Source: Desulfotalea psychrophila LSv54
Lineage (GTDB): Bacteria > Desulfobacterota > Desulfobulbia > Desulfobulbales > Desulfocapsaceae
DNA length: 32,000 bases
Direction of reading: 5' to 3'
Assembly (NCBI RefSeq): GCF_000025945.1
Contig: NC_006139.1
Location: 30,001 to 62,000 of the forward strand
Shown here: positions 1 to 32,000 of the stretch, one piece after another
How the letters are laid out: every line of letters starts with the position of its first letter
How positions within the stretch are numbered: the first letter of the stretch is position 1
Program-made: the position numbers and the translations under genes
The notes under the pieces: generated by a model
The model's database searches: none
What the model was told of the DNA's origin: nothing
The model's input: the letters and a program-made list of their open reading frames with translations, nothing else

Positions 1-6603: not shown

Positions 6604-6700
6604 GCCTAATAAGTTATTATCCGGTTTCCTGATGTCATTCCAGGTAAACACAATTTGAAAACAATTTTTTTATCCATGGTACAGGTTTTTAACTGGGTAT
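6604..6700 (-). repeat. 3' half of an attC-like repeat; its 5' half is replaced by the shared module 6691-6766
   Basis: The minus strand reads ..AAATTGTTTTCAAATTGTGTTTACCTGGAATGACATCAGGAAACCGGATAATAACTTATTAGGC. It aligns with the 3' halves of the 4276-4394 and 5870-5984 copies. The terminal box reads ATTAGGC (6610-6604). Confidence 0.35.
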
Positions 6701-7565
6701 TACTACATGATCCAAATTCCTCGAATCTTCATAAATCAATTTACGGCTCTTGTTGTACAGAGAGGAGCGCCATATGAGAATCACTCGATACAATCCTCTA
6801 TCATCCACAACACTAAAGCACCAGTAAGAGCATAAGGCAAGAAGAATTTATCATGAAATATCAGCACCTTCTTCGCTCCGTTTCGGAACGGCCAGTGAAA
6901 CAGGTCGGGATGCAGGGCATGGGCTTGCAGGACAACATTCAGCACTTGAAAGAGGGCATTTTTAACAGGTTTTTTATGTCCAGGGATGGACGGTATGGCG
7001 CGGTGACAGGGATGCCAGGGAGCGGCTATGCCCATGACAGTGCGCAACCCAATATGGTGAAATGGTTGCGGCCGGGAGGGTGGCAACTGTCAATGGACAC
7101 GAATGAATCCTTGAGACTCTTTTTTTCTCCCTTTTCTTGATATGAACCAGGAAAAATGCGAGCATTAAACATTGGTATGGAGTGCAAACGTCTCTGCCAT
7201 ACAGATATGCAATATAAAGGCAGTGTTAAGCACGACCCGATTCATCATAAAGCCGGCTGCAACTTCAGGGCTTAACACAACCTTTTCACAATTTCCGACC
7301 TATAGCCAGAGGCTTATTTGAGAGGTCTGAGCTTCTGATATGGTGCATTTTCAAGACATTACGCAGCCAGGCTAACCGCCAGCACCTGCGTTTGTATAAT
7401 TGCCAGAGGAGCCAGAGCCGAACGGCTTGCCATCTTATCTGCATCGTAACCGAAATGAATAGCAATTGTTTCGGCGGCTGTCGAAAATGCTAAAAACCCA
7501 GATGAACTGAAAAGAAGCTGGCAACTATTGATTGATTCCAGTGATACCGGCAGACAGAGGTGAAG

Positions 7566-9341
7566 ATGAAAGATGATTCCGGGCCTTGCAAAGCGATCAC
7601 AAAGGCTGCCAATTCCTGGGCAGTGCAACCGAACCTCTTGGACTATGGCAAAACCTGTGACCAGTTTTCATGGGCAACAGCCCGTCGGGAATTGGACGGA
7701 CTGCCGGAAAACAAGGGTTTGAACATCGCCCATGAGGCTGTAGACCGTCATGCCAATGGCCCGCGGGGTGACCGCCTGGCCATACGCTGGCTGGGCAAGG
7801 ACGGCGGCGTTCGTGACTTCAGCTACTCAGACCTGAAGAGACAGAGCAACCGTTTTGCCAACGTGCTCAGGAAACTGGATATCGGCAGAGGAGAGCGGGT
7901 GTTCACCCTGGCAGGGCGGGTGCCCGAGCTATATTTCTCTGCCTTTGGCACCTGGAAGAACGGCAGCGTCTTCTGTCCACTGTTTTCCGCTTTTGGCTCG
8001 GAGCCAATCTATCAACGCCTGAGCAAGGGCGATGCCAAGGTCTTGGTAACCACCGAGCGGCTCTATAAACAGAAAGTCGCCGCTCTGCGCGAGCGACTGC
8101 CGCAGCTAAAACATATCCTGCTCATCGATGCGGCGCAAGATATCGGTGAAGGCCTCTGGTCGCTACCCAGACGTATGGAAGAGGCTGCGGACGCGTTTAT
8201 CATTCCACCGACTGACCCGGAGGATATGGCGATTGTCCATTTTACCAGTGGTACCACGGGGATGCCGAAGGGTGCTGTTCATGTACACAATGCGGTGCTT
8301 ACCCACTACCTGACCGGTAAGTACGTACTCGATTTTCACCCCGGAGATGTTTTCTGGTGCACCGCCGACCCGGGCTGGGTCTCCGGCACCTCCTACGGCA
8401 TTATCGCCCCTCTCGTTCACGGCGTAACCAACATCATCGACGAAGCAGAGTTCGATGCCAAGCGCTGGTACCAGCTGCTGGAGGAGCAGCAGGTAAATAT
8501 CTGGTACACAGCCCCCACAGCCATTCGGCGACTGATGCGCCTGGCCATCGATCCCACCAAACAATATGACCTGAGCCACCTGCGCTGCATCCATAGCGTC
8601 GGTGAACCGCTCAACCCCGAAGCCGTATCCTGGGGGCAGCAAAGTCTGGGCCTGCCGATCCATGACAACTGGTGGCAGACCGAAACAGGCGGCATTATGA
8701 TCGCCAATTACCCAGCCGTAGACATCCGCCCTGGTTCTATGGGCTTACCGCTGCCGGGGATCGAGGCGGCGATCGTGCGGCGCGGCACCGGGGAAAGGGT
8801 CGAAGCAGTTACCGAACCGGGCACCCAGGGCGAACTGGCGTTGCGGCCCGGCTGGCCCTCCATGTTCCGTGCTTATCTTCATGAGGAGCAGCGCTACCGC
8901 AAATGCTTTGTCGGCGGCTGGTACATAACCGGTGATCTGGCTTATCGCGATGCGGACGGCTACTTCTGGTTTGTCGGCCGTGCCGATGACATTATCAACA
9001 CCTCGGGCCATATGGTGGGACCGTTCGAAGTCGAAAGCGCGCTGATGGAGCATCCGGCGGTGACTGAAGCAGGCGTCATCGGCAAGCCCGAAGCATTGAT
9101 TGGTGAGTTGGTCAAGGCCTTCGTCACCCTCAAGCCGGGCACAAAACCCAGCGAAGAGCTGCGTCTGGAACTCATCGGCTTCGCGCGCAAGAAGCTTGGC
9201 TCGGCGGTGGCTCCGAAAGAGATTGAATTCCGTAACAATCTGCCCAAGACCCGCAGCGGCAAGATCATGCGGCGGCTGCTCAAGGCGCGTGAGCTGGGGC
9301 TCGCCGAGGGCGACACATCGACACTGGAGGTAGACGAATGA
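7566..9341 (+). CDS. acetyl-CoA synthetase-like AMP-forming acyl-CoA ligase
   Basis: ANL-superfamily motifs are present: '[12 protein letters not shown]', 'WQTETGG', '[23 protein letters not shown]' and '[11 protein letters not shown]'. The overall layout is like short AcsA/AcoE-type enzymes. ATG at 7566 is preferred over the listed GTG at 7560 (GAGG 6 nt upstream). The stop overlaps the next start (ATGA). Confidence 0.85.
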
Positions 9342-10345
9342 AGGTAAAAGCAACAGGCGGCCCGGCAGGGGCCGGGGTTGATCCTGCGCATGCGCGACAG
9401 CTGCTGTACCAGATGGTGCGCATACGGCGTTTTGAAGAGAAGGCTGCTGAACTCTACACCAAGATGAAGATCCGCGGCTTTCTGCATCTCTATATTGGCG
9501 AAGAGGCGGTGGCCGCCGGCGTGAGCGCGGCGCTTGAACCGGAGGATGCCACAGTGGCCACCTACCGCGAACACGGCAACGCCTTGGCCCGTGGCATATC
9601 CGCCGGCGCCATCATGGCGGAAATGTACGGCAAACAGGAGGGCTGCAGCCGGGGCCGAGGCGGGTCGATGCACATATTTGACGACAAGACCCGGTTCTAC
9701 GGCGGCAACGCCATCGTCGGCGGCGGCTTGCCACTGGCGGTGGGACTGGCCCTGGCTGACAAGATGCAGGGCAAAAAGCGTGTCACCTGCTGTTTCTTCG
9801 GTGACGGAGCCGTCTCCGAAGGGGAGTTTCACGAATCGATGAACCTGGCCGCCCTCTGGAACCTCCCGGTCCTTTTTATCTGCGAGAACAATCTTTATGC
9901 CATGGGCACCGCCTTGGAGCGGTCGCAGTCGGTCACCGATCTGACCCGTAAGGCGGTCAGCTACCGCATTGCCGCCTCAGCCGTGGACGGCATGGATGTA
10001 CTTGCCGTTGAGGCGGCGGCCAATGAAGCTGTGAACGCTGTGCGCTCGGGACAAAAACCGTACTTTCTGGAGTGCCGCACCTACCGTTTCCGGGCCCATT
10101 CGATGTTTGATCCGGAACTCTATCGGTCCAAGGCCGAGGTCGAAAAATGGAAGAAGCGTTGCCCCATCAGTTCCTTCGTCAAACGCCTCAAGAAGCAGGA
10201 CCTGCTGGACGATGGCGACGTGGAGGAACTGGAGCGGCAAGTTGCCAGGGAAATTGAAGAGGCGGTGGCTTTTGCCGAAAATGGTACCTGGGAGCCGGTG
10301 GAGGATCTGATGCGCTTTGTTTATTCGGAACGGGGGGCGGCATGA
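9338..10345 (+). CDS. thiamine-diphosphate-dependent 2-oxoacid (acetoin/pyruvate-type) dehydrogenase E1 alpha subunit
   Basis: TPP-binding motif '[39 protein letters not shown]' (GDG-x25-NN). Also '[10 protein letters not shown]', '[13 protein letters not shown]' and '[11 protein letters not shown]', typical of PdhA/AcoA. Confidence 0.9.
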
Positions 10346-10385
10346 GCGAAAAAAGCATGGGGGGCGGCATGAGCGAAAAAAGCAT
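10332..10385. repeat. perfect 2 x 27-bp tandem duplication spanning the E1alpha stop / E1beta start
   Basis: GGGGGGCGGCATGAGCGAAAAAAGCAT occurs at 10332-10358 and again at 10359-10385. This gives '[20 protein letters not shown]' and two equivalent G-rich-leader-plus-ATG start contexts (10342 and 10369). Confidence 0.95.
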
Positions 10386-11367
10386 GATTCAGACCACTTA
10401 TCGAGAAGCTGTGCGGGCGGCGATGCGCGAAGCGATGCAACGGGACGAAAGAGTGTTTCTTTTGGGGGAGGATGTCGGCCGGTACGGTGGCTGCTTTGCG
10501 GTCAGCAAGGGGCTGCTCGAAGAGTTCGGCCCGGAGCGGATCATCGACACGCCCCTGTCGGAGTCGGCCTTCACCGGGGCCGGCATTGGGGCTGCCCTCG
10601 GCGGCATGCGTCCCATCGTGGAGATTATGACGGTCAACTTCAGCCTTTTGGCAGCCGATCAGATCATCAACAATGCCGCAACATTTCTGCATATGTCGGG
10701 CGGGCTGTTCAATGTTCCTCTGGTTATCCGCATGTCCACCGGCGGCGGCAAGCAGCTGGCGGCCCAGCACTCTCACAGCCTGGAGGGGTGGTATGCCCAT
10801 ATTCCCGGCATCAAGGTGTTGACCCCGGCAACCCTGGAGGATGCGCGAGGCATGCTCTGGACCGCCCTGGAAGACCCCGATCCGGTGCTCATCTTTGAAC
10901 ACCAGGGGTTGCTGAACATGGAGGGGCCGCTGGCGGCAGACGCAGGAGCCGTGGACATTGATAGGGCCTTGATACGCCGGCGAGGCCGTGACCTGACGAT
11001 CATCACCTACGGCGCCAGCCTGTTCAAGGCTCTGGATGCGGCCGAAGCACTCGCCGGCGAAGGCATCGAGGCGGAAGTGATAGACCTGCGGACCCTGCGG
11101 CCGCTGGATGAGGAGACTTTCCTGTCCTCCATCGCAACTACGCACCGGGCACTGATCGTCGACGAAGGCTGGCGTAGCGGGGGAATTTCCGCAGAGATCA
11201 GTGCACGTATCATGGAAGGTGCCTTTTACGATCTGGATGCCCCCGTCGAGAGGATCTGTGGCGCCGAGGTGCCCATGCCCTACGCCAAACACATGGAGGA
11301 AGCTGCGATGCCGCAGGCTGAGACCATCGTCACAACCGCAAAAAGAATGGTAGGTTCCAATGACTGA
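10342..11367 (+). CDS. 2-oxoacid dehydrogenase E1 beta subunit (transketolase-like pyrimidine-binding and C-terminal domains)
   Basis: '[68 protein letters not shown]' and '[14 protein letters not shown]' are classic PdhB/AcoB blocks. The start could be 10342 or 10369 because of the duplication. Confidence 0.9.
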
Positions 11368-12553
11368 GTTCCGCATGCCCAGCCTGGGGGCCGACATGAA
11401 AGAGGGGCGGCTGGTCGAATGGAAGGTCAAGCTGGGCGACCAGGTCAAACGCGGCGATATCATTGCCGAGGTGGAAACCGCAAAAGGGGTGATCGAGATC
11501 GAGGTGTTTACCGACGGCGTCATCGAGCAGATCCTGGTCCAGCGGGGCGAGAAGGTTCCCGTGGGCACTGTGCTGGCGACCATCCGTACTGCAGGGGAGC
11601 AGGGCAAGGTGCCGGGTGAAGCAGCGCCGCCAGAACCGGTGTTCAAGTACAAGGCCTGCCTGATCGCGGCGCACCGTGAGGAACCGGCGGCAGAACCGCC
11701 TCCGGCTGTGGCCACTGCAGCGGGCAAAAGGCTGAGAATCTCGCCTCTGGCACGCAAGCTGGCAGCTGAACTGGCTGTCGAGCTTAGCACGGTGCAGGGT
11801 ACAGGGCAAGGCGGCGCCATCACCCACGCCGATATAAAACGTGCCGCAGCGACGAAAAAGGCATCCGCACCTCAGGTGCCATCTGCGCCAGGGGCCGCCA
11901 TGCGGCAGGCCATTGCAACCGCAATGGCCCGGTCCAACCGCGAAATTCCTCATTACTACCTGGCCACCCGCATCGATATGAGCAATACCTTGCGCTGGCT
12001 GGAGGCAGAGAACAAGAAACGTTCTATCAAGGAGCGGATATTGCCTGTGGTGCCGCTGATCAAAGCCACCGCCCTGGCCCTGGCGAAGGTGCCGGAACTC
12101 AACGGCTACTGGGTCGACAATCGCCAACAGCCCGAGGAAGCGGTGCATATCGGCTTCGTTATCTCGCTTCGGCAGGGCGGCCTGGTGGCACCGGCCATTC
12201 ACCATGCCGACCTCAAGAGCCTGCCCGAGCTGATGGAAGCCTTGTACGACCTGATTACCCGCGCCCGCAGCGGTCACCTGCGCAGCTCGGAGCTGACCGA
12301 TGCTACCGTTACCATAACAAGCTTGGGGGACCTGGGTGTTGAGGTGGTTCATGGCGTCATCTATCCCCCCCAAATAGCGCTGGTCGGGTTCGGTAAAATC
12401 CTGGAGCAGCCTTGGGCCAAGGACGGTATGCTCGGCATTCGTCCCATCCTGACAGCCACTCTGGCCGCAGACCACCGTGCCACCGACGCCCATCGCGGGG
12501 CCCAGTTTCTGGAAGCCCTCAACCACCACCTGCAAAAGCCGGAAGAGTTATGA
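11360..12553 (+). CDS. dihydrolipoamide acyltransferase (E2) with lipoyl, subunit-binding and catalytic domains
   Basis: Lipoyl domain '[14 protein letters not shown]'; subunit-binding domain '[34 protein letters not shown]'; catalytic '[17 protein letters not shown]' (DHR..D motif). It overlaps the E1beta stop by 8 nt. Confidence 0.9.
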
Positions 12554-12795
12554 CAGAAGAGCAAATCAAACAGACCATCCTCCGGGTCCTGCAGCCAATC
12601 ACCCCCGAAGCCGATTTAGATGAGTTGGCTGCCGACGAGGACATGCAGGAGGCCCTGGACATCGACTCTTTTGATGTCCTCACTTTTTTCGTCAAGCTCT
12701 ATGAAGAACTCGGGGTGGAAATTCCAGAGGAGGACTATGGACAGATCATTACCCTAAACGACCTCATCGGCTACCTCGCTGCCCGCATCGACTGA
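12550..12795 (+). CDS. small acidic acyl/peptidyl-carrier-protein-like protein (81 aa)
   Basis: The ATG at 12550 overlaps the E2 stop (ATGA). '[33 protein letters not shown]' has the DS(F/L) phosphopantetheine-attachment pattern and the acidic helix of ACPs. The longer listed ORF (from 12412) is out-of-frame overlap with E2. Confidence 0.65.
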
Positions 12796-12878
12796 GGTTT
12801 GGCAGGCCGGCCTGCACCTTGCCAATGCCCGTAACCGATCCATAGCCTGTTTTCAGGTTTCAACAGCAGAGGTCAAGG

Positions 12879-13895
12879 ATGGCCATGTTATTTATCGATA
12901 ATTCCGGCATTACCGACCCGCGCCTCAACCTGGCTTTCGAAGAATATTGCCTGAGGAATCTTGATCCGCAGCATGACTACCTGCTGTTGTATATCAATGA
13001 GCCTGCTGTCATAATAGGAAGAAGCCAGAATGCGTTTCAGGAAATCGATCACGCATTCGTCAGACAGAAGGAGATTCATGTCGTTCGCAGGATTTCGGGA
13101 GGTGGCGCCGTCTACCATGACCACGGGAATCTGAATTTTAGCTTCATCACCAAATACGAAAAATCGAACATACTTAATTTCAAAAAAATCACCGCGCCGG
13201 TTATCAAGGCATTGCAGGGCCTGGGCGTTCCAGCAGAACTTTCCGAGAGAAACAATATCTTCGCTTTCGGCATGAAAATATCTGGAATGGCCCAATATTC
13301 AACGAAAAAGAGCATAGTCAGCCACGGAACACTGCTTTTTGATGTGGAGATGCAAGACTTGGCTCGCGCCCTGAAGGGGAAAGCGGAGCAGACTGACTCC
13401 AGGGGCGTACCATCCGTCAGAAGCAGGGTGACAAACATCTGCGAGCACCTTGTAGGCTACATGGATATGGACACTTTCAAGAACAGTATGCAGGATTCTA
13501 TTTTTGCGCCGTACGGCGGCATGCGGGAAAAGAAACTGACCGACAAGGACTGGGAAAACATCCACCTGCTGTCCAAAGAGAAGTACCATGCCTGGGAATG
13601 GAACTATGGCAAATCCCCTGAATGCCGTATCCGCAGAACCGCCCGGTTGAATGACTGCCGGATTGACCTTGACCTAATGGTAAAGGGGGGGATTGTCAAA
13701 AACATCAAGATTTGTGGTGATAGTGCCTGTGGAAATGATATGGAAGGATTGGAAGCAGTGCTGACCGGTCGACGTTATGATATCGATGAATTCAAAAGGG
13801 CGCTATGTAGCGTCGATCTGCAGTGCTACTTCGGGCAACTGACGCCTGACAAGTTTGCGAACTGCCTTTGTGGCTGTTATCCGGAAGAATCTTGA
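12879..13895 (+). CDS. lplA: lipoate-protein ligase A
   Basis: 'DPRLNLAFEEYCL', 'INEPAVIIGRSQN' and 'VVRRISGGGAVYHDHGNLNFSFI' are LplA/LplJ signature blocks. Length 338 aa. GC is clearly lower than in the five genes upstream. Confidence 0.85.
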   Translation: MAMLFIDNSGITDPRLNLAFEEYCLRNLDPQHDYLLLYINEPAVIIGRSQNAFQEIDHAFVRQKEIHVVRRISGGGAVYHDHGNLNFSFITKYEKSNILNFKKITAPVIKALQGLGVPAELSERNNIFAFGMKISGMAQYSTKKSIVSHGTLLFDVEMQDLARALKGKAEQTDSRGVPSVRSRVTNICEHLVGYMDMDTFKNSMQDSIFAPYGGMREKKLTDKDWENIHLLSKEKYHAWEWNYGKSPECRIRRTARLNDCRIDLDLMVKGGIVKNIKICGDSACGNDMEGLEAVLTGRRYDIDEFKRALCSVDLQCYFGQLTPDKFANCLCGCYPEES

Positions 13896-14055
13896 GAGAA
13901 ATACCAAGTCCACGACGATAGAGTGTTTATGTCTCTGGACCGGCACTTGACGCCGGGAAACACAGGGTCTGAATGGTTCCCTGGCGGTTAATTGGTGGGC
14001 AATGCTTTATAGGACTCAGTATACCCTATGTGGCAGGATAATTTTCGCCCTGGGA

Positions 14056-15060
14056 CTACCTCTCCATCTCTGAACCAAAATATCGTTTCATTCGATAGAC
14101 AAACTGGTTCCAGGTTTTCGCATTTTGATATTTTTCTCTTTGATGCTGATAAAGACTTCGTTGTTTCTCTCTTTTCTTCAAATAACGCTCATGCCTCGCA
14201 CTATCTACACCTGCCTTACCAATCGCTTCGCCTTGATATTTCTCCTTTGTTTCATACTTTTCAGCTCTTTTTTCAAATTCACCGAACTTTTTTTCCAAAG
14301 AAGCTTTTGAAAATTCACGCCCCAAGCTACTGGCCTTGATGTGGTTTTGCTTTACCGATCCGATAGCAGAAATAACACAACCGTTGCCCCTTAACCTTAT
14401 AGTTAAACCATAAATCGAGAACCCTTCCTGCAACTCCTGCCACGTTGTGGCCCTCTCTAAAATATCCCTTAAAGGCTCTTTACGATCTAACACATAGTTG
14501 AGCAACGACTGCTTCCCTGCATGAGCATCTACGTTCTGGGCCTTGCTGTTAGAAGCTTGTTCTCCTGCCTTTTCTTTTATCGACCCCACTATTTTCAAAT
14601 TGTTTTCAATTTCTAGCTCTCTGCAAAGTTGAGTACATTTGATTTTATCCCAACCAGGGCTATTCTTTTTTTTCGTTAAAGGATCAATCATATTATAGGC
14701 AATATGAATATGCATATTGCTGGTATTATCATGAATTCCGCAGTGTCGCTGGTGTTCAGCAAAGCCAAGTATTTCAGCAAAATTTTGCTCAACTTTTTTA
14801 GAAAATTCTACATCTATTTTTTGTCGATCTTCTGGAGGAAATGAGATAATCAAGTGGTAGGTGTTCCCCTGGACGCGACGGTTAAAACTCTGTGTAACAA
14901 CCACTTCATCAATCGCTAAATTATAATCATCTTCGATTGCTCCCCCGACAGTCCATGTTGCCAGACACTTTTCGCCATCGTTGTTGGCATCAGCGATGTA
15001 GTTTGCCAACTTGCGATAAGACCCCTTTGCGCCTTTAGCCTGCTCAATCTTACATATCAT
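14056..15060 (-). CDS. MOB relaxase (MobA/VirD2-type relaxase/mobilisation nuclease domain)
   Basis: The N-terminal 'GSYRKLANYI' is a candidate catalytic Tyr region. 'YHLIISFPPED' and the 3-His motif 'HDNTSNMHIHIAYN' (HxDx5HxH) are present. It is short (334 aa) with no primase domain. Confidence 0.8.
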   Translation of the reverse strand: MICKIEQAKGAKGSYRKLANYIADANNDGEKCLATWTVGGAIEDDYNLAIDEVVVTQSFNRRVQGNTYHLIISFPPEDRQKIDVEFSKKVEQNFAEILGFAEHQRHCGIHDNTSNMHIHIAYNMIDPLTKKKNSPGWDKIKCTQLCRELEIENNLKIVGSIKEKAGEQASNSKAQNVDAHAGKQSLLNYVLDRKEPLRDILERATTWQELQEGFSIYGLTIRLRGNGCVISAIGSVKQNHIKASSLGREFSKASLEKKFGEFEKRAEKYETKEKYQGEAIGKAGVDSARHERYLKKREKQRSLYQHQREKYQNAKTWNQFVYRMKRYFGSEMER

Positions 15061-15410
15061 CTCAAGCTATCTTTCATCTTATTTATAATAGGGATTAATT
15101 TTTTTTGCGTCGATTCAATCTCTTTCAGTATCCTCCTTAACTCTATCGGATCAAAGTTAGTTGGGCTGTTGCCGCTCAAAGAAAATTTAAACAGCCCTCC
15201 AAGCCTCCCCAGATCCCCATTGACCTTCAAAAGATCCAGAAAAGATTGTCTTCCCTCCATAGAGTCAATTCTTTTACCCAATAAAGCCCTGCGGATAAAC
15301 TCAGACTGCGTTAACCCCGTATAATCAACTTTCTTGACAATCAACTCATATTCCTGAAGGGTGACATGTGCCTTCAGAGTACGATTTCTAACCACTTTCT
15401 TTCCAACCAT
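15057..15410 (-). CDS. MobC-like relaxosome accessory protein (ribbon-helix-helix type)
   Basis: 117 aa, 4-nt overlap with the relaxase start. 'RTLKAHVTLQEYELIVKKVDYTGLTQSEFIRRALLGK' fits the RHH pattern of MobC proteins placed immediately upstream of relaxases. Confidence 0.6.
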   Translation of the reverse strand: MVGKKVVRNRTLKAHVTLQEYELIVKKVDYTGLTQSEFIRRALLGKRIDSMEGRQSFLDLLKVNGDLGRLGGLFKFSLSGNSPTNFDPIELRRILKEIESTQKKLIPIINKMKDSLR

Positions 15411-15466
15411 TTTAATTCCTCAATGGAGTGTAATTTACGTTGAGCCGAAGGCGAATAAGCCCCTCT

Positions 15467-15511
15467 CAGGATGAGCAAGAGGAAAGACCGGCAGACAAAG
15501 TGGGCCACTTT
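15467..15511 (-). promoter_or_regulatory. candidate oriT core (inverted repeat plus nick-like motif)
   Basis: On the minus strand the palindrome AAAGTGGCCCACTTT (15511-15497) is followed 23 nt later by CATCCTG (15473-15467). This resembles the IncP-type nick-region consensus YATCCTG|Y. It lies just upstream of mobC, the usual oriT position. The base after the motif is A, not Y. Confidence 0.3.
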
Positions 15512-15543
15512 CCACATCTTGCCAGTTACCATCCACCGCCTTT

Positions 15544-15760
15544 GCTTGCTGGATGCTTGCTCGTTGCTTGCTGAATGCCGTTTATATATTCTTGCGCCCT
15601 GCCTTTGATTATGTCTTTAACCTCAATAAGACAGATATTTAAAGAGTAAATGTTCTTTAAATTGAAAAAAAAAGACCACTCATAAACAGCAATGAATAAG
15701 CAGTCAGCAAGCGACGAGCAAGCAATGGATAAGCAATCAGTAAGCATCCAGCAAGCAATT
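15544..15760. repeat. phased 11-bp repeats in inverted orientation (3 x GCTTGCT-N4 facing 7 x A(R)NAAGC-N4) around an AT-rich ~110-bp core
   Basis: GCTTGCT occurs at 15544, 15555 and 15566. The complementary AGCAAGC-type heptamers occur at 15684, 15695, 15706, 15717, 15728, 15739 and 15750, with an exact 11-nt period. The outer arms are near-perfect inverted repeats (TTGCTTGCTGGATGCTTGCTCGTTGCTTGCTGA vs 15704-15758, which carries a 22-nt insertion). Confidence 0.85.
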
Positions 15761-16072
15761 CACTTTTTATTAACAGAAATAGCCACTCTCTCCATTTAGA
15801 ATGTTTATAGTTAGGTTTATCTACATTTCCCCTCTGCTAATTGCATTAAACGCAGGCTTTTTACATCAAATTTCACCACCCTAAAACATGTTTGCTTTTA
15901 TGTTTGTTAAATTGTTTATTTATATGTTTATGTTTATGTTTTCTTGTTTGTTTGCTTTTCTTTATGAAAACGAGGTTACTTTTGTAGCTGAGACACCACC
16001 AAAAATAGTCCTCCACAAGACCTTTTTCCTGTGAAAAGAAAGTTTAACCATGTGGCCATACCTCCTTGCCTG

Positions 16073-16144
16073 AAAACTACTTTCTTGTTTTGTTTACAAA
16101 CTTATTTTTTGTTTTAATCACAAACTACTTTTTTGTTTTATTAC
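16073..16144 (+). repeat. three tandem 24-25-bp iteron-like direct repeats beside a T-rich region (candidate oriV)
   Basis: The units are AAAACTACTTTCTTGTTTTGTTTAC, AAACTTATTTTTTGTTTTAATCAC and AAACTACTTTTTTGTTTTATTAC. They are preceded by the TGTTT-rich AT tract at 15890-15960 and lie upstream of the rep gene. Confidence 0.6.
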
Positions 16145-16576
16145 AGGTTTCTTTTTAAGTGACAAATCTTCTGCCACCCTCCCCAAAAAGGACCATTGTA
16201 AACTAAGTAATTTCTGCCTATGCCATCAAAAAAAGTGAGTTATCTTATAAAGAAATCGCGTTTTTCAAAGGAAAAATTGTAAGAGTCTTGCAAGAGGCTG
16301 GGGACAAATAGTTCCGCTAATCGTCGAAGATGATGGGACGGATCTCTTCTCACGTCCAAACCAAACTACAACATTCCCCTTGCCAAAAAAAAAAGCATTA
16401 GGTAGTTTCAGGCTGTGCTAGAAAAAAGCACAATGGGTTTGGTAGCCTATCCTGTCACCGGCGAATGTACACACGTCACCAGTCTCTATTTTATAGGTGG
16501 TTTTTTTTATGCCTTTTGTTTATGGCTGTAGTATTGTGTAGACATTTATCACAGCATTGAACCGCACAGAATTTCT

Positions 16577-16657
16577 AGGGCGGGCTATATGTGGGAGCTT
16601 CGGCTCGCTGGTTCCGGTGACCAGCCTACCAACCCATATAGTCCCGCCCTTTTTTTG
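16577..16657 (+). terminator. branched hairpin followed by a T-run, 50 nt upstream of rep (attenuator or 3' end of a small RNA)
   Basis: The outer stem AGGGCGGGCTATATG(T)GGG (16577-16595) pairs with CCCATATAG(T)CCCGCCCT (16633-16650). Two inner hairpins are GAGC-TTCG-GCTC (16595-16606) and GCTGGT-TCCGGTG-ACCAGC (16607-16625). TTTTTTGTTT follows. Confidence 0.6.
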
Positions 16658-16707
16658 TTTGGTAGCAAGAAAAGGCGATAAAGCTCATCTTAACACCGGA
16701 CATCGCT

Positions 16708-17688
16708 ATGATAAAACGAGGTTTCAGCAATATTTTTTCAGAGAAGACATTTGCAAGCAACGAACAATTCAACACCGCCTGCAGACAGCTCAGAATCACT
16801 CAAGACGTACAATTAATCTACTCAAGCCTTCATTGGCTTTCAGTCAAGACGGGCTATGCATGGCCTTCTCAGGGCTTTCTCGCCAACGAGATAGGACGCT
16901 CACTTCGTACCGTTAAATCACATATAGCCAAGCTCAAGAGCCTTGGACTCATAACCGTCAAGCAACGCAACAACGGGCAGACTGCCTTATACTATCCACT
17001 GCCTTTAAGCGAAGTAGCAGAACACCTCCCAGGATGCTCCCAGAGCCAAGCTGATGAGATCAACGGGCAGGGTAAAGAAACCATCTCTCAGAAGGGCAAT
17101 AAGTGCACCACCACGAGGCACGATTCTGCCCACCTCCATAATATAGAGATTAGTACAAGTACTATTCCCCCTAAATCCCCCCCGGGGGAAGAGGCTGAGA
17201 TGTCCTTCCTGAAACTGTGGAAGGTGTGGCCCATCCAACAGGCGAAGAAGTCAGCCCGTAGAATCTTCATGCGTCTCTACCGTCGTGGAATTATTCCTTC
17301 CGTGGAACACCTTTTGAAAATTGTGCAGAACCTAAAGCAGTACGACAGGGCATGGATGAACGGCAAGGTTGCACAACTTCACCGATGGTTACGAGATGAA
17401 AGATGGACTGATAAGGCCTTTGCAGGCCTACAGCCTGCCCCTGTGGCAGCACCCAAAGTCTCTAAGGTGATAGAACCTGAATTCACACCAGAAGAGCATA
17501 GGGCAAGGTCCAGCTATCTGGAACTGTCAGTGGCGGTTATGACCCGGAGGGCCTCCACCGCATTGGATCATATCACAGAGAAGATTGTAGAAGGGTTAGG
17601 AGGGCTCCAGGGCTTACGAAAGAAGGGAATGAGGTGTTTGCCTATGGCAGATTTCCTCAAGGCATACAGAAGCTTGCAGGCTTTTTAA
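16708..17688 (+). CDS. plasmid/phage-type replication initiator with winged-helix HTH
   Basis: 'GYAWPSQGFLANEIGRSLRTVKSHIAKLKSLGLITVKQ' is the HTH typical of small-replicon Rep proteins. The C-terminal 'FLKLWKVWPIQQAKKSARRIF...WMNGKVAQLHRWLRDERWTD' is a block common in such initiators. It lies downstream of the iterons. Confidence 0.65.
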   Translation: MIKRGFSNIFSEKTFASNEQFNTACRQLRITQDVQLIYSSLHWLSVKTGYAWPSQGFLANEIGRSLRTVKSHIAKLKSLGLITVKQRNNGQTALYYPLPLSEVAEHLPGCSQSQADEINGQGKETISQKGNKCTTTRHDSAHLHNIEISTSTIPPKSPPGEEAEMSFLKLWKVWPIQQAKKSARRIFMRLYRRGIIPSVEHLLKIVQNLKQYDRAWMNGKVAQLHRWLRDERWTDKAFAGLQPAPVAAPKVSKVIEPEFTPEEHRARSSYLELSVAVMTRRASTALDHITEKIVEGLGGLQGLRKKGMRCLPMADFLKAYRSLQAF

Positions 17689-18171
17689 GAACTCAGGTTG
17701 ACGTTGTTGAGCAATTCTAAATTGAAAATTTTCCTCTTCTGGTCTTCTTTTCCTTTTGCCACTCCTTTACTGCGGGTAAAAGGAGATATGGAGATGTTTT
17801 TGAAGAGGTTCGTTCAGCATGGTAGGGTTTGGTAATCGCCTAACATGGGCAAGCAGAGACACCCCAAAGCCGTGCTACTTTATCATCACTGCTTATAGTC
17901 AATATTAAGAACAAATTTTGAGGGCTTTATGATTAGAACAATACGGTGTCAAAGCCGTTGCACGACCCAAAGTCAAGGCACTGAAACACCTTGATTTACC
18001 AGGGATATGCGGCAAACAAATCGTCAAATCAGAAACGAAATTAGTGTTTAAGAACACACAAAAAAACCTTCAAGAAATTGGCTGATATGTAATGGCTATA
18101 GAAATAAACAACTACATATTAGAGCCTGAGCCAGGGATTAAAGGCTCTATTGATAGAGCCTAAACTTCAAG

Positions 18172-18459
18172 TTATCTTGGAGATATAGTAAAGTCCAGCC
18201 GATATCCAAGTTTTTCAACATACTTCTCAATCGTTGAAATTTTAGGCGATATTTTCGAATCTACGTTTTCCAACCTTGATATATTGCTTTTTTTGGTGCC
18301 AAGAAGTTCAGCAAGTTCCTCCTGGGTAAAACCCGCATCTTTTCGTAATTTTATAAGTTGCTTCCTCAGGGCATAAACAGGTGCAAGCCGTTCATATTCA
18401 GCCTTAACCTCTTCTTTTTTTAAAGCCTTTTTCTTAAAATTCTTTATAGAAGGTCTCAT
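18172..18459 (-). CDS. XRE-family HTH antitoxin (HigA-like)
   Basis: 'LRKDAGFTQEELAELLGTKKSNISRLE' is a canonical XRE HTH. 95 aa. It starts directly after the toxin stop, giving the toxin-first order of HigBA-type modules. Confidence 0.75.
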   Translation of the reverse strand: MRPSIKNFKKKALKKEEVKAEYERLAPVYALRKQLIKLRKDAGFTQEELAELLGTKKSNISRLENVDSKISPKISTIEKYVEKLGYRLDFTISPR

Positions 18460-18780
18460 TTATTTCACCTTTTTTAACCTTTTGGTAGCTACCTTAATTT
18501 CCTTCTGAGGCGTTTTTTGCGACTTTTTTACAAAAGAGTGAAGGATAATAATCTCTCTTCCTTTAAGGGTGCCAAAAAAAGATCTTCCTATTCCTTCTTT
18601 TCCTCTAGCTCGTATCTCAAAAAGTCCATTGCCAAATGCTTTAGTGTATGGTTCACCTAAAGATGGCCCAAGGTCCTCCATCATATCAACTATATGAATG
18701 AAATTAGCCAATATTCCTGCGGAAAACGCTAAGGTTCTCTTCTCCACTTTTTCACTATAAAAGCTTATTTTCCATTTCAT
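18460..18780 (-). CDS. Gp49/HigB-like (RelE/ParE superfamily) toxin
   Basis: 'MKWKISFYSEKVEKRTLAF...LGEPYTKAFGNGLFEIRARGKEGIGRSFFGTLKGREIIILHSFVKKSQKTPQKEIKVATKRLK' matches the phage Gp49-like toxin pattern. Start set at the 13th listed codon (ATG 18780). The 12-nt palindrome ATCATATATGAT (18793-18804) just upstream looks like an operator/-10 element rather than coding sequence. Confidence 0.75.
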   Translation of the reverse strand: MKWKISFYSEKVEKRTLAFSAGILANFIHIVDMMEDLGPSLGEPYTKAFGNGLFEIRARGKEGIGRSFFGTLKGREIIILHSFVKKSQKTPQKEIKVATKRLKKVK

Positions 18781-19100
18781 ACCCATCATGTTATCATATA
18801 TGATTACTTTTATCAATACTCTCTTCCTCTCTTAAAACTTGAAGTGTAATCGGGAGTACCTGATTACATAAACTTCTCGTGGAGATGGGGATCTCTCTCG
18901 ATGCTGGCAAATTATCATGGTAAGCTTGCATGCTTTTGTACGAGTAAAGCTAAAACGACTTTAACAGAAACTTTAAGTTTTATCTTACACGAGGGCCTTT
19001 TCAAGGCACCTCCGTCACTCTCCATAAACCGCGCAACTTCATCTGCCAATAACTAGCCGTTTTCTCGTATGTATTCTTTATGATTTAAACCAATTCACCA

Positions 19101-19197
19101 TTGACATCTGAGGAGAGTTAGGCTAACATTAATGTAAACAAAATGTTTACATGTTTACAGTTGTATACGCCCAAAAACACTGGGTTTAATGTTTACA
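19101..19197 (+). promoter_or_regulatory. sigma70-like promoter with four TGTTTACA operator boxes
   Basis: TTGACA (19101-19106), a 17-nt spacer, then TAACAT (19124-19129). Next comes TGTAAACA-aaa-TGTTTACA (19133-19151, inverted pair), a tandem TGTTTACA (19152-19159) and a fourth TGTTTACA (19190-19197) next to the Shine-Dalgarno. Confidence 0.55.
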
Positions 19198-19215
19198 CTA
19201 AAAAGGGGATTGGAA

Positions 19216-20067
19216 ATGGCAACACCACTTAGCATGAGGGTTAGCGAAGAAGTTAAGGAATCTTTTGGACTTTTAAAGGCCAGCTCTGGAATGACGCCAG
19301 AGGATCTTATGCTCTCTATGATGGAGAACTTTAAAGCGTCTAGGGATGAGATGAATAGCCCAGTTTCCAAAGAGCTGACCAAGGTCAAACAGGTTTTTGC
19401 CACGGCTGAGCGAGTGGTTGCTGCGTTTTTGGAAATAGCTGAGAATGACAAAATTTCTGCTATTGATCACTTGGCAGCTGAAAAAATTGTTTACCTGGAG
19501 GCTATTAAAGAGCTGAAAGAGACGAATGCAGAACTGGTACAAGATAAGGCGGCATTGCAGGCTGCCAGTGTAGACCAACGGACACAGCTGGGTGACCAGG
19601 TTGAAGAACTTGAGTCTATTAAAGGTCGACTAGAGGACACCTCGTCACTCAAAGAAGCATGGGGAAAAGCAGAGACCACTTATCAGGCTCGGATCACCGA
19701 GCTTGATGTGGAAGCGCAGGCCTCTCGGCAACTTGCTACTAATAAAGCCGCCCTTGAAAAAAATGTGGCCGAATTAAAACCGTTTCAGGAATTGGCAGCT
19801 AATTTCAAAAAAGAGCTTGGCGAGACCCAAAAACAGGTAGTTGCTCATCAAAAAGATATAGATGTTCTGCAAAAGAAGACTAACGAATTAGACACAAAAA
19901 ACGCTGTATTGGCTGAACAAAAAAAATCATGTGAGGCTCAGGCCACGACTCAAATTGCATCCCTGGAGCGAGAAATTGCATTGTTGGAACGGGAAAATCA
20001 GAGTCTGAGTGGGCAGGTGTCTCTTCTCACTGAAACGCTGTCAAAATCTAACGAAGTCAAAAAATAA
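19216..20067 (+). CDS. ribbon-helix-helix plus long coiled-coil protein (KfrA-like architecture)
   Basis: ATG at 19216 with AAAGGGGA upstream. The N-terminal 'LSMRVSEEVKESFGLLKASSGMTPEDLMLSMMENF' fits a strand-helix-helix fold. The remaining ~240 aa are heptad-rich (E/K/Q/L/A). Confidence 0.5.
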   Translation: MATPLSMRVSEEVKESFGLLKASSGMTPEDLMLSMMENFKASRDEMNSPVSKELTKVKQVFATAERVVAAFLEIAENDKISAIDHLAAEKIVYLEAIKELKETNAELVQDKAALQAASVDQRTQLGDQVEELESIKGRLEDTSSLKEAWGKAETTYQARITELDVEAQASRQLATNKAALEKNVAELKPFQELAANFKKELGETQKQVVAHQKDIDVLQKKTNELDTKNAVLAEQKKSCEAQATTQIASLEREIALLERENQSLSGQVSLLTETLSKSNEVKK

Positions 20068-20073
20068 ATTATA

Positions 20074-20104
20074 AAGCGGGGATCGGCTTCCCGCTTATTT
20101 CTTT
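20074..20104. terminator. rho-independent-type hairpin between convergent coding regions
   Basis: AAGCGGG (20074-20080) pairs with CCCGCTT (20090-20096), followed by ATTTCTTT. It lies 7 nt after the stop of the coiled-coil gene. Confidence 0.55.
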
Positions 20105-21415
20105 ACCTTCGAGGCCGTGGTCCAGAGCACCTGGACCAATGAGAATACAGGGATAAAGATGGCACAGTTCACCTCTCCCTGCAGGATGCCATGGGCCACC
20201 GGACCTTCGATGCCTACGATTTTTGTGCTTCACGCCATGGGCAGATCCTTCCCTTCCATGGTGAGCGAGCCATGGGCCACCCCGTACTCCACCAACGATG
20301 TGGCATTTTACCCTAGCAGTAATAAGCGCAGGTTTCCCGAAGCGCTGAAGAGGGTGCAGGTTCACACCACCTACTATAAGGATAAAATCCTCAAGGTGAA
20401 CTAGCATGACTAAAGATAGCCAAGAATTTGATTTCAACTCAGCCCTCAAAGCGCTTAAAGAGGGTAAGCCGCTACATGGCCCGCCCCCTTAATAAAAAAA
20501 CTTGCTGAAACAGCTCTTGAAGGTGAACTTGATTCTCACCTCGCCCAGACAATCACAGCTAATCGCAAGAACGGTAAAGGAAAAAAGACCATTAAATCAA
20601 TGGATGGCAACTTCGACCTTAAAACTCCAAGAGATCGTGATGGCAGCTTTACTCCCCAGCTTATCAAAAAGCATCAAACCACCCTGAGTGATGCTCTAGA
20701 GCAAAAAATCATTGCCCTTTATGGCCTTGGAATGAGCTACCGGGATATATCATCTCATATTGAAGATATGTATGGCCTAGAGGTCTCAACAGGCACTCTC
20801 AGCACAGTAACAGATAAGATATTACACACCGTTAAAGAATGGCAAGCACGGCCATTAGAGCGTGTGTACCCCATCGTTTGGCTGGATGCTATTCATTATA
20901 AAATTCGTGAACAAGGGACGGTGGTTAGCAAAGCCGTGTACACTATCCTGGGATTGAATATTGAAGGTAAGAAAGAAGTTCTTGGCTTAACAATTTCTGA
21001 CAGCGAAGGGGCTAAGTTTTGGCTCCAGGTTTTAACTGATCTTGCGAACAGAGGCGTTGAAGATATTCTTATCGCCTGTGTTGATGGGCTGAAAGGCTTC
21101 CCAGAGGCCATAGAAGTTGTTTTTCCACAAACTGAAATACAGCTCTGCATAGTGCACCAGATCCGCAACTCCTTGAAATATGTAGGCTCGAAAAACCAGA
21201 AGGAATTTATGGTAGATCTCAAACGAGTCTACAAAGCAACAACGAAAGATCTGGCTGAATCTGAGTTGGATATCTTAGAAGAAAAATGGAACGAAAAATA
21301 CCCTATAGTCATAAAATCATGGAGAAATAACTGGGAAAGATTAAGCCATTATTTTAAATATCCAGAAGATATCAGGCGCATCATCTATACGACTAACACC
21401 ATTGAGGCAGTGCAT

Positions 21416-22450
21416 GGCCTTGTTGCACAAATAGAAGTTGCTAGCATTGCTCGATGATGTTTTCTTGTAACACACAGAAAACATTGGGAGAGTTATGAGA
21501 GAGCGCAGGGGAAAAATCAAAAATTGGCCGGAATATAACAGAGCATTGAAGCAACGAGGCTCGGTGACATTTTGGGTGGACAAGAAAGCGATTGAAAGTT
21601 GGTACAGTACGACTGTATCAGAGCAGCGTGGCCGTGTCGCAAGTACGCGGATGATGCACGACCTGTTTGATGTGGAACCATTTATGGACTGTCTCTCAAG
21701 GGTACAGAAGGTTTTCTAAATTCACTTTTTGAACTGATGGATATCGACCTCCAGGCACCTGATTATACAAGTGCCAGCAGGCGTGCCCAAACAGTTAAGG
21801 TAAATTACAGGCTACCAAGCCGTGGGCCGATTAAGCATATCGTCATCGATTCAACGGGCCTTAAAGTCTACGGAGAAGGAGAATGGCGTGTACGGAAGCA
21901 CGGTGCAGGAAAACGTAGAACTTGGCGTAAGCTTCATCTTGCTATTGATACAGAAACTCATCAAATTATAAGTGGTGAAATTTCGATGGAGTGGGTGCAT
22001 GATTCCAAGGTGTTGGGGCCGTTATTAAATCCTCTTCGACGACGCATAGAGCAGATATCAGGCGATGGTGCCGGATACGAAAGAGTGCTATGCCGTGGCC
22101 GAGAGAAAAGGTGCTATTGTAACTATTCCACCACGGAAAAATGCTGCTATGTGGGAGGAAGGCCATCCAAGAAATGAGGCTGTAGGAGCATTGCGAAAAG
22201 GTGAGTTAAAAGAGTGGAAAGCAAGCACAGCGTATCATCAAAGGTCTCTTGCTGAAACAGCGATGTATCGCTACAAACAGTTGATCAGTGGTAAATTAAG
22301 CCTCCGCGAGGAGGCAAGCAGGTAGGGCTGCGATCAAGGCTTTGAACAAAATTAATACGTTAGGGATGCCTGTTCGAGAGGCTGTTTGCTAAGATGGAAT
22401 GGCGTAGAGGGATGATAGTTTTCTTTCCTCATGATTTATGCAACAAGGCC
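21416..22450 (+). mobile_element. IS903-group (IS5 family) insertion sequence, 1035 bp, with 9-bp target-site duplication
   Basis: The inverted repeats are GGCCTTGTTGCACAAATAGAAG (21416-) and CATGATTTATGCAACAAGGCC (-22450). The direct repeat GCAGTGCAT is at 21407-21415 and 22451-22459. A 9-bp duplication and ~1.05 kb size are characteristic of IS903. Confidence 0.9.
21495..22325 (+). pseudogene. IS903-group DDE transposase gene with at least two frameshifts
   Basis: Three ORF pieces (21495-21719, 21737-22177, 22065-22325) read 'KNWPEYNRALKQRGSVTFWVD', 'PDYTSASRRAQTVKV', 'HIVIDSTGLKVYGEGEWRVRKHGAGKRRTWRKLHLAID', 'GDGA', 'IPPRKNA' and 'YHQRSLAETAMYRYKQL'. These are the conserved IS903/IS5 blocks spread over different frames. 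Confidence 0.85.
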
Positions 22451-22793
22451 GCAGTGCATCGCCAATTTCGTAAGTTAACAAAAACAAAGGGCGCTTTTCC
22501 CAATAAAGATAGTTTGCTGAAATTGCTGTATTTAGGCATCCAGAATGCGAGTAAAAAATGGACTATGCCCATCCAAAACTGGGCATTAACAATTTCTCAG
22601 TTGGTGATCTACTTTGAGGGAAGACTGGATAAGGATCTGAAACTTTGATACAGTGTGACTCTCTCCAGCAAAAAGCCAGCGCCTCCGACGGGTGTGTTTG
22701 CCTGGCCCATTCTCGGCGCTGACTTTGACTTCCGTTCCGATGATGATAATGGAGATTACAAATTGACACGGAATCTTGAACACTCCCCATCAA

Positions 22794-23273
22794 CTATTTT
22801 TTCTTCCTGTCTGTCTTCTGCTCAGCTACAATTTTTTTATTTTCATCTTCTGAAACAGTCATATAGATATGTGCTTTTTCAACCACTAATACATAATTTC
22901 TATTTAAAGAAAAGCCGTAAGTCTTTATCATCATATTATTATCTTCATTGATCTTTTTTACTGCAACATCAATCTCTTTTTTCAGGCTCATTTTTAGGTC
23001 TTTGGTTTGGGCCTGCTTTAACTGATTTTGTAGCTGAATAACTCGCTGTCGCTCCAGCTGCATAATCTGAACATTTTTTTGAAATTCCTGATTAGCTTCA
23101 ACAGAGCTCAAGGTACTGACTTTTACCAATTTTTGTTCCACTTGCTGGGGATTCTCAACCTTGGTTTTGTGTTCTTCCTTCTTCTTTTCAGCTGAAACGG
23201 GGTTACATGCACACAAAAACAATACAGCCACAAATAAGCTAACAAATTTTATAGTATTTCCACCTAAACGCAT
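22794..23273 (-). CDS. Skp/OmpH-like periplasmic chaperone, probable lipoprotein
   Basis: Signal peptide with a Cys-containing lipobox-like end (VAVLFLCAC). About 130 aa of K/Q/E-rich coiled coil ('EANQEFQKNVQIMQLERQRVIQLQNQLKQAQ') and a C-terminal 'YGFSLNRNYVLVVEKAHIYM'. Size and layout match OmpH-family proteins. It lies 20 nt downstream of tpsB. Confidence 0.45.
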   Translation of the reverse strand: MRLGGNTIKFVSLFVAVLFLCACNPVSAEKKKEEHKTKVENPQQVEQKLVKVSTLSSVEANQEFQKNVQIMQLERQRVIQLQNQLKQAQTKDLKMSLKKEIDVAVKKINEDNNMMIKTYGFSLNRNYVLVVEKAHIYMTVSEDENKKIVAEQKTDRKKK

Positions 23274-23293
23274 GAAACCTCCTCCTAATTAAG

Positions 23294-25021
23294 TTAATAA
23301 GCAATCACCAGTCCTAAATGAAGCCGAGAGTTAGCACCCAAGGCAATATCCTTACCACAATCTTGAATACCATAATCAAGATGTAATGAAATGTTAGAAC
23401 CGAAATTATAGCGTAATCCCAAACCATAACCAGAAAGGGTTTCATTCCTGTCTATATAATCGTTACGGCCAAAACCATAATCCCAAAATGCTAAAAGCTG
23501 TAACATCCCTAAATCTTTTTGGTAATTCATAAAATCTGCAAGAGAAAGACTTGGTGTTAGTATTTCATTTCTTAATAACAGGCCACTATCAATATTCACC
23601 TCACGCTCAGGAAAGCCTCGAATAGTGGAATAACCGCCAAGCCCGATCTGCTCACTACCGAGAAGCTGCCCGTTAGCCAACTGACCATGCGCCTTATTGC
23701 TTAGAGCAAATCCAAATGGCAGGGTCGTTAATCTATCAATATCAAGATTACAATAGAGATAATCTGCAGAGGCACCTTCCTGGTAGTTATTAAAATATTC
23801 ATCAGTATTATATCTCAACAAATTTCCAGGACTCACCACAGCCTGTAAATTAAACGCTGTCATTCCCAAGCCATCTGGTAAAGAGCCATTATATCCTGCA
23901 ATCACCTGTAAAATTTCTACATCTTTATTAAATACGGGAGAGGCAGAAAAGCCAAGATTACTATTGCTAAACTTATAGTCAACTCCAAGAAACACGCTGT
24001 GGAGATACTTTTCTGTAGGATCTAGATCCAGTATATAGCGAGCGCTTAATTCGAAACTTTCTGCTTCCAAATCATAGGGATCAAGATTGGGATTACTCTC
24101 TGCATAGGCCGCAAAAAAGTTTATTGTTTGACGATAACTTATTGGAAGCTCGTAATGAAGAGAATGTGCATTCATGCTTTTGTAATTATCACTACTGGTA
24201 AATTGATAATCAAGCAGATGTCCAAGGCCAAAGGCATTTCCCCAATTCAAGCCGGCAAAATAGCGATCATAGCCCGTATTCCCAGTACCGGTGTTTTCAT
24301 ATCCACCATACAAACGGAGAGGAAATCTATCCTCTGTACGTAATACAACATCTGTTTTTCCCTGTTCTTCACCTCGTATAAGCACCAAATCAACCCTGCG
24401 AAAAGGATTTTTATTAATTTTGTTAATATCTTCGGCTAACATATTACCACGAATGGGATCACCAGGTTTGGCCCGCACCTGTTTTGCTATCATCTCACTC
24501 TCAAACCATTCATTGCCCTCAACCCGTATCTCGCCAACATGACCTTCCCGAACAACAATTTGAATTGTTCCACCCGTTATATCCTGTTCTGGCACATAGA
24601 CATCAACGACGGGGGTTGATTGAGAACGAAAATAAACAACAACACTTTTCAACATATCGTTCAGTTTCTCTAAACTCAAGGGCTCATTTAAAAAAACATT
24701 CATCTCTTTAAAAAAAGATTCGGGCATATATCCATCTGTCAATATGCCTTCCATATTTATTCCGTTTTTGAGAACTTTTTCTGGGGTTCTCAAAAAAATC
24801 AAACCTGTTAATCGTTTTAGGATAATGCGTTGAGGGTCAGATGATTTCACCTCTTGCAGAGAAACATCTGTGGGGACTTCAATTGGTTTTGCATTACTCT
24901 CAAGCTTTTTAGGAGCTACAAGTTTAAGATCCTGCGCATAAGTGGCTGGACAACCAATAACAATTAATAACAGCCCAGTGGTCAATGTCTGCAGAAGACG
25001 TTGGTAACATACTAATGCCAT
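23294..25021 (-). CDS. two-partner-secretion outer-membrane transporter (TpsB; ShlB/FhaC/HecB family)
   Basis: Signal peptide ending AQD. POTRA-like 'GGTIQIVVREGHVGEIRVEGNEWFESEMIAKQVRAKPGDPI'. ShlB-type barrel blocks 'NPFRRVDLVL', 'DRFPLRLYGGYENTGTGNTGYDRYFAGLNWGNAFGLGHLLDYQF'. The terminal beta-strand ends in 'VIAY'. Confidence 0.9.
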   Translation of the reverse strand: MALVCYQRLLQTLTTGLLLIVIGCPATYAQDLKLVAPKKLESNAKPIEVPTDVSLQEVKSSDPQRIILKRLTGLIFLRTPEKVLKNGINMEGILTDGYMPESFFKEMNVFLNEPLSLEKLNDMLKSVVVYFRSQSTPVVDVYVPEQDITGGTIQIVVREGHVGEIRVEGNEWFESEMIAKQVRAKPGDPIRGNMLAEDINKINKNPFRRVDLVLIRGEEQGKTDVVLRTEDRFPLRLYGGYENTGTGNTGYDRYFAGLNWGNAFGLGHLLDYQFTSSDNYKSMNAHSLHYELPISYRQTINFFAAYAESNPNLDPYDLEAESFELSARYILDLDPTEKYLHSVFLGVDYKFSNSNLGFSASPVFNKDVEILQVIAGYNGSLPDGLGMTAFNLQAVVSPGNLLRYNTDEYFNNYQEGASADYLYCNLDIDRLTTLPFGFALSNKAHGQLANGQLLGSEQIGLGGYSTIRGFPEREVNIDSGLLLRNEILTPSLSLADFMNYQKDLGMLQLLAFWDYGFGRNDYIDRNETLSGYGLGLRYNFGSNISLHLDYGIQDCGKDIALGANSRLHLGLVIAY

Positions 25022-25080
25022 TCAAATTCTCCCTAAATTATCCTTCTGGTTCGTTTATTTGTTCCACAGGAGGTCGGGCA

Positions 25081-25089
25081 GGGGGGGGG
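25081..25089. repeat. G9 (C9 on the coding strand) homopolymer 60-68 nt upstream of the tpsB start
   Basis: Read directly: ..gtcgggca ggggggggg cgagc.. in the 500-nt tpsA-tpsB spacer. Confidence 0.95.
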
Positions 25090-25522
25090 CGAGCACACAC
25101 CATCAGGGGGTGCCTAAGCAAAAAAAACATTTCTGCCCTGTAATCATTATTGCAACCACCATTGTCAACAGAGGAAGCCATTACTATTCAAAGGATAATC
25201 TTATAAAAAACGACATCTCAAACATAATGCTGGCTATCCACCATACTGGCGGGAACTTCTATTCTTTAAATCTCCACACTTCGCAAGCAACACCAATCCA
25301 GTTAGGGCGGTATTATTATCAATAACATCTCACCAACCAAATCGTACTTCTCTTCTCAATCTACCGGCACTTTCACTGACAGGGGCAAAATGCCCCGCAG
25401 ATAGCCACAAAAACATACGCATAACTAAAATATCATTAAAACACAGGTGGTTGAGTAAAACAACCTATCATTTCCAAATGATGTTCAACCATCTGATATT
25501 TAGAGCCACTCATAATTTTATA

Positions 25523-27820
25523 TTAATCTAGATAATTGCTACCTGACTCCCACTTATTACGCTCATCGTTTAGGTAGTATACACCAAAACCTGTTACACC
25601 TTCTTCAATTTTAACATCGGGACTAAACTCCATAGATATTATATTCCCATCTATATAAGCATGTCCCTCAAATTCTATAGAAAAGTATGGTCGACTCTGT
25701 ATAAAGGTTTGTTGTGGCATTTTCATAATATCGCTGAGCTCGCCCAATTCTTTTGCATTAAAAATGGTCGCAGAGGATGGCCCAGAGAATGGTTCAGGGT
25801 TTGGTACAGAGAAAACGGACAGAGCGTTTTGGTTATTTATGTCCTGGGCAAAAATATAATTACTATTCAGAGCAATGAGCCCGTCGCCATAAATGGCATA
25901 ACTACCAACCTTACTATTAATGGTTGCGTCCGTGCTGTAAGTTTCTCTTCCTGTGATAGCACTTGCCAATGTCTCGTTGTTTTTAAAGCCTACGACCTTA
26001 CCGGTGAGTAAGGGATTAGCAGTTCCGTATGCACGGTTTACGGCATCAGCGACATAGGTCAGCCTTGCAGGATTAATAGTCAGTTTTGCTGCAACATAAT
26101 CAATTGCATAATTATCATTTACAATCGTCCCTTGCCCTATTGCATAACTACCAACATTCTCACCAACTACCCGGGTCAGAGAACCACTCAAATAATCGCC
26201 ACCAAGAAAACCTCTATCCTCTTGCTGGCCCTCAATATCATAGCTCAGAGAGGGATCGATATTTCCATATATTTTCAGAGCGGCATTTGCCGTTACGGTC
26301 GCTTGACGCGGTGCAATAAGCAGTTCACCATCAGCATAGCTGATACTATAGTTAGAGGTACTTCCCTGTTTAAAGGAAGCCAATCCTGACGACAAGAAAT
26401 AGGTGCCGACATTACTGCTTTTTGTTGCATCACTGCTTAACAAAGAGATTCCGAGCAGATCGTCAACAGCTAAATTATCGGCAGAGACAGAACCATATTG
26501 AGGAGTTGCATTACCATAGACCCTTGTAATATCATTGGCTGTAATCGTGATTGAGCGGGGAGTAATATCCGCCGTCGTAATTTCAGTTGCAGTCACTAAA
26601 TAATTGTCGGCATCCGATCCCGATAGAGTTCCACCGACAATGCTCACCCGCTTGGCAATACCGACATTTTTATCACTAAAAGAACCTGAAAGCGTACCCA
26701 GAGCTACGTGATCTCCAAGGAGAATGCCAGAGGTGATGGATCCGCCACTAATCACGGCGTCTAGGGTACCATCGTAAATTTTATTATCTGCCGAAATACT
26801 GGTAATAACAAGTTCTTTCTGGGTAATGTCAGCTGTTGCCGTTGCTGTAGCAGCCACCAAGTAGTTTGTTGCATCTGTTCCTGCAATTGTCATTCCTGTA
26901 ACGAGAATGTCTTTGTCCCTGCCCGCAGTTTTAGAAGTAAATGCTGAATCACCAGATACAATTAAAACGTCACCGGCAAACCGATTATCGACAAAATCCA
27001 CAGAAGCATCTGTAGTAGCGTTATAAACTCTGTCTTTGCCAGTCGCATTGACGGTCAAGGTTGCCTTGGTAATTGTGGCGGTTGCCGTTGCCTGACCAGT
27101 GATAGTGTAGTTATCTCTATCAGCACCTTCATAATTACTGTACAGGGAGACAACTTTGCCCGTTCCTACGTTTTTATTGTCAAATAGACCTGTTGTAGAA
27201 ACAGTGACAACATCGCTGCCAAGAAGACCTGTATAAGCTGCACCGGTGGTATCAATAGTTGTTGCTGTTGTGGCATCATACACCTTATTCGCTACGGCGA
27301 TACCAGAGAGAGTCAAGTCTGCACGGCTAATATTTGCGGTGGTGCTTGCCTGATCAACAATGGCATAGTTGGCTACATCGGCACCTGTATAGTTACTCTT
27401 GAGATTTACTGTTTTTCCGATGCCAACGTTTTTATTGTTAAAAAAACCTGTGGCTGAAACAGAAACAGCATCACTGCCAAGAAGACCTGTATAAATTGCA
27501 CTGGTGGTAATGGGTGATGCAGCAGTAGTCGTATCATAAACCTTATTAGAGGCTGTTATTCCTGAAACCGTCAGTGGCGCGGGTGTGATATCGGCTGTCA
27601 GACCATTCGGCTGAGTTAAAGTGTAATTAATCGCGTCAGCACCATCAATAGTCAACGCGGCTGTGACTGTCTTATTGTGCCCAACATTTTTGAGGTCAAA
27701 ATTACCATTACTAGTCGCGATACTGACATCGTCACTCAGCAAGATGCCGGCAAGGTTGGCATTGGTGATTGTCACTGCTGTGGTCTGGTTGTAAATCTTA
27801 TCCTGTGCAGCTGGCACCAT
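25523..27820 (-). CDS. C-terminal segment (765 aa) of the TpsA-like repetitive exoprotein, as a separate ORF
   Basis: Eight or more ~75-90-aa repeats of the type 'I(T/S)xAxLTV(S/N)G....(K/R)(V/I)Y(D/N)(A/G/T)T..A....(G)LLG.D.V......F..KNVG..K.V....L.G.D..NY', as in MBG/YDG-type repeats of large adhesins. The ~110 aa at the end are non-repetitive. The ATG overlaps the upstream stop (TAATG). Confidence 0.75.
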   Translation of the reverse strand: MVPAAQDKIYNQTTAVTITNANLAGILLSDDVSIATSNGNFDLKNVGHNKTVTAALTIDGADAINYTLTQPNGLTADITPAPLTVSGITASNKVYDTTTAASPITTSAIYTGLLGSDAVSVSATGFFNNKNVGIGKTVNLKSNYTGADVANYAIVDQASTTANISRADLTLSGIAVANKVYDATTATTIDTTGAAYTGLLGSDVVTVSTTGLFDNKNVGTGKVVSLYSNYEGADRDNYTITGQATATATITKATLTVNATGKDRVYNATTDASVDFVDNRFAGDVLIVSGDSAFTSKTAGRDKDILVTGMTIAGTDATNYLVAATATATADITQKELVITSISADNKIYDGTLDAVISGGSITSGILLGDHVALGTLSGSFSDKNVGIAKRVSIVGGTLSGSDADNYLVTATEITTADITPRSITITANDITRVYGNATPQYGSVSADNLAVDDLLGISLLSSDATKSSNVGTYFLSSGLASFKQGSTSNYSISYADGELLIAPRQATVTANAALKIYGNIDPSLSYDIEGQQEDRGFLGGDYLSGSLTRVVGENVGSYAIGQGTIVNDNYAIDYVAAKLTINPARLTYVADAVNRAYGTANPLLTGKVVGFKNNETLASAITGRETYSTDATINSKVGSYAIYGDGLIALNSNYIFAQDINNQNALSVFSVPNPEPFSGPSSATIFNAKELGELSDIMKMPQQTFIQSRPYFSIEFEGHAYIDGNIISMEFSPDVKIEEGVTGFGVYYLNDERNKWESGSNYLD

Positions 27821-30800
27821 TAACTATCAGTACGGCCTTGTCTAATATCAAGGCTGCCGGCAACAAAGGTAAGCTTGTAGTTCCGGTCAGTACCGCTGGC
27901 AGTGTGGCTATAAGTTCCAGCCTTCTTGCCAATGCCGCCTGCTTCAGTTACATTGGTCAGAACGGCGAGAGTCTCGCTGTTCATCAGACCTGTGGCGGTG
28001 AAGCCGGTCACCTTCTGACCCAGACCGTTGTAGGTGACGGTGTTGCTGTTTGCGGTAACTATGACATCGGCCTTGTTAATATCAAGGTTGCCGGCAACAA
28101 AGGTAAGCTTGTAGTTCCGGTCAGTACCGCTGGCAGTGTGGCTATAAGTTCTAGCGTTCTTGCCACTGCCGCCTGCTTCAGTTATATTGGTCAGAACGGC
28201 GAGAGTCTCGCTATTCACCAGACCTGTGGCGGTGAAGCCGGTCACATTCTGATTCAGACCGTTGTAGGTGACTATGTTGCTGTTTGCGGTAACGGTAACA
28301 TCGGCTTTGTTGATAGTCCCTATCGCCGTGGCGATGTCGGTGATGGTATAGTTTCCGCTCATATCATTATTAAAGCCATCAACAATGGTGTAGCCAGATT
28401 TGATTTGCAGGGTGCTCATATTAGCATCCATCACATCTTTATAAGCAAACTGTTCCGCAACTGTGACAGTATCACCGGCAACGGCACCCGCCACAGTTAC
28501 AACGGATGATGAAGATACCGTCCCATCATAGGTTTTGGTGTCGGTCACAGGCGTTAAGGTCAGGGCCACCTTGTTAATGGTCCCGATATCTCGACTGATA
28601 TCTGTCGAACTCACCTGATACCCATAAACCACAATTTCCCCATCATGTGCAGAAACAATACTCAACGGATTCACTGTGATATTTTTTTTGGTATCGGCGT
28701 TTTTCGTGTTAAACGTGCCGGAAGTACTCAATTCAACGCTATCAGTACCAACCAGGCCTGAAACGTCGTAATTGCTCTGAACCAGGGTTGCATCCACCGT
28801 TCCGTCATAATCCCTTACAACCGTTCCTTGTAGATCGACAACGAGTGAAGGATCAAGGGAGTACAGGAACCCATTACCAGTGGCACCGGTTGCAACATCT
28901 TTAGCACCATAGGTTGCATTGTATTGCTTGAAGTTCGGAGTCAATCTATCAAGAGTATCTAACGTCGGATCAGCTGACCAAACCTGCCAATGACTCCCCA
29001 GGGGAACGGTTAAACCAGCGGCACCTGCCTTGTTAGTAAAGTTCGCTGCACTGACAAGAGTAATATTTGAGGCCCCAGTAACAACTATAGCTGCATCCAG
29101 AACAAGATCACCACTGGTTGTTTTTAACAACACATCACCTGACGCCGTAATTCCTGTGACGGATGCTACTTGGCCAACAGTCAGTGCCTGAGCATTGGTC
29201 AACGATAGTGAACCAACCAAATTTGCAGAAAGTTTCTTGATCTGGTTGGCGTTTGACAGATCGATAGTTGTTGCATTTGATAGTGACAGCCCATCTGTCT
29301 TAATAATAGTGCTACCAGACTGGGTAATAGTTCCGCTTGTATTGACGGTTAAACTTCCTGATTTAACTTCTCCCAAAAAAATATTATTTTCGGCAGCAAT
29401 TGAAGCATCCATATTGATAGCCGAGACAGAAACTATCCCGCTAAACCTGTTAGCCGTATCAGGCAGAGCCAGGGCACCTTCACCAACTACAGTAGGAGTA
29501 ATGCTGTTATTTTTGCTACTTTTCTGGACCACTAAACTAGCAGCTGCCAGATTCAATGTCCCATCTTGGCGGATCCCAGTGATGTTTTCTATACCACTAT
29601 CATAATAAACGCCCTTGGTAGTAATTTTTAACAATCCACCAATCTGATTATTATCTACTAAAGTTACAGCACTGGCATCTGTCACTCCAGTAATGCTTTC
29701 TCCACCGGCATCACTGATGATCCGAACACCGTCAACAATATTAATTTTGTTAATAGTTGTAGACGTTGTCGTTATACCATCTTTCGTCGCCGTAGCGACA
29801 AGATTTCCCGAACTCATAGTAAGAGTGATCACCCCAAAGAGTCGAACTTCGTTACCTTGGGCAACAGCGCCGGTTCCACCAGCGATGAAGTTGCCACTGG
29901 TTGAACCTTCTACGAAACTACCGTCCGGAGTGCTGAATTCACCGCCGACGCGCAGATAAGCCCCATCCTTTTGGGTTATTGCTGCGCTGCTGTTGAGGTT
30001 AAAATTGCCACCGATCAGGGTGTCATCCAGCACCGTGCCATTGGCATCATTGTTGGTAAATTGAACATTGCCGGCATCAAACGAACTGGCATCAATGGTC
30101 ATATCTCCATCGATTGCCACCACGCTACCCACAGACTGGCTCAACAAACCACCCACAGTCAGGGTGACGTTAGAAGTGCCAACACCATCAGTAATACCGA
30201 CGATTTGAAGCTCACCACTATCGATAGTACCAATCTCGACACCATCGGAATCAACAAAAACCAATGCTGCATCACCAGAGAGTAACGCTGCCAGTGTATC
30301 AATATCATTACCTGTGTTAGCCAGTGTGGCGTCATCGGTTGACTTGATCGCTAATTGCGCCGCATTAATCGGTGCGGAACCACCTTGAGTGACTCCTGTC
30401 GATTCAATACGCAGGATATTCAAAGCATGATTAGCACCAACGGCGGCAACGAAATTCTGACCTGCCGCGTTGGCTGAAGTTAAGCGCAAGCTGCGCAGAG
30501 TTAGGTCGGCATCACTATCAACCGTTGAGGCAAAGCCAATGCTGCCCGCCGTAGTTCCGGTACTCATGCTGACATCCCCGGTCAATTCCACAGCCGAGGT
30601 AAAGTTAATGTTAGTACCAACGGTGGTGATGGCACCAGCCAAGTTATTCGGGCCAGCACCATTTTGGGTAAAACCACCAGCGGCGTCAATGTCGCTAGCT
30701 GCCGCGGTAGTAAACACACCCGCGTTGGTTGCTTCGACCGTACCACCGCTATTCAGCCTGGCATTAACATTGAACGCCGCGCCGGTGAAATCGAGGTTGC

Positions 30801-32000
30801 CGCTGAGAGTGGCAATGCCATTTAACGTTGTTGTGCCAGAGCCCGCTTGCTGGGTCAGACTGGCAGCATCAATGGTGTTGGAGAAGGTTACGTTATCTGC
30901 ATCGACAATTGTTAGGGCATTAAGGGTATCTGCCCTGCCAACTGCGGCAACAAAGTTCACGCTCTGCCCGGCAGCATCAATCGTCAGATCACGGTTCTGG
31001 CCAACATCGCTATTAACGCTAGCAGCAAAGTTCACAGTGCCACCACTGGTCAGCACAGTATCGGCGCGAAGAACAACGGCATCATTATAGTTTTGAGCAC
31101 CAGTTGTCTCGATACTGCCGCCGTTAATCGTTGTACTCCCACCGGCATTAGTTGTCAGACTGGCTGCCTTTACTGCGCCAGTGAATGTTGTTTCGTTACT
31201 ACTATTAACACCCAACGCACCCAACACCCCATCGACAAGATCGCCAATAGCACCACTGAAGGTCGCCGCGCCGCTACCACTGTTCACTGCCAAGGCGTTG
31301 GTTTCGCTGGCCTGGGAATTTACCGTACTGTTAAATGTTACCGCATTGTCGGTAGCTGTCAGTGTTGTACTATTACCAAGGATCACTGCTCCTGTGTAGG
31401 TTTGTGCATTGGCACTGGTCACGGTATCGGTATGAATCTCGGTAGTGCCAGTCACCGCTAGCGTACTCAGACCAGTCACTTGGTCATCAGTCGAATTGCC
31501 CAGCACGACATTGCCATTAATGTCCAAGCTGTGATTATTGCCGGTTAGCGTATCACCGGTGATCACCGTGGTGGCGGTCAGGGTCGTATCGGCCCCCAAC
31601 ACCAGCTGTTCAAGATAGATTTGCGTCCCGGTCGTTGTTACCGACCCGCCATTGACATGCACCGCTCCCGGCGCATCGGTGTAAACACTCGTTGCCGTTA
31701 CCGCTTTGTCGAAGCGGGTCAAAGCACCACAATTGACGACAATTGCGCCCAGTTGTTCCAGGGCACCCAGTGTGTCTAGAAAGCTAACATCGCCGCTCCC
31801 GGAAGAGATGGTCAAATCATCAGTTTCACCAACAGCCGAATCAACGGTGCGGCTGAAGGTAATATTACCGGCACCGCTGTCGCTATCCATGGCGACGGCA
31901 TCATTCAAGGTAATGGCTGTCACGAAAATAATATCATTGTTGACTGTGGTAATATCGCCGGATAGCTCGTTAACACCCGTCCCGTCCTGGCTGAAACCAC
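27820..32000 (-). CDS. TpsA-like giant exoprotein/adhesin, internal part (5' end and TPS secretion domain outside the window)
   Basis: The frame stays open from the listed GTG (31923) to the window edge (..GFSQDGTGVNELSGDITTVNNDIIF-VTAITL..). It is T/G/S/N/A/V-rich with beta-helix-like periodicity ('GNITFSRTVDS', 'VTFNSTVNS', 'VNFAASVNS', 'INFTSAVEL', 'IGFASTVDS'), followed by MBG/YDG-like repeats. It sits upstream of a TpsB gene. Confidence 0.8.
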   Translation of the reverse strand, partial: GFSQDGTGVNELSGDITTVNNDIIFVTAITLNDAVAMDSDSGAGNITFSRTVDSAVGETDDLTISSGSGDVSFLDTLGALEQLGAIVVNCGALTRFDKAVTATSVYTDAPGAVHVNGGSVTTTGTQIYLEQLVLGADTTLTATTVITGDTLTGNNHSLDINGNVVLGNSTDDQVTGLSTLAVTGTTEIHTDTVTSANAQTYTGAVILGNSTTLTATDNAVTFNSTVNSQASETNALAVNSGSGAATFSGAIGDLVDGVLGALGVNSSNETTFTGAVKAASLTTNAGGSTTINGGSIETTGAQNYNDAVVLRADTVLTSGGTVNFAASVNSDVGQNRDLTIDAAGQSVNFVAAVGRADTLNALTIVDADNVTFSNTIDAASLTQQAGSGTTTLNGIATLSGNLDFTGAAFNVNARLNSGGTVEATNAGVFTTAAASDIDAAGGFTQNGAGPNNLAGAITTVGTNINFTSAVELTGDVSMSTGTTAGSIGFASTVDSDADLTLRSLRLTSANAAGQNFVAAVGANHALNILRIESTGVTQGGSAPINAAQLAIKSTDDATLANTGNDIDTLAALLSGDAALVFVDSDGVEIGTIDSGELQIVGITDGVGTSNVTLTVGGLLSQSVGSVVAIDGDMTIDASSFDAGNVQFTNNDANGTVLDDTLIGGNFNLNSSAAITQKDGAYLRVGGEFSTPDGSFVEGSTSGNFIAGGTGAVAQGNEVRLFGVITLTMSSGNLVATATKDGITTTSTTINKINIVDGVRIISDAGGESITGVTDASAVTLVDNNQIGGLLKITTKGVYYDSGIENITGIRQDGTLNLAAASLVVQKSSKNNSITPTVVGEGALALPDTANRFSGIVSVSAINMDASIAAENNIFLGEVKSGSLTVNTSGTITQSGSTIIKTDGLSLSNATTIDLSNANQIKKLSANLVGSLSLTNAQALTVGQVASVTGITASGDVLLKTTSGDLVLDAAIVVTGASNITLVSAANFTNKAGAAGLTVPLGSHWQVWSADPTLDTLDRLTPNFKQYNATYGAKDVATGATGNGFLYSLDPSLVVDLQGTVVRDYDGTVDATLVQSNYDVSGLVGTDSVELSTSGTFNTKNADTKKNITVNPLSIVSAHDGEIVVYGYQVSSTDISRDIGTINKVALTLTPVTDTKTYDGTVSSSSVVTVAGAVAGDTVTVAEQFAYKDVMDANMSTLQIKSGYTIVDGFNNDMSGNYTITDIATAIGTINKADVTVTANSNIVTYNGLNQNVTGFTATGLVNSETLAVLTNITEAGGSGKNARTYSHTASGTDRNYKLTFVAGNLDINKADVIVTANSNTVTYNGLGQKVTGFTATGLMNSETLAVLTNVTEAGGIGKKAGTYSHTASGTDRNYKLTFVAGSLDIRQGRTDS
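27844..28311 (-). repeat. 2 x 234-bp near-identical tandem duplication (78-aa repeat units) at the 3' end of the upstream tpsA ORF
   Basis: AATATCAAGG(C/T)TGCCGGCAACAAAGGTAAGCTTGTAGTTCCGGTCAGTACCGCTGGCAGTGTGGCTATAAGTTC.. starts at 27844 and again at 28078. The protein units are 'INKADV(T/I)VTANSN(I/T)VTYNGL.Q.VTGFTATGL.NSETLAVLTN.TEAGG.GK.A.TYSHTASGTDRNYKLTFVAG.LD'. Confidence 0.9.

Follow-up and report, generated by a model that had tools for sequence, protein, structure and literature searches.

Six genes on the plus strand of a Desulfotalea psychrophila LSv54 plasmid, at positions 7566-13895 of the 32,000-nt stretch analysed here (the window), encode an AcsA-type ligase, E1alpha, E1beta, E2, a carrier protein (ACP) and LplA, in the order and at the places given by an earlier note on this DNA. 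The genes are of foreign origin and duplicated, and we read them as the plasmid copy of a mobile cassette gained by horizontal transfer. In the textbook view, 2-oxoacid dehydrogenase complexes consist of E1, E2 and E3 and transfer acyl groups to CoA. Our preferred reading, which is tentative, is that the proteins encoded here form a PDH-type acetyl-transfer complex that works with E3 supplied in trans and hands acetyl to its own ACP, the six genes being a mobile cassette to which LplA was added. In this reading, we infer that pyruvate is the substrate, that the ACP receives acetyl and that the host E3 is used, as well as the direction of AcsA.

The host is a sulfate reducer, and the plasmid-borne block is GC-rich and foreign to it. 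The block lies in a 6.85-kb unit (7079-13930) which is also present on the chromosome with 96.3% identity. This unit begins with a leader (7079..7559, + strand, GC 45%) common to both copies and ends with 35 nt (13896..13930, + strand) shared with the chromosomal copy, the similarity stopping at 13930. The leader presumably holds the promoter. Nothing significant was found in it on looking for promoters, FNR boxes and Rfam families, promoter and terminator scans returned no more sites than in shuffled sequence, Rfam had no match within 6600-14200, and FNR/CRP-type boxes upstream of acsA were not enriched in 16 cassettes (4 observed vs 2.5 +/- 1.6 in shuffled sequence). Within the cassette, ATGA overlaps occur at the AcsA/E1alpha, E1alpha/E1beta and E2/ACP junctions, and E1beta and E2 overlap by 8 nt. 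The unit was also considered as an integron gene cassette, which an attC site with a GTTRRRY core would bound. No attC-size palindrome was found within the shared sequence at the unit ends (7079 and 13930); the chromosomal copy abuts a dispersed repeat that also occurs in the plasmid array. The plasmid backbone had no nucleotide match in PLSDB, and relatives of the plasmid relaxase are only about 34% identical.

The first gene (7566..9341, + strand) encodes an AMP-forming acetyl-CoA synthetase of the Bacillus AcsA type, scoring 941 bits on NF003313 against a cut-off of 729. GAGGTG lies shortly before its in-frame ATG (7566), and a GTG at 7560 is an alternative start. The protein matches PDB 9g79 with 567 bits, and PKTRSGK (A10 motif) is intact in the alignment to this structure. 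Judged from its sequence, the ligase is a canonical AcsA, an acetate-CoA ligase above the equivalog cut-off, so CoA may be the sole acceptor, which counts against the ACP as acceptor. E1alpha (9338..10345, + strand), the start of which overlaps the AcsA stop, is a PDH-type, ThDP-binding protein (TIGR03182, 470.4 bits vs 393.85; PF00676), and E1beta (10342..11367, + strand) is also of PDH type (NF006667, 410.4 bits vs 321; PF02779 and PF02780). The E2 dihydrolipoamide acyltransferase (11360..12553, + strand) comprises lipoyl (PF00364), PSBD (PF02817) and catalytic (PF00198) domains with the lipoyl motif ETAKG and the catalytic motif DHRATDAH, in which the lipoyl Lys and the catalytic His/Asp are conserved, and among PDB entries it matches mammalian and Geobacillus E2p best. 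The acetoin dehydrogenase system consists of AcoA/AcoB/AcoC/AcoL, and some species have acoE or acsA linked to it. The cassette is similar to this system in having E1alpha/beta, a lipoylated E2 and a link to acetyl-CoA synthetase, but it contains neither acoL nor acoR, and its E2 is not of the AcoC type, the acetoin E2 model NF011457 matching over the lipoyl domain only (84.6 bits vs 307). The acetoin-dehydrogenase framing of the earlier note was not supported, as E1alpha is above the PDH cut-off and E2 is a full PDH-type protein.

The gene for the dedicated, 81-aa ACP (12550..12795, + strand) has its ATG within the E2 stop overlap. The protein matches PF00550 with 33 bits (vs 20.8), its Ser40 in LDIDSFD is invariant among 26 sequences, and VEIPExDY is a family motif. 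In the AF2 model (pLDDT 91.6), a helix spans residues 40-54, which places Ser40 at the beginning of helix II of the four-helix ACP fold, and TM values to solved ACPs are 0.86-0.89. The profile match, the invariant Ser and the confidently predicted ACP fold show that the 81-aa protein is a real ACP, as had been proposed. The ACP profile alone is no marker of the cassette, since it also matches KS-linked paralogues (~85 bits) and ACPs of genomes without any E2 (G090 and G398). The PPTase, which the earlier note had suggested looking for, is present once in the host genome, as a chromosomal, Sfp-type enzyme. No ACP-consuming enzyme (KS, C domain or acyltransferase) was found within or adjoining the cassette, which also counts against the ACP as acceptor.

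The core AcsA-E1alpha-E1beta-E2-ACP recurs at more than 20 loci in other phyla with the ACP directly 3' of E2, and the five-gene order is therefore not due to chance. ACP-containing loci occur in Desulfobacterota, Verrucomicrobiota, Bacteroidota and Alphaproteobacteria, and Anaeromyxobacter (Myxococcota) shares this gene order as far as a contig end inside E2, so that any ACP gene would lie outside the available sequence. Conservation of the E2 and ACP pair, a point raised previously, was borne out, as all homologous cassettes examined have the ACP immediately after E2. The cassette is mobile, being located on plasmids and in GC islands. Literature searches for the gene combination found no published study. 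The constant lack of E3, the constant presence of its own ACP and AcsA and the spread across phyla on plasmids and islands suggest that acetyl units are handled here in a manner not yet described. Elsewhere, the cassette often lies near stress genes encoding USP, Hsp20, PEP synthase and Crp/Fnr, like the lxa-type low-oxygen/dormancy islands of Burkholderia cenocepacia (PMC3721108). In contrast, its neighbours in the window are a relaxase and integron-type cassettes. Neither PDH nor ACP genes are named in the lxa locus paper (PMC3721108), and the cassette was accordingly rejected as a part of the described lxa island.

The absence of E3 from the cluster was confirmed, as no TIGR01350 match lies on the plasmid, and none of the homologous cassettes has a dedicated E3. 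The sole TIGR01350 match above the cut-off in the host is chromosomal (C1:330731-332143) and belongs to the glycine-cleavage locus, with gcvT, gcvH, gcvPA, gcvPB, lipB and lipA as neighbours. Given this one true host E3, and E3 outside the cassette in 10/10 cassette genomes checked, a supply of E3 in trans, as the earlier note had considered, is feasible. An unlikely but serious alternative is that the genes constitute a plain accessory PDH plus an acetyl-CoA synthetase, which use CoA as the sole acceptor and the host E3, while the ACP is structural or regulatory, for example a sensor of acyl status as mitochondrial ACP is. The scores of E1alpha and E1beta above PDH cut-offs, the PSBD and catalytic His/Asp retained in E2, the equivalog score of AcsA and the E3 available in all the checked genomes agree with such a module, as do the nearest solved ACPs by sequence, which include structural complex-I ACP subunits, and a review that already names DPPB38-40 as PDC E1/E2. 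However, it offers no reason for the translational coupling of a Ser-bearing ACP to E2 in all cassettes, whatever their phylum, or for the constant absence of E3 from the cassette, and the E2 scores below the E2p equivalog cut-off (TIGR01349, 236 bits vs 445). The cassette is akin to heterotetrameric-E1 PDH (PdhA/PdhB/E2/E3; the mitochondrial, alphaproteobacterial or Gram-positive type) in its E1 scores and in the lipoyl domain, PSBD and catalytic His/Asp of E2, but is distinguished from it by the missing E3, the coupled ACP, the AcsA always in the unit, the E2 score and its mobility.

In the preferred reading of an acetyl-transfer complex with its own ACP, LplA would lipoylate the E2 lipoyl domain, E1alpha/beta would decarboxylate pyruvate and reductively acetylate the lipoyl-E2, and the E2 catalytic domain would transfer acetyl onto the ACP's phosphopantetheine thiol and perhaps onto CoA as well. 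AcsA would link the acetyl-thioester pool with free acetate, and the dihydrolipoyl arm would be re-oxidised by the only E3 of the host, the glycine-cleavage L-protein. In favour of this reading are the family assignments, the conserved E2 and ACP residues, the constant E2-ACP adjacency, one clean E2::ACP fusion, the E3 and the Sfp-type PPTase present in the genome, the lack of another E2 or aceE in the host, the low dN/dS of the larger genes and the recruitment of LplA. To our knowledge, a parallel has been characterised only in a rare natural-product pathway, that of Qnc/Scl. The precedent named in the earlier note does exist: E1/E2-like proteins load an ACP in QncN/QncL/QncM (quinocarcin) and in the four-protein version SclQ1-4 (scleric acid) (PMC6335953 and its ref. 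34). The C2 unit moves from ThDP via the lipoyl arm to the ACP and is a glycolyl unit taken from ketose phosphate (PMC6335953). By analogy, the proposed transfer from E2 to ACP would parallel the loading of QncM by the E2-like part of QncL. By description, both systems have a ThDP-binding E1alpha-like protein, an E1beta-like protein, an E2-like protein with lipoyl and acyltransferase parts, a small ACP and no E3, and SclQ2/3/4/1 of 305, 338, 386 and 76 aa (PMC6335953) correspond to cassette proteins of 335, 341, 397 and 81 aa. In contrast to Qnc/Scl, which belong to NRPS clusters that also encode a PPTase and an acyl-ACP consumer, the cassette has no NRPS/PKS cluster around it, its flanks being integron-type cassettes, a relaxase, NikA and Rep. 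It is also set apart, by description, by its true PDH-type E1alpha, the PSBD in its E2 and its AcsA partner, and the E1alpha score above the PDH equivalog cut-off argues against closer kinship with Qnc/Scl than with PDH.

The strict conservation of AcsA in the cassette, equal to that of the ACP, and the Chitinophagales version, in which the ACP immediately precedes AcsA, would also suit a loading of the ACP by AcsA rather than by E2. AcsA would then adenylate acetate and acetylate holo-ACP, and E2/E1 would use the acetyl-ACP, for instance to move acetyl back to dihydrolipoyl-E2; the opposite direction, from acetyl-ACP, AMP and PPi to acetate and ATP, is a further form of this idea. PEP synthase and USPs among the neighbours elsewhere suggest energy-stress metabolism and favour it as well. 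Nevertheless, we regard this loading route as quite improbable, because AcsA is ~55% identical to solved Bacillus-type Acs with all canonical motifs present, no AcsA-ACP fusion was seen, and several cassettes of Prosthecobacter adjoin a family II pyrophosphatase, so that reversal driven by PPi is less plausible in these. It is likewise improbable that the five core proteins form a self-contained, CoA-free machine, in which E1/E2 load the private ACP with the acetyl of pyruvate and AcsA runs in reverse (acetyl-ACP, AMP and PPi giving acetate and ATP) or charges the ACP with acetate in the forward direction. If true, the cassette would represent a new kind of module, either for substrate-level energy or for buffering acetyl, that serves under stress and has spread horizontally.

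LplA (12879..13895, + strand, GC 48.5%) is a lipoate-protein ligase (TIGR00545, 379 bits vs 280; PF21948 and PF10437) with catalytic and C-terminal domains that is joined to the cassette only in the two copies of D. psychrophila, a host-specific addition consistent with selection for an E2 that is lipoylated and functional. This association, together with the closest ACP paralogue in the host genome lying within a KS/FabG/FabA cluster, which implies that the family can carry fatty acyl chains, might suggest that the ACP serves cofactor supply and carries octanoate, not acetyl, for lipoylation of the foreign E2. This role is very improbable, since LplA works from free lipoate and not from acyl-ACP, most cassettes have no lipoylation gene, and the cassette has no enzyme that makes octanoyl-ACP.

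The plasmid and chromosomal copies hold the only E1/E2 genes of the genome, with no other E2 and no aceE. Desulfotalea is a strict anaerobe. The lack of other E1/E2, the retention of two copies and the addition of LplA make it a clean background for the functional question. A perfect 27-bp tandem duplication (10332..10385, + strand), which spans the E1alpha stop and the E1beta start, occurs in the plasmid copy only and is the sole indel relative to the chromosomal copy; it keeps the frame, and E1beta gains 9 residues or a second start. Every other cassette E2 reads DHRATDGH, and the Ala of the plasmid E2 replaces the otherwise invariant Gly of DHRxxDG, which counts against the preferred reading. 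The same is true of the ACP, for which the copies differ at 7 nonsynonymous and 2 synonymous sites, a dN/dS of about 1 from small counts, and of the PFOR and AckA that the host also has for converting pyruvate to acetate. All these features would suit a plasmid copy that is a redundant duplicate drifting to loss of function. We consider such drift rather improbable, as all six reading frames are intact, the duplication being in frame, the remaining catalytic motifs are all intact, and dN/dS between the copies is 0.09-0.37 for AcsA, E1, E2 and LplA, a substitution pattern that shows purifying selection on AcsA and E1.

A single-sequence search found no E2::ACP fusions, and a profile search returned 27 long proteins. 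P0096, P0103, P0101, P0095, P0104, P0093 and P0094 were rejected as true fusions because an R/P/G-rich, out-of-frame stretch precedes the ACP. Most apparent fusions are thus read as probable frameshift read-throughs, which the ATGA overlap favours, and the restriction of clean fusion to one case counts against the preferred reading. The only clean natural E2::ACP fusion is P0109, in which a 5-residue linker connects the two parts.

The window carries six genes that run in one direction on the forward strand between 7566 and 13895 and encode an AMP-forming ligase (AcsA, 7566-9341; 941 bits against the acetate-CoA ligase model NF003313, cut-off 729), E1alpha (9338-10345; TIGR03182, 470 bits, cut-off 394), E1beta (10342-11367; NF006667, 410 bits, cut-off 321), E2 (11360-12553; PF00364, PF02817 and PF00198 all present), an 81-aa ACP (12550-12795) and LplA (12879-13895; TIGR00545, 379 bits, cut-off 280). 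AcsA begins with an ATG at 7566 preceded by GAGGTG, with a GTG in the same frame two codons upstream at 7560, and is ~55% identical to a solved Bacillus-type Acs, with every motif present. ATGA overlaps join AcsA to E1alpha, E1alpha to E1beta and E2 to ACP, and E1beta and E2 overlap by 8 nt. The GC content is 52-62% in the block (59-62% in the four large core genes), 48.5% in LplA and 36-40% in the flanks. Since gene positions, junctions, family scores and GC agree, the six-gene block is a real feature, and its description in the earlier note was borne out in every detail; the small protein coupled to E2, which had been read as ACP-like, matches PF00550 (33 bits, cut-off 20.8).

Three known systems were compared with the block. 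An acetoin dehydrogenase was ruled out because E2 falls outside the AcoC model and AcoL is missing, and a complete PDH operon because there is no E3 and E2 stays below the cut-off of the E2p equivalog TIGR01349 (236 vs 445 bits). A Qnc-type biosynthetic module was likewise rejected, as there is no NRPS context and no PPTase and the E1 is PDH-type. In its working, the cassette most resembles a hybrid of an acetoin dehydrogenase and a Qnc-type module. No description of this gene combination was found in a full-text literature search of incomplete coverage. In a review (PMC4224046), DPPB38-40 of the large plasmid already appear as PDC E1/E2, and the ACP is left unmentioned.

The core AcsA-E1alpha-E1beta-E2-ACP also occurs elsewhere, with the ACP start at, or a few bases from, the E2 stop. 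It was found on Leisingera plasmids, where E1alpha and E1beta form one fused 665-aa protein, on the Methylocystis rosea plasmid pGW6_1, in eight Prosthecobacter/Verrucomicrobiaceae MAGs, in one Chitinophagales MAG with AcsA in last place, and in five further Desulfobacterota genomes; Anaeromyxobacter PSR-1 shows the same order up to a contig end inside E2. The E2-ACP pair, whose conservation the earlier note had made a matter for a survey, thus recurs in Alphaproteobacteria, Verrucomicrobia, Chitinophagales and Desulfobacterota loci. Within the host's family, 4 of the 24 other genera sampled carry the cassette, and a genome of the same genus lacks it. The GC content of the cassette exceeds that of its flanks by 4-17 points in the family relatives sampled among Desulfobacterota and in the Chitinophagales MAG; in Verrucomicrobia and Alphaproteobacteria its GC mostly equals that of the flanks. 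Neither LplA nor E3 lies within the cassette in any of the non-host loci found, and LplA homologues occur in only 2 of 40 genomes of host relatives (36-38% identity). Because it is absent from other cassettes and rare in relatives, LplA joined the cassette separately and in this host specifically; its lower GC points the same way. The verrucomicrobial cassette E2s (Prosthecobacter loci L012, L014-L017, L019 and L020) have two tandem PSBD (E1/E3-binding) domains.

The 26 members compared of the carrier protein family show little or no variation at Ser40 (LDIDSxD) and in the VEIPExDY motif, and the AF2 model of the ACP (pLDDT 91.6), in which Ser40 opens helix 40-54, superimposes on solved ACPs with TM 0.86-0.89. 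A host paralogue scoring 87 bits against the cassette ACP profile lies in a chromosomal KS cluster (C1:2746053-2751872; 7054-12873 of the fetched locus L042), together with two CrtI-like FAD oxidoreductases, FabG and a FabA-like protein. The profile also matches ACPs in genomes without any E2, and across the order similar ACPs likewise occur with no E2. These matches show the family to be a genuine lineage of acyl carriers, whose profile alone does not mark the cassette. Among longer proteins there is one clean E2::ACP fusion, the 490-aa database protein P0109, whose residues 1-400 are 51% identical to the window's E2 and 406-481 are 41% identical to its ACP. Most other apparent E2-ACP, E1alpha-ACP and E1beta-ACP fusions, which are public metagenome gene calls (P0093-P0104), were rejected: an R/P/G-rich out-of-frame stretch stands immediately ahead of the ACP. 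They look like frameshift read-throughs, an artefact that arises easily because alternative frames are open in GC-rich DNA, and provide no Rosetta-stone evidence.

All six genes have a second copy on the host chromosome (C1:2382982-2389287), and a PF00198 search of the whole host genome returned the two cassette E2s and no others; nor were aceE or, by tblastn, a further E1alpha/beta pair found there. Besides the cassette, the host possesses PFOR (1769 bits) and AckA (496 bits) of its own, and the cassette is an accessory to its normal pyruvate-to-acetate route. A PPTase and an lpd gene, which the earlier note had left to be sought in the genome, are both present in single copy. The one E3 above the TIGR01350 cut-off (C1:330731-332143; 470 bits vs 409) is divergent from gcvT-gcvH-gcvPA-gcvPB-lipB-lipA at C1:323.8-332.1 kb, and therefore E3 in trans would here mean the glycine-cleavage L-protein. 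Across cassette-bearing Desulfobacterota, all ten genomes checked (host G000 and survey genomes G002, G004, G006, G022, G230, G254, G281, G282 and G347), which are related and not independent samples, have at least one E3 match above this cut-off elsewhere in the genome. The tally fits the supply of E3 in trans, the simple explanation entertained in the earlier note, and is no proof of its use. G000, G254 and G347 have no E2 outside the cassette. The only host PPTase gene by PF01648 is a 273-aa ORF of the Sfp type with two domains (C1:1025843-1026448), and a separate AcpS-type gene was not detected in G000 with this model, so that a single enzyme may act on AcpP, the ACP of the KS cluster and the two cassette ACPs.

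The precedent named in the earlier note, of E1/E2-like proteins that load an ACP, is indeed described: QncN/L/M and SclQ1-4 comprise E1alpha-like, E1beta-like, lipoyl plus acyltransferase and small ACP components with no E3, and a C2 unit bound to ThDP is transferred with oxidation to the lipoyl arm, from which the ACP receives it (PMC6335953). The cassette has the same domain set, also without E3. Pyruvate is the likely E1 substrate, because E1alpha exceeds the PDH equivalog cut-off. By analogy with Qnc/Scl, and given that E2 and ACP are strictly coupled and once naturally fused, the lipoyl-E2 would acetylate the ACP, and AcsA would feed acetate into the acetyl-thioester pool or drain that pool. 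We tentatively favour the ACP as acetyl acceptor, with a confidence somewhat short of even. A plain PDH that uses CoA and carries the ACP as an accessory, to which the PDH-type E1 and the E3 genes elsewhere would be suited and the low E2p score and recurrent E2-ACP pairing less so, seems rather unlikely. The remaining probability is shared by a ligase that loads the ACP, a role as lipoylation donor and a decaying duplicate.

The two copies in the host share 96.3% DNA similarity over exactly 7079 to 13930 of the window, with a sharp break at both ends. Protein identities are 98% for AcsA and LplA, 97% for E1alpha and E1beta, 92% for E2 and 91% for ACP, and differences cluster in the E2 linker region and around the E2 end and ACP start. 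The dN/dS between copies is 0.09 for AcsA, 0.22 for E1alpha, 0.14 for E1beta, 0.37 for E2 and 0.27 for LplA; the ACP, for which just 7 nonsynonymous and 2 synonymous differences were counted, gives about 1. The copies differ by a single indel, a 27-bp stretch repeated perfectly in tandem in the plasmid copy (10332-10385, GGGGGGCGGCATGAGCGAAAAAAGCAT x2), which doubles the E1alpha stop and E1beta start and leaves both reading frames intact; it is younger than the cassette duplication, because the chromosomal copy lacks it. The plasmid E2 reads DHRATDAH (12485-12505, residues about 376-382), with Gly at that site in the chromosomal twin and in 14 of 14 other cassette E2s aligned (DHRATDGH or DHRVTDGH). 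From this alignment, the Ala may be mildly impairing and private to the plasmid copy. In survey genome G022, a fragment of a second AcsA (L038:1-216, contig C14) lies 0.5 kb past the cassette and is 87.5% identical to residues 453-524 of the window's AcsA, which hints at a second copy there, nearer to that of Desulfotalea.

The host genome consists of replicons of 3,523,383 bp (46.8% GC), 121,587 bp (43.6%) and 14,664 bp (28.6%), and the window corresponds to C2:30001-62000. On the plasmid, the block has an integron-type cassette array to its left and a MobA/VirD2 relaxase, NikA and a Rep protein to its right. Recurrent neighbours of the cassette elsewhere are PEP synthase, universal stress proteins, a family II pyrophosphatase, Hsp20, a CBS protein and Crp/Fnr, none of which is in the window. 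Defence and mobility genes at 41-739, 2286-2981, 14056-15410, 16708-17688 and 20600-22177 encode a GmrSD C-terminal domain protein, an RnlA-like toxin, the MobA/VirD2 relaxase with NikA, an HTH Rep-like protein, an IS256-family (Mutator) transposase and a DDE_Tnp_1 fragment. Dispersed short repeats of two kinds lie at 869-977 and 1011-1230, and also at 21416-21635 and 22260-22450. The family has ~11-13 chromosomal and 5-6 plasmid copies, commonly in pairs spaced 0.2-1.1 kb apart, and could represent a MITE or IS end rather than attC. A truncated repeat pair (C1:2389769-2389972) lies directly against the chromosomal copy of the cassette, at its upstream end.
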